Source of the DNA: a virus
Lineage: Duplodnaviria; Caudoviricetes
Virus record (IMG/VR): IMGVR_UViG_2788500073_000001
Location: 1-64,000 of that record
Direction: 5' to 3' (one strand)
DNA length: 64,000 nucleotides
This document shows positions 1-64,000 of the stretch, piece after piece; the first letter of the stretch is position 1, and each line of letters begins with the position of its first letter. The position numbers and the translations under genes are program-made. The notes below the pieces were generated by a model. It did no database searches, was not told where the DNA came from, and worked only from the letters and a program-made list of their open reading frames with translations.

Positions 1-417
1 TTACCGGAAGGCGATATAGTAGTAGGTCTGGCCGGAGCTGTTGAGGAAGAAGGCTTCGTAGTCGTACTCCCCAGCGCCGCTGCGCACCGAAATCCCCGTA
101 TCGGTGAGGGATGCTCCCATGCTGCATCCTGCCTCCGAGAGGATGGCAAAGCCGATCTGCACCTCGGTGTACAAAGTGGGGTTCATCCGCAGCAGGGGGA
201 CGAAGTCGGTGTAGACCAAGCATATTTTGGGGCGGAACCCCAAGTCCACCGCCCGGGTGATCTTCCCATCCCCCACATAGCTGCCGCACACTGGGGTAAG
301 CTGGTGAAACGCCGCATCCAGCTTGAGGTTGTCAGCGTTGAAGTCGTCCATTTTGGGCTTGTCGGCGCCGGACCAGCTGTTAAGGGAGAGATGGGCGGTT
401 TTTTGGGAACTAGGCAT
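1..417 (-). CDS. short tail fibre / baseplate-distal protein
   Basis: Last gene of the virion operon in the window. N-terminal 'L..W...D...MDDFNADNLKLDAA' resembles a tail-fibre N-terminus; also 'GSYVGDG...LGFRPK'. Stop codon at 1-3. Confidence 0.55.
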   Translation of the reverse strand: MPSSQKTAHLSLNSWSGADKPKMDDFNADNLKLDAAFHQLTPVCGSYVGDGKITRAVDLGFRPKICLVYTDFVPLLRMNPTLYTEVQIGFAILSEAGCSMGASLTDTGISVRSGAGEYDYEAFFLNSSGQTYYYIAFR

Positions 418-1012
418 GCTGTCCCTCCTTTCCAAGTTTGTGGCCGTTGATATCAAACCATTGCCAACTGAAATCGGCCGAATCCCAGTCGATGAAGGAG
501 AGGCTGAACCCGTCGAACATCTCCCAAGTCAGAATGCCCACATCAAACTCCGCCGGGAGATGGGCAGGTAGCAGGGCCTGGATCTGCTTTTTCAGCTGCT
601 CCCAGTTTTCATACTCCAGAAGGGTGTCCACAAAGGAGATCGAAAGAGGTCCCTGTGGCGGGTTCTCGGTGATTCTCACCTTGACCCCGGCCCCGCTGAC
701 TGACTGTTCCAGCCGGGGGAGGGTGAAGTCCCCGGGCCGGATGGCCAAGCGGGCCAGCACCGTCTCCCGGCGGCTTTCCAGGGGGACTTCCAGCTGGGTG
801 GGCAACCCCAGGAGGGACTCCCACCGGCTCAGCGCTTCCCCGGAACAGCTGATGACAAAGCTGTCCTCCGCCACCCGGCGCAAGACCTCTTCCACCAAGG
901 CGAACCCCACCCCGTAGGCTTCCAGTTCCCGGCTGACAAAACTGTCGGGGGAGAGGTCATAAAGACCCATGGGGAGGAGCATCTCCCGCAGGGCCATAGC
1001 CGCCGCCCTCAT
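410..1012 (-). CDS. baseplate wedge protein, YmfQ/DUF2313 (XkdU-like)
   Basis: 'LSRWESLLGL...LESRRETVLARL' and 'LPAHL' motifs; directly follows baseplate J. Confidence 0.75.
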   Translation of the reverse strand: MRAAAMALREMLLPMGLYDLSPDSFVSRELEAYGVGFALVEEVLRRVAEDSFVISCSGEALSRWESLLGLPTQLEVPLESRRETVLARLAIRPGDFTLPRLEQSVSGAGVKVRITENPPQGPLSISFVDTLLEYENWEQLKKQIQALLPAHLPAEFDVGILTWEMFDGFSLSFIDWDSADFSWQWFDINGHKLGKEGQHA

Positions 1013-2070
1013 TGGGCGGCCCCCATTTGGGTCACGGTGATGGCCCCGGGCACCGCCACCTGCCGCGGCTCAATGGAGGTGTCCCCCGTAGGGGTGAGGA
1101 AGCGGCAGTTAGTGACAGAGGGCAGGCTATACACCCTGTGGATCATCCCGGCGAGGAGGGCGCTGCTGCCCACCCCCAGCCCCGTCAGGTATTGAGTGAG
1201 GGCTTCCTCCACCTGGGTTTTAGCCTCTTCCAGTCCGGCAGAGGTTTCAATCTCCACCGAGACAGGGACCGCCACCGCCTGGGCCGGGGTGAGGGTGACG
1301 TCCACGCTGATCTCTTTTTCAGCGGCGAACCGCTCCTTGAGGCGGTCCATCACCTCCCGGGAGGGAGCGGTCCCCCCAGCGGTGACTACCACCTCCACCG
1401 TGCCAGCGCCGGAAGGCCGGGGCAGAACTAGGGCAGAGGTGATCCCCTCTTCTTCCAAGGCAGCCTGGTGGTAGTAGGCGGCGTTGGCTCCGTTGGACAC
1501 CTCCCGGTAACTCTCCAGCAGCCGCCTGCGCAGGGATTCATCGTCCTCCGCGTCCACCCCGCCGGTGAAGGGGTCGGGGTTGCTCACCGAGGCGATACCG
1601 CTGGCCGGGGTGATCAGCACCGAGGCGGCGCCGGATGCCGCATTTCCCCCGCGTCCGGCAAGTTCTGCCTTTGCGGGGATGAGCACGCTTGTCTTCCCCT
1701 GGGGGAGAATCCCGTCCTCGGTGGTTTGGTACCGATAGGAGGGTTCTCCGTCGGTGGAGACAATCAGCCCCGCCGGAAGGGGGATGTCTTGGGGGGCCGG
1801 GGTGGCGCGGACGAACTTCAGCACCCCTTGGGCACAGGTGGCCGCCTTGCGCTGCAAGCCCCGCTGGGCGGCATGGCGGTCCAAAAACTCACCGGAACTG
1901 GTCTCAGGAAAGGCCCGGGCCTCCAGTTCTGCGGCGTAGTTGTACAAAAGCTCCAGCTGGGCGGCCAGTACCGTCATCCGGATGCCCAGGTCGGAGGCGT
2001 CGTCCGCCTCCGCGCCGGTCAATTCCCGGAAGCGGTCGGTCATGGCCGTCCGAATTTCCGTTTGGGTCAT
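1009..2070 (-). CDS. baseplate J/gp47 family protein
   Basis: 'GEFLDRHAAQRGLQRKAAT.AQG' and 'GGVDAEDDESLRRR' are baseplate J signatures. Confidence 0.9.
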   Translation of the reverse strand: MTQTEIRTAMTDRFRELTGAEADDASDLGIRMTVLAAQLELLYNYAAELEARAFPETSSGEFLDRHAAQRGLQRKAATCAQGVLKFVRATPAPQDIPLPAGLIVSTDGEPSYRYQTTEDGILPQGKTSVLIPAKAELAGRGGNAASGAASVLITPASGIASVSNPDPFTGGVDAEDDESLRRRLLESYREVSNGANAAYYHQAALEEEGITSALVLPRPSGAGTVEVVVTAGGTAPSREVMDRLKERFAAEKEISVDVTLTPAQAVAVPVSVEIETSAGLEEAKTQVEEALTQYLTGLGVGSSALLAGMIHRVYSLPSVTNCRFLTPTGDTSIEPRQVAVPGAITVTQMGAAQ

Positions 2071-2071
2071 G

Positions 2072-2422
2072 TTATAAATTCACCTCCAACAGGGTGGATG
2101 CCTCGCCCAAAGCCAGCTCCAGGGAAAGTTCGATCCGATCTTCTTCCGGGTCATAGCGGCAGGTGATCTCTCCCGCTTTTGCCCCGGCCATAGGGGCGAG
2201 GGCATCCATTACATACCCCTGGGCTGCTCGGTTCATCTGGGCGGCGGGACCCCTCTTGAGACGGTACAGTTCACTGCCCAGCTTAGGGTTGGGGGCAAAG
2301 CCCCCTTTGCGGCAGATGAGTCGAATCATCGCCCGCTGAGCTAGTTCCGCCTTCCCATCCACCGTCTGGGGCAGCCCCCGGCTGTCCAAGAGAAAATCCC
2401 CGTTGTGCAAAAGTGTGTCCAT
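2072..2422 (-). CDS. gp25-like / sheath-initiator baseplate protein
   Basis: ATG at 2422 with GGAGG RBS; 'ELAQRAMIRL...G.F...P.LGSEL' motif; lies just before baseplate J. Confidence 0.65.
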   Translation of the reverse strand: MDTLLHNGDFLLDSRGLPQTVDGKAELAQRAMIRLICRKGGFAPNPKLGSELYRLKRGPAAQMNRAAQGYVMDALAPMAGAKAGEITCRYDPEEDRIELSLELALGEASTLLEVNL

Positions 2423-2763
2423 TAGGTATCCTCCTTTTGAGGGGGGACCACTGTCCCGTCGGGTTGGATGGCCAGCCCATTGATTACCACATCCCCGGTG
2501 TTTTTCAGGTGGATATAGGCCCCGCCGCCGCTTTCCAGGATGAGCTCCCCCGGATTCAGCCCTTGGGTGGAAGCTGCGGTGCCCAGCAGGGCGTAGCCGC
2601 CCCCAAAGGGGATGAGGAAGCCCTGTTCCCCCTCCTTGGGGAAGCAGCGTAGGCCGCTGGGGCAAAAGAGGGGGAGGGTGTCGCAGCAGTCGGCAGCTGC
2701 GGTGATCTTACCTTCCGCCGAGGCGGAGATCCTCCCGGTGCAGGGGTCCAATTGGTTTGTCAT
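2422..2763 (-). CDS. putative baseplate spike (gp45/V-like), very short
   Basis: 'P.G....P..GEQG' OB-like start and 'GAYIHLKNTGDVVING' beta repeats; synteny. Confidence 0.55.
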   Translation of the reverse strand: MTNQLDPCTGRISASAEGKITAAADCCDTLPLFCPSGLRCFPKEGEQGFLIPFGGGYALLGTAASTQGLNPGELILESGGGAYIHLKNTGDVVINGLAIQPDGTVVPPQKEDT

Positions 2764-2768
2764 GGTTG

Positions 2769-3710
2769 TCATTCCTTTCGTAGATACAGCCGGGTAAAGG
2801 CCCCGCTGGCGGAGAATTCCCACCGGATCTCCACCGGGTAATATCCCATCTCCGAGCCAATGGAGTCGATGAGGTCGAACCGGTCGGCCAGGGAGAGGGG
2901 AAGAAGGTCGGGCAGCAGCGCCTCCGCCTGCCGGTAACGGTTCCAGGCGTCCATGAGCAGGCGGTCCGCCCCGGCCTGGGGGTTGTGCTGGTATTCATCG
3001 GGGGGGATCCAGTACCGTTTGCGCCGCACCCCGATCTCCTGGGCTTTTTCGCTGGAGACCGCGGAGGAGTAGTAGCCCTCCTCCCCCCGGATGCAAATTT
3101 TGGAGAGGACCCGGCTGCGCTCCCGCCGGAAGGTCAGCTTTTGGTAGGCTAAGCCCCCCTCCCCAATGGTGTACCGCCGCCCCCCGCTGGGCCGCTGGGG
3201 TTCAATGACTCCCTGGGGGGTCAGGTAGGGCCGCACCCCTAGAGCTCCCTCGCAAAACCCGCAGAAGGCCTCCCACTCGCTGGCCCCCTTGGACACCCGG
3301 TAAGAGGGGAGCCGCAGCTCCCCAAACCCGGCGATCGGGAAGCCGTAAGGGGCAATATACCGCTGGTAGACATCCTGGAGCCGGGGGGAGTCAAACCGCT
3401 GGGGAAGGGCTTGGTTGTCCAGCAGCAGCGCCCCGTCCGACCGGGCAAAGAGGGAGAGCAGTTCCCCCTTTGGGGAAGAGACCCGCTCCTCCTCATCCAC
3501 CTCCCCGATGAAGAGGATATCCCCTGGCAGCTGGGCTTTCACTTTACAAAGGGGCGGCAGGTCCTGGGGTAGGGGAAGGGTCAGCTCCAGCCCGTCCGCC
3601 GGGGAGTCCACCGCCCGGCTCAGTTGGAGGGAGACCGGCTGGGGCAGCGGGCAGGCCGTCCCGGTCTGGCTGTACCCGGTCAGCTGGATCAAATTGCTCA
3701 TTGTGGCCAC
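2769..3710 (-). CDS. baseplate hub / tail protein (XkdQ/Mu gpP-like)
   Basis: 313 aa; 'LSRAVDSPADGLELTL', 'LFIGEVDE'; located before the spike gene. Confidence 0.6.
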   Translation of the reverse strand: MATMSNLIQLTGYSQTGTACPLPQPVSLQLSRAVDSPADGLELTLPLPQDLPPLCKVKAQLPGDILFIGEVDEEERVSSPKGELLSLFARSDGALLLDNQALPQRFDSPRLQDVYQRYIAPYGFPIAGFGELRLPSYRVSKGASEWEAFCGFCEGALGVRPYLTPQGVIEPQRPSGGRRYTIGEGGLAYQKLTFRRERSRVLSKICIRGEEGYYSSAVSSEKAQEIGVRRKRYWIPPDEYQHNPQAGADRLLMDAWNRYRQAEALLPDLLPLSLADRFDLIDSIGSEMGYYPVEIRWEFSASGAFTRLYLRKE

Positions 3711-3717
3711 CGTCCTT

Positions 3718-4080
3718 TCACTGCCCTGCCTCCTCCAAAAACACCGCCGTGTAGGCGATGACCCGCCCGTCCCCGTCGGCGGTGTAGGTCAGCCGTTCAA
3801 AAAGGGCAAACAGCGCCTCGCCGGTGGGGAGGAATAAAGTCTTGACCTCCCCGCTTCCCGCCGCTTGTGCCAGGGAAGCAAGGGCTTTCCCTGTTTTCTG
3901 TGGGCTGTCGGAAAACAGTTCCCCTTTGCAGGTGATCCGCCGGCATTGGGGCCCCAGGGGCTGGATGCGTCCCCCCAGCCGGGGAAGGAATAGTTCTGCC
4001 GCCTTCTGGGCAGTCTCCACCTGGATGGTGTGGGGGTTGTGGGGGAAGAGGTAGTCCCCGAATTGCATGCGATCCATCAA
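3718..4080 (-). CDS. tail-tube initiator / DNA circularisation N-domain-like protein
   Basis: 'FPHNP..I', 'IQPLGPQCRRITCKGE' and 'LFLP' motifs; synteny. Confidence 0.5.
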   Translation of the reverse strand: MMDRMQFGDYLFPHNPHTIQVETAQKAAELFLPRLGGRIQPLGPQCRRITCKGELFSDSPQKTGKALASLAQAAGSGEVKTLFLPTGEALFALFERLTYTADGDGRVIAYTAVFLEEAGQ

Positions 4081-4358
4081 AAATCCCTCCCAAAGGGGAA
4101 GCGCAGGGCTTCCCGTTCTTGCAGTTTGGCCATCCGGTGAAGGAGGTTGTCCTCATCCTCCCAAAGGGGGGAGGCAGGGAAGGCCTCCATCTCCGCCGGT
4201 TTCCAATCGGCAACGGGTTCCCCCTCTTGGGGGAGGTTGGGCATCTGTGCCACCGCGGGGGGATCTGGCATCACCGCCGCCGGAAGGTTCTCCCGGTGGG
4301 GCGGGGTCAGCCCGGCGGCCTCTTTGTTTCGGGCGAGGGCCCGTTCCAATCCAGTCAT
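4077..4358 (-). CDS. 93-aa protein in the tape-measure gene position
   Basis: Translationally coupled ORF between the chaperone and the tube initiator. Confidence 0.45.
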   Translation of the reverse strand: MTGLERALARNKEAAGLTPPHRENLPAAVMPDPPAVAQMPNLPQEGEPVADWKPAEMEAFPASPLWEDEDNLLHRMAKLQEREALRFPFGRDF

Positions 4359-4654
4359 CTTCCCACCTCCCTGTCAAAGGATTCGTTGACGCCCCACTCC
4401 CCGCCCTCCCGCAGGAGCTGGGCATACTGGGCCAGCTCCTCCAGGGAGAAACGCTCCAGCACCTGGGCGGGGTGGGTCAGCTGAGGCTCTCCCCGCCGCA
4501 GGGAGAGGAAGACCGCCGCGCAGTTGTAAGCCACAGCCAGGGCGCCTAGGTCGTCGTCCATCTGGGCGAATAGCTGGGGGAGCACCTGGGCGGCCACCCG
4601 GCGCAATTTGAGGGCGTCGCCGGCGGTCAGGGGGGCGAAGCTGGGCCCGCTCAT
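4355..4654 (-). CDS. tail assembly chaperone
   Basis: ATG overlaps the tube stop codon (ATGA); ~99 aa, helical. Confidence 0.5.
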   Translation of the reverse strand: MSGPSFAPLTAGDALKLRRVAAQVLPQLFAQMDDDLGALAVAYNCAAVFLSLRRGEPQLTHPAQVLERFSLEELAQYAQLLREGGEWGVNESFDREVGR

Positions 4655-5034
4655 CGCAGCTCCATCCGCTTGGCAGCGGCGACGGTGACTGATTCCACCA
4701 TCACATCCCCCAAGGCGGCCGTCTCGGTGATGCCGGCCCACTCGCAGCCGGAGTAGATGATTTTCCGGTCGGGTTTGACCACTACCACGTTGAAGCCGGA
4801 GAGGTCGAAGAAGCCGATGCCATCGTCCAACCCGCCGGTCAGGCACACCCGGGAGAGCTCCAGAATGTGTTTTACCCGCCCCCCTACCGTGCCCACCGGT
4901 TCGCTGGAACCAAAGGCTTCAATGGTGCGGCTTTCCCGGGTGGACCGGGCCTTATAGCTCTGGACTACGGCCAGCTTTTTGCCGTTGATTTCAATGTAAA
5001 TATCCTTGCTTGTCGGCAGAGAACCAATTGCCAT
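4651..5034 (-). CDS. tail tube protein
   Basis: 127 aa, beta-rich, immediately after the sheath gene; GGAGG RBS. Confidence 0.7.
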   Translation of the reverse strand: MAIGSLPTSKDIYIEINGKKLAVVQSYKARSTRESRTIEAFGSSEPVGTVGGRVKHILELSRVCLTGGLDDGIGFFDLSGFNVVVVKPDRKIIYSGCEWAGITETAALGDVMVESVTVAAAKRMELR

Positions 5035-5047
5035 ACCTGTGCCTCCT

Positions 5048-6079
5048 TTACACCTGGATGCTGGCGGAGATCAAAATCTGGTTGGCGGCGTGGGCCACGG
5101 CAAAGGCCAGCTCTACCACCAGTACCGCCGGGTCGTCCGGGTGGACATACACCCGGGGCGGCTCATAGCTTTCGATAATCTCCCCATCCAGCAGCTGACC
5201 CAGTTCCACTGTCACCTGGGAGGCGATGCTCTCCCGGGTCTGGGTGGTGTTTTTCATCCCGGTGAGCCGGGATTTGAGGGCGCCCCGCACCGTTTCCATC
5301 ACGTGGTCAATAATCAGTATGGTGTTGACCGGCAGGAAGCTCAAATCCGTCTTGCCGCCGGTCTTGGTGCGGGTGGTCACCGCCCGGATGATCTCCACCC
5401 CGCCCGGCTGGGTCTCCAAGGGGGTGACCCCAGCGCCCAGCAGGGTTTCCACCTCATCCTGTCCCAGTTCCCGGGAGAGGCCCTCCGGCAGCGGGATTTC
5501 CCGTCCGGAGAACCCGGTGGAGGGGTCGCTTTCACAGAGGATTTCCCCGGCCACTGCCGCCGCGCCCAAAGGAGGGCATGCCGCACCGCCCAGGGAGGGG
5601 GCAGGGCAGACGAGGACCATCCTCTCGCTGTTCAGGGCGGAGGCCAGGGAAGAGGCGGCGGCGCTGTCGTCCACCCCGCAGAAACCCAACCGCTCCCGGC
5701 TTCCTTCGCTGGCCCGCTGGCAGCTCTCCTGCAAGGCGTCGAGGATGTCCTCCTCGGCCTTATCGCAGAGGATGCAGCCCACCTCGGCCACCGGCTCCAA
5801 GGCGGCAAAGGCGGCGGCGTACCCCTCCGCTGTATCGGTAGCTGCCGGGGAGAGGTAGACCGCGGCCACCCCCCGCCCAAACAGGAGGGAACAGGCGGCT
5901 AATGCCCAGCCTTCCAGCAGGGCGGCGGCCTCGCTGTAGCGGGAAAGGCGGGTCACCCCCTCCACCTCGGGAAAAACGCCTACCAGGGCAGCAGCCCGTT
6001 CGCTGACCGGCCGGGCGTACAGGCTGGTCACCGCATATTGGGAGTACACCCCCGGCCGTTTGGTAGCAATGGGGTTCAT
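5048..6079 (-). CDS. contractile tail sheath protein (minimal, 343 aa)
   Basis: N-terminal 'RPGVYS'; 'LLGAGVTPLE...IIRAVTT'; sheath C-terminal domain. Confidence 0.85.
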   Translation of the reverse strand: MNPIATKRPGVYSQYAVTSLYARPVSERAAALVGVFPEVEGVTRLSRYSEAAALLEGWALAACSLLFGRGVAAVYLSPAATDTAEGYAAAFAALEPVAEVGCILCDKAEEDILDALQESCQRASEGSRERLGFCGVDDSAAASSLASALNSERMVLVCPAPSLGGAACPPLGAAAVAGEILCESDPSTGFSGREIPLPEGLSRELGQDEVETLLGAGVTPLETQPGGVEIIRAVTTRTKTGGKTDLSFLPVNTILIIDHVMETVRGALKSRLTGMKNTTQTRESIASQVTVELGQLLDGEIIESYEPPRVYVHPDDPAVLVVELAFAVAHAANQILISASIQV

Positions 6080-6564
6080 TCCATCACCCTCCTCAGTTCA
6101 ATTTCATCAATGGCGAGGGAGGTCTCCCCGGCGCTGATCAAGGCGTTCATCCGCCCCTTGGCGCACAAGAGGAAGCCCCCGATGTTTTTGTCGTAAGCTA
6201 CAGGGCCACAGGTCAGCTCCTCCACCCCCAGGCTGTTGCGACGAAGGAGCAGAGCGTCGAGCAGCTCCTCGAACAGCCCTTGGCAGGCCCCACCCCCCAG
6301 GCGGACCGGGCAGGCCAGATCAAACCGCAGGGTGATTTGTACATACCGCCCCCGCAGGGTCTGGCTGCTGTCCTCCCCCAGATAGTCGTCCAGCCCTGCA
6401 TCTTGAACTGCCATAGCGTCAAACCCCACGGCAATCCGGCTTTTTAGGAGGGGAGAGGGCTTGGGCGATGGAGGAAATTCCCCCATCACCGCCACCCCTT
6501 GGCCGGAAAAATGGTCGGAGAGGTAGTCCACCAGCTGTTGTTTCAGCTCCTTCAAATCAGTCAT
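6076..6564 (-). CDS. tail terminator / neck protein
   Basis: Size and position before the sheath gene. Confidence 0.5.
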   Translation of the reverse strand: MTDLKELKQQLVDYLSDHFSGQGVAVMGEFPPSPKPSPLLKSRIAVGFDAMAVQDAGLDDYLGEDSSQTLRGRYVQITLRFDLACPVRLGGGACQGLFEELLDALLLRRNSLGVEELTCGPVAYDKNIGGFLLCAKGRMNALISAGETSLAIDEIELRRVME

Positions 6565-6889
6565 CCTGCTCCTCCTCCCGCGCCCGCTGGAGAACCGCCC
6601 ACCGGTAGAGGGCCTTGCCTTTGCCGTAAAAGTTCTCCGCCTGCTTCACAAAATAATGTTCCTCCCCAAAGCGGATAAAGTCCCCCTGCTGGGGGTAGGG
6701 GAGGGCTGGCCCATAGTAGAGGGCATGGCCTTTTTCCAGCTGCCCCAAGGCGGAGTAATCCGCCTCCAAATACAGCTTGCTCCGGTCGTGGATGGGCTGC
6801 ACCACCGCCTTTACCCGGTGCACCTCCCCTTGGTGTTCGATGGCCGTCTCCCACCCCAGGCGGGTGAGGATGGCCTCCACACCGGTCAC
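6557..6889 (-). CDS. head-closure protein
   Basis: 110 aa, beta-rich, 'QGDFIRFGEEHYFV'; synteny. Confidence 0.5.
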   Translation of the reverse strand: MTGVEAILTRLGWETAIEHQGEVHRVKAVVQPIHDRSKLYLEADYSALGQLEKGHALYYGPALPYPQQGDFIRFGEEHYFVKQAENFYGKGKALYRWAVLQRAREEEQDD

Positions 6890-7254
6890 GGTTTCACCTC
6901 AAAAAGGACTTTGGGGGAGAAGTCCGCCAGGTCGGCAAGGGAGAGGATGGCGTCGTCCCGGATGGCTCCGGCTGCCCGCAGCAGGCCGTCCCCATCGCAG
7001 GAGACCGAAAGCTCCCCCGCCTTGAGGCTGTGGCACCCCACCGCCGCCTCTAAAAGGGCGTATTTGTAATAGGCGATAGCCGCCGCCCCCTGGGTGAGCC
7101 GTTCCCCCTGCTGGGAGGGGGAAATCCCCTCCCGCAGGTGGGCCAGCAGGTCGTTCCAGGCAGAGGCGCACAGCCCCCGCCACCGTTCTTTTTCCCCCTC
7201 GTCCAAACCGGCGAGGGAGAGGAATGCCGTCAATACGGCGTCAACTTCCGACAT
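6886..7254 (-). CDS. head-tail adaptor/connector
   Basis: ATG at 7254 after the capsid gene; 'SLKAGELSVS' adaptor motif. Confidence 0.55.
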   Translation of the reverse strand: MSEVDAVLTAFLSLAGLDEGEKERWRGLCASAWNDLLAHLREGISPSQQGERLTQGAAAIAYYKYALLEAAVGCHSLKAGELSVSCDGDGLLRAAGAIRDDAILSLADLADFSPKVLFEVKP

Positions 7255-7265
7255 AGGCGCACCCC

Positions 7266-8264
7266 TTATGCAGTCAGGGTCAAGACCTTCACCGCGTCGG
7301 GGAAGATTTTGGCGAAGCCGCAGGTCTCGGTGATGGCCACCCGCTCCAGCTGGCAGTCGATCACCTTGTCGGAGTCCACGGTTACCCCGCCGCAGGAGAC
7401 CATCTCCAAAGCGCAGTTTTTGTCCATGGCGATGACTGTTCCCGCAGGTACCGCGTCGGATTTGATCAGCACCGCGCCAAAAGGGGTGAGGGCCGCGTCC
7501 GGGCCGGTGAAGGCGGCGGCACAGCCGGGCAGGTTGCACTCTGGCAGGGAGAGGATTTTGCCCGCCATGTCGGGGGAAGCCAGCAGCAGGTTCATCTCAT
7601 AGTCCTCAAAGCTTTGCCACAGCTTGAGAAGGTCGCTGTAGGCCAAGGTTCCGGAGGTGGCGCAGACGGTTTTCTCCGCCGCATCATCCCCAGTGCCGAT
7701 GAGGGCGCTCACCGCGTCTTTCAGCTTGCGCCGGGCGATGGAGTTGCCGATCTGCCGCAGGGTGACGGCGAACAGCTCCAGCCGCTGGAAGCGGATTGCC
7801 TCATAGCTGGCCGAGAGCATCCGGCCCCGCTTGTTGAGGGTCACCAGTTTATCCTTGAGGCGGATCTGGGTGGCGGGGATGGCGCCGCCCTCAGCGATGG
7901 CTTTGTCCTCATCCTCGCTGGCGGTGGAGGAGATGGAGCGGTAATCGGGGGTGTTCACCACCGTTTTGGCCGCCAGGATTAGATCCAAGGGGGAGTTTTT
8001 CATCCCCTGCTCCACTGCTCGGGTGAGGTAAGCGGGGAAGAGGAGGGCGGACTGGGGGTCCTGGAAGAATTTTTCCACCCGGTCGCCCAAGGGGCCGCTT
8101 ACTTTGATGTCGAACCGTTTCAGCTGGCGCTCCAGGGCGTCCAGGCCGCAGAGGTCGGTGCCCTCGTACCCGCGGGAGGGATCCAAGGCCTCCAGGCGGT
8201 TAAAAAAGCCCTCGCCTGTGTGGTACATGGATTTTTCCAGAACAACCGATTGATAATTGCCCAT
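7266..8264 (-). CDS. major capsid protein (HK97-fold)
   Basis: 'IAEGGAIP...VTLNKRGRMLSASYEAIR' capsid motif; AGGAGG RBS. Confidence 0.85.
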   Translation of the reverse strand: MGNYQSVVLEKSMYHTGEGFFNRLEALDPSRGYEGTDLCGLDALERQLKRFDIKVSGPLGDRVEKFFQDPQSALLFPAYLTRAVEQGMKNSPLDLILAAKTVVNTPDYRSISSTASEDEDKAIAEGGAIPATQIRLKDKLVTLNKRGRMLSASYEAIRFQRLELFAVTLRQIGNSIARRKLKDAVSALIGTGDDAAEKTVCATSGTLAYSDLLKLWQSFEDYEMNLLLASPDMAGKILSLPECNLPGCAAAFTGPDAALTPFGAVLIKSDAVPAGTVIAMDKNCALEMVSCGGVTVDSDKVIDCQLERVAITETCGFAKIFPDAVKVLTLTA

Positions 8265-8277
8265 AAAAATAGCCTCC

Positions 8278-9216
8278 TTACAGTTTAAAATGGCGGTTGG
8301 ATGTGGCTATGGTTCCCTCCGGGCGATAGAGCTGGGGCACCGGCAGGCCGGTGCCTTTTCCCAGCCCGGCCAGGAAGGATTGAAGTTCCCGGCAGGAGAG
8401 GGAAGCCGCCGCTTTTTGGGCCAGGGTCCCAGTCAGGGCCGGGTGCTGAAGCACCAGTGCCTTCTCCACCTCCCGACGCAGGGAGGAGAGGTACTCCTCC
8501 CCAGCCTGGGCAAGTGGCTCCAGCCGCTCCAGCTGGGTGAGAAGGGCTTTGGCCTCCCCGGATTTTAAAGTGACTTCCCCCAGCGCGAGCTTCTTCTTCA
8601 GCTCCCCAGGGGAGAGGGCGGTGCCGTAGGCTTTGGTTACCCCGGCTTCCCGCTGGGCGGGTACCGCCACAAAGGACCACTCATAGGCGTCGGTGGGCTC
8701 TTCCAGCAGGGTGCAGCACAGCTGGCCGCCGTACCGTTCCCCCGTTTTGTGTCCGCAGGAGCCGGCCGCTGCCCCGCAGATGGAACAGCTTTTTTTGGCC
8801 ACTGTGCAGCCAATGCTCACCTCTTTTTTGATCCCCGCGTCAATCTCCAAAATCAGGTCGGCGTTTTTCTCGCATCGGGGCAGGTAACACAGGGCCCGCA
8901 GCTGGCAGAAGGGTTCCCCGCAGCTGGTTTCCCGGCTGGCGTCCTCCACTACCTGCGTGTAAAAGATCCGGGCGGTCTGCCCCGCACCCTGGGGATTGTG
9001 GTCGAAGATGCCGGTCTTGCCCAGCATCATGGGGGCAAGGGCCTCCAAGGCGGGGCGGGTAAACCGCTCCCCATCCCGGTCCACCTCGTTGTCGCAGAGG
9101 TTGACCGCAAAGACAAACACCTCATCGGGGGAGAGTTTCCGGCGGGAGAAGCGGTTGATGGCGGCGAGTTGTTTCTCCCCGGCCGCCGCTTCGGGGAATG
9201 GGTCGATTCTATTCAT
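8278..9216 (-). CDS. putative prohead protease / scaffold
   Basis: Between portal and capsid; 'DH', 'EVSIGC', 'YEWSFVAVPAQ'; CxxC insert; coiled-coil C-terminus. Confidence 0.65.
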   Translation of the reverse strand: MNRIDPFPEAAAGEKQLAAINRFSRRKLSPDEVFVFAVNLCDNEVDRDGERFTRPALEALAPMMLGKTGIFDHNPQGAGQTARIFYTQVVEDASRETSCGEPFCQLRALCYLPRCEKNADLILEIDAGIKKEVSIGCTVAKKSCSICGAAAGSCGHKTGERYGGQLCCTLLEEPTDAYEWSFVAVPAQREAGVTKAYGTALSPGELKKKLALGEVTLKSGEAKALLTQLERLEPLAQAGEEYLSSLRREVEKALVLQHPALTGTLAQKAAASLSCRELQSFLAGLGKGTGLPVPQLYRPEGTIATSNRHFKL

Positions 9217-10357
9217 CCATAGCCTCCTTGTTTTCCCGCTCCAGCCGGTCGGCTTGAAGCTGGATCAGCCGGGTGTTGGCCAGCTCCACCTCGTCCTGCA
9301 GATTGATGCAGTCCCAGTCGATGGAGAAGGGCCGGTCCATCCCCTTTAGCAACAGATGGCTGCGGCAGACCTTCTCCACCACCGGGGTCAAGAGGGAGCG
9401 GTAATACTCCAGTTCACTGGTGAGGATGTCCGCTTGCTGGGCGCTCATCCGCTCGGTGGTGGACCAGTTGAGGCCCAATAAAAAGGGCGGGATCCCCAGT
9501 TTTGCCACCATTTGTTCCAACATCTGGCGCACCGGCACCTGGGTGTCAATCATCTGGTTGTCCGCACCGATGACCTTGACATCCACGTCGCCCACTGCCA
9601 CAAAGTCCCGGATGGAGCCGCTTTTGCCCGAATTCATGGCGTTCTGCCACTCCTTGGCGATGGAGGCGGCGATTTCCTGGGAATAGGCCCGGTCCAGGCT
9701 CCCGGCGCCGGGCTTGTAGGTGACGGCGTAACGCAGGTTGGCAATCCGTTCAAAGTTGTTGCCGATGGAGCGGAAGATTTTTAACAGGATATCGCTGACA
9801 AAAGGCAGGCCCTTTAAAAGCGAATTCCCTCGTATTTCCCCGGGGTTGGGCCGCAGGGCGGAAAACAAGATCCACTGGGGTTCCCGCACCGGTACAAGAC
9901 CCTCCTCCCCGGGGACGTAAAAGCACAGCTCCATAGGGGATTGGCCCGGTTTGACCGTCACCTGGCGGCAGGGGGCGTTGTACAGCCCCAGGACCCCTTC
10001 CTCCCCGGGGAGGATTTCCCCTACCGCCGAGCCATAGGTCAATAAGCTGTCCAGGTAGGAGGCCAAAAAGGGGGCGATGCCGGTCTGCCCGCCGGAGACT
10101 GGCACCTGGGAGAGAAACCGGCAAAGCTCCTCCCGGACGGCCTCCTCCTCACAGAGTACGGTAAACCCGCCAGTCAGCCGGACAATTTTGTCGATGGCCG
10201 CGTCGATGATGGGGACCGCTTCCCGCAGGCAGGCATACAGTTCCCCATCGCAGCCGCACAGAGGGGTGTAGTCCTCCAAGGGGCTGAATGGATGGGGGGA
10301 GCCCCGCCCGGTCTGCACCGAAAGGGCAGGCCTGCGGAATAAATTCGAAAAGCCCAA
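9209..10357 (-). CDS. portal protein
   Basis: TTG start with AGGAGGAGG RBS; follows TerL; 'LGIPPFLLG' portal motif. Confidence 0.8.
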   Translation of the reverse strand: MGFSNLFRRPALSVQTGRGSPHPFSPLEDYTPLCGCDGELYACLREAVPIIDAAIDKIVRLTGGFTVLCEEEAVREELCRFLSQVPVSGGQTGIAPFLASYLDSLLTYGSAVGEILPGEEGVLGLYNAPCRQVTVKPGQSPMELCFYVPGEEGLVPVREPQWILFSALRPNPGEIRGNSLLKGLPFVSDILLKIFRSIGNNFERIANLRYAVTYKPGAGSLDRAYSQEIAASIAKEWQNAMNSGKSGSIRDFVAVGDVDVKVIGADNQMIDTQVPVRQMLEQMVAKLGIPPFLLGLNWSTTERMSAQQADILTSELEYYRSLLTPVVEKVCRSHLLLKGMDRPFSIDWDCINLQDEVELANTRLIQLQADRLERENKEAMDE

Positions 10358-10467
10358 ACAATCCTCCTCCTTTCTCATAATTGTTTTGCCCCCCAAGGGG
10401 GCGCGCTGTTGGTTGCCGTCCCCATCCGCCCCGCCGGCGGGCGAAAAAGGGATTTTTTGGGAACAGG

Positions 10468-11709
10468 TCATCCCCGCTCCACACTCACGGCGAAGAACCC
10501 GGATTCCCCCTCCTGCATCGCCGCCATGGCGAAGTAGCGGATGTCATCCATGGCGTGGTCAAACTCCTTCACCGGCTTGTCCTGCCTCGCCCCTTCGTCC
10601 CACCGGTAGAGGGAAAACTCCCGGATGGTGTCGGCGCATTGGGGGGAGAAAAGTATTCTCCCTGCGAGAAGGGCTTCGCTCACCAGCTGGATCCCCTCCT
10701 TCACCCGGTTGTCAGCGGGTAAAACCCGGAACCGGCCGTGACGGCGGATGCAGGCTAGAAAACTGGCTGCCGAGGGGTCCACTACTACCTGCTCGATGGC
10801 CCGGTCCCCAGCCAGTTCTTCCAGGGCAGCATAAAGCTCCTCGTCGGTGCGGGTCAGGCCGTCCCGGCGGCTGTCCAGATACTGTTCCGCCAGCCGGTGC
10901 CACACCCCATCCCGCTCTCCCCACAGCCCCATGGAGCAGGGGTTTACGGTGCCGTAGTCGCAGGAGATCAGGTACCTCCGGTACTCCCCGTCCGGCTCCC
11001 GCAGGTGGCGGACAGGGTCGAACATGGGGTAGACAAGTCCTTGGGGGGCGCACCATTCCCCCAGCACATACCGCCGGTAAAACCCTCCGGAGTAAAGGCC
11101 CTCATATCGCCGGCGCACCTGGTCGGAGAGCCCCGGATTGTCCTCCATGGTGAAGTGGAGGTAGAGGATGCCCTTCTCCTCGGCTTTCTGCACCCATTCC
11201 CGGTAGAACCAGTGGCCCGGGTGGTCGGGGTTGCAGCTAAACCAGAATTTGGCCCCCTCCACCGAGCAGCGGGCCAGGGCCTGCTCCACAAAGGAGCGGG
11301 GCATCAGCACCACCTCATCCAGCAGCACCCCCGCCAGGGTGGCGCCTTGGATCAGGGCGGCGGAGCCCTCGTCCTTGCCTCCGAAGAGAAGAAACCGGTT
11401 CTGCTGGTTCCCCTGGCGGATGGTCACCAGGTTTTGGGAGGGCTGTTCCCGCACCTCCATCCCCAGCTCCCGCAGATAGGGCAGCAGGGGGAAGAGGAGA
11501 TTTCGCCGCAGCCCCCGGATCGTCCGGGCACAGATGGCGAAGTCCTCCCCTGCAAAAGAGGCCATGGCCCACAGCACAAAGGAGAGGGTGAGGCAGAAGG
11601 TCTTGCCGGAGCGGATGGCCCCGTCGCAGAGGATGCCGCTGTATCCCTCCTCCAGCCACCAGGTCAGCACCCGCAGCTGTTTGGGGGAAAAGCGGTCAAT
11701 CCTTCCCAT
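10468..11709 (-). CDS. terL: terminase large subunit (PBSX family)
   Basis: Walker A 'GAIRSGKT', Walker B 'LLDE', 'CNP..P.HW', nuclease motifs 'DYG' and 'DHAMDDIRY'. Confidence 0.93.
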   Translation of the reverse strand: MGRIDRFSPKQLRVLTWWLEEGYSGILCDGAIRSGKTFCLTLSFVLWAMASFAGEDFAICARTIRGLRRNLLFPLLPYLRELGMEVREQPSQNLVTIRQGNQQNRFLLFGGKDEGSAALIQGATLAGVLLDEVVLMPRSFVEQALARCSVEGAKFWFSCNPDHPGHWFYREWVQKAEEKGILYLHFTMEDNPGLSDQVRRRYEGLYSGGFYRRYVLGEWCAPQGLVYPMFDPVRHLREPDGEYRRYLISCDYGTVNPCSMGLWGERDGVWHRLAEQYLDSRRDGLTRTDEELYAALEELAGDRAIEQVVVDPSAASFLACIRRHGRFRVLPADNRVKEGIQLVSEALLAGRILFSPQCADTIREFSLYRWDEGARQDKPVKEFDHAMDDIRYFAMAAMQEGESGFFAVSVERG

Positions 11710-12169
11710 GGGCCTCCAGGGCCTTGGCGCTCATGAGGAGAGCCTGGTAGATGGGACTCTCCCCGGCGGGGGTTTCCTCTTTGGCGATCTCCCACAGCAG
11801 TTCTAGGGCCCGCAGCCGGTCGGCAAACTTGACCTCCACCCCGTTTTTGCCGGATTTGATCTCCGACACGCCGAACAGGTCGGGGAGATCCGCCCCTTCT
11901 GCTGTCACACCGCCTTGGGCCGAGGAGAAGATAAGCCGTAGGAGGCCGTTTTTGACAATCTCTGGAAGCAGGTCTTTGTGGGGCGCCCGCCGGATCTCCT
12001 CCCCCACCGCTTGGCGGATCTCCTCCCGGCAGAGAAGCTCGCCGGCGATGGCTGCTGCCTTTTTGCCTGGATATCCCGCCTCCAGGGCAGCTTCCCGGGG
12101 CAGCAGCAGGCGGGCGTAAGCCCCGCAGAACAACCGCTCCTTAGCGGTCAAAGGTGTTTCCAAACGCAT
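11696..12169 (-). CDS. terS: terminase small subunit
   Basis: 'LTAKERLFC..Y......AA.EAGY' and 'DRLRALELL' motifs. Confidence 0.8.
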   Translation of the reverse strand: MRLETPLTAKERLFCGAYARLLLPREAALEAGYPGKKAAAIAGELLCREEIRQAVGEEIRRAPHKDLLPEIVKNGLLRLIFSSAQGGVTAEGADLPDLFGVSEIKSGKNGVEVKFADRLRALELLWEIAKEETPAGESPIYQALLMSAKALEAHGKD

Positions 12170-12225
12170 CCCTCACAATCCATTGGTCTTTCGAGAAGGG
12201 GGAAGGGCCCTTCATCTTTCCCGCC

Positions 12226-12262
12226 AAAAGAAAAAAGAAGTTGCAAAAAAACTGCAACTTCT
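12226..12262 (-). terminator. intrinsic terminator-like hairpin ~60 nt upstream of terS
   Basis: AGAAGTTGCA-N7-TGCAACTTCT followed on the minus strand by TTTTTCTTTT. Confidence 0.55.
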
Positions 12263-12528
12263 CAAAAACATTTGAAAAACTGGCGGATTGGGGGATAGGA
12301 CGCTTGCGTTGTCCGCCGGAGGGGGAAATCCCCTGGTGTCGCCCCTTGACGAACACGGAAAATTATAGTTAAATAGAATATGTAACAATTGTTGCATGCC
12401 GGATGTGGGGGAGTTCCCCGCCGGTATCAGTCTCCCTGCAAAGAGGGAAGCGGGATGCAAAGTTTTTGCCGCGGCAGTTGTTCTTATTTTTGACGGGCGA
12501 CCCCGCCGTAAGGATGATGATACCCCCT

Positions 12529-13029
12529 ATGCCAACTTTGAACATTGTTTTGGTTGAGCCCCAAATTCCCCAGAATACCGGCAACATCGCCCGCACCTGT
12601 GCGGCCACCGGGGCCCGCCTCCACCTGGTGGGGCCGCTGGGCTTTTCCATTGACGACAAAAAACTCAAGCGGGCGGGCCTGGATTACTGGCACCTGCTAG
12701 ACATCACCTATTACGACGGCCTCTCTGACTTTTTCAGCAGGAACCAAGGGGAATTTTTTTATTTTACCACCAAAGGCCGCCATGTCTATAGCGAAGTCTC
12801 CTACCCGGACAACGCTTATATCGTCTTTGGGCGGGAGGACGCCGGCCTCCCGGAGGAGCTGCTGGTCCAAAACGAACCCACCTGTGTCCGTCTGCCTATG
12901 ATCGGGGCGGCCCGCAGTTTGAACCTGTCCAATACCGTGGCAGTGGCCACCTATGAAGCGCTGCGCCAATGGGGATACCCTGCCCTGGAATCCAAGGGGA
13001 AACTGACCAAATACCAGTGGAAGGAATAA
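12529..13029 (+). CDS. trmL: tRNA (cytidine/uridine-34 2'-O)-methyltransferase
   Basis: 'LVEPQIPQNTGNIARTCA', 'RAGLDYW', 'RSLNLSN' SPOUT motifs. Confidence 0.95.
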   Translation: MPTLNIVLVEPQIPQNTGNIARTCAATGARLHLVGPLGFSIDDKKLKRAGLDYWHLLDITYYDGLSDFFSRNQGEFFYFTTKGRHVYSEVSYPDNAYIVFGREDAGLPEELLVQNEPTCVRLPMIGAARSLNLSNTVAVATYEALRQWGYPALESKGKLTKYQWKE

Positions 13030-13036
13030 TGAAACC

Positions 13037-13909
13037 ATGGAAAAGATACTTTTGATGAGCGATTCCGCATGCGACATCCCCCGGGATTTGGAAGAGGAAC
13101 TGGGCATCCGCATCATCAACCTGCCCATCACTTATGAAGGGAAAACCCTGGAAGACCGGGTGGATTTTACCTCGGAGGAGTTTTACCAGATGCTGAATAC
13201 CTGCCAGGAGCTCCCCACCACCGCGGGGGTTACCCCTATCCGCTTTCTGGAGGAATTCTGGAAGGCCAGCCAAGAGGGGTACACCCATATTCTGTATGTT
13301 TCCATCAACGGCAAGGGATCCAATACCTTAAGCAACTGCCATCTGGCCATCGAGGGACTGTTTCAAAGCCGTCCAGAACTGGCGGACAAGCTGACCATTG
13401 AGGCCATTGACGGCAAAGCCTACTCGTTGGGGTATGGCTACCCGCTGATCAACGCCGCCAAGATGCTCAAGGAGGGGGCAACCTTCCAGCAGCTGAAAGA
13501 CTATTTGGTCAAAGCCATCGACGAAAACCAGATTTTCACGACTTTCTTCACCTTGAAATTTGCCAAGCGTTCTGGCCGCCTTGGTTCCACTGCCGCCTTT
13601 GTAGGGGACCTTTTGGGGCTGCGGCCCATCGTTTCCTTCCCTGATGGGGAGAATGTGGTGCTGGAGAAGGTTCGCGGTGACAAAGGGGTGATCCACCGCA
13701 TCGCTGAAATTTACCGGGATAAAGGCGAAGGCCGGGATTTTGTCATGCTCTACGGGGAGGATAAAAAGCCCGCTGACGAGCTTTGCGCCCTTATCGAGGA
13801 GATGACTGGCAAAAAGCCGGCCTATATCCTGCGCACCGGTGCCTGCATCGCCATCAACTCCGGGCCCAACATGGTGGGCATTGCTTTCCCCATCCCCGGC
13901 ACCAAATAA
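13037..13909 (+). CDS. DegV family fatty-acid-binding protein
   Basis: 'DSACDIP', 'SGRL', 'GPNMVGI' DegV motifs; 290 aa. Confidence 0.9.
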   Translation: MEKILLMSDSACDIPRDLEEELGIRIINLPITYEGKTLEDRVDFTSEEFYQMLNTCQELPTTAGVTPIRFLEEFWKASQEGYTHILYVSINGKGSNTLSNCHLAIEGLFQSRPELADKLTIEAIDGKAYSLGYGYPLINAAKMLKEGATFQQLKDYLVKAIDENQIFTTFFTLKFAKRSGRLGSTAAFVGDLLGLRPIVSFPDGENVVLEKVRGDKGVIHRIAEIYRDKGEGRDFVMLYGEDKKPADELCALIEEMTGKKPAYILRTGACIAINSGPNMVGIAFPIPGTK

Positions 13910-13921
13910 ATAAGAGATGAC

Positions 13922-13954
13922 AAAAGGGAGGGTTTACCCCTCCCTTTTCCTTTT
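13922..13954 (+). terminator. intrinsic terminator after degV
   Basis: AAAAGGGAGGG-TTTAC-CCCTCCCTTTT hairpin plus T run. Confidence 0.75.
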
Positions 13955-14160
13955 GCTGTATATCCTATTTGGGAATTTCCCCCAATTGTTGCTGACAGCG
14001 CAGATGGGCCCCTATTCCAACGCCGCACTTGAAAATGCCGGTGGAATAGGGTACAATGAATCGCAGAAGTGATCGCACTCAGCAACGTCCATCAAAGCCG
14101 GAAATAGTGCCAGCTCCCATCCGGCATCCCATAAGAATACACTGTGAAAGGTTGTGCAGC

Positions 14161-15354
14161 ATGAACGCACGGAACAAAAAAAATGTGGAGGACCTTTCCC
14201 TGAACGGCAAACGGGTTTTGGTCCGCTGCGATTTTAACGTCCCCGTCAAAGATGGGGCCATCACCAACGACAAACGCATCCAGGAATCCCTCAAAACCAT
14301 CCGGTACTTGGTTGATCAAGGGGCGCGGGTCATCCTCTGCTCCCACCTGGGCCGGCCGAAAAACGGCTATGCCGAGGAATTCTCCATGAAGCCGGTGGCC
14401 GCCCGCCTGTCGGAACTGTTGGGCCAGCCGGTGAAGATGGCAAAGGATGTTGTGGGGGAGGACGCCAAAGCCCTGGCCGCTTCCCTTCAGGACGGGGAGG
14501 TCATGCTCCTGGAAAACGTCCGTTTCCATAAGGAGGAGACCAAAAACGACCCAGAATTCTCCAAGCAGCTGGCCTCTCTGGCAGAGCTGTATGTCAACGA
14601 CGCTTTCGGCACTGCACACCGGGCCCACTCCTCCACCGCCGGGGTGGCGGACTACCTGCCCTCCGCCTGCGGCTACCTGATCCAGAAGGAGCTGGAGGTC
14701 ATGGGCAAGGCGCTGGATGACCCCAAACGGCCTTTTGTAGCCATCTTGGGCGGCGCCAAAGTCTCGGATAAAATCGGTGTGATCAACAACCTATTGGATA
14801 AAGTGGACACCCTCATCATAGGGGGCGGCATGGCCTACACCTTCCTCAAAGCCAAGGGCTGTGAGATCGGTGACTCCATCTGCGAAGAAGATAAACTGGA
14901 CCTGGCCAAAGAACTGATGGCCAAAGCCGAAAAGAACGGCGTGGCCCTTCTCCTGCCGGTGGACAATGTGGTGGCTGACGCTTTCTCGGCGGACGCGGCT
15001 ACCAAAGTGGTCGGCTCAGAAGCAATCCCCACCGGCTGGCAGGGGCTGGATATCGGCCCCAAGACCCGGGAACTGTTTGCCAAGGCCATTGCCGGAGCGG
15101 GCACTGTGGTTTGGAACGGCCCCATGGGCGTGTTTGAGCTGAAGCCCTTTGCCGAGGGCACTTGTGCCGTGGCCAAAGCGGTGGCGGACAGCGGCTCGGT
15201 CTCCATTATCGGCGGCGGCGATTCGGCAGCGGCGGTGGAACAGCTGGGCTTTGCCGATAAAATGACCCACATTTCCACTGGCGGCGGCGCCTCCCTGGAA
15301 TTCCTGGAAGGGCTGGAACTGCCCGGCATCGCCTGCCTTTCCGACCGGGACTAA
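14161..15354 (+). CDS. pgk: phosphoglycerate kinase
   Basis: '[11 protein letters not shown]', '[11 protein letters not shown]', '[11 protein letters not shown]'. Confidence 0.98.
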
Positions 15355-15386
15355 ACCGCATAATTCCATGTATGGGAGGAAAACCT

Positions 15387-16154
15387 ATGAACCCGAACAA
15401 GCGCAGCGCGGTCATCGCGGGCAACTGGAAGATGAACCTGACCCGCCCCCAGGCCAAAGCGCTGATTGAGGAGATAAAACCCCTGGTGGCAGGAGCCGCC
15501 TGCGGGGTGGTCCTCTGCGTTCCTTATACCGACCTGGAGACCGCCCTCTCGGCGGCTGCCGGCAGCAACATCAAAATCGGCGCCCAGAACTGCCATTGGG
15601 AGGAGTCCGGCGCCTTCACCGGGGAGATTTCCCCCGCCATGCTCACCGAGCTGGGGGCGGAATATGTCATCCTCGGCCACTCGGAGCGCCGCCAATACTT
15701 TGGCGACACCGACGAAACAGTCAACAAGCGGCTGCTGGCCGCCTTGGAAGCCGGCCTCAAGGTCATCCTCTGCGTGGGGGAGACCCTCTCCCAACGGGAG
15801 GAGGGCAAAACCCGGGAGGTTCTCTCCCGCCAGGCCACAGCGGCCTTAGCGGGGGTAACAGCCTCACAGCTCTCCAACATCATTGTCGCCTATGAGCCCA
15901 TCTGGGCCATCGGCACCGGAAAAACCGCCACCGCTGCCCAAGCGGGTGAGGGGAACGCTGTGGTCCGCGCCACCGTCGCCGCCCTCTATGGCGGGGAGGC
16001 CGCCGAAGCTCTCACCATCCAGTACGGCGGCTCGATGAAAGCCTCCAACGCGGCCGAGCTTCTTGCCCAGCCGGATGTGGACGGCGGCCTCATCGGCGGC
16101 GCATCGCTGAAAGCGGCAGATTTCGCCGCCATTGTCCAAGCGGCATCCAGATAA
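15387..16154 (+). CDS. tpiA: triosephosphate isomerase
   Basis: 'AGNWKMN', 'GHSERR', '[11 protein letters not shown]', 'LIGGASL'. Confidence 0.98.
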
Positions 16155-16170
16155 GATGGGGGAGAATTCA

Positions 16171-17685
16171 ATGAAAAAACCACTGGCCCTTGTCATACTG
16201 GATGGGTATGGCCTGGCCGATCAAACCGAAGGAAATGCGATCCGGGCGGCAAAGACCCCCAATCTGGACCGCATTTTTGCTGAAAACCCCCACACCCAGT
16301 TGCAGGCTTCCGGCCTGGCTGTGGGCCTGCCGGAGGGGCAGATGGGCAACTCCGAGGTGGGGCACACCAACATGGGCGCGGGCCGGGTCGTCTACCAAGA
16401 GCTGACCCGTATCACAAAATCCATAAAGGACGGGGATTTTTACCAGAATCCCGTCCTCCTCGCGGGAGTCCGGGCCTGTAAGGAGGGGGATAAAGCCCTC
16501 CACCTGCTGGGCCTCCTCTCGGACGGCGGGGTTCACAGCCACCTTTCCCACCTGTTGGGCCTCATCGAGCTGGCCAAGCGGGAGGGGCTTGAGAAGGTCT
16601 ATGTCCACGCCTTTTTGGACGGGCGGGATGTGCCGCCTCACACTGCCGGCATCTACCTGAAAAAGCTGGTGGAGGGGATGGAAGCCATCGGGGTAGGGAA
16701 GCTGGCCACCTTCATGGGCCGCTATTACGCCATGGACCGGGACAACCGCTGGGAGCGGGTGGAGCGGGCCTATGCCGCCATGGTCTATGGGGAAGGCAGC
16801 TACAACCCCGATTATGAGGATGCTCTGGAAAAATCCTATAAAAAAGAGATTACCGATGAATTTGTGGAGCCCACCGTCTGCGACCAGCAGGGGATGATCC
16901 GGGAAGGGGACACGGTGGTATTTTTCAACTTCCGCCCCGACCGCGCCCGGGAGATCACCCGCGCTTTGGTGGACCCGGAATTTACTGGTTTTAACCGGAG
17001 ATTGGGGTATTTCCCTCTCCATTACATCTGCATGACCCAGTACGACGCCACCATGCCGGGGGTTCAAATTGCCTTTCCGCCGCAAAAGCTGGAAAACACC
17101 TTGGGGGAATACCTCTCCGCCCACGGCAAACGGCAGCTGCGCATCGCCGAGACCGAGAAGTATGCCCACGTCACCTTTTTCTTCAACGGTGGGGTGGAGG
17201 CGGTCTATCCTGGTGAGGACCGGGTACTGATCCCCTCTCCCAAGGTAGCCACCTACGATTTGCAGCCGGAGATGAGCGCCTTTGCCGTCACGGAAGAGGC
17301 CCTGCGCCGCATCGACAGCGGGGAGTATGACGTCATCATCCTCAACTATGCCAACTGCGATATGGTGGGTCACACCGGTGTGTATGAAGCCGCAGTCAAA
17401 GCGGTGGAAGCGGTGGATGCCTGTGTCGGCCAGCTGGTGGACCACCTTTTGAAGGCTGGAGGAGCTGCCCTTATCACAGCGGACCACGGAAACGCAGACC
17501 AGATGATGGCTGAAGATGGCAGCCCGTTTACCGCTCACACCACCAACCCGGTGCCCTTTGTCGCGGCGGGGATTTCCCGCGGCCTGCGGGAGGGTGGAAT
17601 CCTGGCGGACATCGCCCCCACCATGTTGGAGCTGCTGGAACTCCCCCAGCCCACCGAGATGACCGGTCGGTCTCTGCTGCAATAA
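16171..17685 (+). CDS. gpmI: 2,3-bisphosphoglycerate-independent phosphoglycerate mutase
   Basis: '[10 protein letters not shown]', '[10 protein letters not shown]', 'DMVGHTG', 'TADHGN'. Confidence 0.98.
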
Positions 17686-17827
17686 GGAAAATCTCTCCAT
17701 TTGTTCACAAATTAGCGGTCAATCTTTCACAAAGGTGTATTGTACTTTCAAAAAAAGGGTATTATACTAAAAACAGTATTCATCATCTGCCGTGGCCGTC
17801 CGCCCGGCATAGACGGGAGGAAATACC

Positions 17828-18094
17828 ATGAAAAAAGGTTATCTCATATCCATTATTGCGCTTTTGGTCGCCCTGGTGGGCGTTGTAGTGGCCCTTGCCG
17901 CCTACTTTAAACGGAAAAACGATGCCCTTTGTGACGAGTACGGCGACGACCTGCTGGGCGCAGAGCCTGATGACCTGGACTACTATTCCACCCAGGTGGA
18001 GCCCAGCTGTGAAGAAGAGGAAGCCCAAGCGGAAGTGCCCGCTGAGGAGCCTGCTTCTGGGGATGAGGAGCCGGTAGCCAACATAGAAGAATAG
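17828..18094 (+). CDS. small membrane-anchored acidic protein
   Basis: GGAGG RBS; N-terminal TM segment; acidic tail; upstream TTGTAC-17-TATACT. Confidence 0.7.
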   Translation: MKKGYLISIIALLVALVGVVVALAAYFKRKNDALCDEYGDDLLGAEPDDLDYYSTQVEPSCEEEEAQAEVPAEEPASGDEEPVANIEE

Positions 18095-18131
18095 TCTCAA
18101 GAAAAAGTTCGATAGCATCTGAAAAAACTTC

Positions 18132-18160
18132 TTGACAATCTCTGCTCGCTGTGGTATTCT
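18132..18160 (+). promoter_or_regulatory. sigmaA promoter of the tRNA locus
   Basis: TTGACA-17-TATTCT with extended -10 TG. Confidence 0.8.
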
Positions 18161-18195
18161 ATATAGGCACCCAAAGAGAGTGCTTAATACAATAT

Positions 18196-18252
18196 CGCGG
18201 AGTGGAGCAGTTCGGTAGCTCGTCGGGCTCATAACGAACCCACTTTCGCAAC
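18196..18252 (+). pseudogene. truncated tRNA-fMet (5' half intact through the CAT anticodon)
   Basis: 18196-18235 matches the first 40 nt of the downstream tRNA-fMet except one base; T arm missing; 'TCGCAAC' is a possible remnant of the 3' end. Confidence 0.75.
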
Positions 18253-18289
18253 AAAATTCGAGAGCGCACAACTAAATAATTCGGTATTC

Positions 18290-18366
<77 letters not shown>

Positions 18367-18552
18367 ATACCGCTCTACAAGCGGCTTTGTGCCACTTATA
18401 GAGCACCAGGATCTGGGGAGTGAATTTTTCGTTTCGAGACGAATGGGTTCACTCCTCAGATTTTGTTTGTCCATAAAAAAATGATCTCGTTGCGCTGCCG
18501 GCCCCAGATTACCACGGGATATTACCTTTGACCGTTCGCGCAACATCTTCAC

Positions 18553-20265
18553 TTAAAAGCTGTCCATCAAACACTTCTTTCGCTGTTCCGCACCATGGGA
18601 ATAGCGCAAAGTTGTTGATTTATCGGCATGGCCTACGATTTCAGAAATGGATGGCAGATCTTCCGGATGCCTCTGAACCATTTCTGTGATAAAACTATGC
18701 CGTGTAGAATGAACAGTGACATTCTTTACGCCGCAGCTTTCCAAAAAACGCTTGAAGTGCGTATCAAATGTCTTGGGGTCATAGGGCCTAAGCAAAGGAG
18801 TTACCAATAGAAAGTTCTCCGTACCATGATTTGGGCAGTGGTCAACGCTGTAACCTAAAAGCCGCTCCTGGTAGGCGATCAATCTTCTGACGCACTCCTT
18901 CACCTGGGACCCGACCGGGAATTCCCGGATTGACGAGTCTGTTTTTGGCGGGCCTAAATAAAGGCCCGTTTTGTTTTTCTTCTTTGCCCAAGTGTCTACT
19001 CGCTGATAGTCCGGCGCCTGCTGTGCGTTGGGATGTTCCATTCGAGTAAGGGATTTTTCAATCCGGAAAAAACCAATGTTAGATCCGATTTGCCCAAGCT
19101 GCAAACCCAGCAGCTCCCCTTTCCGCATCCCTGTGCGCAGAAGGATCACAACGGCCCAGCCGATGGGGGAGTCAGATTCCATCCCTCTCTCCACCAGTAA
19201 GTTTTCCTGCTCTTCGGTGATAAGAGGGATTGCTTTCGCCCGGTGAAACTTCAGTTCCACTTCTCTGGCCGGATTGTGATCTATGAGTTTTTTGGGATTT
19301 ACCGCATAGTTCAGTGCCTTTTTGAGCATATTCCGCATGTCGGTAAGAGTTTTATGGGATAAACCGCCCTCTTTTCCATCGGCCCGGCCGGAACAGGCTT
19401 TCAAATCAAAGAAACCCTGCAGCATTTCGGTTGTCACTTCCTGAAGCCGGCGTTCACCGAAATGGGGAAGGAAATGGGCCTGGATATACATGCGGTACTT
19501 CTTTTTTGTGCTGGGCCGGAGGCTGGTTTTCCCGGCATGGTCCAGCCAGGACATCAAATAACCGCAAAAAGTATCCTTGTTCTTTCCCACAAACGTACCA
19601 TTGTCGATGGCGACTTGGATAGCCCGGAGTTTCTTCCGGGCCTCTTTTTCTGTGTGCGCATAAACGCTTTCTGTGCGGCCTTTCAAACAATAACGGCCTT
19701 CATAAAAGCCTTCCTTCCTCAACCGCACCCCATCGCGGAAGGGCCCATGCTTTTCGCCTTTTGGCAGCGTGTGCGAACCGTGGAACCTTCCAGCTGGGAA
19801 TCCGGCTGCTTTCAGGATCTCATCCAGGCTTTCTTCCGAATTGGTAAATGCGCCCTGCTGCACGGCTTGTTCAAAAGCGCGGTATTTTGCCTTCGCCTCC
19901 TCTTCAGAGACGGCGCCGATCCGATACTTCTTTCCCTGGACGCGCATCGCAACGCGCCAGGAATTAGGGGAATTGCGGTTGATGTTATAAGAACTGATCG
20001 CCGCCGGCAGCTCTCTCAGAACCCCGGCCGGGTAGCCGTTTTCCTTCAAGTAAAGATCCAAAAGGTCTTTGGAGCCGTCGAACGACTCTTTTTGGGCAAA
20101 TTGAAGCGCAAGATTCAACTTCTTCGTTGCCTCATCACGGGATATTGCTTGCATAAACAGGCGCTTTCCGTGATGAGAAAAGCTGGCTTGCCAAACGCCA
20201 TTGGCGTATCGGCGAATATTCCCTGTCCCCTTTTTACGGGGTAATTCTCCCGTAGATCCTTGCAT
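18553..20265 (-). CDS. int: tyrosine integrase
   Basis: Catalytic R (MRKGE), K (PKT), HSTR, GH and Y (LRYSH); SAM-like core-binding domain; GGAGG RBS. Confidence 0.93.
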   Translation of the reverse strand: MQGSTGELPRKKGTGNIRRYANGVWQASFSHHGKRLFMQAISRDEATKKLNLALQFAQKESFDGSKDLLDLYLKENGYPAGVLRELPAAISSYNINRNSPNSWRVAMRVQGKKYRIGAVSEEEAKAKYRAFEQAVQQGAFTNSEESLDEILKAAGFPAGRFHGSHTLPKGEKHGPFRDGVRLRKEGFYEGRYCLKGRTESVYAHTEKEARKKLRAIQVAIDNGTFVGKNKDTFCGYLMSWLDHAGKTSLRPSTKKKYRMYIQAHFLPHFGERRLQEVTTEMLQGFFDLKACSGRADGKEGGLSHKTLTDMRNMLKKALNYAVNPKKLIDHNPAREVELKFHRAKAIPLITEEQENLLVERGMESDSPIGWAVVILLRTGMRKGELLGLQLGQIGSNIGFFRIEKSLTRMEHPNAQQAPDYQRVDTWAKKKNKTGLYLGPPKTDSSIREFPVGSQVKECVRRLIAYQERLLGYSVDHCPNHGTENFLLVTPLLRPYDPKTFDTHFKRFLESCGVKNVTVHSTRHSFITEMVQRHPEDLPSISEIVGHADKSTTLRYSHGAEQRKKCLMDSF

Positions 20266-20343
20266 AACTGTTCCTCCCTTCTGATCTCGGGACAAACAAA
20301 AACTCGCCTGGCAAATCATTCAGCTGTAAAACGGGTGTGAATA

Positions 20344-20622
20344 TTATACGCCTTCACATTCCATTTCGTCCAGCTGCTTTTTGCACAAGCGAGCCGCGTA
20401 CCATTTGGTAAATACGCTTTTGGGAACCAGGATAAACTTGCTGTCTGGAACCGTTATAGCAGGAAAATCCTCTGATTTCAGAAGTTTGTAGGCTGTCCCC
20501 AAGCTGACCCCCATGTACTGAGAAATATGCTTGGCCTGAAGGGTGGGGGGATAGCTTTCTAAATCCGCTTCGATCAAGTTGACCATTTCTTCGTATAATG
20601 GCTTTTCATTCTCAGTGTTCAT
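20344..20622 (-). CDS. excisionase / HTH_17-type protein
   Basis: 'YPPTLQAKHISQYMGVSLGTAYKLL..DFP...LVPK..F..W'; directly upstream of the integrase. Confidence 0.8.
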   Translation of the reverse strand: MNTENEKPLYEEMVNLIEADLESYPPTLQAKHISQYMGVSLGTAYKLLKSEDFPAITVPDSKFILVPKSVFTKWYAARLCKKQLDEMECEGV

Positions 20623-20637
20623 CTTTTCTCACCTCTT

Positions 20638-21651
20638 TTACCTTGAAAGTCTGGAAAGGCCCTGCAAAAGCGTCTCGACAGACTGAATGGCTTGCTGCAA
20701 TCCTTGCCGCCACCGCTTTCGCTCTATGCCTTTCAGCGCCAATTCGTTGACGCAAAGGTCCTGAATTTTGATAAGGCTGCCGTGGATGTCTGTAAGCAGC
20801 TCCTGTGCCTGCAAGGATCCGCTCCGGCTGGGGGGAAGTGAGAAATACTTTTTTGCGGCCTCCCTTACAGATGCGGTTTCTTTGCACACAGCCTTTTTCT
20901 TCTTCGTTGCTGAGCTACACAGCCGTTCGCTCTGGAGCAGAACCTGTTCCAGTTCTTTCTGCCGGAAAACAGGTGCCTGGTTATTGTAAGATAACCGCCC
21001 ATTTACCGGTTCATAGATTACCAATCTGGATTTTGGAAGCTGGTTGTTACGGAGTGCGTTCAGATATTGCTGCTCGGAATAGACCTGGTATGGGATTTCG
21101 CCTTCTATCATTTTTTGCCGAAGGTTTTGATACCGGCACTGATCCCTGTATCTGCAGCTATTTGAACAGGACTGCACATGGATCAAATTTTTGGTAGAAC
21201 GGTCCAAACCCTGAGTGGTAAGGCGCCGTTCCAATTTGTCGGAAAGATCATGCCCATTTGCTTTTGCATTTTTGAGGCGTTTAATGCACACATAGCAGTC
21301 TGCAGATTCTTTTACCGCAAGCCGTGTGGAAGCGAGATAGCCGAGATCCCGCAGGCAGTCCAAAAGGCGCTGCAATTTTTCCGCATTCGCTTTTTGAGTT
21401 TTCTGGCTGCATACCAGGATCACCGTTGCAGGAGCTTTTTGACAACATTTTACGCCGATGATTGTAGCAATCGTTCCTGCCAGTAAATCCCTGGCAGGGC
21501 GCTCAAACCGGCTCTCTGACATTGCAGGAAGCATCGGCCGAGCCGATTCCAAAACCGGAAGAAGATCGGAATACCCCTGCTTTTGCACTTCCTGAACCAG
21601 ATTTTCCAAAATAAGTTCAGGTGTAAGGCCTTTCTTCCTGGTTTTGGGCAT
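20638..21651 (-). CDS. degenerate DinG/XPD-like helicase N-terminal half
   Basis: 'YVCIKRL' and 'CSNSCRYRDQCRY' Fe-S-like region; 'LP...LVIYEPV' in place of DEAH; no Walker A. Confidence 0.5.
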   Translation of the reverse strand: MPKTRKKGLTPELILENLVQEVQKQGYSDLLPVLESARPMLPAMSESRFERPARDLLAGTIATIIGVKCCQKAPATVILVCSQKTQKANAEKLQRLLDCLRDLGYLASTRLAVKESADCYVCIKRLKNAKANGHDLSDKLERRLTTQGLDRSTKNLIHVQSCSNSCRYRDQCRYQNLRQKMIEGEIPYQVYSEQQYLNALRNNQLPKSRLVIYEPVNGRLSYNNQAPVFRQKELEQVLLQSERLCSSATKKKKAVCKETASVREAAKKYFSLPPSRSGSLQAQELLTDIHGSLIKIQDLCVNELALKGIERKRWRQGLQQAIQSVETLLQGLSRLSR

Positions 21652-22164
21652 ATAGCTTTCTCCTTCCGCTGTGTAATTACGCTTTATAGCACAGAACTGC
21701 AGCCAAACGTATTTGGCTGCAGATACTCTGCCATAAAGCAGATGTTAAACCTATGAATGTCCCCTCTGAGACTTTACCGAACTCCAGGGCGGGGACCCTG
21801 GAAAACCACCCTTCTCTTGGTCGCTGGCCAATGCTCAGACTCATAACACCGGGCACCGGATCCGCACTCTGCCATTATCCAATGGCTGTGGTCCGAACCG
21901 CTGATGTTCTCGAATTTCCAACATCGAGCTGCCTCTCGCTGTGACGCCGCCGGGCAGAAGTAACTTTAAAAACCTCCCCCATTGTCATCGCGCACGGCCA
22001 GCGACGGCCGTTCCAAGGACGATCAACAGGCTCAATGAGCGCCTAGACTGTCCTCATCGCTTACCCACTCCCGGGCTGGGGGAATCTTCAAGGTGGCGAG
22101 GTCGTATGCGGTTTTCAAAGTGCAGCTATATTACCAACCTCCTAAAAGAGGCTGATAGCGATAT

Positions 22165-22443
22165 TTATAGGGATGTATCTTGCAATGCCATTTCCCGTGC
22201 AGCTTCCATAGATGCTTCGGGGAAAAGCTCATCCAGCGTCAAATGAGGCGCCAGAGTATCCCTGAGAATCAGGCAGTCTTGCATTGTTAAGTTGCTGCCA
22301 TCACTTTTCTGCAAACGGCGTGAGAGAGTGTCGGCTTTTACATCACAGATCAGCGCCAGTTCTTTGAGCGTGTATCCCTGGATGACTGCGACCTTTATGA
22401 TCGTCTTATAAAAATACTTGTCAAAATCAACTTTTCTTGTCAT
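22165..22443 (-). CDS. Cro/XRE-like HTH regulator
   Basis: 'YTLKELALICDVKADTLSRRL' and 'LTLDELF'; GGAGG RBS before ATG 22443. Confidence 0.75.
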   Translation of the reverse strand: MTRKVDFDKYFYKTIIKVAVIQGYTLKELALICDVKADTLSRRLQKSDGSNLTMQDCLILRDTLAPHLTLDELFPEASMEAAREMALQDTSL

Positions 22444-22584
22444 ATAAGCCTCCCGTTTCAAGCCTTTGGACGCCTTTGGAATCGCAACAATGTTTTGCAA
22501 ATTTACAAAATCTAATTTTCTAAAAAAATTAAATTTTTTGGCATCCAAAACCCGTAATAAAAAGGAGAACTCCTTGTAAATACG

Positions 22585-22613
22585 ATTTTATAGCGTATTA
22601 GCAGAAATGTCAA
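22585..22613 (-). promoter_or_regulatory. sigmaA promoter (leftward arm of divergent switch)
   Basis: TTGACA-17-TAAAAT on the minus strand. Confidence 0.7.
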
Positions 22614-22723
22614 CTATTGCAAATCTCGCAATCTGTTAAATTAAAACCCTATATTCGCAAAATTATAAATATAAAATTCAACTAAAATTTTGTTATTTAA
22701 TTAAAAAACAGCCGTGTTTTCGC

Positions 22724-22752
22724 TTGAAGTAACTATATAATTCTGTTATAAT
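22724..22752 (+). promoter_or_regulatory. sigmaA promoter (rightward arm of divergent switch)
   Basis: TTGAAG-17-TATAAT. Confidence 0.65.
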
Positions 22753-22785
22753 GAAATCGGATAGATTTTCAAAGAAGGGGTTTTT

Positions 22786-23192
22786 ATGTCGCTTTCAGAG
22801 AAAGAAGTATTTTTTCTTTGCTCAGGAATAATCACACGACTCTGCTTTCTTTGTGCAAACAGGTTGGTGTGCCATATTACCGAATTATGAACCGCCTGAA
22901 TAAAGGAGCCTTGGAAGAACTTTATCTGACAGATCTCGGCCCCATCTGCCAGGGGCTTGGCGTTTCCCTGGAAGACCTGACCAGCCTTTTGAAGCGCGCA
23001 CAAAATGAGGAATTTCCCGATGATTACCCACGCGAGCAAATCATTCTCCCTCCAGTCAATAACGAGTCGCTGAAAGACAGGACCATTGTTATGCTCGTGA
23101 CCGCAGAAGAGAAAAAGATGATAGAGGAAAGGCGTGAAGCTGTGCAAGCGGCTGTTGAGCGGGCGCTCCAGAATCAAAAAGATAAAGGTTAA
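22786..23192 (+). CDS. XRE-family repressor-like protein, apparently frameshifted at a T6 run (intact frame 22818-23192)
   Basis: HTH 'LLSLCKQVGVPYYRI...ICQGLGVSLEDL'; RBS plus ATG at 22786 is one base out of frame. Confidence 0.6.
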
Positions 23193-23235
23193 AAAAACAG
23201 GTAAGCATTCTATCAAAAGATGCTTACCTGTTTTT
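23191..23235. terminator. bidirectional terminator
   Basis: AAAAACAGGTAAGCAT...ATGCTTACCTGTTTTT inverted repeat between convergent genes. Confidence 0.7.
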
Positions 23236-23253
23236 CGTTATGAAACAACTTGG

Positions 23254-23712
23254 CTACTCGTTTGTGAAGAACCCGAAAACCAAACTGTTTAATGTGTCCT
23301 CATCCAGCTCTGTGAAGTTTTCCGGCTCGGGGTGGTTGTCTTCAGCTGGCTCAGAAGGAGGTGCCGAAACATCCTCCTGTGCTGCAGATTCCGAAGTTTC
23401 TGACGGCTCCGGTTTGGGCTGTACCACAATAGGCGGTTCTGAATCCTCATTTTTCGGTTTTCCCGGTTTTTCAGTGGTAGGGATATTGTAACTCGAATAG
23501 TCGCCGACAAAGATGTAGCTTCGTTTTCCAGACACCGAAATCGTTTCTCCCGCATGATTTTGGAGGAATTCTATAACGGCCTGTACGATCAAATCTCTGG
23601 CTCCGCCACGCGGCAGGGATTTTAAGACACTGTAAACTATGTCATGAGCCGGATCGACACCAAGCGGCTTGAAGCCGATATTTATTTTTTGCGCCTGACG
23701 TGTCTCGCTCAA
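23254..23712 (-). CDS. ParR-like centromere-binding adaptor
   Basis: RHH-like N-terminus 'DIVYSVLKSLPRGGARDLIVQAVIEF' with a disordered acidic tail; follows parM. Confidence 0.6.
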   Translation of the reverse strand: MSETRQAQKINIGFKPLGVDPAHDIVYSVLKSLPRGGARDLIVQAVIEFLQNHAGETISVSGKRSYIFVGDYSSYNIPTTEKPGKPKNEDSEPPIVVQPKPEPSETSESAAQEDVSAPPSEPAEDNHPEPENFTELDEDTLNSLVFGFFTNE

Positions 23713-23726
23713 AGTGTCTCACTCCT

Positions 23727-24701
23727 TTACTTCTGACCTTTCAGCAGAGTGCGTGCAAACGTCTCAAAGCCTTTTGCGTTCGCTTTCAGGTCATTGACAA
23801 CCACATAGCTGCCAGTGCTTTCTGCGGCATATTTCTCAATAAAGGGCTTGAGCAGGATCGAACCGCCTCCGCAGAAGACCACATAGCTGGACATCCAGTC
23901 TTCCCCGGCTTCTCGGTATTCGTCAAAGATAGCCTTCACATGGGCTTCAGCCACTTCCATTACAACCCGCACATGCTCCGGTTTGAAGAAACCAGGCTTG
24001 CCCTTGATAATGTCGTCGATCTGATCCTCTGTGATCCGCCGGCCGAATTCGTTCTGAAGCCGCAGCTGGATGCTGTTATACATCGGGATAACGCCCATAT
24101 CCAAAGAAGACATATTGGGATCGGGGCGGCCGTTCACCAGATGGACGGTATCCACGGTGCCACCACCAATATCGACTACATGGATACTGGGCTGCCGGAT
24201 AATCTCAGGGGAAAGGGTCAACAGAATGGAATACGCCTGGGGGCAGACGATCACATCGCTGATAGTGATCTGATGGCTGACACCGCCGCACTGGAAGCGG
24301 TAAACGCCGCCATCTTTGAGAAAGTAATCCCGATAAGTCTGGGCCAGCTTAGCGCTGGCCATGTGTCCGGGAGGCAGGCCTACGGCCAGGACAATTTTGC
24401 TGGTGGGGTTCATGTGGCGGGCCTGCATTTCCTTGGCTACAGCGATCAAGGTGAGATAGAGATGGTTCTCGTTGATGCTCTTGTCCCGTTCGTAGGCCAG
24501 CCGCTTGTTGCTTACGACATAATACTGCCCATTGATCAGCAGCAGATCCATGGGGTCAGGCGGCGCGACGGCCGGACGGTTCGGCAACTTCTGGATTCCC
24601 GCCAAAGTAATAGAGCCGGCAGTTTTTACGAGCTTATTACCGCTGTCACAGCCAATGACGGTTGTGATGGGTTCAGGCTGGTTGGTGATAATCGACATCA
24701 T
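23727..24701 (-). CDS. parM: ParM/StbA actin-like partition ATPase
   Basis: 'GCDSGNKLVK', 'VGLP', 'PQA', 'VDIGGGTVD', 'GGGS'. Confidence 0.9.
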   Translation of the reverse strand: MMSIITNQPEPITTVIGCDSGNKLVKTAGSITLAGIQKLPNRPAVAPPDPMDLLLINGQYYVVSNKRLAYERDKSINENHLYLTLIAVAKEMQARHMNPTSKIVLAVGLPPGHMASAKLAQTYRDYFLKDGGVYRFQCGGVSHQITISDVIVCPQAYSILLTLSPEIIRQPSIHVVDIGGGTVDTVHLVNGRPDPNMSSLDMGVIPMYNSIQLRLQNEFGRRITEDQIDDIIKGKPGFFKPEHVRVVMEVAEAHVKAIFDEYREAGEDWMSSYVVFCGGGSILLKPFIEKYAAESTGSYVVVNDLKANAKGFETFARTLLKGQK

Positions 24702-24716
24702 AATGTCCTCCTAAAT

Positions 24717-25484
24717 TTACCAAAAAAGTGTTGGATTGATTTCCTGTGTGAAGTGATTTCCCGCCAGAGCATGGAGAGGCTTTTTCATGTAGAGCGGTAT
24801 TCTGTGCCGCCGGCATGTCTCGGCAATTTCAGAAAGCCATTCCGGCTGGATCAGCTTTCTGTACCTTAATCTGCCTGTCCCCAACAGCATCCATTCCGGT
24901 TTGTACGGAGAAGCCTTCAGATACTGTTCCAGGTCAATGCGGCTTCGCATCGGCTCCATGACCAGGTAACGCACATCGGGGACCTCTGTTTGCAAAAGCC
25001 GTTGAAGCTGGCCCTGACGGTCAATCCATACGCCATAGATGGAATTGGGGCTTTTCATCGGGAATTCCAGATACCTCTCGGGGAACCGCGTCAGAAAGAA
25101 ATACTGATGAAGCGGCGCCGAAGCGGCAGCGTTCAAAACCTCATAGATCACAGAACTCGGCACCCAGGGGGCAAATAGATCTCCCTTGTGGCAGACGGCG
25201 ATATTCTCAGGTGTGTTCATATCCTGAAGTTCGCTCAGCCGATAGGGGCAGTAGGTGGGGTCAAACTTATAGGGGAATGCTACTTCAGTTCCGAACACTT
25301 CGTCATGCAAAGGCTCCGTGAGCGTATGAAATTCCCCGGTTTCGCATTCCCCGTCTAAAGACATCCAGTATAGCAGATCCCTTTTTCCGCCAACTTCCCG
25401 GATCAGACGCGCCGCCCGAAACAAGTAGGCGCTGTTCACGCCACCGGTCAACGGATCCCAGGATTTAAAGCGTAATTCGCTCAA
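24717..25484 (-). CDS. DUF5131 (phage Gp37/Gp68) family protein lacking the Cys motif
   Basis: 'W.P.TG', 'FLTRFPERY', 'MEPM..RID', 'PEW...I...C....IP.YMK'. Confidence 0.7.
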   Translation of the reverse strand: MSELRFKSWDPLTGGVNSAYLFRAARLIREVGGKRDLLYWMSLDGECETGEFHTLTEPLHDEVFGTEVAFPYKFDPTYCPYRLSELQDMNTPENIAVCHKGDLFAPWVPSSVIYEVLNAAASAPLHQYFFLTRFPERYLEFPMKSPNSIYGVWIDRQGQLQRLLQTEVPDVRYLVMEPMRSRIDLEQYLKASPYKPEWMLLGTGRLRYRKLIQPEWLSEIAETCRRHRIPLYMKKPLHALAGNHFTQEINPTLFW

Positions 25485-25652
25485 TTTTGTTTCACCTCTT
25501 CTCCAGCATAAAATCCTTTCATAATGTATATAGTAAAAAAAATGAAATTTACGACCGAAATTTGCGGAAATGAGGGCCCTAATTTTAATTTTTTGAAAAG
25601 CGCATATTTGCGCAACAAAAAAAGCCGCACAGAGGCGGCTTTTTCGATTGGC

Positions 25653-26828
25653 TTATTCGTCCCAATCGTTGACGTTAAATGGTAGATCATCCTCAGAAGC
25701 GCCCTGCTTTACCACTATGGGGAGGGCGATATGGGTAATCTTGCTTTTCCCTGCAAGCTCCGTTACGACCAAAGGGGAACTCGGGCCGTAAATCTTCATC
25801 TGCATAACAGGAAGCTGAAGATGGGAGCAAACTTCGGAAAGGTTTCGGGGGCTTATGGCAACTACCGCTTTCGGAAGGCTGCCGCCGGTTTGGGCGGGAA
25901 GCACATCCTCAATGTTTCCAAGACCGGTTTCATAGTGCGCTTCCACACAGCCTTTGCTGCTATCAGCGGACAGGAATACCGGTTGTTTTCTGGCGCTGCT
26001 GTCCAGAAGTTTTGCGCGCTCCAGGAACAGCGTCAAGCTGGATGCGTCGATAACGGCATCCAGGCATGGCGTTGGGGAAAGAGCCTTTATAACGGCATCT
26101 ATGCTGGAACGCCTGGAAGCACAACTGGGAATGCTGACGGTAATCTCATACTCTCCAAATCGCAGCAGATACCGGCGGCCGTCGCTGCCGATCAGGATTT
26201 CCGGCGCGTCTTCTTTGATTGAAAGCGGCGCCAGTGCCGTTATCACGCGAGGGTGGAGGAGATATTCTTCAGTTCCATCGCCGGTATAATCTGCCGGCGA
26301 TTCCACACAAGCAGCGATCTGGCCGTTTGTCGCAGTGATGGAAACACGGTCGTGCGTCAGCAAAATGCTTACTCTTTCCGTAGAGTCTTCGTGTGCCGAT
26401 TGGGCGGCAGCGTAGGCGGCAAGAGCGGCATTTTCAAAGACGTTTTGCGGGAGCCCGGAAAGCCCTTCTGCCGGAAATTCCGGGAATACCGGTTCGGGGA
26501 TGCTGGGCGGAAGGGCCCGATTCATCCGCGTTTTCCCGGCACTGAGCGTCAGCATACTATCGCGGACTGACAGCTTCCCTTCCGGGAAAGATTTCAGCAG
26601 ATCCAGGATGTCTTTGGCATTGGCAAAAACGGTAAATTCATTTTGAACCGGATACTCAAAGCAGCTCCGGCTCTGCACCTCCTTGCCGTAGAAGCAGACA
26701 ATCAGGCGGTCAGGCGCTTCCCCGCGAAGCATCGCATAGGAACCCTGGGTAGCCAGATTTCCCAAGCGTTTGACCTCAGCGGAGAACGCTTTATCAAAAT
26801 CCATCTCGAATAATTTAGGTGTACTCAC
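25653..26828 (-). CDS. divergent DNA polymerase III beta sliding clamp homologue
   Basis: 391 aa; 'ATNGQIA', 'LERAKLL', 'ISPRNL..V......PSSPLVV...HIALPI' align with DnaN motifs. Confidence 0.65.
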   Translation of the reverse strand: MSTPKLFEMDFDKAFSAEVKRLGNLATQGSYAMLRGEAPDRLIVCFYGKEVQSRSCFEYPVQNEFTVFANAKDILDLLKSFPEGKLSVRDSMLTLSAGKTRMNRALPPSIPEPVFPEFPAEGLSGLPQNVFENAALAAYAAAQSAHEDSTERVSILLTHDRVSITATNGQIAACVESPADYTGDGTEEYLLHPRVITALAPLSIKEDAPEILIGSDGRRYLLRFGEYEITVSIPSCASRRSSIDAVIKALSPTPCLDAVIDASSLTLFLERAKLLDSSARKQPVFLSADSSKGCVEAHYETGLGNIEDVLPAQTGGSLPKAVVAISPRNLSEVCSHLQLPVMQMKIYGPSSPLVVTELAGKSKITHIALPIVVKQGASEDDLPFNVNDWDE

Positions 26829-28123
26829 AGTGATTCCTCCTCATTTGGAAGTCGGCCAGAGTGATGCTGCTTATATATCACAAGCAGGTGGTCATCGACG
26901 CCTTTGCCCAGGTATTTCCCTTTGCTATGGGAGAAAAACTTCGGCAGAGGCTTTCCAGTGGCATATTCTTTTTTCAATTTTTGGCGCATTTCCAGAATGC
27001 TTTCCTTGATCTCCCGTTCCAGGTTATCCCTGTCCCTTCCCACATAGGGATTGGTGAACTTATCAAGATCATAGAATTCCACAATCTGCTCCACAGGGTT
27101 GGTTTCCATCAGCCATTGCAGCAGCGGCCGGACTCCTCCAAAATTGGAGGTTCCGACTACGCAGAGAACGCATAGGTCATCCTTCCCATAGAGTTTCTGG
27201 TACAGCGCCCTGGCCACATACCCTTTGATCGGGCCTTCGGTGACATAAACATACTTCAGCGGTTCCTTACCCATCTCCACATGGATCTCACTTACGGCGC
27301 TGATGCCGCTCTTCAGGCTTTCACGTCCACTCGTGAAGAAGCGGTATTTATCTTTTGCCGTAGTCGGCTTATTGAGCCTGATCTGCATGGAGACGATCAA
27401 TCCGTCTTTATTGCGGATAGGTACAAAATACCCGGGATCCGGGCAGTAAATACTCCAGTTCTCTTTTACTTCTCCAGTGGATTCGTCCACCTGTGAGAGT
27501 TTGAAGAAACCCGGTACATTTTCCAAATCCAGTCCCTGCGCAACCAGTTTCTGTGCCAGTTGCGTCCGGCCGAACAAGGGGGTAGACCGGAACATGATCC
27601 GGTCTATATCCCTGTCGGTCAGCCCTCGCTCATGAAGCGAAGCGCGGTGTGGCGCCGAGAGCTTCAAAAGCCGCAGAAATGCAGTATAGACAGCGTTCCT
27701 TTGCTCTGGGGAACTGATTTTGGAAGCCGCGTTAGCGGCTGATACAGCTGTTTGCCGCACCTGGCGCACCTTGTTCATATAGGCCGGGTCTTTCCGGCTG
27801 AGATTCAAGATGCGTTCCAGTTCCTTCATACCCCATTTCCGATCTTCTTCAGACGGTCGGAAGTAGAAGGCGCCGTTTTGAGAGCTGCTCCTTGTCGGCA
27901 CCAGCTTGGGATTGTGGAACAGGAGGAAAAGATCCAGCTTATCACCGCCGGCAGCGCACTTTGCGCATCGGCAGACGCCGCCATGTCCTTTGCTGACATT
28001 GACATTGAGCTTTTTCTTCCCCCCGCAGATTGGGCAATCATAATAACCACTATTGGAGCGAATCCGAGCGGCGTCGAGCCCCACGATGCTTATCACATCG
28101 AAAATTGAAAATTGGTCGAACAT
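26825..28123 (-). CDS. DNA primase-like protein (Zn finger + TOPRIM)
   Basis: 'CPICG...CRCAKC..GG', 'VTEGPIKG', 'YDLD', 'KGVDD'. Confidence 0.75.
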   Translation of the reverse strand: MFDQFSIFDVISIVGLDAARIRSNSGYYDCPICGGKKKLNVNVSKGHGGVCRCAKCAAGGDKLDLFLLFHNPKLVPTRSSSQNGAFYFRPSEEDRKWGMKELERILNLSRKDPAYMNKVRQVRQTAVSAANAASKISSPEQRNAVYTAFLRLLKLSAPHRASLHERGLTDRDIDRIMFRSTPLFGRTQLAQKLVAQGLDLENVPGFFKLSQVDESTGEVKENWSIYCPDPGYFVPIRNKDGLIVSMQIRLNKPTTAKDKYRFFTSGRESLKSGISAVSEIHVEMGKEPLKYVYVTEGPIKGYVARALYQKLYGKDDLCVLCVVGTSNFGGVRPLLQWLMETNPVEQIVEFYDLDKFTNPYVGRDRDNLEREIKESILEMRQKLKKEYATGKPLPKFFSHSKGKYLGKGVDDHLLVIYKQHHSGRLPNEEESL

Positions 28124-28149
28124 CCCGGCTTTCCCTCCTCAGTGTTCGA

Positions 28150-29394
28150 TTATCGTTTGTTCATCATCTCCACCAAAAGCAGCGTCGCCGCGTAGGCGGG
28201 AACATTTTTCCCATGGTAGAGATTTTTGCAGTTTTCTACGGCCTGGTTGGCAATATTGGTTCCCAGCGTACCGTAGATCTCACCAAATGTGCGGCCGGCA
28301 AACTGGCCCCTTGTGGAGGGATACCGGATTTGCATTACCAAGTCCTGATCGTTTTCCAGGAAGTTAATCGCCAGCTGGAGATCACGATTACGCATTTTCG
28401 TAGCAAATTCACCGTTGTTGCCGTTGATAAAGAACGCATCCACATCCTGATTTTGCTCATTGAAGAATCGCGGATCCAACTGCGGGTCTGGATAATTACC
28501 GGACATAGCCAGCATAATATAATCCCAAACCTTTTCTTCCGCTGTGCGCGGGTCTTCAGGCTCCGGCTCAACAGGAGACGCTTCAGTATCGGGTTGGAGG
28601 GAGGCGCCTTTTTCTGGTCCCTCCGGCGCCACTGGATCGCTCAACTCTTGTCGGCCAGCATCCTCTGTCACAACCGGCTGGGCAGGGGCTTCATCAGCCC
28701 GGCCCACATCAGCGGGAGGATCTGAGACAGGAACCGTGGCCTCTTTATCGGCTTTCGAACGTCTCTTTTTCACCGGCTTTTCTTCCGGCTGCTCTTCCGG
28801 TGCGGCAGCCTCCAGATCATGAATATCAATGATCTCGGAGGGCGCATTGGCATCTACTTTTGATTTCCCAGTCATGACCCCTGGCTGAGCCGGGGCAGCG
28901 GGAACCTCTGTAGGCGCCGCCTCATCCGGCGATCCAGCTGGTGCTGTTTCTGCAGCCTGCGGTTCCTCTGTCCCGAAAGTGTTCAGATCCAGCTGGCATC
29001 CATAGCCGGCAAAGTCCAATGCACGAGCGATCGCACGCGATTCCGCCGCTTCAATGAGTTTAATTCCGTCACCGTTCTGGCCGTCGGTCTGAGTATCTGC
29101 TGAGCCAAACGCATTGGCAATCGCTACGCCGTCAATGGTCACAGTCGCCTTCATGACAACCATGAACTCATCGCGGGAAACGATGTCTGTTTGGATTGTG
29201 CCGGCATTCCCATTTTTCAGCCGGAACCAAGTTACCTGAGAGCGGACCGGGAAAAATTTCCGAACCGGCTCGCCTTCAAAGGCAGGGGTAGATTCCTGTG
29301 CCAGAAGGGAAATGTCGATAGGAACTTCATTGATGGCTTTCAGCGCTTCGCAGTTGCCGCGATAGGGGGACGCCATTTTCTTCTCTGTTGTCAT
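28150..29394 (-). CDS. putative Rad52-like ssDNA-annealing protein with a long acidic linker
   Basis: 'V..WFR...IQTDIV...KATV...IEAAESRAIARAL..AGYG' N-terminal domain. Confidence 0.45.
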   Translation of the reverse strand: MTTEKKMASPYRGNCEALKAINEVPIDISLLAQESTPAFEGEPVRKFFPVRSQVTWFRLKNGNAGTIQTDIVSRDEFMVVMKATVTIDGVAIANAFGSADTQTDGQNGDGIKLIEAAESRAIARALDFAGYGCQLDLNTFGTEEPQAAETAPAGSPDEAAPTEVPAAPAQPGVMTGKSKVDANAPSEIIDIHDLEAAAPEEQPEEKPVKKRRSKADKEATVPVSDPPADVGRADEAPAQPVVTEDAGRQELSDPVAPEGPEKGASLQPDTEASPVEPEPEDPRTAEEKVWDYIMLAMSGNYPDPQLDPRFFNEQNQDVDAFFINGNNGEFATKMRNRDLQLAINFLENDQDLVMQIRYPSTRGQFAGRTFGEIYGTLGTNIANQAVENCKNLYHGKNVPAYAATLLLVEMMNKR

Positions 29395-29490
29395 TGTGAG
29401 TCCTCACTTTCTTACTTTTGTGGTTTTGGTTTCTATTTCTCTATGTGAAAAGGACTTCCCCCGACCAGGGAAAGCCCTTGAATTGGCAAT

Positions 29491-29650
29491 AAAAAAGGCA
29501 CGGTCGTGCCCAAAAGGGCGCAATCGTGCCGTTAGGTTTCACACCGGCCAGCTGTCAGCATGGACAGAAGGCCTTACTTTACTGCCTCGGTGGGCAGCGA
29601 ATACTTTCATGGAATACCTAGAGTGTACCCCCGTTTTTGTATCGTGTCAA
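29491..29650 (-). repeat. promoter-leader-terminator repeat, copy A
   Basis: TTGACA-17-TACACT, GTATTCCATG, hairpins P1 and P2, 15-bp terminator plus T6. Confidence 0.9.
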
Positions 29651-29682
29651 CACATCTTTGTTTTTTAATTCTTTTTAACACG

Positions 29683-31023
29683 TTATTTTCCCAATCTCTC
29701 CTCCAGAAGCATCCGGTCCTCCGCTGTTATGGAGTCTCCACCCATGGCAAATTCAATCAGGTCAGAGACGGAATTATTTAACCCAACCCCGTTATAGCTG
29801 CTCAGGTTGTCCACATCGGAAAACCGGCGGAACAGCGTTTTGTAGACCCTGACCCCCGTGAATGGATCGACAACGGAAGCCGTCATTTCAATAGCCGCGC
29901 TCTGGCTGCCTGTTTCTGTGCTGGTTAAGATGAAATAGCGAAGGCTGCACTCCAAAGAAGCCATACGTTCTTTCATCGCCTCCTCCATACCGGAATAATC
30001 ATCAAATTTTCGCTGATAGGAGGGATAGGTGGAGCTGATGGCGAAATGGCTGTCCAGATCGTCCCCGCCAAAGGAAAGTGTGGCCAGTGCGTCCATATCG
30101 CTCTTTTGAATGCCATCCACTGCCGTGTTCAGATATTCAACCAAGTCTTCATTGCCGAAAGCAGCTTCGGAAATCTCCCGTGCGTTGCCATAATCGTTTT
30201 TGAGCAGAAGGTCACCGCCGCGGGTGCCCTGGAACTCCACAGCGCCCCAGAAGAACGCATACTGGGGGATTTCATCGCCATAGGTATAGGATGTGGGATA
30301 ATACAGCATGGGCACATCATCTTCTATCAGGAACTCCAGCTTTACAAGATCTGTGCTTGCCGGAACACTGCCCATATCCATAGCAGAAATCGCCGCTGCC
30401 GCCCCTGTGGCTTTGAAAGAGGTCATCTCCTGATCGTATGCGGAATCTTCCCCTGCCGCAAGCTCAGGTGCTCTGGAGGCCATGTAGGGCGTTGTGACAG
30501 CGAGTGTAACGGTAACAAAATTGGACTGGCTGGGATCACCTCTGATTTCCAGTATCTCATAGGTCGTGGCACTCCCCATATTTCGGAACGCATCGCCGAT
30601 CGCCTCGTCCGCCAGACAGGTGTCCAGCATCAGCCGAAAGGGGTTATATTCCCCGCCGAAGGTGCGCGGTGAAACCTGCTGTTCGATGGTCTGCTCGTCA
30701 AGGGCCAACAACTTCGGAAGCATCTCCTCAATATTCCGGTCAACCTCTTCTTTTGTCAGCGTTGTGGGGGAGAGGTTGGAAAAATCCACTTCCGGGTAGG
30801 GCTGCTCATAATCCTGGTTGGTAGAATCAATATCCGGGATCTCCGATACCTGGGAAGACGATCCTTCCTGCTCACTGGAGAGGGAAGAAGAAGGCTCGCT
30901 TTCCGAACTGCCTGGCTCCTCCGTTGGCTCAGAGGACGGCTTTAAAAGCAGGAAGGCGCCGATTGCGACGACAGCTGCCGCTGCAATCAGCAGTGCCAGC
31001 GTTTTGGGTGATAGCTTTTTCAT
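29683..31023 (-). CDS. membrane-anchored or secreted acidic protein
   Basis: N-terminal TM/signal segment, Ser/Glu linker; adjacent to a signal peptidase. Confidence 0.7.
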   Translation of the reverse strand: MKKLSPKTLALLIAAAAVVAIGAFLLLKPSSEPTEEPGSSESEPSSSLSSEQEGSSSQVSEIPDIDSTNQDYEQPYPEVDFSNLSPTTLTKEEVDRNIEEMLPKLLALDEQTIEQQVSPRTFGGEYNPFRLMLDTCLADEAIGDAFRNMGSATTYEILEIRGDPSQSNFVTVTLAVTTPYMASRAPELAAGEDSAYDQEMTSFKATGAAAAISAMDMGSVPASTDLVKLEFLIEDDVPMLYYPTSYTYGDEIPQYAFFWGAVEFQGTRGGDLLLKNDYGNAREISEAAFGNEDLVEYLNTAVDGIQKSDMDALATLSFGGDDLDSHFAISSTYPSYQRKFDDYSGMEEAMKERMASLECSLRYFILTSTETGSQSAAIEMTASVVDPFTGVRVYKTLFRRFSDVDNLSSYNGVGLNNSVSDLIEFAMGGDSITAEDRMLLEERLGK

Positions 31024-31038
31024 TTGACAATCTCCTTT

Positions 31039-31542
31039 TTAGAAATGTGGAAGGGAAAATAGTTTTCTTTTTGCGACTGACCGGATTGCGGACGCTGGTA
31101 TGTAGGGGTTCTCCCAGTACCGGGCGTCATACGAGTGCTGACGGTTATCCCCCAGAAGCAGGTAGCAGCCTTCTGGAACTTGAAATATCTGCTCCTGGCC
31201 CTCCCTCTGGAATGACACATATTCCTCCCGAAGGGTTTTACCGTCAACAAAAATTGTCCCATCATCGGCAATTCGGACCTCTTCGCCGGGAAGGCCAATA
31301 ATCCTCTTGATCAGCATGGAGCCATCCTTTTCAAAGACGACAATATCTCCCCGTTCCAGTTCTGAAAAAACTCGGCTGCCCAAAAGGACATCGCCGCTGT
31401 TTAATGTGGGCGACATGCTTTCGCTGGGGACATACATCAGCATAAATACGCCTTGGAACAGAATGGTGGGAATCAACATAGCCAACGCCAGCAATACGAT
31501 AGCTTTGCCGAAAGAAACCGTGTGAACTGGATGCTGCGTCAT
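31039..31542 (-). CDS. lepB: signal peptidase I
   Basis: 'VPSESMSPTL', 'IKRIIGLPG', 'LGDNRQHSYDAR'. Confidence 0.92.
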   Translation of the reverse strand: MTQHPVHTVSFGKAIVLLALAMLIPTILFQGVFMLMYVPSESMSPTLNSGDVLLGSRVFSELERGDIVVFEKDGSMLIKRIIGLPGEEVRIADDGTIFVDGKTLREEYVSFQREGQEQIFQVPEGCYLLLGDNRQHSYDARYWENPYIPASAIRSVAKRKLFSLPHF

Positions 31543-31545
31543 ACC

Positions 31546-32046
31546 TTACTCCAGACCGGATTTAGGCGGCCGGTCCTCCACAAATTCGGTGGCGTCCCCT
31601 GCAGATTCCTCCCATTCTTCATCGCTGGGCAATTCGAAGTCCTCCGCGTGAAAGAAATCCGGCTGAGTCGTCATTTTCAAAGACTCATCCAGCTTGGGAT
31701 GCGCCGGATCGGAAGTACCGTTTGAGACATAATTGGAAGAATCTAAATAGCCCTCCAGCATCATGGGCATTTGGAGATGGAACCTGTACTCGGATTCCTC
31801 CGGCGCGTCTTCATTCCGGATATAGTCGTACTTGCCATCGTAAATCTCTTCATTGAAAACATCTTCCGCCATCCACTTGGCCACGTCCGCTTTGGCGACA
31901 ACGGCATTCAGCCCCACCGCCGATACCGTTACAGCAGCAGACGCCAACGCAATAGCGGAAAGGTTCCGGGGCGTGAAAAACTGGCCGTAATACCGCCTGG
32001 TGTGCTGAAGGCAGGCTCGAAGATTTGTGTGGATCCGCTTCATCAA
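31546..32046 (-). CDS. secreted hypothetical protein
   Basis: Hydrophobic segment with an A-X-A site; GGAGGAG RBS. Confidence 0.55.
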   Translation of the reverse strand: MMKRIHTNLRACLQHTRRYYGQFFTPRNLSAIALASAAVTVSAVGLNAVVAKADVAKWMAEDVFNEEIYDGKYDYIRNEDAPEESEYRFHLQMPMMLEGYLDSSNYVSNGTSDPAHPKLDESLKMTTQPDFFHAEDFELPSDEEWEESAGDATEFVEDRPPKSGLE

Positions 32047-32048
32047 AA

Positions 32049-32489
32049 TTACTCCTCCTTCCGGGATTTTTGACTTCTGAGGGTCAAGGTGTAGGGGCTC
32101 TCAATCCGGTCGATTGTCATAATACCGGACGCCTTATCGAATACGGCAGCTTGGATGCCGACGGCCGTTTGCTCACTGGCTGATGGGATTGCTCCCGCGG
32201 TGTTGCCTGGATAGCTCACCTTCACCGCGGCGTCCTTGGGGACTACCACAAGACGGTAGCCCAGCAAGTCCAAAAAGCCGGGAATACGCTGGAATTTCAA
32301 CCCATAGTTTGTGAGCCAGCCCATAAAGCCGCTATAACTTGGCCTGTTCCCGGAGGAGGTATCGACCTCGGAAGCCTCCCTGCAATATAGCTCGTAAAAA
32401 TCCTTATAGGTCATCTTATTGGCAGAAAGCAGGAAGCGGAACAGCTTGTCTTCCACTATCCGGCGGCTGTATGGCCGTTCTTTCGGCAT
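32049..32489 (-). CDS. putative HTH DNA-binding protein
   Basis: 'FLDLLGYRLVVVPK' end-of-HTH motif. Confidence 0.45.
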   Translation of the reverse strand: MPKERPYSRRIVEDKLFRFLLSANKMTYKDFYELYCREASEVDTSSGNRPSYSGFMGWLTNYGLKFQRIPGFLDLLGYRLVVVPKDAAVKVSYPGNTAGAIPSASEQTAVGIQAAVFDKASGIMTIDRIESPYTLTLRSQKSRKEE

Positions 32490-32641
32490 AGTATCATCTC
32501 CTGTCAAGATCCCAGCCTCAGAGACGGGCAATCAGTCGGGGCAATAGAATGAGCAAGGAAGGTTTGTGGAAGAAGGACCATTTGCATTTCTATTGTGACT
32601 ACCCGTCTCTCAAGCTGGGAATGCGATTTGTTTTGAAAAAC

Positions 32642-32996
32642 CGGGGCCGCAGGGAATCGAACCCTGATAAACCTTTCAACCCCATAGAGCGCCTGGTTTT
32701 CCAGGCGCCTTATGCCGGCCTTAACCCATACCGGCTTGCCCTGTCCCTCCGGCTCAGGCCGAACAACGCACTGAACTCCGAGCCAGCCTTCTTCCCTTTA
32801 GGGCTTCCGACACGTTCACAGGTGTCCACTCCATCTCTTTTCCCAGGGAGAGAACTGGTTAAGACAGGAGCGTTTTGCCGGGACAGATAATCATTTTTTC
32901 AGCCTGGTTCCCGGCCCAGGCCATTATTGCGTGCGATGGGGGGCGACCCCATACCTCCGGTTGGGCCCTCCGGCGTGCTCATTACACCACGCCCAC
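32642..32996 (-). ncRNA. candidate ncRNA with two degenerate tRNA-like domains and a pseudoknot
   Basis: Cloverleaf 32996-32928; canonical T arm CAGGG-TTCGATT-CCCTG at 32666-32650; upstream promoter at 33012-33044. Confidence 0.5.
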
Positions 32997-33047
32997 ATAT
33001 CCGTCTACTATCATTATAGTAAAAAAAACAGAAAAAACGACCAAAAT

Positions 33048-33076
33048 AAAAAAAGCCTCCACGAGGGAGGCTTTTT
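33048..33076. terminator. bidirectional terminator after the helicase gene
   Basis: AAAAAGCCTCC-ACGAG-GGAGGCTTTTT. Confidence 0.8.
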
Positions 33077-33091
33077 CTGCTTTTGAACGGC

Positions 33092-36000
33092 TTATGCCGT
33101 CAGCAATTCGGTCAGTTCAGCATATTCCTCCTTGAGTTGATCCAGCCGCTCCTGCTGTTCAAACGGCTCACTGAGCAATGCTTCAGCGGATTTGAGAGCG
33201 AGTTCGTTGGATCTGAGTTTATCCTGTTTTTCTTTCAGGGAATCCGGGATGCCGTTTACGATCTCGTCACAGAGCTTCAGGACAGAGATGCCCTTGAAAA
33301 TAATGCGATCCTGATCCAGCCTGTGTGTTGCCTTCCCCTGAAGGGCGATCGTGTAATCCTTGGCAGCAAAGAACGAAGATACGGCGTCTTGTCTGACTGC
33401 CACGATCTCCATTCCATTGTACTTCCCCAGTATATCTCCCTGCTCTAGTTTCACAACTTTTGGGCCGAGCACCTTAATAGCCTCGCTCCATTCCTCCTTG
33501 TTGTTGAGATGATAGCTTTTCCCGTCACATTCCAGAACAGGATCCCCATAATATGACTTGAGATGGGAAGCATCCTGCTCCAGCCTGGGGATCAGCTCCT
33601 TCAGATACTGGATGGTATGTGGGATGTTGATATGCACATCCTGTTTCAGACGGCTGCGCTGTGAGTCAAATCCACGCTTGAGGGTTTCCAGCCTGGCGAT
33701 CTCGCCTTCCAGCTTGGCGCGCTGGAGAAAACGGGTATCGCCGGTTGCGATCGCTTTGATCTCCGAATAGGTCAGCACCTTGGTATCGCTGTCCTCGATC
33801 GTGCGATGCGAGTAATCACCGCGCAGCACCTGGGAAATCAGTTTCGCCTTGAGCTCAATCAGCTGCCACATGTAGCTGTCAAACGACCCTTCTGTGACGT
33901 AGTTGAACACAAAGACGGTCGTGTGCATATTGCCGGGCCGTTCGATCCGCCCCTGCCGCTGGTCAATATCCTTCGGCGTCCACGGCACGTCCAAGTTATG
34001 GAGGGCAATGAGCCGGTTCTGGATATTGACCCCTTGGCCGATGGTGGCCGTCGATCCGATCAGCACACGCAGCCTGCCAGACTGCATTTTAATTCGCATA
34101 GAGGTCTGCTGCTTGGCAGTCTTAAAATCGTGGGCGAAGGCAATTTCGTCCTCGGGGATCCCCAGCTTCACCAGCTTCTGTTTCAAAGCGTCATAGACAT
34201 TGAAACCAGCCTGATTCGGGGTGGAGATGTCGCTGAAGGCCACCTGTGTAGCACGCAGGGACTGGTACTTCTGATAGAATTCCCAAATCCTATCGGCACA
34301 CTGGTTCACCTTATTGGTCTTGCTTTCAGGCGCCCTGGGACGGACCGTGCGGATGTCCAAAGCAGCTTTCCGTCCATCCACCGTAACAGCCAGCATATTG
34401 TCCTTATTTTTCTTGGTGCGGCCCTGACGGATCAGGTTGGCGCGCTCTACCAGCTCCTGCATATAGGCTTTCTGCTCAATGCTGGCAGGGCAGCTGACTG
34501 TTTGTATAACCACATCCGGCGTGTTCATCTGGATCTGGTCTTTGGTGACGGTATCCAGGAATTGCAAGACCATCTTCATGAGTTCAGGCACGTTTTTGAA
34601 GGAGGAAACCCGCCTTACCTGACGGAACCCTTCTCCATTTTCGTTCAGCCCTTCCGGCGGCAGCTCCCAATCGGTCGTAATATTGCCGTAGAGGGCAAGC
34701 CAGTCGTCCAGACCGAAAATGTTCTTTTCGATCAAGAGGTCTTCCTGGAAATACCGCTGGAGGGAATAGAGCTCGGTAATGCTGTTGACGATCGCCGTGC
34801 CGGTGGCAAAAGTGAAGCCGCCCTTCCCGCCATACAGACTTGCCAGGTATTTGGTTTTATAGTAGAGGTCGGTACACTTGGCCGAAGCGGTATTGGAAAC
34901 GCCGCGGAGTCCGTTCCCGCCGGTGGGGCAGTAGAGGTTTTTAAACTCGTGCGACTCGTCCACAAAGAGATAGTCGATTCCCAGTTCCTCCAGGTTATAA
35001 TCCGCGGATTGGTTCGCCAGGAAGTTCTGGGCCTGGTCCTCCCGCATCCGGGGTGTAACCAGATCCGCTGTGGTAACGCGGCTGTTTTCAGAGAACCGCA
35101 CACGGCGCATCAGTTCGGCGTTGTGCCAGATGGTCTTCTGCACAGAATCTGTCGGGGTCGGAATCAGGCTGAACGAGGAAGAACCGAGAATGATGGCGTC
35201 ATAATCCCCCAATGCCATGCGGGTGAGGAACCGTTTCCGGCGTGCTTTGCGCATGTCGGCCGGATCCGCCAGCAAAATGTTGGCGGAGGGGTAAAGGCGC
35301 ATCATCTCGCCTCCCCACTGCGGCAAGAGATTGTTCGGGACCAAGTAGAGGGGTTTGTTAATCCTTCCAAGACGCTTGAGTTCCATTCCGGCAGCCAACA
35401 GGGTGATGGTTTTTCCGCTGCCCACTGTATGGCCGATCAAGGCGCCGTTTTCCCGGATGATCCGGTATACTGCGTTTTTTTGATGCGGCTTGAGCTCAAT
35501 GGCAGCGGTCATTCCTGGAAAGGTCAGATGGCTTCCGTCATATTTAGGAACCACCTCATTGTTGTACTGCTGGTTATAGGCCGAAACGATTTCTGTTTCC
35601 CGTGTGGGGTCCTGGAAGATCCACTCACGGAATGCGTCCTCGATGAGGCGGCATTTTTCCAAAAGGATGACCGTTTTCTCATGATCCCGGACCTTGTGGA
35701 TTTTTCCGCTGGCGTCCGTTTCCTCTTTGGTCGCTACTACTTCATACTTGTTCATCAACCGTTGGGTCAGCCAAATCGCGTTATATTCCACCGTGCCGTA
35801 AACACTGCAGAATTCCGGGTTGGTAGCGGCAATGTAACAGTAGGTTTTGATCTTGTATCCTCCGTTCGCCTTCTTTTGAATGAGGAAGCTGTTGGGCCCG
35901 CGTCCAGTCTTTTTCTTCCCAATCTTTTCAAACAGGAATTGGGAAACGTAATCGGGGGACAGGAAGGGGGAACCCAGGGTGACATCAATATCCTCCGCCG

Positions 36001-38044
36001 GGATCAGCGGCGGCTGGGCCGCTTCCAGTGCTTTTACATTGGGCTCATAAGCCGGATCAGCGGCAGCAGTGGCTTTTGCTTCCTCCAGCTTTTGAAGGAC
36101 ATTGCCGCTCAGGTACTGGTCGCTGGTGAGCCATTCGTCCTCTTCGCTTTTGGCAGCGGGGTTCTTAAAGATCTGGCTGCCAGCCAGCTCCTGCAGCACG
36201 TCAGCTTCATCCATTTTGCACAGGCCGGCAATGTAGCGGATGTCTACCCATCCTTTGTGGTCCAGGCAGACAAAGAGAGATTCCTGCGGAGTATCACAGG
36301 AAGTGATGGCTTTCCGCATCTTGATGGTGCGTTTGGTGAAGATGTCGGCCTTGTGGACCACATCTTCCTCATCCGTGTATTCCAGAGAGGTGAGAAGAGA
36401 GGCTTCGGCATCCTCACGGAAGAGTCGGAGGTTTACCGGTTTGGTGAGAGGCCCGAATTCTTCTACAAACTGATCGTAGAAAAGATTGAGCTTTTCCTGC
36501 TCGGGCTCCAACTCTTCATCGGTACACTCCGCAATCTGCATCTGAATTACTTTCCGGGCCTGGTTGCGAATGGCGATCATACCCTTCACACGCTCCAGAG
36601 AACGGCCGGTGAATTTCTGCTTAATCATACGGCTGTCCACACGCTGGTACACCTCGCCGCCGATGAGAACCATCCCGAAGTTTTTGACGCCGGGAACAGC
36701 CGGAAGGCTTTGCCCATCTTCCGTTTCCTCATCCGTTTCTACCTCCTGATAGATCCCATCACATCCCCAGCCTTTTACGGCGGCATGGAACATCTTGACC
36801 TGGTTGCTTTCATCAACCGGTTCGACCGATTGAGGCGTTTTCATTTCAGGGACAAATTCGCCGATCATGCACTCGGGGTGTTCTTCATAATATGCAATGT
36901 GGCCGCGGGAAGGCTGAAACTGAGCGGTGTCCAGGGCGGATTTTTTTCGGGCTTTGGTAAACACCAGGATGTCGTAACAACACCCGTTGCCAAAAGCGTC
37001 ATAATCCATCCGCAGGCCGCCCACCAGCCGGACAGGGATTGCTGAAAGGATAAAGGGAACCTCCCTCCACAGCTGATCCACTGTTTTGCTGTCCATCATT
37101 ACCAGGAGAAGGCCGCCAGACCGTACTGCATTGACGGATCGCAGCATGGAAGCCGCGTAGTTGGGCAGTTCCAGGCCGCCGCCCTTCCTGCCGCGAAGGA
37201 TCTTAGTCCCTTTTGGATAGGAAGGGGCCATTGTGATCGCCAGGTCGTAATAACTGTCCTGGAGAAAGTCGTCCTCTGCCGTGATCTCGCTGGTGGGGAA
37301 TAACAGCGACTGAATGTCACCGCTCAGCCTGTCTGTGGCGTCAATCGTCACGCGGCTGGTCTTCACCAGCTTCTTGGGCAGCGAGCGGAGAATGGCGCCG
37401 TTTCCGGCGCCGTGGATCAGGATGTTCCCAGACTGGAAGCCTGCAGCCTTCAGGATACCGGAAACGGCGCGACGCACGATATGGCTGGGCGCATAAGGGT
37501 ACTGGGGGAGCGATTCAAACTCGTTAATTTCTTCGTCCGTGAAATGGGTTTCCAAGGTGTGCCGATGCTCCTGAACAGGGATCCCTTCCCAGCCGGAATA
37601 AGCGGCAAGGATCTCCTGGCTGGCAGTATCGGCATACTCATTTGCCAGGATAAGGCGTTTTGCCTCAAGGATCGCGTCAATATTCGCTTTGACCCGATCC
37701 GCTCCGTCCACAATCGGTTCCGGTTCGGCAGAAGGCGAAAACACCTTTGCTTTCCCTTTGCGGATGATAAGGTTTTGCACTGTCGGCAGATCCTGTTCCG
37801 CCTCCTTGTCCCACTCGATAAGCGGGGCTTTTTTCGGAGTGCTCTGAACGGTTTCCTCCGCTTCAGAATCATTTGCGAAGGAAGTGGGATCATCGTCTTC
37901 TTCTGCGAACATGGCTTCCCAATCCATTTGGTTCAGGTCATCCAGGGTGAGGATACCGGACTGACTACATTCATTGCCTGAAAGCAGACCGAATAAATCC
38001 TCGAAAGATACCTGCTTCATAGCAGGCGCTTGGTTTTTTGTCAT
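33092..38044 (-). CDS. DarB-like SNF2/SF2 helicase with an N-terminal methyltransferase-like domain
   Basis: 'HTVGSGKT', 'LFVDESH', 'ATGT', 'QRQGRIERPGN'; degenerate MTase fold at the N-terminus. Confidence 0.85.
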   Translation of the reverse strand: MTKNQAPAMKQVSFEDLFGLLSGNECSQSGILTLDDLNQMDWEAMFAEEDDDPTSFANDSEAEETVQSTPKKAPLIEWDKEAEQDLPTVQNLIIRKGKAKVFSPSAEPEPIVDGADRVKANIDAILEAKRLILANEYADTASQEILAAYSGWEGIPVQEHRHTLETHFTDEEINEFESLPQYPYAPSHIVRRAVSGILKAAGFQSGNILIHGAGNGAILRSLPKKLVKTSRVTIDATDRLSGDIQSLLFPTSEITAEDDFLQDSYYDLAITMAPSYPKGTKILRGRKGGGLELPNYAASMLRSVNAVRSGGLLLVMMDSKTVDQLWREVPFILSAIPVRLVGGLRMDYDAFGNGCCYDILVFTKARKKSALDTAQFQPSRGHIAYYEEHPECMIGEFVPEMKTPQSVEPVDESNQVKMFHAAVKGWGCDGIYQEVETDEETEDGQSLPAVPGVKNFGMVLIGGEVYQRVDSRMIKQKFTGRSLERVKGMIAIRNQARKVIQMQIAECTDEELEPEQEKLNLFYDQFVEEFGPLTKPVNLRLFREDAEASLLTSLEYTDEEDVVHKADIFTKRTIKMRKAITSCDTPQESLFVCLDHKGWVDIRYIAGLCKMDEADVLQELAGSQIFKNPAAKSEEDEWLTSDQYLSGNVLQKLEEAKATAAADPAYEPNVKALEAAQPPLIPAEDIDVTLGSPFLSPDYVSQFLFEKIGKKKTGRGPNSFLIQKKANGGYKIKTYCYIAATNPEFCSVYGTVEYNAIWLTQRLMNKYEVVATKEETDASGKIHKVRDHEKTVILLEKCRLIEDAFREWIFQDPTRETEIVSAYNQQYNNEVVPKYDGSHLTFPGMTAAIELKPHQKNAVYRIIRENGALIGHTVGSGKTITLLAAGMELKRLGRINKPLYLVPNNLLPQWGGEMMRLYPSANILLADPADMRKARRKRFLTRMALGDYDAIILGSSSFSLIPTPTDSVQKTIWHNAELMRRVRFSENSRVTTADLVTPRMREDQAQNFLANQSADYNLEELGIDYLFVDESHEFKNLYCPTGGNGLRGVSNTASAKCTDLYYKTKYLASLYGGKGGFTFATGTAIVNSITELYSLQRYFQEDLLIEKNIFGLDDWLALYGNITTDWELPPEGLNENGEGFRQVRRVSSFKNVPELMKMVLQFLDTVTKDQIQMNTPDVVIQTVSCPASIEQKAYMQELVERANLIRQGRTKKNKDNMLAVTVDGRKAALDIRTVRPRAPESKTNKVNQCADRIWEFYQKYQSLRATQVAFSDISTPNQAGFNVYDALKQKLVKLGIPEDEIAFAHDFKTAKQQTSMRIKMQSGRLRVLIGSTATIGQGVNIQNRLIALHNLDVPWTPKDIDQRQGRIERPGNMHTTVFVFNYVTEGSFDSYMWQLIELKAKLISQVLRGDYSHRTIEDSDTKVLTYSEIKAIATGDTRFLQRAKLEGEIARLETLKRGFDSQRSRLKQDVHINIPHTIQYLKELIPRLEQDASHLKSYYGDPVLECDGKSYHLNNKEEWSEAIKVLGPKVVKLEQGDILGKYNGMEIVAVRQDAVSSFFAAKDYTIALQGKATHRLDQDRIIFKGISVLKLCDEIVNGIPDSLKEKQDKLRSNELALKSAEALLSEPFEQQERLDQLKEEYAELTELLTA

Positions 38045-38135
38045 GACAATTCCTTCTTTCATTGGTTTTTGGCTTTTCTCTATGTAAAAAGGCCATCCCT
38101 TCTGACCAGGAAGGGACAGGCCTTGAATTGGCAAT

Positions 38136-38292
38136 AAAAAAGGCACGGTCGTGCCCAAAAGGGCGCAATCGTGCCGTTAGGTTTCACACCGGCCAAGCGT
38201 CAATGACGAAAGGCCTTACTTTACTGCTTCGGTGAGCAGCGGATACTTTCATGGAATACCTGAAGTATATGCCGCTTTTTGTATCGTGTCAA
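38136..38292 (-). repeat. promoter-leader-terminator repeat, copy B
   Basis: TTGACA-17-TATACT; P1 U-A variant; different inner P2 hairpin. Confidence 0.9.
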
Positions 38293-38330
38293 GGGTATTG
38301 CTAGCGCTGGATCCCTAAATCTGAGCATAG

Positions 38331-38359
38331 AAAAAAGCCCCGCCGAAGCGGGGCTTTTT
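38331..38359. terminator. bidirectional terminator
   Basis: AAAAAGCCCCGC-CGAA-GCGGGGCTTTTT. Confidence 0.85.
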
Positions 38360-38379
38360 ATTAGGGGATAGAACGAGAT

Positions 38380-38598
38380 TCAGATGCTATCCGGTTCTTT
38401 GATTGGAATTCCGCTTACGAAAGCGGCTTCAATCCACTCGTTCTTTGCGTCTTTCCCATTGGCAACTGCCTCTTCCAACGTTTCGCCAAAGGTGAAACAC
38501 CCCGGCAAATCTGGATAGGAGATTACAAACCCGCCCTCGGGGTCTGGAATAATTTCCATCCGGTAGGGCAATGAAAGGTATTTACTCAATGATTTCAT
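38380..38598 (-). CDS. HicB-family antitoxin-like protein
   Basis: 'YPDLPGCFTFGETLEEAVAN...W......IP.P'. Confidence 0.85.
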   Translation of the reverse strand: MKSLSKYLSLPYRMEIIPDPEGGFVISYPDLPGCFTFGETLEEAVANGKDAKNEWIEAAFVSGIPIKEPDSI

Positions 38599-38628
38599 GG
38601 CTGCTACCTCGCGTATGAAGCCTTCATG

Positions 38629-39456
38629 TCAGGACAGGTGAAGCGCTTTCTCCACAGCAGGTCGCTCATCCTTGGTGACACCTGCCTCCTCACAGGCCTG
38701 GGCAAAGGAGAAGTCATGCTTCTCCATAAGACGCTTGACGGCTCTTGCGATGCCACTGATTTCACCTTCAGCTTTACCTTCGGCTCTACCTTCGGCTTTA
38801 CCGTCGTTCCAAATCTCTTCAGAAATTCTGCACATATAGTCCACTCCTTCCTGATCGTCTTTGTAGTACCGGACATTCTCGGCCAGTACAGCATTGTTCA
38901 TTTCCTCTGGTCTTTTGCAAAAGAAATCGTGCATCAACGAGCCTACCGGGTCGTTTCCCCGATACTGCCCGTTTACATACAGGATGTGCTCCCCGTCGTC
39001 AAATGATGCGCCGGTTTCCTGCACCACCCTCTCGATATGATACAGGGGCAGGCCCTGCTCAAAATAATCGTTCTCAGTGATGAAGATGACATAGGTTTCC
39101 ACCAGTTCCTCGTACTTCCTACCCGGTTCGGTGATACTGGAATCGAGAAGGCTGCTGTTATACCGCGCCCTTTTCTGGGAAGCGCCGCTGTCAGCCCGTT
39201 GCACCTCAATATCATAGATGGCGCCGGTTTTGTCAGTGGCCAGGATGTCCAGCCTGACAGAGCGGCCCCACAAATTCTTCAGGTCGCGCTGTGTGAAGAC
39301 TTCCACAACCTGCAGGTCGTCCCGCTGCAACAAACAGCGGATTAACAGCTGCGTACACTCTTTGTCTTTGAATACCACCGTCATGAAAGTATCGTCAATG
39401 AGGCGGAATTCTTGGACAAGATTTAAGAGTTTTCTCCGTTTCTCTTCGCAATCCAT
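38629..39456 (-). CDS. Rpn family PD-(D/E)XK nuclease
   Basis: 'DDTFM', 'VRLDILA', 'DIEVQ', 'RARYN'; C-terminal 'EGRAEGKAEG' repeats. Confidence 0.88.
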   Translation of the reverse strand: MDCEEKRRKLLNLVQEFRLIDDTFMTVVFKDKECTQLLIRCLLQRDDLQVVEVFTQRDLKNLWGRSVRLDILATDKTGAIYDIEVQRADSGASQKRARYNSSLLDSSITEPGRKYEELVETYVIFITENDYFEQGLPLYHIERVVQETGASFDDGEHILYVNGQYRGNDPVGSLMHDFFCKRPEEMNNAVLAENVRYYKDDQEGVDYMCRISEEIWNDGKAEGRAEGKAEGEISGIARAVKRLMEKHDFSFAQACEEAGVTKDERPAVEKALHLS

Positions 39457-39515
39457 GGGATCACCTCTTACTTGTATTGTATATGATTTTTTGGTGTTCG
39501 TCAATCTAACCGGAA

Positions 39516-40202
39516 TCAGAGCGGTTCGTCCTCAAACTCCTCAAAGTCAGGCGCCTCTGGCGGATACGAATTGCCGCCGGACTGCCGCTTTGCTTTCGCT
39601 CTGGCCTTCTGTTCTTTCCGCCGCCGGGCCTTGTAAGGCTCGATGGTGTTGCGGATGAAGGGTGCCCCGAGGGTGATTTCCCATACGGAGATGTAGGCCA
39701 GAATGTCACCAAAGAACTTTTGAATTTCGTCATCCGAGAGGAACTTTTTTACGGATTTCTCCGGCTGGAATTTTCCCCCGGCTGACGTACCGGCTGTGAT
39801 GGCGATGGTCCAGGGATAATTGACCTTCTGGTCATTCCGTTTGGGCTGCCGCGTGACCTTGATCATCTCCATCCGGTTGGAACCGAAAGAGGAGAAGTCT
39901 TTCGTGGTTCCCCACTCAAAGTCCCGGTCGGTCATATTGAGCATACAGATCTTCTGGTAAAGCAGCCGGATCTCCGACGGCTCCAGATTGTAGCTCAGAA
40001 AGACCGACGGTTCCTTATCAAAATCGGTCACATTGATCTTGATCCGGCTGTACCGGGCGTGCAAAGACGCCGGGCACTTATCCGGGTCCCCGTCAAGGTC
40101 AGGGGCCTGAAGATAATCACAGGCCGCCACCAGCGTTTTCCGGTTGGTGATAAAGGCGATCTGGGTCACATCGGTGTCGTAACGCTTTTCGTTTTTGCTC
40201 AT
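39516..40202 (-). CDS. hypothetical protein with basic then acidic C-terminus
   Basis: 228-aa ORF with AGGAG RBS, in the AAA/vWA operon. Confidence 0.65.
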   Translation of the reverse strand: MSKNEKRYDTDVTQIAFITNRKTLVAACDYLQAPDLDGDPDKCPASLHARYSRIKINVTDFDKEPSVFLSYNLEPSEIRLLYQKICMLNMTDRDFEWGTTKDFSSFGSNRMEMIKVTRQPKRNDQKVNYPWTIAITAGTSAGGKFQPEKSVKKFLSDDEIQKFFGDILAYISVWEITLGAPFIRNTIEPYKARRRKEQKARAKAKRQSGGNSYPPEAPDFEEFEDEPL

Positions 40203-40220
40203 GATGTTTTCTCCTTCTTG

Positions 40221-42452
40221 CTACTTGATAAATCGTTTCATGGTGTTCAGCAAAGTCTTGGGCATCCGGGCCAGGTCGGAAACCTCAAAGAGGTTTTCCC
40301 CGTAGATCTCCTGAAGCTGGGGGATGTCCTCATCCAGGGCGGCCGCAAAGACCAGCACGCCGGATTTTTTGGCGTCCTCCATCACTGCTTTCAGGTGTGC
40401 CACTCCTTCTTCCATGCTGCGGTAATCCGCCGGCAGGCCATCGGAGATGATAAAGAGCAGCTTCAAATCCTCCGGGCGCTTCTTCAGTTCCGAGAGCATG
40501 TAGTTGAGGGCAGTACCGTCCCGGTTGCCGTCCAATGCCTGGGCAGCACAGATCCGGTATTTATCCTCCTTGTCTACTTTCTGGAACGGCGCCATGACCT
40601 CCATCACAACCGCCTTTTGGATCCAATCGACTGTGTGGCCGGCTACCATAACCGGAAAGTCCAAATCCACACAGAAATCATAGAGGACCAGAGCTGCATT
40701 GCTGGCGGCCTGGATCTTCGTTTGGAACAGGTTCTGCCCGCTGCTGTCCACCGCACTACTGCACATGGAACCGGATTGGTCGATGAGCAGGGCAGTGGCT
40801 ACCTGGGGCCGATCGTTTGGGAGCCGGTTCTTGGTGAAATACTTCTCGTCCGTCCGGTACAGGCTTCGGGTATCCAGCCGCCGGCCATAAGCAAGGCCGG
40901 TGAGCTTAGTTCCCCGTCTACGATCACGGAGGATTTTGAGCAGTTCCTTCTTGAGTGACTTGGAAACAGGGGAGATCTTGGGCCAGATGTAGTCATACCG
41001 CTGGATGCCTGCCTCCGGTACGGATGGAGAGCGATCTACCACGATACGGTAATCATCACCCTCAGCCGATTCATTGGCGTTTTTTTGCAGGGTGTCTTTC
41101 AGTTGGTTCTCAACCTTCTCATGGGCGGTATCTTTCGCCAGATCGGTTTCCACATTGTTCAGGATTTTCCCGAATGAGCCATCGCTGCTGCCCGCATCGC
41201 TTGCGGATTCAATGCGGATGGTTGCATCGGCCGTCTGATTGTTATCTTCATTACCGCTCTCCTGAGTGGCCTGCTTCGCATCACCGGAGTTCCCTTCCGC
41301 TTCAGATTCTCCATCCTGCCCGTTGCCGCCGGAAGGGCCGCTGCCCTCGCCTTCTTGTTCCTCCGATTGGGAGGGGGAAGGGAGTTCAATGAAAACCCGC
41401 AGCGGCCGCCCGGAATTGCTGTCCGGGTGGTCTTGATGGTCGGAACCGGGGCCTTCGAGGATCGTCTGAAGGATTTCTTCCAGCAGGCCGGCCAGTTCTT
41501 CGTCGGATAGCTCCTGAAGTTCCTGATCGGGCTGCGTTTCTTGACCCAACTGTTCCTCAATAAGGTCCCAGTTTTCCGCCATGATGTTCAGTGCCAGCTC
41601 TTTGCGGGCCAGAGCATTGGAATTTTCCACCTCACGATTGACCTGGAGAGACAACCGAGCGATTCGGTTATGGATGTCTGCAATCCCTTCGCTAAATGCA
41701 GGGTCAATCTCAACACTGCCTATTTTGAGCAGCGTGAGCAGGGCGTTTTGGAATACGCTCCACCGCCTCTGGGCATAGTCGGGATTTTCTCGCAAAGATT
41801 CCATAAAATCGCCGCTGAAAAAAGTTTGGTTCAGGATCCGCAGGGACTTTTTGGTGTCCCCAGGGTGCAGCAGCACAATACTCCGTTCGATGTAGGCGTC
41901 TTCCAGCACATTGTCCAGATCCTGATACAGCGTTGCAATCGCTTTACAGGTGCGGGGGCCTTTCTCCAGCGCAGCCTGGATTCCTTCCAGGCCATGCTCG
42001 TTTTGAGAAGTTACCCGATGCCGAGGTGGATAGATATTGCCAGAAGTCCAGGTTTCCCACTGTGTTTTTAACAGCGAGAAGTCCGTAAACAGGCAATGGG
42101 CAAACTCATGGCAGGCTAATCCCATGACACAATAGTTCCGATCGCTCCGGCGCGAGAGTTTCTGAATCGCAGGATAAGCCGCATTGATGACCACAGTGAT
42201 ATTATTTGTGTAGGCAGTCACGGCGTTTGGCTTTTCATCCCAGATAACCCTAGGCAGGGCGTGGATGTCCTTGCGGCCGGTACGGCCAACCAAATAGGCT
42301 CCCAGGCTGCTGAGCTGGCGCTGATACGCCGCGCTGCAGAAGATGTCCCGATCGCTGAGGCCGGCGCGGGCATCCATCAGGGCTTTCTGGATGGTGGCCG
42401 GGGTAATGATTGTTTTTCGGTATTCGGCTTCCAGCCGTTTCTTTTCTGACAT
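40221..42452 (-). CDS. vWA protein with N-terminal HExxH metallopeptidase-like domain (CobT/NorD-like)
   Basis: 'CHEFAH', 'NVLEDAYIE', acidic linker, MIDAS 'DQSGS', 'ISDGLP'. Confidence 0.85.
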   Translation of the reverse strand: MSEKKRLEAEYRKTIITPATIQKALMDARAGLSDRDIFCSAAYQRQLSSLGAYLVGRTGRKDIHALPRVIWDEKPNAVTAYTNNITVVINAAYPAIQKLSRRSDRNYCVMGLACHEFAHCLFTDFSLLKTQWETWTSGNIYPPRHRVTSQNEHGLEGIQAALEKGPRTCKAIATLYQDLDNVLEDAYIERSIVLLHPGDTKKSLRILNQTFFSGDFMESLRENPDYAQRRWSVFQNALLTLLKIGSVEIDPAFSEGIADIHNRIARLSLQVNREVENSNALARKELALNIMAENWDLIEEQLGQETQPDQELQELSDEELAGLLEEILQTILEGPGSDHQDHPDSNSGRPLRVFIELPSPSQSEEQEGEGSGPSGGNGQDGESEAEGNSGDAKQATQESGNEDNNQTADATIRIESASDAGSSDGSFGKILNNVETDLAKDTAHEKVENQLKDTLQKNANESAEGDDYRIVVDRSPSVPEAGIQRYDYIWPKISPVSKSLKKELLKILRDRRRGTKLTGLAYGRRLDTRSLYRTDEKYFTKNRLPNDRPQVATALLIDQSGSMCSSAVDSSGQNLFQTKIQAASNAALVLYDFCVDLDFPVMVAGHTVDWIQKAVVMEVMAPFQKVDKEDKYRICAAQALDGNRDGTALNYMLSELKKRPEDLKLLFIISDGLPADYRSMEEGVAHLKAVMEDAKKSGVLVFAAALDEDIPQLQEIYGENLFEVSDLARMPKTLLNTMKRFIK

Positions 42453-42534
42453 AGACTTTCCTCCTAATGAAAAATCCCCTGATATGTGCGCACAACTGGT
42501 CGATTGTACGCACGCAAAGGGGATTACATGTTGG

Positions 42535-44472
42535 TTATTCAAGTTCTTCAATGCTTTGGTGGATGCAGGTACGCACCAGGGCAATATCATCGGGGTCTTC
42601 GCCCACAGAGGGAAGAACGGTGAGTTCCGCTGCAGCGCGCATATCGCCGCCGAGAAGGACCGTCATCTTGGCCCAGTTGATTGCCTCACGGGTGCCGACA
42701 CTCCCACCTTCGATCTCCGCAGAGAAGTTGTCCTGGATACGGAGCACCGTCTGGACGATAGTGCGGCAAGCCTGTTCAGTGATCTCGGGGACGTGCATTC
42801 GGATGCGCTCCACCATTTCATCTTCGCTGGGGTGATTCAGATCGCATTTGACCTCGATACGGCTGTATACCGATTGGTTGCCATCCGTTGTACCGGCGTA
42901 GCCGACATTCTGGGTAAACACAATGACGGTATCGGGATGCCGCTGGATCACCTCGCCGGTGGGGAGACGGAGCTGCCCATTCTCTAAGATGTTGTTAAGG
43001 CCTACCAGAACGCCAGGCTTGAGGATGGTGTTCATCTCCTGGAGCTCCACCAGCCAGCCGCGTTGGAATCCCATGGCCAGGTCAGAGTAGACCACCTTGA
43101 ACTTGGAATTCTCACCGCTGAACAGCCCGACATCCTTCTTGCAAACGCTGATCAGCTTGGCCGTCAGCGCCGCGAAACATTCTGCTTCGCCAGCTTCTTC
43201 GTTTTCTATGCCGGTGATCTGTTCATAGACCACATCCGGCATAGAGGCAATTTCGAGAAAGCTGGGCAGAGCAAGGCCGCTGTCCCGCAACGCATAGAGG
43301 AGGTAATCGTACAACTCAGCGTCGGTAGTGATTTTGGATTCAGTGTTTGGGATCAGGTTGGAGGTGAGATCAAAAAATTCAAGCTCTGCGTGCCCGGTAA
43401 TGACCCCATAGGGGTTGCCGAACATGGATGCCAGGGCTTTGGCGCCTTCCGTTTTACCGGAACCGGCCGGTCCCCGCATCATGATGTTGCGGAAGGGCTT
43501 CCTAAAGATGGACGAACCAGCCACCGCTTTGGCGATGTTCATCACCGCCGGAACCGGTACATACCAGTCCGGAATGGTGAGCAGCCGGCTGCGATCCTCA
43601 TCATCGTAAACCCGATCCGGATCGATGGGGTACATGTTGGGTTCAACCGTGACTGGGCAATCGGATCGTACCGTTTTTAAGATGCCTTCCAGTACGAACA
43701 GATGCTGCTGCTCCAAAGCAGCGTTATTTTCCGACAATGGCATCAGCAGCATATCCGGGGCAAACATAACAGTCGGTTCCTCAGTTTTGACATAGCCGAT
43801 TTTTTCATTCCGCAGCAGCACTTTCAGGCATCCATCCCGGGCGTTCAGGTAAGAACTGTCTACCTGAAACGGTGCATTATACGCCGCTCTCGTTGCAGGA
43901 TTTATCTGATCCTTCAACTGGAGAAACAGTTCCCCTAAAATATCTTCTGCACGGGCGGGGCCGCTGGGAAATTTCAGACGATATTCCCTGGCAAAGCCAG
44001 CCGTTATCATGGCGAAGCCGCTGGAATTGCTCTCATACTGCATGATGGCAAAGAGCATAGCGCAGATCGCTTCCTTTGCTCCGGCATCTTCCAGACGCAT
44101 ACTATCCCATTTTTCCTCAAGATGGTTCCACACGATTCCCCGCAGCTCGAACTTTTCAAATCTGGAGTATTCCAGAATGTAAGCCCTGCCGTCAAGATGG
44201 GCGGGACTGCCGTACTCGAAGAAATACCGGCCGACTTCATCGGCAGCATAACCAGCGCTGGATGTGGCGAGAGAGGCGGGATTCTTTTTGGACTCCCAAA
44301 GCCGGAACCAGGCGGTTTCATTCTGGCCGAATACATTCGCGATTGCGTTTGCTGCAAAAGCCGGAACGCCTAACCTGTCCAAAGAAGCGGCGAAAAACGG
44401 CTTCATATTGTCGATCAGTTCGGCGGGCGTCGTAAGGTCTGTCAGCAACGAATAAAGTGTTTTCTTTGGCAT
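42535..44472 (-). CDS. MoxR/CbbQ-like AAA+ ATPase
   Basis: 'GPAGSGKT', 'ELQEMN', 'LNNILE', 'TQNVGYAG', 'SR'; paired with the vWA gene. Confidence 0.85.
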   Translation of the reverse strand: MPKKTLYSLLTDLTTPAELIDNMKPFFAASLDRLGVPAFAANAIANVFGQNETAWFRLWESKKNPASLATSSAGYAADEVGRYFFEYGSPAHLDGRAYILEYSRFEKFELRGIVWNHLEEKWDSMRLEDAGAKEAICAMLFAIMQYESNSSGFAMITAGFAREYRLKFPSGPARAEDILGELFLQLKDQINPATRAAYNAPFQVDSSYLNARDGCLKVLLRNEKIGYVKTEEPTVMFAPDMLLMPLSENNAALEQQHLFVLEGILKTVRSDCPVTVEPNMYPIDPDRVYDDEDRSRLLTIPDWYVPVPAVMNIAKAVAGSSIFRKPFRNIMMRGPAGSGKTEGAKALASMFGNPYGVITGHAELEFFDLTSNLIPNTESKITTDAELYDYLLYALRDSGLALPSFLEIASMPDVVYEQITGIENEEAGEAECFAALTAKLISVCKKDVGLFSGENSKFKVVYSDLAMGFQRGWLVELQEMNTILKPGVLVGLNNILENGQLRLPTGEVIQRHPDTVIVFTQNVGYAGTTDGNQSVYSRIEVKCDLNHPSEDEMVERIRMHVPEITEQACRTIVQTVLRIQDNFSAEIEGGSVGTREAINWAKMTVLLGGDMRAAAELTVLPSVGEDPDDIALVRTCIHQSIEELE

Positions 44473-44561
44473 AAAATCTCCTTCTTTTCTTGGTTTTTGG
44501 TATGATCTATATGGAAAGGCCCCTTCCCTTGACCAAAGGGAAGATTCCTTGAATTGGCAAT

Positions 44562-44721
44562 AAAAAAGGCACGGTCGCGCCCAAAAGGGCGCAATCGTGC
44601 CGTTAGGTTTCACACCGGCCAGCTGTCAGTATGGACAGGAGGCCTTACTTTACTGCTTCGGTGAGCAGCGGATACTTTCATGGAATATCTGAAGTGTACC
44701 CCCGTTTTTGTATCGTGTCAA
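44562..44721 (-). repeat. promoter-leader-terminator repeat, copy C
   Basis: Near-identical to copies A and E. Confidence 0.9.
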
Positions 44722-44873
44722 GGGCTTGTGAATGAGAAAAGCCGGGATAGTATGGTCTATCCCAGCTCGTGCTCTGAAATCCAACCGACAAGCGCTTCAA
44801 CAGGCTTTTCTCCAGCAGCAATTTGCAGAATAATATTGGATAATCCTATTTTGTGAAAGCTGCGTCTTGCATT

Positions 44874-45581
44874 TTAAGCCATCCCGACTTCCACGCCATT
44901 GGAATCCTGCCCCCAGCTGACGATCACCTGCTCGTCGGCGGTAAAATCCGCCGCGATCCCGTTCTCCCGGAAAATTTCAATCAGTTTTGAGAGAACAAGA
45001 GCTTCGGTTGGCAACCGAAGCTCTTCGTGATCATTCAGGAGACAGGTGTGGATGCTTGGGTCTTCGTTGGCAATGCAGGAGAGCAGCTCCATCAGCCTTG
45101 ATTCGCCGGTGCTGCCGTCTTCCTCATCCTTGGAATTCCACCAGGCTTCCGCCTGGCTCTGGGCTTCTTCCGGCGATAGTTCCCGTTTGCACAGCTGTTC
45201 TGGTATGAACTGCATGGCCGGCGCTTCGTTATGGGGAGCGTCCGGCGATGGTTCATCGGAACTGCCAGAGAATTTTTCCTCAAATTCCCGGCTGTCCATA
45301 TTCCAGATCTGAGCGCCAATTTTAAAGAACCTGCCGATCCGGTCGGACACCCGATCCCAAAGGGCCATAAGTCCCAGTATAGGGGCTTGCAGCATAGCCT
45401 TGGCGAAAGAAACGGCATTCTTAAAATAGACCCGGCAGGGTCCCACCGCTGCGAAGATCAGCAAAAACACTAACACAACAGTTGGCAGCGCGACGGCAAT
45501 CCGACAGGCCACCATTGCCAAAAGGAGCCTTACCAAAAGGCCCGAGCCGAACGGCTTACTTTTTTGATTCATTTTGGTCAT
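44874..45581 (-). CDS. membrane protein, hypothetical
   Basis: Two N-terminal hydrophobic segments; acidic C-terminal domain. Confidence 0.6.
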   Translation of the reverse strand: MTKMNQKSKPFGSGLLVRLLLAMVACRIAVALPTVVLVFLLIFAAVGPCRVYFKNAVSFAKAMLQAPILGLMALWDRVSDRIGRFFKIGAQIWNMDSREFEEKFSGSSDEPSPDAPHNEAPAMQFIPEQLCKRELSPEEAQSQAEAWWNSKDEEDGSTGESRLMELLSCIANEDPSIHTCLLNDHEELRLPTEALVLSKLIEIFRENGIAADFTADEQVIVSWGQDSNGVEVGMA

Positions 45582-46227
45582 TTTCTATTTCCTTCTTTCC
45601 GATTTTTGCATAATTTACATCGAATAACTTGAGTCCCAGAACGCCGAATGCGGTAGCTTCCAGTTTTCCCTGCGCAATGATGTGCGCTTTGTCCTTTAAT
45701 TTCAACCGTTCCACCTTGTCAGCCACTTCACCGTATCCGGTGCAGTAAACCGTCAGATAGGTTTCCCGGTCAAAGTCTGAGGAGGGATTGGAGAAAAGGC
45801 TGAACGCGACTTTCCGATAGTCCCCATGATCCTTGAAGATCTCGGTATCGGAAAGTTTGCGCACACCGCCTTCCATCTGGGCAACAGAAAAGATGGGCTC
45901 TTTTTCCGCGCTGAAGGTCACATCCAGGGCGTAGACACGAAGCTGGTCGATTTCCTGGCCGCTGTCGCGGTCCTGATAAGCGATCCTTTGCATAACTCCA
46001 ATTACACGCAGGAGGCTGCCTTCCGCAATCCCTTTTTCCAGCTCTTCAGCCTGCTCTTTGACAGCTGCGAAGCCGGAACGGCCGGTAATGACAAGTTCGA
46101 TGTCGATCGTGTTCTCTGATTTGTATTTCCCTGAAAAAACACAGGGCAGCGTTGCAGATTTTCCGCTTTTTGAGAAGACAAATCTTTCTGCTGCCGGACG
46201 AAGATCCAGGATCACATTACATGGCAT
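45556..46227 (-). CDS. tandem OB-fold SSB-like protein
   Basis: 'KG....SLLRVIG......YQDR' and 'CTGYGEVA...LKDKAHIIAQGKL' resemble two SSB OB folds. Confidence 0.5.
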   Translation of the reverse strand: MPCNVILDLRPAAERFVFSKSGKSATLPCVFSGKYKSENTIDIELVITGRSGFAAVKEQAEELEKGIAEGSLLRVIGVMQRIAYQDRDSGQEIDQLRVYALDVTFSAEKEPIFSVAQMEGGVRKLSDTEIFKDHGDYRKVAFSLFSNPSSDFDRETYLTVYCTGYGEVADKVERLKLKDKAHIIAQGKLEATAFGVLGLKLFDVNYAKIGKKEIENDQNESKK

Positions 46228-46277
46228 TGTTGGTTCCCCTTTCTTTAGGTGCCTAAACGGCTGATGGTTTATAGACG

Positions 46278-46437
46278 AAAAAAGGCACGGTCGCGCCCAG
46301 AAGGGCGCAATCGTGCCGTTAGGTTTCACACCGGCCAGCTGTCAACAGGGACGGGAGGCCTTACTTTACTGCTTCGGTGAGCAGCGGATACTTTCATGGA
46401 ATACCTGAAGTGTACTCCCGTTTTTGTATCGTGTCAA
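46278..46437 (-). repeat. promoter-leader-terminator repeat, copy D
   Basis: Same layout; P2 inner hairpin CCGTC/GACAG. Confidence 0.9.
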
Positions 46438-46715
46438 GGGCCGGCACTTGATTTCTACTGCCAATATGGTATGATGATAGAGAAGGAAAGCATTGTCTTT
46501 TCCTTATTCTCCCGCCGGTCGGACTGCCGTTGTTACCATCCATCTTTCCCGTACATTCCTGTATTGACCAGCATCAAAAAAGTCCGGCCATGTCTATCCG
46601 GTGCCGCCTGTTCCGCCTCGAAAAGTTAGGAAGGAATGGGTGGCTTTTTATTTTTTCTGAGGATCAGTAAATTTGTGTTGCAAATGCGGTGATTCCTCGT
46701 CTTTTATTATGAGAG

Positions 46716-47315
46716 GTGATACATTTGATTTTCCTTATGCTGCAGGCAATCGAAGACGAATCTGACCGCAACCGGCTGTCCGCCTTCTATTTGCAGTATT
46801 ATGGCCTGCTGAAAGCCAAAGCAGAATTTGTTTTGAAGCAATTCCATATTGGGGGTTCTTCCAATTTGGCTGAAGATATGGTTCAGGATGCGATGGCCAA
46901 AATGATCCAGAATATTGATACGATTTCAAAATTAAGCGATCCTCAGCTGGTAGCTTACGGTGTCAAAACGGTACAATCCTGCGCCACTGACTACTGCCGG
47001 AAAATGATTTCACAGCAAAAAGCCATTGAAGATAAAGGGATTTTAGAAGGAGCTGATGAGGATAAAGTATGGGAAGACTATACCGGTCTTTTTACCGAAG
47101 AAGATCCCATGCTTTTTCTTGGAGGGGTTCTGGCGGCCCTTCCCCAAAAAAGTCGTGATGTCCTCCTCTACAAACATTATTTTGACTATAGCGACAAAAA
47201 AATCGCGGAGCTTTTAGGGATACAAGAAAATTCAGTACGGATGGCACTGTCAAGAGCAAGAAAAAAGGTACGAAAAACTTGGGCTGCAATCAAAAAGGAA
47301 AAAGGAGAAGGATGA
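46716..47315 (+). CDS. ECF sigma-70 factor
   Basis: 'AEDMVQDA' region 2; 'SDKKIAELLGI..NSVRMALSRARKK' region 4. Confidence 0.9.
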   Translation: MIHLIFLMLQAIEDESDRNRLSAFYLQYYGLLKAKAEFVLKQFHIGGSSNLAEDMVQDAMAKMIQNIDTISKLSDPQLVAYGVKTVQSCATDYCRKMISQQKAIEDKGILEGADEDKVWEDYTGLFTEEDPMLFLGGVLAALPQKSRDVLLYKHYFDYSDKKIAELLGIQENSVRMALSRARKKVRKTWAAIKKEKGEG

Positions 47316-47318
47316 CAG

Positions 47319-48071
47319 ATGATTTATAATAATGAGCAGCAGCTTTTAAAGGTAGAAGACGAACTATTTAATTTGGCACTATTGGGACTTTTGGAGATTG
47401 AAGGGCGTAAACTGATCGAGGAAAAAGAGCAGATGGTCCAAAGGGGAGAATACGCTTCCCCGCCTGCGGATCAGCTGCGCCGCATTGAAAAAATGATCCG
47501 GCAGGGCGAAAGAAAAAAAGTGTTCCAATCATCTATTCGAAAAATTTCCCCTGTTATTTCAAAGGTCGCTGTGTGGTTTATGGTGTTTATCATGGGAACC
47601 GGCACCGTGGTCTTTGCCTCAGCTGATATACGCGAAGCGCTCTATCGGCTGATTGTTGAACAACACGAAAGATATTCGCAAATTGAACTGCAGCAGGGAG
47701 AAGAAAATAATGCTGAATATATCTCCAATGCCGCTTCTTATGTTCCGTCCTATGTGCCGGACCAAATGGAATTAGATCAGATTGAAAAATTGCGGTACAG
47801 TGTCAACGCATCCTATATTGGAAAGGACAATGAGGAACTGTACCTGACCTTCCGGCAGATCGATCCTACCGGCAGCGCGGAAATCCGCGTGGACACCGAG
47901 GATGCGAATCGGATTGAAAGCGTTGCGATAGGAAGCAGCGAAGGGCTCCTGGTTGAAAAAGACGGATCTATTCAGATCGTCTGGAACGCAGATGGGACTG
48001 TTTTGACGGTGATCTCCAATCTCAACGAGGAAGAGGTGCTCCGTTTTGCACAGGGGATTCAAACTCCATAG
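47319..48071 (+). CDS. anti-sigma factor (DUF4367-like)
   Basis: Single TM segment; 'PSYVP' and C-terminal 'W......ISNL.EEE....A..I'. Confidence 0.75.
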   Translation: MIYNNEQQLLKVEDELFNLALLGLLEIEGRKLIEEKEQMVQRGEYASPPADQLRRIEKMIRQGERKKVFQSSIRKISPVISKVAVWFMVFIMGTGTVVFASADIREALYRLIVEQHERYSQIELQQGEENNAEYISNAASYVPSYVPDQMELDQIEKLRYSVNASYIGKDNEELYLTFRQIDPTGSAEIRVDTEDANRIESVAIGSSEGLLVEKDGSIQIVWNADGTVLTVISNLNEEEVLRFAQGIQTP

Positions 48072-48189
48072 GGCCAGAATTACGAAAATGAGGGGATGGT
48101 GAAAACTTTTCCCTCATTTTTTATTTTATCGGTTGCATTTTGCCTTGTCTCCCGTCTTATTCTATGAGAGGACTAAAGGAGGCAATCAC

Positions 48190-48582
48190 ATGAAATCAAT
48201 GAAGCGCGCTCTCAGCCTGGGCCTTGCCCTGATGGTTATGACGGCAGCTACCAGCGTAGCCTACGCCAGATATGCCTACATCCGCCAATTTACCTTTGAC
48301 GGGGATATTGGTGCGACATCGGTGTACGGGGAGGCCTATGTGTCGCTGGATGGACAGGACTCATCCATGACCACCATCACCTTACAACGCTCCAGCGATG
48401 GAGGCCGTACCTATAAGACCGACCGGGTGCTGACTGCCAGGCATACGACCAGCAGCTCCTACTCTGCGGTGGGCGAGGCCGATAACCTCAACCCCGCCTA
48501 TGAGTACCGGCTGAAAGCTGAGGTCTTCGTCTATGACGAAGATAACAACGAAATCGACTACGACGTAGCATATATCGACTAA
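48190..48582 (+). CDS. small secreted protein (likely ECF target)
   Basis: Signal peptide ending 'AYA'; AGGAGG RBS; ECF-type promoter upstream. Confidence 0.7.
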   Translation: MKSMKRALSLGLALMVMTAATSVAYARYAYIRQFTFDGDIGATSVYGEAYVSLDGQDSSMTTITLQRSSDGGRTYKTDRVLTARHTTSSSYSAVGEADNLNPAYEYRLKAEVFVYDEDNNEIDYDVAYID

Positions 48583-48747
48583 ACCCAAGTGTTCCTCTCA
48601 CAATTTCATAAAAACTCAGGGTGTGCAGCGCAAAACGACGCTTGCCATACCCTGAGTTTTTTATCCACTGAAAGGGGGCGATCCCGATGATGTAACCTAT
48701 CTTCGCCGGAAAATCCACACGAAAAGCAACAATGGGAGGTTGAGAGA

Positions 48748-49449
48748 TTGATTGCTTTTTCCAGAACCGATATGGAACTGCTCGCTGACAGCATTATCAC
48801 TGATTATCGTGGGAGTGTGTTGACTCCATTCAGCCCGGTTGACGTTGACCGCTTGGCTTCTGAATATCTGGGCTTGGATGTTTCCTACATGGATTTTCCC
48901 CAGGATTCCGAAATCCTGGGCGTGACCGCCTATTCACAGTGCTGCCTGCACTTAAAAGGCCAGGATATTCAACTTAATTCCAATACTGTCCTCCTGGCCA
49001 AATCCCTGAAGCCCGGGGAACGGGGCGCCAATGAAGGCCGCCGGCGCTTTACTCTGGCTCACGAGTGCGCTCATCAGATCCTCTACCGGTATGAATCGGC
49101 TGTGGCACGGGAAGAAATCTGCCGGCCTTATTCCTGCCGGCGGGCGTTCTCTTTGCGGGAGCTGAAAACCCATGAAGATTGGAATGAGTGGCAGGCAGAT
49201 GCCCTTGGTGCCGCGCTGCTGATGCCGGAAGAGCTTGTGAGGCGCGTGGTATACCTTTTTACCCCTGATAATAAGCTGACGCGCTATGGGGACTGGTTCC
49301 CGCCGGAGGAGTACCGGCGTCTGGACAATATGAGCCGCTTCCTTGGCGTGTCGCACGCTGCTTTGCTGATCCGCCTCAAACAGCTGGGACTTCTGGAGCA
49401 GAAGAGATCCGGTGATTATCGAAATCCTTTGGATGTGGTGGCTGCATGA
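48748..49449 (+). CDS. ImmA/IrrE family metallopeptidase
   Basis: 'RRRFTLAHECAH' and 'EWQADALGAALLMP'. Confidence 0.9.
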   Translation: MIAFSRTDMELLADSIITDYRGSVLTPFSPVDVDRLASEYLGLDVSYMDFPQDSEILGVTAYSQCCLHLKGQDIQLNSNTVLLAKSLKPGERGANEGRRRFTLAHECAHQILYRYESAVAREEICRPYSCRRAFSLRELKTHEDWNEWQADALGAALLMPEELVRRVVYLFTPDNKLTRYGDWFPPEEYRRLDNMSRFLGVSHAALLIRLKQLGLLEQKRSGDYRNPLDVVAA

Positions 49450-49676
49450 AGAAAAGACAATTTGTACCGCCAACGCCTCAGATGTTGGCGAAGATCAGAA
49501 AAGCCGAGCTGGATGTGGTCGGGCATAATCAGAGAAACATTATGTGCCCGTACTGCCGGCGCCGCGCTATCATCGTATTTGACGATGCCAGCGGTCACAT
49601 CCAGACCCGCTGTAAGCACTGCGGGAAAGAGGTCATCATTGACCTGGTGAATATGAGAAGAACCCGACGGTTCTGA
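49446..49676 (+). CDS. small Zn-ribbon protein (Mu Com-like)
   Basis: 'IMCPYC...HIQTRCKHCGKE'; overlaps the immA stop codon. Confidence 0.7.
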   Translation: MKKRQFVPPTPQMLAKIRKAELDVVGHNQRNIMCPYCRRRAIIVFDDASGHIQTRCKHCGKEVIIDLVNMRRTRRF

Positions 49677-49891
49677 TCATATACCTGCCGGTTAGGCAGG
49701 CTGAGTACGAATATCCACACAAACGAAAATGACGCCGTGCACGGAGCCGCCGATGGCTGGACTTCCAAAGCCGCAACGAAAACCCTTTGCAAAAAGGGCT
49801 TTTCAACTGTGGCTTTGGATACGTCTGGGCCACCTGGCGGCTTTATTAGTTTTCCCTTCCCGGCTCCTCGCGGCCGGAAGGAGAAAACATC

Positions 49892-50326
49892 ATGGCACGA
49901 CACAAGAAAATCCGCGACAAGTATTTCATCAATCTGAACGGCCAGAAAATTGAGGTCACGAGGGAGGTCTATGAAGCCTGGTACGGCGGGGAGCGGAAGG
50001 AACGCTACCTGGAGGAGCGCGAGCGTGATTTCGGGGTTTATCCTGCCAGCAGTCTCACCGATGCCGACGGAGAACTCGATCCCCTGGACGCTGCCCAGTC
50101 CTCAGCAAATACGGAAGAAGAAGTGGAGCAGAAGGAAGAGTATGCGGAACTCTACAAAGCCCTTCATACTTTGCCGGAAAAGGAGCGCACAGTGCTCCAT
50201 CAGCTCTTTTTCCAGGGACTTACCATTGCGCGGATAGCCGAGCTGGAAGGCCTCGATGAGAGCAGCATCCGCTGGAGAAGGGACAGCGCCATCAAGAAGC
50301 TGAAAAAATATTTTGAGAAAATCTGA
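49892..50326 (+). CDS. sigma-70 region-4 protein (Tn916 Orf7-like)
   Basis: 'IEVTREVY', 'LPEKER..L...FFQGLT...IAE..G....SI..R...A.KKLK'. Confidence 0.85.
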   Translation: MARHKKIRDKYFINLNGQKIEVTREVYEAWYGGERKERYLEERERDFGVYPASSLTDADGELDPLDAAQSSANTEEEVEQKEEYAELYKALHTLPEKERTVLHQLFFQGLTIARIAELEGLDESSIRWRRDSAIKKLKKYFEKI

Positions 50327-50485
50327 AAAACTCTCCCGGATTGGGCTGATTTTTAGGATATAAGATAGAGGGGTTTTTAACAGCTCCTCAAAGGAAGCGA
50401 AAGCCCCGGCTAGGACGGCTCGCCGCAGAGTGCCGGAAAGCAAAGGACTTTCAAAACTGAATGATTTTAAAAAGGAGAGATTACT

Positions 50486-51472
50486 ATGGCACTTGTAAAT
50501 GGTGCGACTTATCGGTTTGAGAACCGTGCTGATCCTAACCGTTCTCTGAATGTGTACGGCAACAGCCCTGCTTCTCTTGCCAATGTTTGCCTGTGGACCT
50601 CGGATGACGATGACATTTGCCAGCAGTGGGTTTACATGAAGTCTGGCAGCCATGCGTATCTCGTGTGCAAGGGCAATCAGAATCTGGCCCTGGATCTCTA
50701 CACCGGTTCCGGTTCTTCGACTGTGAAGAACTACAACGCGCATGTCTATGCGCCTTCCGAGACCTCTTACATTGAGATCGAGGAGTCGGACGGCGATTAC
50801 ATCCAGATTAAGCTGGAGGAGTATTCCAACAAGTATCTGACTGCCAACCAGGGCAGCAACGGTACTTCCGGCGGTAAGGATGTCAATGCGGCTGGTAACG
50901 TTTACTTCTACAACGGAGGTCTGACCGACGACAGCCAGGATTGGCTGCCGGTTCGGCTGGATGGAGGTTCTGCCCCTGAACCAGGTGATGAAGGCGAAGG
51001 TAATGGCACAATCACTGTTGGCCAAAGACCTTCTACCCTTAATTACAATCGTGCTTGCTATGGGCCTAGCTTCAACCGTTTCCATGAAGATTATGCTCCG
51101 GGTAATGGGACAGCACAGTGCACCTGGCATTGTTATGGCCGAGCTTTCGAGGTGCTCGGTAAAACGATTCAGTTCTCTGGTTCCGGTGGTCTTCACGGGA
51201 AGTATTGGTATGATCGAATCACCAATGGAGAGCAGTCGAGCGTTCCCAAAGCAAATTCCATCGCAGTATGGGATGATGGAGGCAGTTATGGTCATGTTGG
51301 TTATGTAGAGAAGGTAGACAGTAATTATGTTTATGTTTCTGAGGCTAACTGGGGCCCTGATTACACCATGAATGTTCTGGATGCGACTGACGGCCAGGTA
51401 AAGCGATTCCCGAGAGATGATATGGATCGTGGTAGTTACGCTTTCGTAGGCTATGTCCACCTTGACATTTAA
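50486..51472 (+). CDS. ricin-B lectin + CHAP amidase, no signal peptide
   Basis: QxW-type beta-trefoil N-domain; CHAP motifs 'QCTWHC', 'YGHVGYVE', 'SEANW'. Confidence 0.85.
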   Translation: MALVNGATYRFENRADPNRSLNVYGNSPASLANVCLWTSDDDDICQQWVYMKSGSHAYLVCKGNQNLALDLYTGSGSSTVKNYNAHVYAPSETSYIEIEESDGDYIQIKLEEYSNKYLTANQGSNGTSGGKDVNAAGNVYFYNGGLTDDSQDWLPVRLDGGSAPEPGDEGEGNGTITVGQRPSTLNYNRACYGPSFNRFHEDYAPGNGTAQCTWHCYGRAFEVLGKTIQFSGSGGLHGKYWYDRITNGEQSSVPKANSIAVWDDGGSYGHVGYVEKVDSNYVYVSEANWGPDYTMNVLDATDGQVKRFPRDDMDRGSYAFVGYVHLDI

Positions 51473-51477
51473 AGCAG

Positions 51478-51516
51478 AAAAAATCCTGGGAGGCTTTCCC
51501 TCCCAGGATTTTTTTA
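51478..51516. terminator. bidirectional terminator
   Basis: AAAAAATCCTGGGAGG-CTTTC-CCTCCCAGGATTTTTT. Confidence 0.85.
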
Positions 51517-52326
51517 TAAAACAGAGCAAGAAAGAAAACGCCAGCCATATTCTTCAGAGTATTCTAAAGTCACTGTTGAAGATGTTGCAGGATCATTTTC
51601 CGAAGAAGCAGCAGTACGAGTTTCACATGACAATATTGCAATGCCATTTTTAATATTACAGTCTATAATGGTTGTCGTTGAGCTGATGCCACCTCCACCC
51701 ATAGGTGCCCAATATCCGTCAATTTCCGGATCATAATTTTCAATCATATCGTGAAGATTATCTGATGGAATTTTAAAATACTCCTGTAAGGCTTGATCCA
51801 TTATCCGTGCCGGTGTAAAAGGATAATCATAAAAATTTTGATTTTGAAGGGTTCTTACAGCATATTGATATGTGCTTTCCAAATTATCTCCTAGTATATA
51901 GCATCCAGCCGTATAAAGATAGTATCCATCTTCATCCGAATTAGAATCATCGAAATTAGAGGCAAAAATGTTAGAAGGTGCTATTTTGTTTATTTTTTCG
52001 GTGAATAATGCCATCAATTCTGGGGTGATATCCTGATTTAAAACTGCATCAGTCGAGTCCGACTCGGTGGAATCTGAAGAACTATAAGTATTGGGATCTT
52101 CTTGATTATTTATCACAACAGAACTGCTATTACTTTCAGATGAATTTGATGCCTCGACTTCCGATGATGGTGAACTACTCTCCGGCTCATCTTCTGGAGC
52201 AGAAGATGAGGGCATCTCAATTACAGATGATGGCCGATTCTCTTCCGCAGGAGATTCCATGCGGATTGTACAGCCTGTTGTGAGCATGATTACAGTGAAC
52301 ACTGCCGCCCAGATCCTTTTTTTCAT
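51514..52326 (-). CDS. lipoprotein (candidate immunity protein)
   Basis: Lipobox 'LTTGC'; Ser-rich linker; AT-rich; convergent with the CHAP gene. Confidence 0.7.
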   Translation of the reverse strand: MKKRIWAAVFTVIMLTTGCTIRMESPAEENRPSSVIEMPSSSAPEDEPESSSPSSEVEASNSSESNSSSVVINNQEDPNTYSSSDSTESDSTDAVLNQDITPELMALFTEKINKIAPSNIFASNFDDSNSDEDGYYLYTAGCYILGDNLESTYQYAVRTLQNQNFYDYPFTPARIMDQALQEYFKIPSDNLHDMIENYDPEIDGYWAPMGGGGISSTTTIIDCNIKNGIAILSCETRTAASSENDPATSSTVTLEYSEEYGWRFLSCSVL

Positions 52327-52374
52327 TAAAATCTCTCCTTTTTAATTTTTCCAGATTGTGAGGTGATATGAATA

Positions 52375-52812
52375 ATGGACGAAAAAGTGAAGATTGCCCT
52401 TTCTGGCTTCTGTGGCGCACTGGCTGCGTTGGCAGAGAATTATGGCTTGATCCTGACGCTCTGCTGTACCTTCATTCTTATTGACCTGGCTACCGGCCTT
52501 GCCAAAGCGAAGATCCAGGGCAAAATCAATAGCGACACCGGCTACAAGGGCTTCTGGCGCAAGGCAGCCATGCTGGCGGCCTTGGTATTCGGCATCTGTC
52601 TGGATGTGCTCTTTGACTATGTAGCCGGACTCGGTGTTGTTTCAATTACCGTATCTTCGCCGGTGGGGCGCATTCTGGCACTCTACATAGCGATCAACGA
52701 GTGCATTTCGATCTGTGAGAACCTGATCGCCTGCGGCGTGAAGATGCCGAAGTTTCTTTCGGCCGCTCTGGCCGCCGCGAAGGACGGCCTGGATCAAGAT
52801 CAGAAAGAATAA
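52375..52812 (+). CDS. holin (toxin-secretion / phage holin 4 family)
   Basis: 'ID..TG..KA...INS..GYKG..RK' and 'NE.ISI.ENL...GV..PKFL'. Confidence 0.9.
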   Translation: MDEKVKIALSGFCGALAALAENYGLILTLCCTFILIDLATGLAKAKIQGKINSDTGYKGFWRKAAMLAALVFGICLDVLFDYVAGLGVVSITVSSPVGRILALYIAINECISICENLIACGVKMPKFLSAALAAAKDGLDQDQKE

Positions 52813-53232
52813 CAAAAACGACCTGTATGAAATGGGCCGTTTTTGTTTTAAGGGATCGACATGCTGACCACCACCTTCGTACAGCAGAATTTCGCCATAA
52901 TCTCTTTCACATATAAAGACGGGAAATGGGGCAAAGTGCAACATGGTACAGGAGATAATTTTAATGTTTTTACTTTTAAGTTAAAAATAAATGGACGAAT
53001 ATGTTAAATATGTACAGTGAAGTTTGGCTCTTTTTTTGTGTACCGCTGTAAGCGGTTTTTTGTTACAATGAATATAGAAGGATAATCTTCTCTGCAAGCC
53101 CCGTTTTGAAAAGGCTATCCTTCAAAATGCTTTAATGGAAAGCGGCATATAGAGTTTGCTGGAAGAATGCTCTTCCGGCAAGATAGAAAGTCTTTCCAGA
53201 TTCACTTGAATGATCCATAAGGAGGAAGATTC

Positions 53233-55242
53233 ATGAAAGTGAAAAGAATAACAGCCATGGTATTGGCTGCTTTAATGACCAGCGCTACTACAAGCGTGGC
53301 GTTTGCCGTACAGCCAGGCGAGGTCGATGACGACCAGGTTTTGAACTTCTATGCTGGTCCCATCGGAGATGACCTCTACATGATGGACGAGGATGGATTT
53401 ATCCGTGCGGCGGCCCCCGGTGATTTTGCTCCCGGCGATGACATCTATCTTTCACTGATGGAGTACCAGGGCAACTTCAGCACCAGGGATGTCAATGGCC
53501 TGTATGTTTATGATTACTGGGATATTGGCAAGAACTGGGTTGAGGATGTAGAGATTGTTCACAAGAAAGGGCAATGGAAAGAGGCTGAGGCGCCGGCTAA
53601 GATCTATGAGATCTTTGGCACCGGGATTGGAGCCTTCGATAATGTGACCTTCTCCACCTCCAAGACCTACGATCATACGCTGCTGGCTTTGGCCAAAGAA
53701 GCACTTGAGGCAGAACGGGCTGCGGCTGAACAGGAAATTTTCAACGGCTATTCTGTAGAGGAATCGGGAAAAAAGTATCGCTATGATGGCAATACTTATA
53801 CTTCCACGGATGAAGTGGCCAATGCCGCAATTACCGATGGAATTTATCAGTGGCGGGAGTATCACACCATTGACGGAGAGATTGGCTTTGGCGCCTTGCC
53901 CGACTCGACCACAGAGGGGTATCTGAACGGTAAGACTTTGTTCTTAACTGAAGAAGAAGCCTTGGAAAGTGCAAATTGGCATCAGTATACAGCAGCCGAT
54001 GGGGAGCTGTACGCCGTTGAACAGTACATCGGAGGGTTCGGCTCGCTGGCAGAAAGCCAGGGAGATGATCCCAATGTTAAAACACTGCTTGAGTATCTGA
54101 GCATGAATGGCGTGGATACCAGCTCGGTATATGTCAACTCCGAAAATTCAAAATTCCTTATCCTGAATGCAGGAATGACTTCCGATGTATTTGCAGAGCA
54201 GGTTGGTTATACAGCGGTAAATGAGACTGTTTACTATAAGACAGAAAACGGCTCTAATACAACAGTTGATGTAGAAACCGGGCTGAATGGATACTTCAAG
54301 CAGGCTTCCGATGCCGGTTATACATCGCTTGTTGGTGCTGACAAGGATAGCGTCTATGACGATTTGGACCGCTCTGGCCTGGTAGAGCCTGTTTTTGAAG
54401 AAACCGTCTATATTGTAGATGGAAAGAGGCTGACCGAAACAGAAGCCAAGGCCGCAGCTGCTGCAACTGTTCAGGGGGTACTGGACAGTATGACCAGAAA
54501 AGACAATATCAGCGATGGTACGGCTGTTGCCGCTTATTCCCGCAACCCCACCGGCGATTATGACGGTTATGTTACAGACTCTGGATACCATTACTGGCTG
54601 AAGATTTCTACCAGGCGGTCCACCACTACAAGGGATGTGGATATTGTAGGTGATCTCGGAATCGGAACCAACCGCAGGGAAGCTGAGGAAAACACGATTG
54701 ATATAGATATTACCCTGAGCAATGCGGACTCTGATATGGATGACGAATACTATGATTATGTCTATATCGAACCCGGCAAGCGCGCTGTTGTGGACTTTGG
54801 AGACGATGCCAGCGATGAGTTTGAGGTAGAGTTTGGCGATGACGCCTACTTTATCTTTAACGCCCGCAGCCAGAGCAAGTTGAACCTGGCTTATAACACC
54901 AAATTCAACCGGGAGTTTGCTTCTGACTACGATCACGCCAATATCGACTTCATCAACTTTGAGGCAGAGCCTACCACCAATCGGACCGGTACGCTGTATA
55001 TCTATGCCGATGAGGATAGCTACATCTACGAAGTGACCTCCAAGGGCGCCAAGAAAATCTCTGGTGCTTACTACGATGATGACGAGGAAGCCTGGGTGAT
55101 CCGTACCAGACACCTGACATCCTATGCTATCTCGGATAAGAAACTCAAGACTGTGGACCAGATGGATGACAGTTCTTCCATCAACAAGCCCAATAAGCCT
55201 AATAGTGAAGACGACAAGTACAATCCCGACACAGGCCGGTAA
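53233..55242 (+). CDS. large acidic surface/secreted protein ending in NPDTGR
   Basis: Signal peptide ending 'AFA'; AGGAGG RBS; 669 aa. Confidence 0.75.
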   Translation: MKVKRITAMVLAALMTSATTSVAFAVQPGEVDDDQVLNFYAGPIGDDLYMMDEDGFIRAAAPGDFAPGDDIYLSLMEYQGNFSTRDVNGLYVYDYWDIGKNWVEDVEIVHKKGQWKEAEAPAKIYEIFGTGIGAFDNVTFSTSKTYDHTLLALAKEALEAERAAAEQEIFNGYSVEESGKKYRYDGNTYTSTDEVANAAITDGIYQWREYHTIDGEIGFGALPDSTTEGYLNGKTLFLTEEEALESANWHQYTAADGELYAVEQYIGGFGSLAESQGDDPNVKTLLEYLSMNGVDTSSVYVNSENSKFLILNAGMTSDVFAEQVGYTAVNETVYYKTENGSNTTVDVETGLNGYFKQASDAGYTSLVGADKDSVYDDLDRSGLVEPVFEETVYIVDGKRLTETEAKAAAAATVQGVLDSMTRKDNISDGTAVAAYSRNPTGDYDGYVTDSGYHYWLKISTRRSTTTRDVDIVGDLGIGTNRREAEENTIDIDITLSNADSDMDDEYYDYVYIEPGKRAVVDFGDDASDEFEVEFGDDAYFIFNARSQSKLNLAYNTKFNREFASDYDHANIDFINFEAEPTTNRTGTLYIYADEDSYIYEVTSKGAKKISGAYYDDDEEAWVIRTRHLTSYAISDKKLKTVDQMDDSSSINKPNKPNSEDDKYNPDTGR

Positions 55243-55264
55243 TTTGCTTGGCGTTCTGGAAACA

Positions 55265-55299
55265 AAAAAGAGAGTGAATTTTCGTTCACTCTCTTTTTT
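55265..55299. terminator. bidirectional terminator
   Basis: AAAAAGAGAGTGAA-TTTTCG-TTCACTCTCTTTTT. Confidence 0.8.
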
Positions 55300-55388
55300 A
55301 TTGTTGATTTTAACATATTAAGTCATTTTTCTTAACTGTGATGTACTCGAAATCATAGTTGGCATACTGTTGCCTTTCTTTCCTCCTC

Positions 55389-55961
55389 TCAAAGCAGATT
55401 CAGATGGGTTTCCAGCGCCTTTTCGATACGCTCCGGTTCAATGCCAATGTACCGCTGGGTTGTCGCCGGCGACGAGTGCTGCAGAAGCCGCTGAACCAGA
55501 GCAATGTCTTTGCCGTTCTCATTATAGATACTGGTGGCAAAGAATTTGCGAAAGGAGTGGGTGCTGATGTTTTCATACCCAGGCCCCAGATAGTCGCACA
55601 CCATGGCCAGGTGGTTCTGGATCGTCCGCTCGGAGATCGGGAAGATCACATCATCGGCCCCAATCTTGTTTTCGATGCAGTAGCTCTGCAGATAGGTGTA
55701 GAGTTCCACCGGGACGGTAAAGGTCCGTTTCTTTTTGGTCTTTTGCTCAATGAGGTCCAGCCGATACCGTCTGCCATCCCGGATGATGTTGCTGAGGGTC
55801 AGCTTACGGGAGATGTCGGAGATCCGCACACCCAGGTTTGCCTCCACTACCAGCGCGGCCGCGACTCGTGGATTGGGCCGGTGATCCAGAAATCCTTCCT
55901 GGATCGTCTTGATGATCTCGACATACTGCTCGGCGGTGAGCGCCACCGTCCGTTTGTTCAT
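55389..55961 (-). CDS. small (catalytic-domain-only) tyrosine recombinase
   Basis: 'GVRISD', 'EQKTKK', 'HSFRK', 'LQHSS..TTQRYIG'; 190 aa. Confidence 0.9.
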   Translation of the reverse strand: MNKRTVALTAEQYVEIIKTIQEGFLDHRPNPRVAAALVVEANLGVRISDISRKLTLSNIIRDGRRYRLDLIEQKTKKKRTFTVPVELYTYLQSYCIENKIGADDVIFPISERTIQNHLAMVCDYLGPGYENISTHSFRKFFATSIYNENGKDIALVQRLLQHSSPATTQRYIGIEPERIEKALETHLNLL

Positions 55962-56112
55962 AAAGTCACCTCCTGATAAAATTGCGTTTTTTCGCGGCCT
56001 AAATTGCGTATTTTTCGCCGTTTTTTCGGCCGTTTTTGAAGAATGGCTTCATTGCTTGATTTTGCGTTGCGTATTTTCATCAAAAAACGCAATCCTGAAT
56101 TGGGATGGAATT

Positions 56113-56427
56113 TCAGCCCTGAATCGCCGAAATTGCTTCGCTCTTAGTTTTGAAAACAGATTTGTTCAAGGCTTCGCCCTCAAAATGATAAAAGCCGTTA
56201 TTATCAAATATTACCAAGGATAAAATCAACTGTTCGTCCTCGTATATGGTGGCAAAAATAATACCGGGTTCGATCTGTTTTGAATCAAAATCAGCGTACC
56301 AGATGGCATCACCAGTATGGAGTGGCACCGGTTTACCGCCCAATCGATCGACTAATCGTAATCCGAAAATTTCTTGCACCTGTCTAATTTTTTCTCGCAG
56401 TTCCTCATTTGACATTGGTTCTATCAT
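56113..56427 (-). CDS. hypothetical protein
   Basis: Coupled ORF; ends in 'VFKTKSEA', a motif common in phage proteins. Confidence 0.55.
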   Translation of the reverse strand: MIEPMSNEELREKIRQVQEIFGLRLVDRLGGKPVPLHTGDAIWYADFDSKQIEPGIIFATIYEDEQLILSLVIFDNNGFYHFEGEALNKSVFKTKSEAISAIQG

Positions 56428-56636
56428 ATTCTCACCCTCAATTCCTGCAGATCGTCCGTTCGGATTCCGACCAGATACCAGTCATCAGCCATCTCGATCC
56501 GAGTGGGCTTCCACTCGCCATCAATCAGGACATCAAAGCATTCCCCGCAGTGCAGGCCGCCGTAGTAGCAGCCAAGATCAAAGCGAATGTCGTACCGATC
56601 CGTTGCGAGGTCATAGATCAAAGTTCCCTGTTTCAT
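56424..56636 (-). CDS. DUF5348-like protein
   Basis: 'GLHCGECFDVLIDGEWKPTRIEM..DWYL'. Confidence 0.75.
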   Translation of the reverse strand: MKQGTLIYDLATDRYDIRFDLGCYYGGLHCGECFDVLIDGEWKPTRIEMADDWYLVGIRTDDLQELRVRI

Positions 56637-57256
56637 AATGAGCTCCTCCCGATTTGGTTGAACGGAATTATTTTTGCTACATGCTGTTCATTGGCCGGAC
56701 GGCTCGACTGATGAGGACTCACATCCTGAAATCCAGCCGGGGACACATGCACATTGGTCAGGATGAACTGGACGGGAATGATCTGGCCGTTCTGCAACAT
56801 CCGCACTTCATAAAACTTAAAACGCCCCGGCGCTTCTAATTTCACATCCGAATTGGTGATCACGCTCTGTACCAGATCCGGCGCCATACTGGCTTTCACG
56901 CCAAGGCTCTGCACTTCATCGGGACCGGCGACAAACGGATTGGCTGCCAGCGCCTCCACCCGTTTTTTCAATTCTTTCTTCGCGGCGCCGAGCGATGCAA
57001 AATATTGGATGTCAAATTCGCGAAGCCCGGTAGTATTGATGTGGCTGAGATCCGCTGTGCTCACTTTATAAATACGGTCATGAGACAGCTCCCAGATAAC
57101 CTTTCTGTGGAGCTTCACAAAATCCCGTTCTTCTTCTGAAAGGTCATCATGGTTCTCCATACCTTCTACAAAATCCTGAAGGTACTGGATCAGTTCATCT
57201 CTGCTCAGGTCACTGATTTCCAAATTTCGATCCTCCTTTGCATTTAATCTCTTCAC
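56633..57256 (-). CDS. hypothetical protein
   Basis: 207-aa ORF with GTG start inside a tandem repeat. Confidence 0.55.
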   Translation of the reverse strand: MKRLNAKEDRNLEISDLSRDELIQYLQDFVEGMENHDDLSEEERDFVKLHRKVIWELSHDRIYKVSTADLSHINTTGLREFDIQYFASLGAAKKELKKRVEALAANPFVAGPDEVQSLGVKASMAPDLVQSVITNSDVKLEAPGRFKFYEVRMLQNGQIIPVQFILTNVHVSPAGFQDVSPHQSSRPANEQHVAKIIPFNQIGRSSL

Positions 57257-57306
57257 TTAATACATTTAATCTCTTCACTTAATATATTTAATCTCTTCAC
57301 TTAATA
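57241..57306. repeat. 3 x 22-bp tandem repeat (CATTTAATCTCTTCACTTAATA)
   Basis: Units at 57241, 57263 and 57285; one mismatch in the third. Confidence 0.9.
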
Positions 57307-57320
57307 TATAGTAAAAAAAA

Positions 57321-57815
57321 TAAAAAAAACGACCAATTCGGCGCGCTCCCGAATTGGTCGTTTGGAGTGTCCACACCTGCTGTGCAGTCAGGTGCTTTCA
57401 CTGCCGTGATTTGGTTGCACACTCCAAATCACACATTGCATAAAAGGAATCCAACAATCCCGCTTTCAGGCTATAGAGCCCTGATCCCAGAGCGGGCAGG
57501 GATTTCGCATCAAACCCAGGCCGGTGCCTCTTCTCCCATGCGAACAGGAGGGGCCATGCGAACTTTATACGGTGTTACCCGTTCAGCCCCGGCATGGTGG
57601 GGGGTGTTGCTGCGTCTCCTGAACACAGCGCAAAGGATGTTCACGCTCTGTTCAGGAGACGAAAGGGAAAATACATTAACGAGACGGAGTTATGCGCTTT
57701 TTGGAAGCGACCCACATTCTCGCCGGTCCATTTGCGGTTTCCTGGAGTGTTCTCAACAGGAAGGGCCGCCATGCTCACCCATTTTACCGGGCAAGGAAAG
57801 TATTACATGGAATAC
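57321..57815 (-). ncRNA. candidate ~490-nt structured ncRNA
   Basis: Own TTGACA-17-TACAAT promoter (57822-57850), many hairpins, 15-bp terminator at 57327-57363 plus U run; no ORF-track entry on this strand. Confidence 0.6.
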
Positions 57816-57990
57816 ACTTAAATTGTAGACGCATTTTTGTATCGTGTCAACAACTTGCTAAGGTATTTCCCTCCTCATTTTCGCAAAAAGAAAAAAGCCA
57901 CCCGCAGGTGGCTTTTAAAGAGTGGTATACTAAATTTCCGAACCCAGAAAAGTGCTTTCTCCTCTCGGCGAAAGCACCTTTCCTGTTTAA

Positions 57991-58482
57991 TTACATGAAC
58001 TCGATTTGTCCGCCATCAAAGCGATAAAGCGGGATTTCATTTTCTTTTGCGAATTCGATCTCCTGCTGCATCCCTGCCGAGATCACCGGCCCACAGATTA
58101 CCAGGCCGGAGCAATGGCGTAGCACTTCAAAGTCAAACGCCATCGCAGCTTCCCGAGAGGCTGGATCGGAATCATCCAGCTCGTTGGGCAGCGAGGTGTG
58201 TGGAGCATAGGCATAGACCTGTTCTCCGGGGAAATCAGCAGCCATCAGCTTGCCGACCTCGGCTTCGTAGCGTTCTGCAGCAGCCATATTAGCCTGTACA
58301 GCTTCCGGTGTTGCCGCAGACAATGGAGAGGCAACATAAAACACCAGGCTTTGTGTTGGGTACTCTCTGATTTCAAGATACCGGTTGCACGCATGGCACC
58401 ACAAACCGACAAACGGCGTTGCGGCTGCTTCGGACCAAATCACCTCTAATGGATGCCCTTGATGAAAATGATGTTTTTTCAT
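57991..58482 (-). CDS. DUF4406 / nucleoside deoxyribosyltransferase-like protein
   Basis: 'YVASP', 'APH', 'C..LVICG..IS.GM..EI..A...IP'. Confidence 0.7.
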   Translation of the reverse strand: MKKHHFHQGHPLEVIWSEAAATPFVGLWCHACNRYLEIREYPTQSLVFYVASPLSAATPEAVQANMAAAERYEAEVGKLMAADFPGEQVYAYAPHTSLPNELDDSDPASREAAMAFDFEVLRHCSGLVICGPVISAGMQQEIEFAKENEIPLYRFDGGQIEFM

Positions 58483-58491
58483 AGCAATACC

Positions 58492-58953
58492 TCAGAAGGG
58501 CAGGTCATCTTCGTCCCCGTCGATTTCCTGGAAATCATCCAGGGACGGAGCTACATAGCGGGTCTGATCGTTCGAAGAAGTGCGGGGCGCAGCTGTAGCC
58601 GCCGGAGCAGATTCGCTTCCGGTTGTCCTGTCCCTCTTGCTGCCACAGAACTCGAACTTCTGGACCTCAAATTCCACCATGGTGATGGGATACTGCTGGC
58701 CTTCGATCTCTTTTTTATAGGAAGTGTACTGCGCTTCGATCAGCAGCTCGCTTCCTTTCTGCGTGTTATTGGCCAGACGTTCAGCGACACTCTGCCAGGC
58801 AACAAAAGAAGGGTATTCGGTGATCGTCCCCTTTTTTGAGCCGGCATAGCGATCGCAGGCAAGCTGGAACCGGCAGACGGAAATGCCGCTGTTGGTTTTC
58901 TTCAGTTCAATATCCTTTGTGAGACGGCCGTGAAAAATGTTCTTCATAAACAT
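58492..58953 (-). CDS. ssb: single-stranded DNA-binding protein
   Basis: 'GRLTKDIELK.T..G..V..F.LA', 'KGS'; C-terminal 'DDLPF'. Confidence 0.92.
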   Translation of the reverse strand: MFMKNIFHGRLTKDIELKKTNSGISVCRFQLACDRYAGSKKGTITEYPSFVAWQSVAERLANNTQKGSELLIEAQYTSYKKEIEGQQYPITMVEFEVQKFEFCGSKRDRTTGSESAPAATAAPRTSSNDQTRYVAPSLDDFQEIDGDEDDLPF

Positions 58954-58972
58954 AGTTTTTTCCTCCTGTACT

Positions 58973-59248
58973 TTAATAAATCTCGCCGCAATCCAAGGCT
59001 CCATCCGGGTCATCCGGAGGAAGGCGGTAGACGCTTTTTCCCTCGGAAATGGTGCGGATCATTTCTTCCATGACAACCTGAGCCTGCTTTTCAGAACGGT
59101 ATGTAGCAATCGTGCGATTATGGCTGCCGACACCATAATAGAAGATTTTGATCTCGGTTTCCCCCATGACCGTGCCAGGTGCAGCGTCCACCTTAAAGAT
59201 GGAATCAAAATTGACGATGGTTTTTTTGTTTTGTGATACAATAATCAT
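58973..59248 (-). CDS. hypothetical protein
   Basis: AGGAGG RBS; 'IVSQNKK.IVNF', 'ATY.SE..A..V..E'; first gene behind repeat E. Confidence 0.6.
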   Translation of the reverse strand: MIIVSQNKKTIVNFDSIFKVDAAPGTVMGETEIKIFYYGVGSHNRTIATYRSEKQAQVVMEEMIRTISEGKSVYRLPPDDPDGALDCGEIY

Positions 59249-59337
59249 TTTGTATCCTCCTTTTGTTTTTGGTTAAGGTTTCATCGACATCTATAGGAAA
59301 AGAACCTACTTGGTATAGAAGGTCCTTGAATTTTCAC

Positions 59338-59498
59338 AAAAAAAGGCACGGTCACGCCCAAAAGGGCGCAATCGTGCCGTTAGGTTTCACACCGGCCAGC
59401 TGTCAGCATGGACAGGAGGCCTTACTTTACTGCTTCGGTGAGCAGCAGATACTTTCATGGAATATCTGAAGTGTACCCCCGTTTTTGTATCGTGTCAA
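59338..59498 (-). repeat. promoter-leader-terminator repeat, copy E
   Basis: Near-identical to copies A and C. Confidence 0.9.
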
Positions 59499-59521
59499 GG
59501 GCTTTTCCCCAAGCATCATTA

Positions 59522-60319
59522 TCAATTTTCACTTCCGCCTTTCGCCTCTTCGGTATACATGAGGTTCTGACGGCTGATGTAACCACTCTTTTGCAACAGC
59601 TCGGTGAGATCCTTGACAGCATTCTGCAGATACGGGTTGTCCTCAAAGCTCTTTTTGGCCGCCGCACAGGCAGAGTATTCCTGCTGGGCCTCGGCCAGGA
59701 TCGACTGCCGCTTGTCGATTTCCTCCTGGATATTTCGAAGGAAGCCTTCCGTATTGTCACAGGCACGGGTGGCGTCCTCCCGTGTATACCAGCCCAAGCC
59801 AGTGAGATAGCGTTTAAGGGCCCCGCGCTTATTAAAGGAAGTCTTTTTCAGAGGGATCTCGCCGGCACAGATAGTGCGCACACGGCTTTCCAGTTCCCGC
59901 ATCTCCTTTACGTTGTCCTCAGCTGTCTTCTGCTGCTTTTCGGCATCCCGCAGCCGATACCGCAATCCGTTGGCCACCGACTCATAGGTGGATTCATAAC
60001 GGTGTGCCTTGATGTCAATGACCATCAACTCAAATTGTGGATCGCGGTAACAGATCCGCAGAGGTGACAGCGGCTTATCACTGGCCCGTGTGATCTTGCA
60101 GTTGGCCAATGCCGGCAGTTTCCCAATCTGCTGGATCAGGACTTCATAAAGTTCATCTTCCGCATAACCCAAAAACTCCAAGGTCTTTTGCAGAAGATTC
60201 GGCTTATATGCGTCGTAAAATTCGCTGAGGATCCGCGCAGGGTCTTCAACGATACTGCTAAGCCGGTCAACTTCTTCATGGATTTCCTTTACTTTCAAAT
60301 CAAATTCACGCTTGTCCAT
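59522..60319 (-). CDS. coiled-coil hypothetical protein
   Basis: GAGGAGG RBS; 265 aa. Confidence 0.65.
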   Translation of the reverse strand: MDKREFDLKVKEIHEEVDRLSSIVEDPARILSEFYDAYKPNLLQKTLEFLGYAEDELYEVLIQQIGKLPALANCKITRASDKPLSPLRICYRDPQFELMVIDIKAHRYESTYESVANGLRYRLRDAEKQQKTAEDNVKEMRELESRVRTICAGEIPLKKTSFNKRGALKRYLTGLGWYTREDATRACDNTEGFLRNIQEEIDKRQSILAEAQQEYSACAAAKKSFEDNPYLQNAVKDLTELLQKSGYISRQNLMYTEEAKGGSEN

Positions 60320-60670
60320 GATTTTCGCCTCCTCTACTTAATATATAGTAAATTTTTTGAAATTTACGACCAAAAAAGTACGCTGCAATTTGACAAACAT
60401 AGAAAGAGAAGCTATAATAATAATTGAAAGAAAGGGGCGCTAAAAACGGTCCGACCAACCGAGTCCCGGCCTTTCGCTTTATCACAAATAGAGATACACT
60501 TACCATTTGTCTGTTCCTCTTTTGTGGTTTTTGGTTAAAAGATTTCTATGTAAGCACTTACAAGAAAGCCGCTCGAAAGGGCGGCTTTCTTGTTTGGACA
60601 AAAAGAAAAGAGCCCTTATGCAAGTTGGTGCATAAGGGCTCTTTTGCTGTTCTGATGAAAAGGAATTGTT

Positions 60671-61012
60671 TTATGTTATCCAGATCTCTTTCCCTTTCCA
60701 CTGTTCCCAGATTTCAGGGAGACTTGCCTGGATGATCCGTTCTGCTTCTGCCCTGGAACCACAGGAGTGGGTCCCCCAGCGGCTGCAAAGCGCTTTAGCC
60801 TGTTCCCAGCGTGGAACCATACCAGCTCGCAGCGCATTCGGGGAGGGCTGCAAAAGAATGGTTTCTTCTATGTCATCCCAGCAAAATCGGCATAACACGC
60901 ATGTTTCTGGTTGTTTAAAATCCGCCGTGTGCCACAACATTGCAAATCCCCCTTGATTTATTATACATGTCCTCACGAAATTTTCAATCCACCGGCAGAG
61001 GCGCCGGCGCAT
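60671..61012 (-). CDS. hypothetical protein (real start probably 'MLWH' near 60940)
   Basis: ORF downstream of uvrD with an AAGGGGG RBS-like site. Confidence 0.4.
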   Translation of the reverse strand: MRRRLCRWIENFVRTCIINQGGFAMLWHTADFKQPETCVLCRFCWDDIEETILLQPSPNALRAGMVPRWEQAKALCSRWGTHSCGSRAEAERIIQASLPEIWEQWKGKEIWIT

Positions 61013-62861
61013 TTTCCACCTTCAGCAAATCCTTGATGTCGGTGATAAAGGGGCTGACGAATGCGGGGTGCTCGTGCAAAAACCGCACGGCGCTGAGCTC
61101 CAGATCGTCGGTGGCCCGCGTCATTCCGACATAAAGGATGCGACGTTCTTCTTCAAGATCTTCCGCGTCTTTATGGGGGATGACACCGTTCACACAGGAG
61201 ACCAGGAAGACATGCCGGAATTCCAGCCCCTTGGCCCGATGGATCGTGGAGAGCGTGACAGCATCTTCTCGCTGAGCATTCTGCTGGTATGCCATCCGCT
61301 GCAATTCTACATAATCCAGGAGATCTTCAGCTGTGGAGAATTGCTCTCCAAGGGATAGCATCTCCTCAACGCTCTCCATCCGTTCTTCATACAGTTCTTC
61401 CGCAGCATCGGTTTTCAAAAAATCTCTGTAACCGATGTCGTCGTAGATGTAACGGAGCAAAGCTGTAAGGTCTGAATTGGCATTTCGGTTCAGCCAGAGC
61501 AGTTGAGAGGCAAGGCGGTCGGCATTTTTACGGTATCGCCATTCCAGAGCGAGGGGATTTTTCGTCAGAGCTTTTCTCGCACTGGCGCCGGTTTGGCCCA
61601 TATATGCCGTCATGGCCTCCCGAAAGGCGTTCCCAAAGTACCGGTTTGGCCGGTTCAACACCCGAAGGAGGGCGTCTGACTCATCGGGATTCACGGCCAA
61701 ATTCAGATAATCCAGCACATCCATGACATACGGCTGTTCCCAGAAGCAGCGTCCGCCCTGTACCTTAAAAGGAATGTTGCGAAGCAAAAGCGCCTCCTCA
61801 CATACCCGGGAAGAAGCGTTTGTGCGGTACAAGATCGCCATTTCTTCATATTCCTCACCCGATTCGGCCAGACGTTTTACCTTCCGAGCCACACCGTCCG
61901 CCTGGGCTTTTTCGTCCTCATAGAGGATAAACGAAGGCGATGAACCGCTGGGACGACTGGCTTTCACATCCTTGGAAAACTGATGGAGGTTCTTTGCAAT
62001 CAATGCGTTGGAGGCCGCCACTATTTCCGGCGTGGAACGATAATTGGTATCCAGGTATACGGTCTGGGTGTTCGGAAAACGGGTCGGGAATGTCAGGATG
62101 TTTTTTACATCCGCGCCGCGGAACCCATAGATGCTCTGCCAATCGTCTCCAACAACAAAAACATTGTTTCCGGCCGGAGTGATTAAGCGCAGCAGCGCAT
62201 CCTGTGCTGGATTGGTATCCTGGTACTCGTCCACCAGGATAAAGTCCCAGCGGCTTTTCCACTCGGCCTGAAGGGCTGCATTTTCACGAAGAAGGTAGAC
62301 AGGCAGATCGGTCATATCATCGAAATCATAGTAGCCGTTTTCAGCCTTAAAGGCTTCATAGGCAAGATAAACCTGGTAAATAGCAGCCAGGTCTGAGGGA
62401 AGACCTTTTTGCGCCAGGCATTCCTCCGGCCGGCGCAATGTACCTTTCAGGATCCCGATCGTGGAAGAAATATGCTTGGGCGCCGCATTTTGTTCTTCCA
62501 AGATGGTCCCCTTCATGACATCTTCAATAAAACGGATCTTCTGATATTCCCGCATCAGCGTTCTGTCCTCCGTATATCCACTGTTTCGGAGAATACTGAG
62601 CCCCAGCGCGTGGAAGGTGCTGATACAGACTTTTTGAGCACTGGGACGCAGAAAAATACGTTCCCGCATCTCCCCCACAGCTTTTTGTGAGAAGGTGATG
62701 GCCAATATCCGCTGGGGGCGCGCCCCTCGGTTTAAAAGAGCATTGACTCTGGCCACCAATACGGCGGTTTTGCCACTGCCAGCGCCGGCGATCACGCAGC
62801 ACGGTCCGTCAAAGTGATTTACGGCTGCCAACTGATTGGCGTTCAATTCCACTTCATTCAC
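60984..62861 (-). CDS. UvrD/PcrA/Rep SF1 helicase
   Basis: 'AGAGSGKT', 'VDEYQDTN', 'VGDDWQSIYGFRGA', 'NYRS', 'HRAKGLEF', 'YVGMTRA'. Confidence 0.95.
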   Translation of the reverse strand: MNEVELNANQLAAVNHFDGPCCVIAGAGSGKTAVLVARVNALLNRGARPQRILAITFSQKAVGEMRERIFLRPSAQKVCISTFHALGLSILRNSGYTEDRTLMREYQKIRFIEDVMKGTILEEQNAAPKHISSTIGILKGTLRRPEECLAQKGLPSDLAAIYQVYLAYEAFKAENGYYDFDDMTDLPVYLLRENAALQAEWKSRWDFILVDEYQDTNPAQDALLRLITPAGNNVFVVGDDWQSIYGFRGADVKNILTFPTRFPNTQTVYLDTNYRSTPEIVAASNALIAKNLHQFSKDVKASRPSGSSPSFILYEDEKAQADGVARKVKRLAESGEEYEEMAILYRTNASSRVCEEALLLRNIPFKVQGGRCFWEQPYVMDVLDYLNLAVNPDESDALLRVLNRPNRYFGNAFREAMTAYMGQTGASARKALTKNPLALEWRYRKNADRLASQLLWLNRNANSDLTALLRYIYDDIGYRDFLKTDAAEELYEERMESVEEMLSLGEQFSTAEDLLDYVELQRMAYQQNAQREDAVTLSTIHRAKGLEFRHVFLVSCVNGVIPHKDAEDLEEERRILYVGMTRATDDLELSAVRFLHEHPAFVSPFITDIKDLLKVENAPAPLPVD

Positions 62862-62958
62862 CCTTTCCTGCTTTTTAGTCTCTACTCTATATATAGTGAA
62901 TTTTTCAAAAATCCCAACAAAAAACGCCCGGTAAAATGCCGGGCGTTTTGGGGAAGGG

Positions 62959-63327
62959 CTACTTCACAACAGGCATTCTAATCTCCTGATCAAAATTCCT
63001 GATGCTGCCCTCCAATACGGTAATGGTGTTCCGATCCAGCTTTGTGCCGGTCTTTGCGTTTGCGTGGGCAATGCCGCTGCGGATCAGCCTGCGGATCTTC
63101 AAAACGGTTTCTACTGCCGTATCGGTGTTGGAAACTTCATTGTAGACCGCCTGGGACTGCTCCTTGGAAGCGATTTGAGAAACAACGCTCATTTGGAAGC
63201 CGGCCAAACTTGCAGCTGCCGCCTGGCGCTCTTTCTCTACGCTCTGTTTTTCATCCATGGAGGCAGTGGCGCTCCGCTTTACGATAGATTCTTTCTTTTC
63301 AATGTCAAAAATGTTATTCAGTGTCAT
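62959..63327 (-). CDS. hypothetical protein
   Basis: AAAGGA RBS; 122 aa; terminator at 62919-62949. Confidence 0.55.
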   Translation of the reverse strand: MTLNNIFDIEKKESIVKRSATASMDEKQSVEKERQAAAASLAGFQMSVVSQIASKEQSQAVYNEVSNTDTAVETVLKIRRLIRSGIAHANAKTGTKLDRNTITVLEGSIRNFDQEIRMPVVK

Positions 63328-63411
63328 GGTTTTTATCCTTTCTTATTATCATTTTTTAGGCGTAAAAATGCGCATAACACTTTTGCTATGCGCACAAATA
63401 AGGAATATTCT

Positions 63412-63978
63412 TTAGATTTGCTTCTGCTGCTGAGATGGCCCGATCAGATCGTACCGCTTTTTATAGTCCTCTTCCGCAAGCGCCCGAGCCTTCTGGGTAC
63501 AATCCTTCAGGTCAGCGCCATCAGGTTCACAAAGGACTCCGGTTACAAGCATGTGGGACGTCCGGTTCCAGATCGCTTCCCACAGTTCCTTATGAGCCAT
63601 TGTTGTTCCGTCCTTCTTCGCCCAGTTCTTCCGTGCGTACGACCGCAGGTAGCCCTTGGCGAACATATTGGCCACAAACTCATTGGCGGTATAGACCGTC
63701 ACTTTTGTCTGTTCGGCCTTGCTGGAAGGGGGAATCACATCAGCTTCAAAGGCTTCCTTGAGTGCACGGATCAGGATCTTCCCAAAATCGTCGGTATAAC
63801 CGCTTTTCCCGATCTCCTTGACCTGCCCTGAAGAGCAATCCAAAATCCTGGCGAAGTATCCTACGGATTTACTGCCCTTGTGGAAGGTCTTGGAGGCGGC
63901 TGCATAGATACGAAAGTCGTGAACCCGCCGCTCAACGCTGCCGGAAACCGGCTCTGTGTTGTTTACAGGCCCAGCCAT
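63412..63978 (-). CDS. RNase HI-fold protein with catalytic Asp residues replaced (5' end may lie outside the window)
   Basis: 'IYAAAS' (cf. IYTDGS), 'VTVYTANEFV' (cf. VYTDSQYV), 'KNWAKKDG..MAHKELWE'. Confidence 0.7.
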   Translation of the reverse strand: MAGPVNNTEPVSGSVERRVHDFRIYAAASKTFHKGSKSVGYFARILDCSSGQVKEIGKSGYTDDFGKILIRALKEAFEADVIPPSSKAEQTKVTVYTANEFVANMFAKGYLRSYARKNWAKKDGTTMAHKELWEAIWNRTSHMLVTGVLCEPDGADLKDCTQKARALAEEDYKKRYDLIGPSQQQKQI

Positions 63979-64000
63979 AACAGGCTCCGGGACTGCAGCC

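Follow-up and report, generated by a model that had tools for sequence, protein, structure and literature searches.

To our knowledge, few large bacterial RNAs combine numerous covarying helices with tertiary contacts, and every class described so far has opened up new biology. ROOL, GOLLD, OLE and raiA are large, ornate bacterial non-coding RNAs of unknown function that are represented in Rfam, and ROOL and GOLLD are often carried on prophages or other mobile DNA. Structured RNAs also occur in type III toxin-antitoxin (ToxIN-like) systems, in which the antitoxin RNAs are tandem repeats and the layout of promoter, structured RNA, terminator and promoterless-looking protein gene gives a high RNA-to-protein ratio.

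The closest described systems that act on transcription come from Gram-positive mobile elements. The canT element of Tn916 is described as a 452-nt cis-acting processive antiterminator RNA with a complex predicted structure, which acts on terminators that are linked to it only after excision (PMC11658703). The conAn system of pLS20 consists of the ConAn1 protein and the conAn2 RNA, with the conAn2 region being a 383-bp intergenic stretch (PMC8191782). A zipper-type attenuator of pLS20, cATT, is reported to lie in a 456-nt leader (PMC13401043), and the pLS20 terminator TerR is reported to resist processive antitermination owing to its long stem, the stems of Bacillus terminators averaging 9 ± 2 bp (PMC10325885).

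The locus analyzed here lies in the first 64,000 nucleotides (hereafter the window) of the IMG/VR record IMGVR_UViG_2788500073_000001, a record of 80,312 b that is classed as a provirus and estimated to be 74% complete. Pfam searches with 38 proteins of the record identified integrases, SSB, UvrD-like, RecD2-like and SNF2-type helicases, an actin-like partition protein, a YqaJ nuclease, a sortase, a signal peptidase and a sigma-70 region-2 protein; no capsid, portal, tail, type IV secretion or relaxase families were seen among these 38 proteins. On the minus strand, a structured RNA of about 495 nt is encoded with its own promoter and terminator (Table 1), followed by genes for a 196-aa protein, for DUF5348 or an exonuclease, for a 104-aa protein and for a small tyrosine recombinase. 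A literature search identified no papers on DUF5348. The start of the RNA was inferred to be about 7 nt past the -10 box and its end was placed at the T run of the terminator. A promoter scan of positions 56500-58600 returned the promoter of the RNA as the sole promoter-like site. The unit is bracketed by terminators, as the hairpin at 57916-57893 ends the SSB/DUF7768 operon and that at 57363-57327 ends the RNA, and the former insulates the RNA gene from the upstream SSB operon.

Table 1. Features of the RNA locus in window coordinates, listed in the direction of transcription.
Feature	Position	Strand	Properties
Intrinsic terminator of upstream SSB/DUF7768 operon	57893..57916	(-)	10 pairs, then T run
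Promoter of sigma-70/sigma-A type, TTGACA-17-TACAAT	57822..57850	(-)	11/12 consensus positions
Structured non-coding RNA body, ~495 nt	57322..57815	(-)	Structure and covariation; no coding signal, no Rfam match
P2, three-part hairpin of nearly invariant sequence	57734..57769	(-)	11 pairs, 100% of cells paired, one compensatory pair
P4, 21-bp rod hairpin	57613..57661	(-)	21 pairs, 100% of cells paired, 6 changed on both sides
P8 (CAUGC/GCAUG) around conserved GGGGCUGA motif, with hairpin P5	57555..57596	(-)	100% of cells paired; a single compensatory pair in each helix
P7, hairpin with conserved purine-rich internal loops (GGAGAAGAGGC ... GUUU)	57504..57544	(-)	4 pairs changed on both sides
P9/P9a with candidate pseudoknot stem AUCCC/GGGAU enclosing the P9 5' strand	57459..57503	(-)	Pseudoknot stem seen by eye, left uncounted
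Hairpin X, loop holds GUGUGC	57406..57432	(-)	Hairpin in 6/6 folded sequences, stem sequences differ
Hairpin Y, loop holds GCACA, complementary to loop X	57364..57405	(-)	10/13 pairs changed on both sides
Long-stem intrinsic terminator and T run	57319..57363	(-)	15 bp, 7-nt loop; stem 57327-57363
Three tandem 22-nt repeats between RNA terminator and ribosome-binding site	57242..57309	(-)	Period 22, 3.1 copies, 97% matches
Gene for 196-aa protein of no known family	56633..57223	(-)	Follows the RNA immediately in all loci identified

In its position the RNA is similar to canT, in that both are large RNAs of Gram-positive mobile elements that are preceded by a promoter and followed by terminators and genes. 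By description, the two differ in that a long-stem terminator directly follows the RNA studied here and in that a conserved, covarying fold is not reported for canT. The conAn system likewise couples a large RNA element to the gene of a small protein next to it, in this case on conjugative elements of Firmicutes. However, conAn2 lies downstream of conAn1, whereas our RNA precedes its protein gene. The ConAn1 domain pXO2-34 (PF17362) had no match at E-values up to 1 in the 80,312-b record (estimated at 74% complete), the adjacent 196-aa protein has no Pfam match, and the RNA ends in a terminator of the kind resistant to conAn. Similar-sized cis-acting antiterminator RNAs are known on Gram-positive conjugative elements (canT, conAn2), an observation that speaks against a discrete RNA. 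The cATT leader is of similar length and has a long hairpin and then an intrinsic terminator ahead of the first genes, but the complementarity between upstream stem-loop and terminator that defines it was sought at our locus and not found. The terminator of the RNA has a geometry equal to that given for TerR, with 15 bp and a 7-nt loop (PMC10325885).

The likeness to ROOL, GOLLD, OLE and raiA is one of size and architecture: all span hundreds of nucleotides and are non-coding, with many covarying helices and tertiary contacts. They differ from the present RNA in that it has no Rfam match and a far narrower known distribution, of three lineages. The layout of the locus is common to type III toxin-antitoxin systems, but the 196-aa protein has no match to a known family, and Tandem Repeats Finder identified no tandem repeats in 57320-57860, so the RNA lacks the repeats of ~34-40 nt of a type III antitoxin.

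At the gathering threshold, the 4227 families of Rfam 15 matched the whole window only at a tRNA (18290-18363). When the region 57200-58000 was searched at E-values up to 10, there were 23 weak matches, mostly on terminators, the best of which (23.5 bits) was far below threshold, and the loci of the two other lineages described below had no match on the RNA at E-values up to 0.05. The comparison with Rfam proposed in the preliminary description therefore yielded no family for the RNA at threshold. We found no description of this RNA in Rfam or among the papers listed in literature searches, and supplementary bulk predictions might list it.

Related loci were found by way of the neighboring gene. 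RNA-related DNA was not found by blastn in phage or plasmid records, and tblastn with the 196-aa protein gave no match in plasmids and phages. Exact and degenerate DNA patterns and protein-guided scans identified no homologues of the RNA in viral contigs; in species genomes the DNA pattern identified none, and a protein-guided scan gave seven pattern matches, none of which was confirmed. Because no related DNA was found in the phage, plasmid, genome and viral-contig collections, the search was routed through the downstream 196-aa gene. A metagenome scan with an alignment of the 196-aa family (A2) produced 11 loci, the sole source of loci for this work, and RNA-related sequence was present upstream of the 196-aa gene in all 11 (ten by blastn). 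These loci define three lineages of one element family, with identities of about 69% or lower between lineages, and constitute the known distribution of the RNA. Lineage A comprises the window and L010-L013, which are 98-100% identical. Lineage B (L014 and L020) has ~69% identity to the window over ~507 nt. Lineage C consists of L015-L019, in which blastn aligns parts of the RNA only; L019 is a cut contig that holds just the last ~260 nt.

The whole unit of upstream terminator, promoter, RNA and long-stem terminator with T run was kept in all three lineages. Both lineages B and C have an RNA promoter of TTGACA-17-TATAAT (12/12 consensus positions), preceded by terminators with 12-14 pairs, an RNA of 491-506 nt and a closing terminator that has 15 pairs in the stem and 6-7 nt in the loop. 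The 22-nt repeats were less constant, with one copy in L012 and L013 and none in lineages B and C, and they probably lie outside the RNA.

Analyses of the predicted fold indicated that structure had been maintained as the sequence diverged. The minimum free energy of the RNA was -194.8 kcal/mol, compared with -160.6 ± 6.2 kcal/mol for 100 shuffled sequences, none of which reached it (z -5.5). Eight distinct sequences were aligned with MAFFT (A3, 528 columns), leaving out L011 (identical to L010), L013 (identical to L012), L018 (identical to L015) and the cut L019. RNAalifold on this alignment returned a consensus of 115 pairs, in 41 of which both partners had changed in at least one sequence and could still pair. 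Of the 917 cells of the consensus, 95.5% could pair, versus 36-45% when the 3' partners were slid by 1-3 columns, which also reduced the pairs with double changes to 5-6. None of 500 shuffles matched the observed values for cells paired, double-change pairs, double-change cells or covariation score, four of the five measures used. The fifth, the number of additional pair types, did not exceed that of shuffles (499/500), as is expected with three lineages only; for the same reason each compensatory change represents few independent events.

The best-supported helices were the rod P4, hairpin Y and the terminator (double changes at 7 of 14 pairs in A3), followed by P7, P9, P8 and P5. Helices P1 and P3, hairpin X and the pseudoknot stem were out of register in lineage C in A3; they were therefore not counted, and were judged from the folds of individual sequences. 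When each module was folded separately in six sequences, alike hairpins were obtained from differing sequence, P1 and hairpin X included. By eye, the candidate pseudoknot stem was read as CUCC/GGAG in lineage C and as AUCCC/GGGAU in the two other lineages, and owing to the loss of register at this site in A3 it was left uncounted. Among paired positions of A3 there were 75 G-U or U-G cells versus 15 A-C or C-A cells, and this excess indicates that the structure belongs to the transcribed strand; two pairs were G-U in all eight sequences.

Loops X and Y were complementary in each of the eight sequences, over 6, 6, 7, 5, 5, 8, 8 and 8 nt. Complementarity of this extent was reached by 0-38 of 500 loop shuffles per sequence, with 12/500 for the 6-nt match of the window copy, and in L012 and lineage C the pairing was longer through changes in both loops. 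These comparisons of sequence support X and Y as predicted kissing loops. RNAalifold also proposes a less certain long-range helix of near-invariant sequence, in which GCAACACC pairs with the X loop and which would compete with the kissing interaction. In the resulting model, the RNA would consist of a strongly conserved set of 5' hairpins, the 21-bp rod, a multi-helix core with the candidate pseudoknot and the two kissing 3' hairpins.

Several of these elements had been recognized in the preliminary description, which was made from the window alone. Its promoter-driven RNA of ~490 nt with no credible minus-strand ORF corresponds to the ~495 nt delimited here, within which minus-strand ORFs do not exceed 45 aa. 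Its perfect 15-bp terminator is present with the predicted loop and T run, as are the rod hairpin, with its 21 pairs and 6 compensatory changes, and the two 3' hairpins, whose proposed kissing loops recur in every sequence. Its main observation, a large, extensively structured non-coding RNA that has a promoter and a terminator of its own, is confirmed by the covariation (41/115 pairs) and by the lack of a coding signal, and conservation of structure in homologues, which it had named as a check, was found as a fold kept in eight distinct sequences. Its interpretation was partly supported, as set out below. Together, these data indicate a genuine structured non-coding RNA of a family absent from Rfam, and make it very probable that a conserved structured RNA is transcribed from the minus strand.

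Sequencing data gave a weak hint that the RNA is expressed. Two metatranscriptome runs from two studies each contained one contig on the 5.1-kb stretch 55300-60400, and both contigs lay inside the RNA, at 57346-57574 and 57594-57744; they were 100% identical to it at a depth of 2, and DNA carry-over is possible. Counting all four sequencing runs on this stretch there were four short contigs near the RNA, two of which came from probable DNA runs and covered flanking genes.

The 196-aa gene starts with TTG at 57223, behind AAGGAGG. Its family comprises 14 clusters, with 20 representatives among 1.84 billion proteins. The protein had no match in Pfam, PHROGs or, by profile search, the PDB. A structure model predicted a helical hairpin and an alpha/beta domain with a pLDDT of 77.7 (49 in an earlier model), for which Foldseek returned no match at E<=0.001. 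A wide structure search matched only the N-terminal helical hairpin (Z up to 6.7), a search of the ESM Atlas gave one unnamed cluster (0.87), and no recognizable RNA-binding fold was identified in these model-based searches. The window copy is acidic, with a pI of 5.5, and most relatives have a pI near 9. The order of RNA and 196-aa gene was kept in 11/11 loci, though the upstream neighbor differs in lineage C, where the gene order kept is that of a 265-268-aa protein, leader, SSB, variable genes, RNA, 196-aa gene, variable gene, ~104-aa gene and small tyrosine recombinase. As every homologue belongs to a single element family in which gene order is conserved, the adjacency of RNA and protein may be plain synteny. 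The acidity of the window protein, the lack of an RNA-binding fold and the possible synteny count against a discrete RNA.

In lineages A and B the 196-aa gene showed no credible promoter of its own, so that read-through from the RNA promoter may be needed there, and in lineage C a promoter site with 9/12 consensus positions lies after the RNA terminator, ahead of the 196-aa gene. The absence of a good own promoter in lineages A and B is how the locus would look if the RNA were a leader, and it too weighs against a discrete RNA.

The promoter of the RNA is related to a set of promoters repeated along the element. The 17-mer TTGACACGATACAAAAA, which covers its -35 box and part of the spacer, has six copies in the window, every one of them on the minus strand, where 0.18 occurrences are expected and 0/100 shuffles reach six. 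The whole 80,312-b record holds nine copies, again without exception on this strand. One of them belongs to the promoter of the RNA, and behind each of the other eight lies a conserved leader of ~115-130 nt with a terminator at its end.

As the main alternative to a discrete molecule, the RNA could be a cis-acting leader of the downstream operon: either a processive antitermination element similar to canT or conAn2, which would modify the very polymerase that transcribed it, or an attenuator that depends on a protein or ligand. We consider this reading possible though rather unlikely. The order of promoter, ~495-nt RNA, terminator and same-strand genes is what it predicts, as is the lack of a good promoter of their own for these genes in lineages A and B. 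The size and complexity of the RNA are also like those given for canT (452 nt; PMC11658703), the conAn2 region (383 bp; PMC8191782) and the attenuator leader of pLS20 (456 nt; PMC13401043). In addition, the eight promoter-leader-terminator cassettes show that regulated termination is clearly used on the element.

However, a switch of the zipper or riboswitch type would involve conserved sequestration of a terminator arm, and none was found. In six sequences the best duplex of the RNA with either terminator arm was no better than those of 200 shuffled arms, and the places of these duplexes differed. The alternative 10-bp pairing next to the terminator that had been proposed earlier is present in the window but was not kept in lineages B and C, so the suggestion of a very long attenuator with such a switch found no support. 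The 15-bp long-stem geometry of the terminator is the one reported to resist conAn antitermination in pLS20, and PF17362 was not found in the record (estimated at 74% complete). Further, an antiterminator RNA placed straight before a strong terminator, with no conditional separation of the two, has no obvious logic, and in lineage C the 196-aa gene has the 9/12 promoter after the terminator.

The repeated leaders themselves provide another possible target. The preliminary description proposed that the RNA is driven by the same promoter as the repeats, is co-regulated with them and may be their trans-acting partner. The first point stood in part. In lineage A the RNA promoter and the leader promoters share TTGACACGATACAAAAA, and past the promoter the RNA shares with the other copies only the next ~10 transcribed bases, GTATTCCATG, but the -10 boxes differ, being TACAAT at the RNA and TACACT or TATACT at the eight leader copies. 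The distinction held in every lineage, with TACAAT or TATAAT at the RNA and TACACT, TATACT or TAAACT at the leaders. In lineages B and C the two kinds of promoter have only TTGACA in common, so that the RNA promoter differs in both spacer and -10 box, and the case for co-regulation is weaker than had been thought. The co-occurrence of the RNA with the leader repeat family, which had been suggested as a check, was found in all three lineages.

That the RNA is a base-pairing partner of the leaders that acts in trans to control read-through at their terminators, or alternatively a decoy for a leader-binding factor, appears very unlikely to us. The joint presence of RNA and leaders in all three lineages would fit such a role, as would the better -10 box at the RNA promoter and the resemblance of the 5' 10-20 bases to the leaders of the same lineage in A and C. 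Local alignment of the RNA with own-lineage leaders beyond the promoter confined the similarity to these first 10-20 transcribed bases, with z-scores of 6.6 and 10.4 in lineage C (0/300 shuffles), a weak signal in lineage A (z 1.6-1.7) and none in lineage B. The leader alignment (A5) was used for the 5' two-thirds only, the rows of lineage A being too short. This shared 5' tag, which co-varies by lineage, could be an operator at the DNA level.

Past the tag there was no significant similarity, and in lineage B there was none at all. The RNA is not itself a member of the leader family, as the conserved leader terminator GGCACGAUUGCGC is absent from it, and no shared protein-binding motif was identified. 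Antisense complementarity between RNA and leaders was at the level of shuffles in every lineage, both for the best duplexes and for the longest complementary words (35/100, 47/100 and 8/100 in one analysis; 49/100, 18/100 and 94/100 in a second), and the best complementarities sat at different, non-homologous places in each lineage. The idea of an antisense partner is thus without support.

Conserved pairing could in principle also serve single-stranded DNA. Single-strand origins and initiation sites, which RNA polymerase or primase recognizes in the form of folded single-stranded DNA, are long, structured, orientation-specific non-coding stretches; covariation alone does not distinguish DNA from RNA, and the neighboring genes encode SSB and UvrD-like and RecD2-like helicases. 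A single-strand origin or initiation site for rolling-circle replication or transfer nevertheless seems to us about as unlikely as a partner of the leaders. A double-strand promoter with 11-12 of 12 consensus positions lies upstream, outside the structured part, and a T-run terminator lies downstream, both kept in three lineages. The many G-U pairs (75 cells, with two pairs G-U in 8/8 sequences) would be weaker in DNA, and the RNA-library contigs inside the region point weakly in the same direction.

The last alternative is that the region is a protein-coding or decayed gene, the candidate being a 153-aa plus-strand ORF at 57367-57828; overlapping plus-strand ORFs had been noted in the preliminary description as the place to look for a conserved coding signal. 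Substitutions between lineages showed no 3-base periodicity in the RNA (p 0.20, 0.96, 0.50, 0.996 and 0.90), and the same test was positive for the adjacent 196-aa gene (p 8e-7, 2e-7 and 1.5e-6). Long antisense ORFs of 107-151 aa do occur in all three lineages, but coding by the region is practically excluded by these sequence comparisons, as the ORFs differ between lineages in frame, start and extent, the 153-aa ORF has no Pfam match and measures only 128 aa even in L012, which is 98% identical, indels in the RNA are mostly not multiples of 3, and the compensatory changes match pairing rather than codons.

We return to the RNA as a discrete molecule. That it acts in trans, as an RNA or RNP, rather than as a cis-acting leader is the reading that we favor, and to which we assign an even chance. 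Under this proposal, the near-consensus, housekeeping-type promoter would drive the RNA, with the upstream terminator shielding the unit from the SSB operon. The 15-bp terminator would be a hard stop at which most transcripts end, so that the RNA would accumulate as a separate molecule; this reading of the terminator draws on its TerR-like geometry and on the lack of alternative pairing to its arms. The RNA would then work through its folded shape, as a scaffold or with a protein partner, and not by base-pairing to the leaders. The most likely partner may be the 196-aa protein encoded just behind it, whose gene would be expressed at a low level, by leak-through or from its own weak promoter, leaving the RNA in large excess. 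The module would be placed in the replication and maintenance part of a family of gut mobile elements, alongside SSB, helicases and the small tyrosine recombinase.

An extension of the discrete-RNA proposal is that the ornate RNA represents a class not described before, carried by Firmicutes-type mobile elements of the gut, and that it folds compactly by means of its pseudoknot and kissing loops and forms an RNP with the 196-aa protein that is the master switch of the eight promoter-attenuator cassettes. We regard this as a quite unlikely but consequential speculation: if it were true, the RNP would hold or release a factor for leader termination, and one RNA would gate the whole element.

The RNA is set apart by a clean transcription unit, by covariation that is strong for its size and by a fixed neighbor protein without a known family, and it belongs to an element that has its genes placed behind eight near-identical promoter-attenuator cassettes. 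Should it act in trans, it would represent a new class of RNA or RNP in the biology of mobile elements. If it acts in cis, it would be the first antiterminator RNA of the canT/conAn2 type with a covariation-supported structure. The RNA may also bear on how gut mobile elements silence or switch on their genes.

The promoter-leader-terminator cassette (a promoter, a leader of ~115–130 nt and then a terminator) occurs in eight copies in the whole 80,312-b record, and is itself a conserved structured element across lineages A (the window and four near relatives), B and C (the other metagenome loci). Covariation was found in two of its hairpins. The linkers, AAGUAAGG-like and UUUGAAAC-like, are conserved, and the sequence of the leader terminator, GGCACGAUUGCGC, which contains an internal loop, is nearly invariant. 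In every case the leader promoters have the -10 box TAnACT. A search of the window against Rfam assigned the leader cassette to no family at the gathering threshold.

Features of the element and of related loci; L and G numbers denote metagenome loci and records (G000, the whole record; L021, part of it).
Feature	Location	Strand or position
Leader cassettes, lineage A	window 29520-29650, 38160-38292, 44590-44721, 46310-46437, 59365-59498	all minus
Leader cassettes, rest of record	G000 64898, 67898, 78179	
Leader cassettes, lineage B	L014 2180-2354 and 8393-8560	
Leader cassettes, lineage C	L016 239-377; L017 1931-2065; L018 7525-7629	
Three tandem 22-nt repeats	window 57242-57309	between RNA terminator and ribosome-binding site of 196-aa gene
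196-aa gene	window 56633-57223	minus
Small genes of 106 and 108 aa	within L017 2678-3308	between SSB and RNA, lineage C
P3 hairpin, terminator-like	L017 3558-3579	lineage C
292-aa gene	within L017 4607-5485	after 193-aa gene, lineage C
345-aa protein with sigma-70 region 2	L021 5019-6056 = G000 68019-69056	minus
tRNA gene	window 18290-18363	
588-aa tyrosine integrase gene	window 18553-20319	

The record carries a provirus classification, with its completeness put at 74%, and none of the 38 proteins scanned with Pfam matched phage structural or conjugation families. The tRNA gene adjoins the gene for the tyrosine integrase, and together these are probably the attachment site and left boundary of the element.

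Downstream of the ~495-nt structured RNA, the number of 22-nt repeats varied: there was one copy in L012 and L013, loci near-identical to the window, and none in lineages B and C. Slippage could have produced these repeats, or they could serve as a variable-number binding site. Alignment of the family of the 196-aa protein encoded next showed that a hydrophobic motif, (I/V)(I/V)PF-like, is conserved at the C-terminal end, where it follows a disordered, often basic, linker. We take this end to resemble the C-terminal tip of SSB proteins, by which they dock partner proteins; the SSB of the element itself ends in DDLPF. In lineage C, the 106- and 108-aa genes resemble, by eye, an antitoxin-toxin pair, and the 292-aa gene, likewise by its appearance, may encode a DnaQ-type exonuclease.

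P3, the RNA's third hairpin, was flagged as terminator-like in lineage C (7 pairs and a T-rich tail), and it lies about 105–130 nt past the RNA start, roughly matching the place of the terminator in the short leaders. Corresponding scans gave no such flag for P3 in lineages A and B. The 5' part of the RNA and the leaders may share an ancestor, of which the terminator-like P3 would be a remnant.

The element also encodes a protein with sigma-70 region 2 which could be the reader of the TAnACT leader promoters. The leader cassette looks like a distributed attenuator awaiting one common factor.
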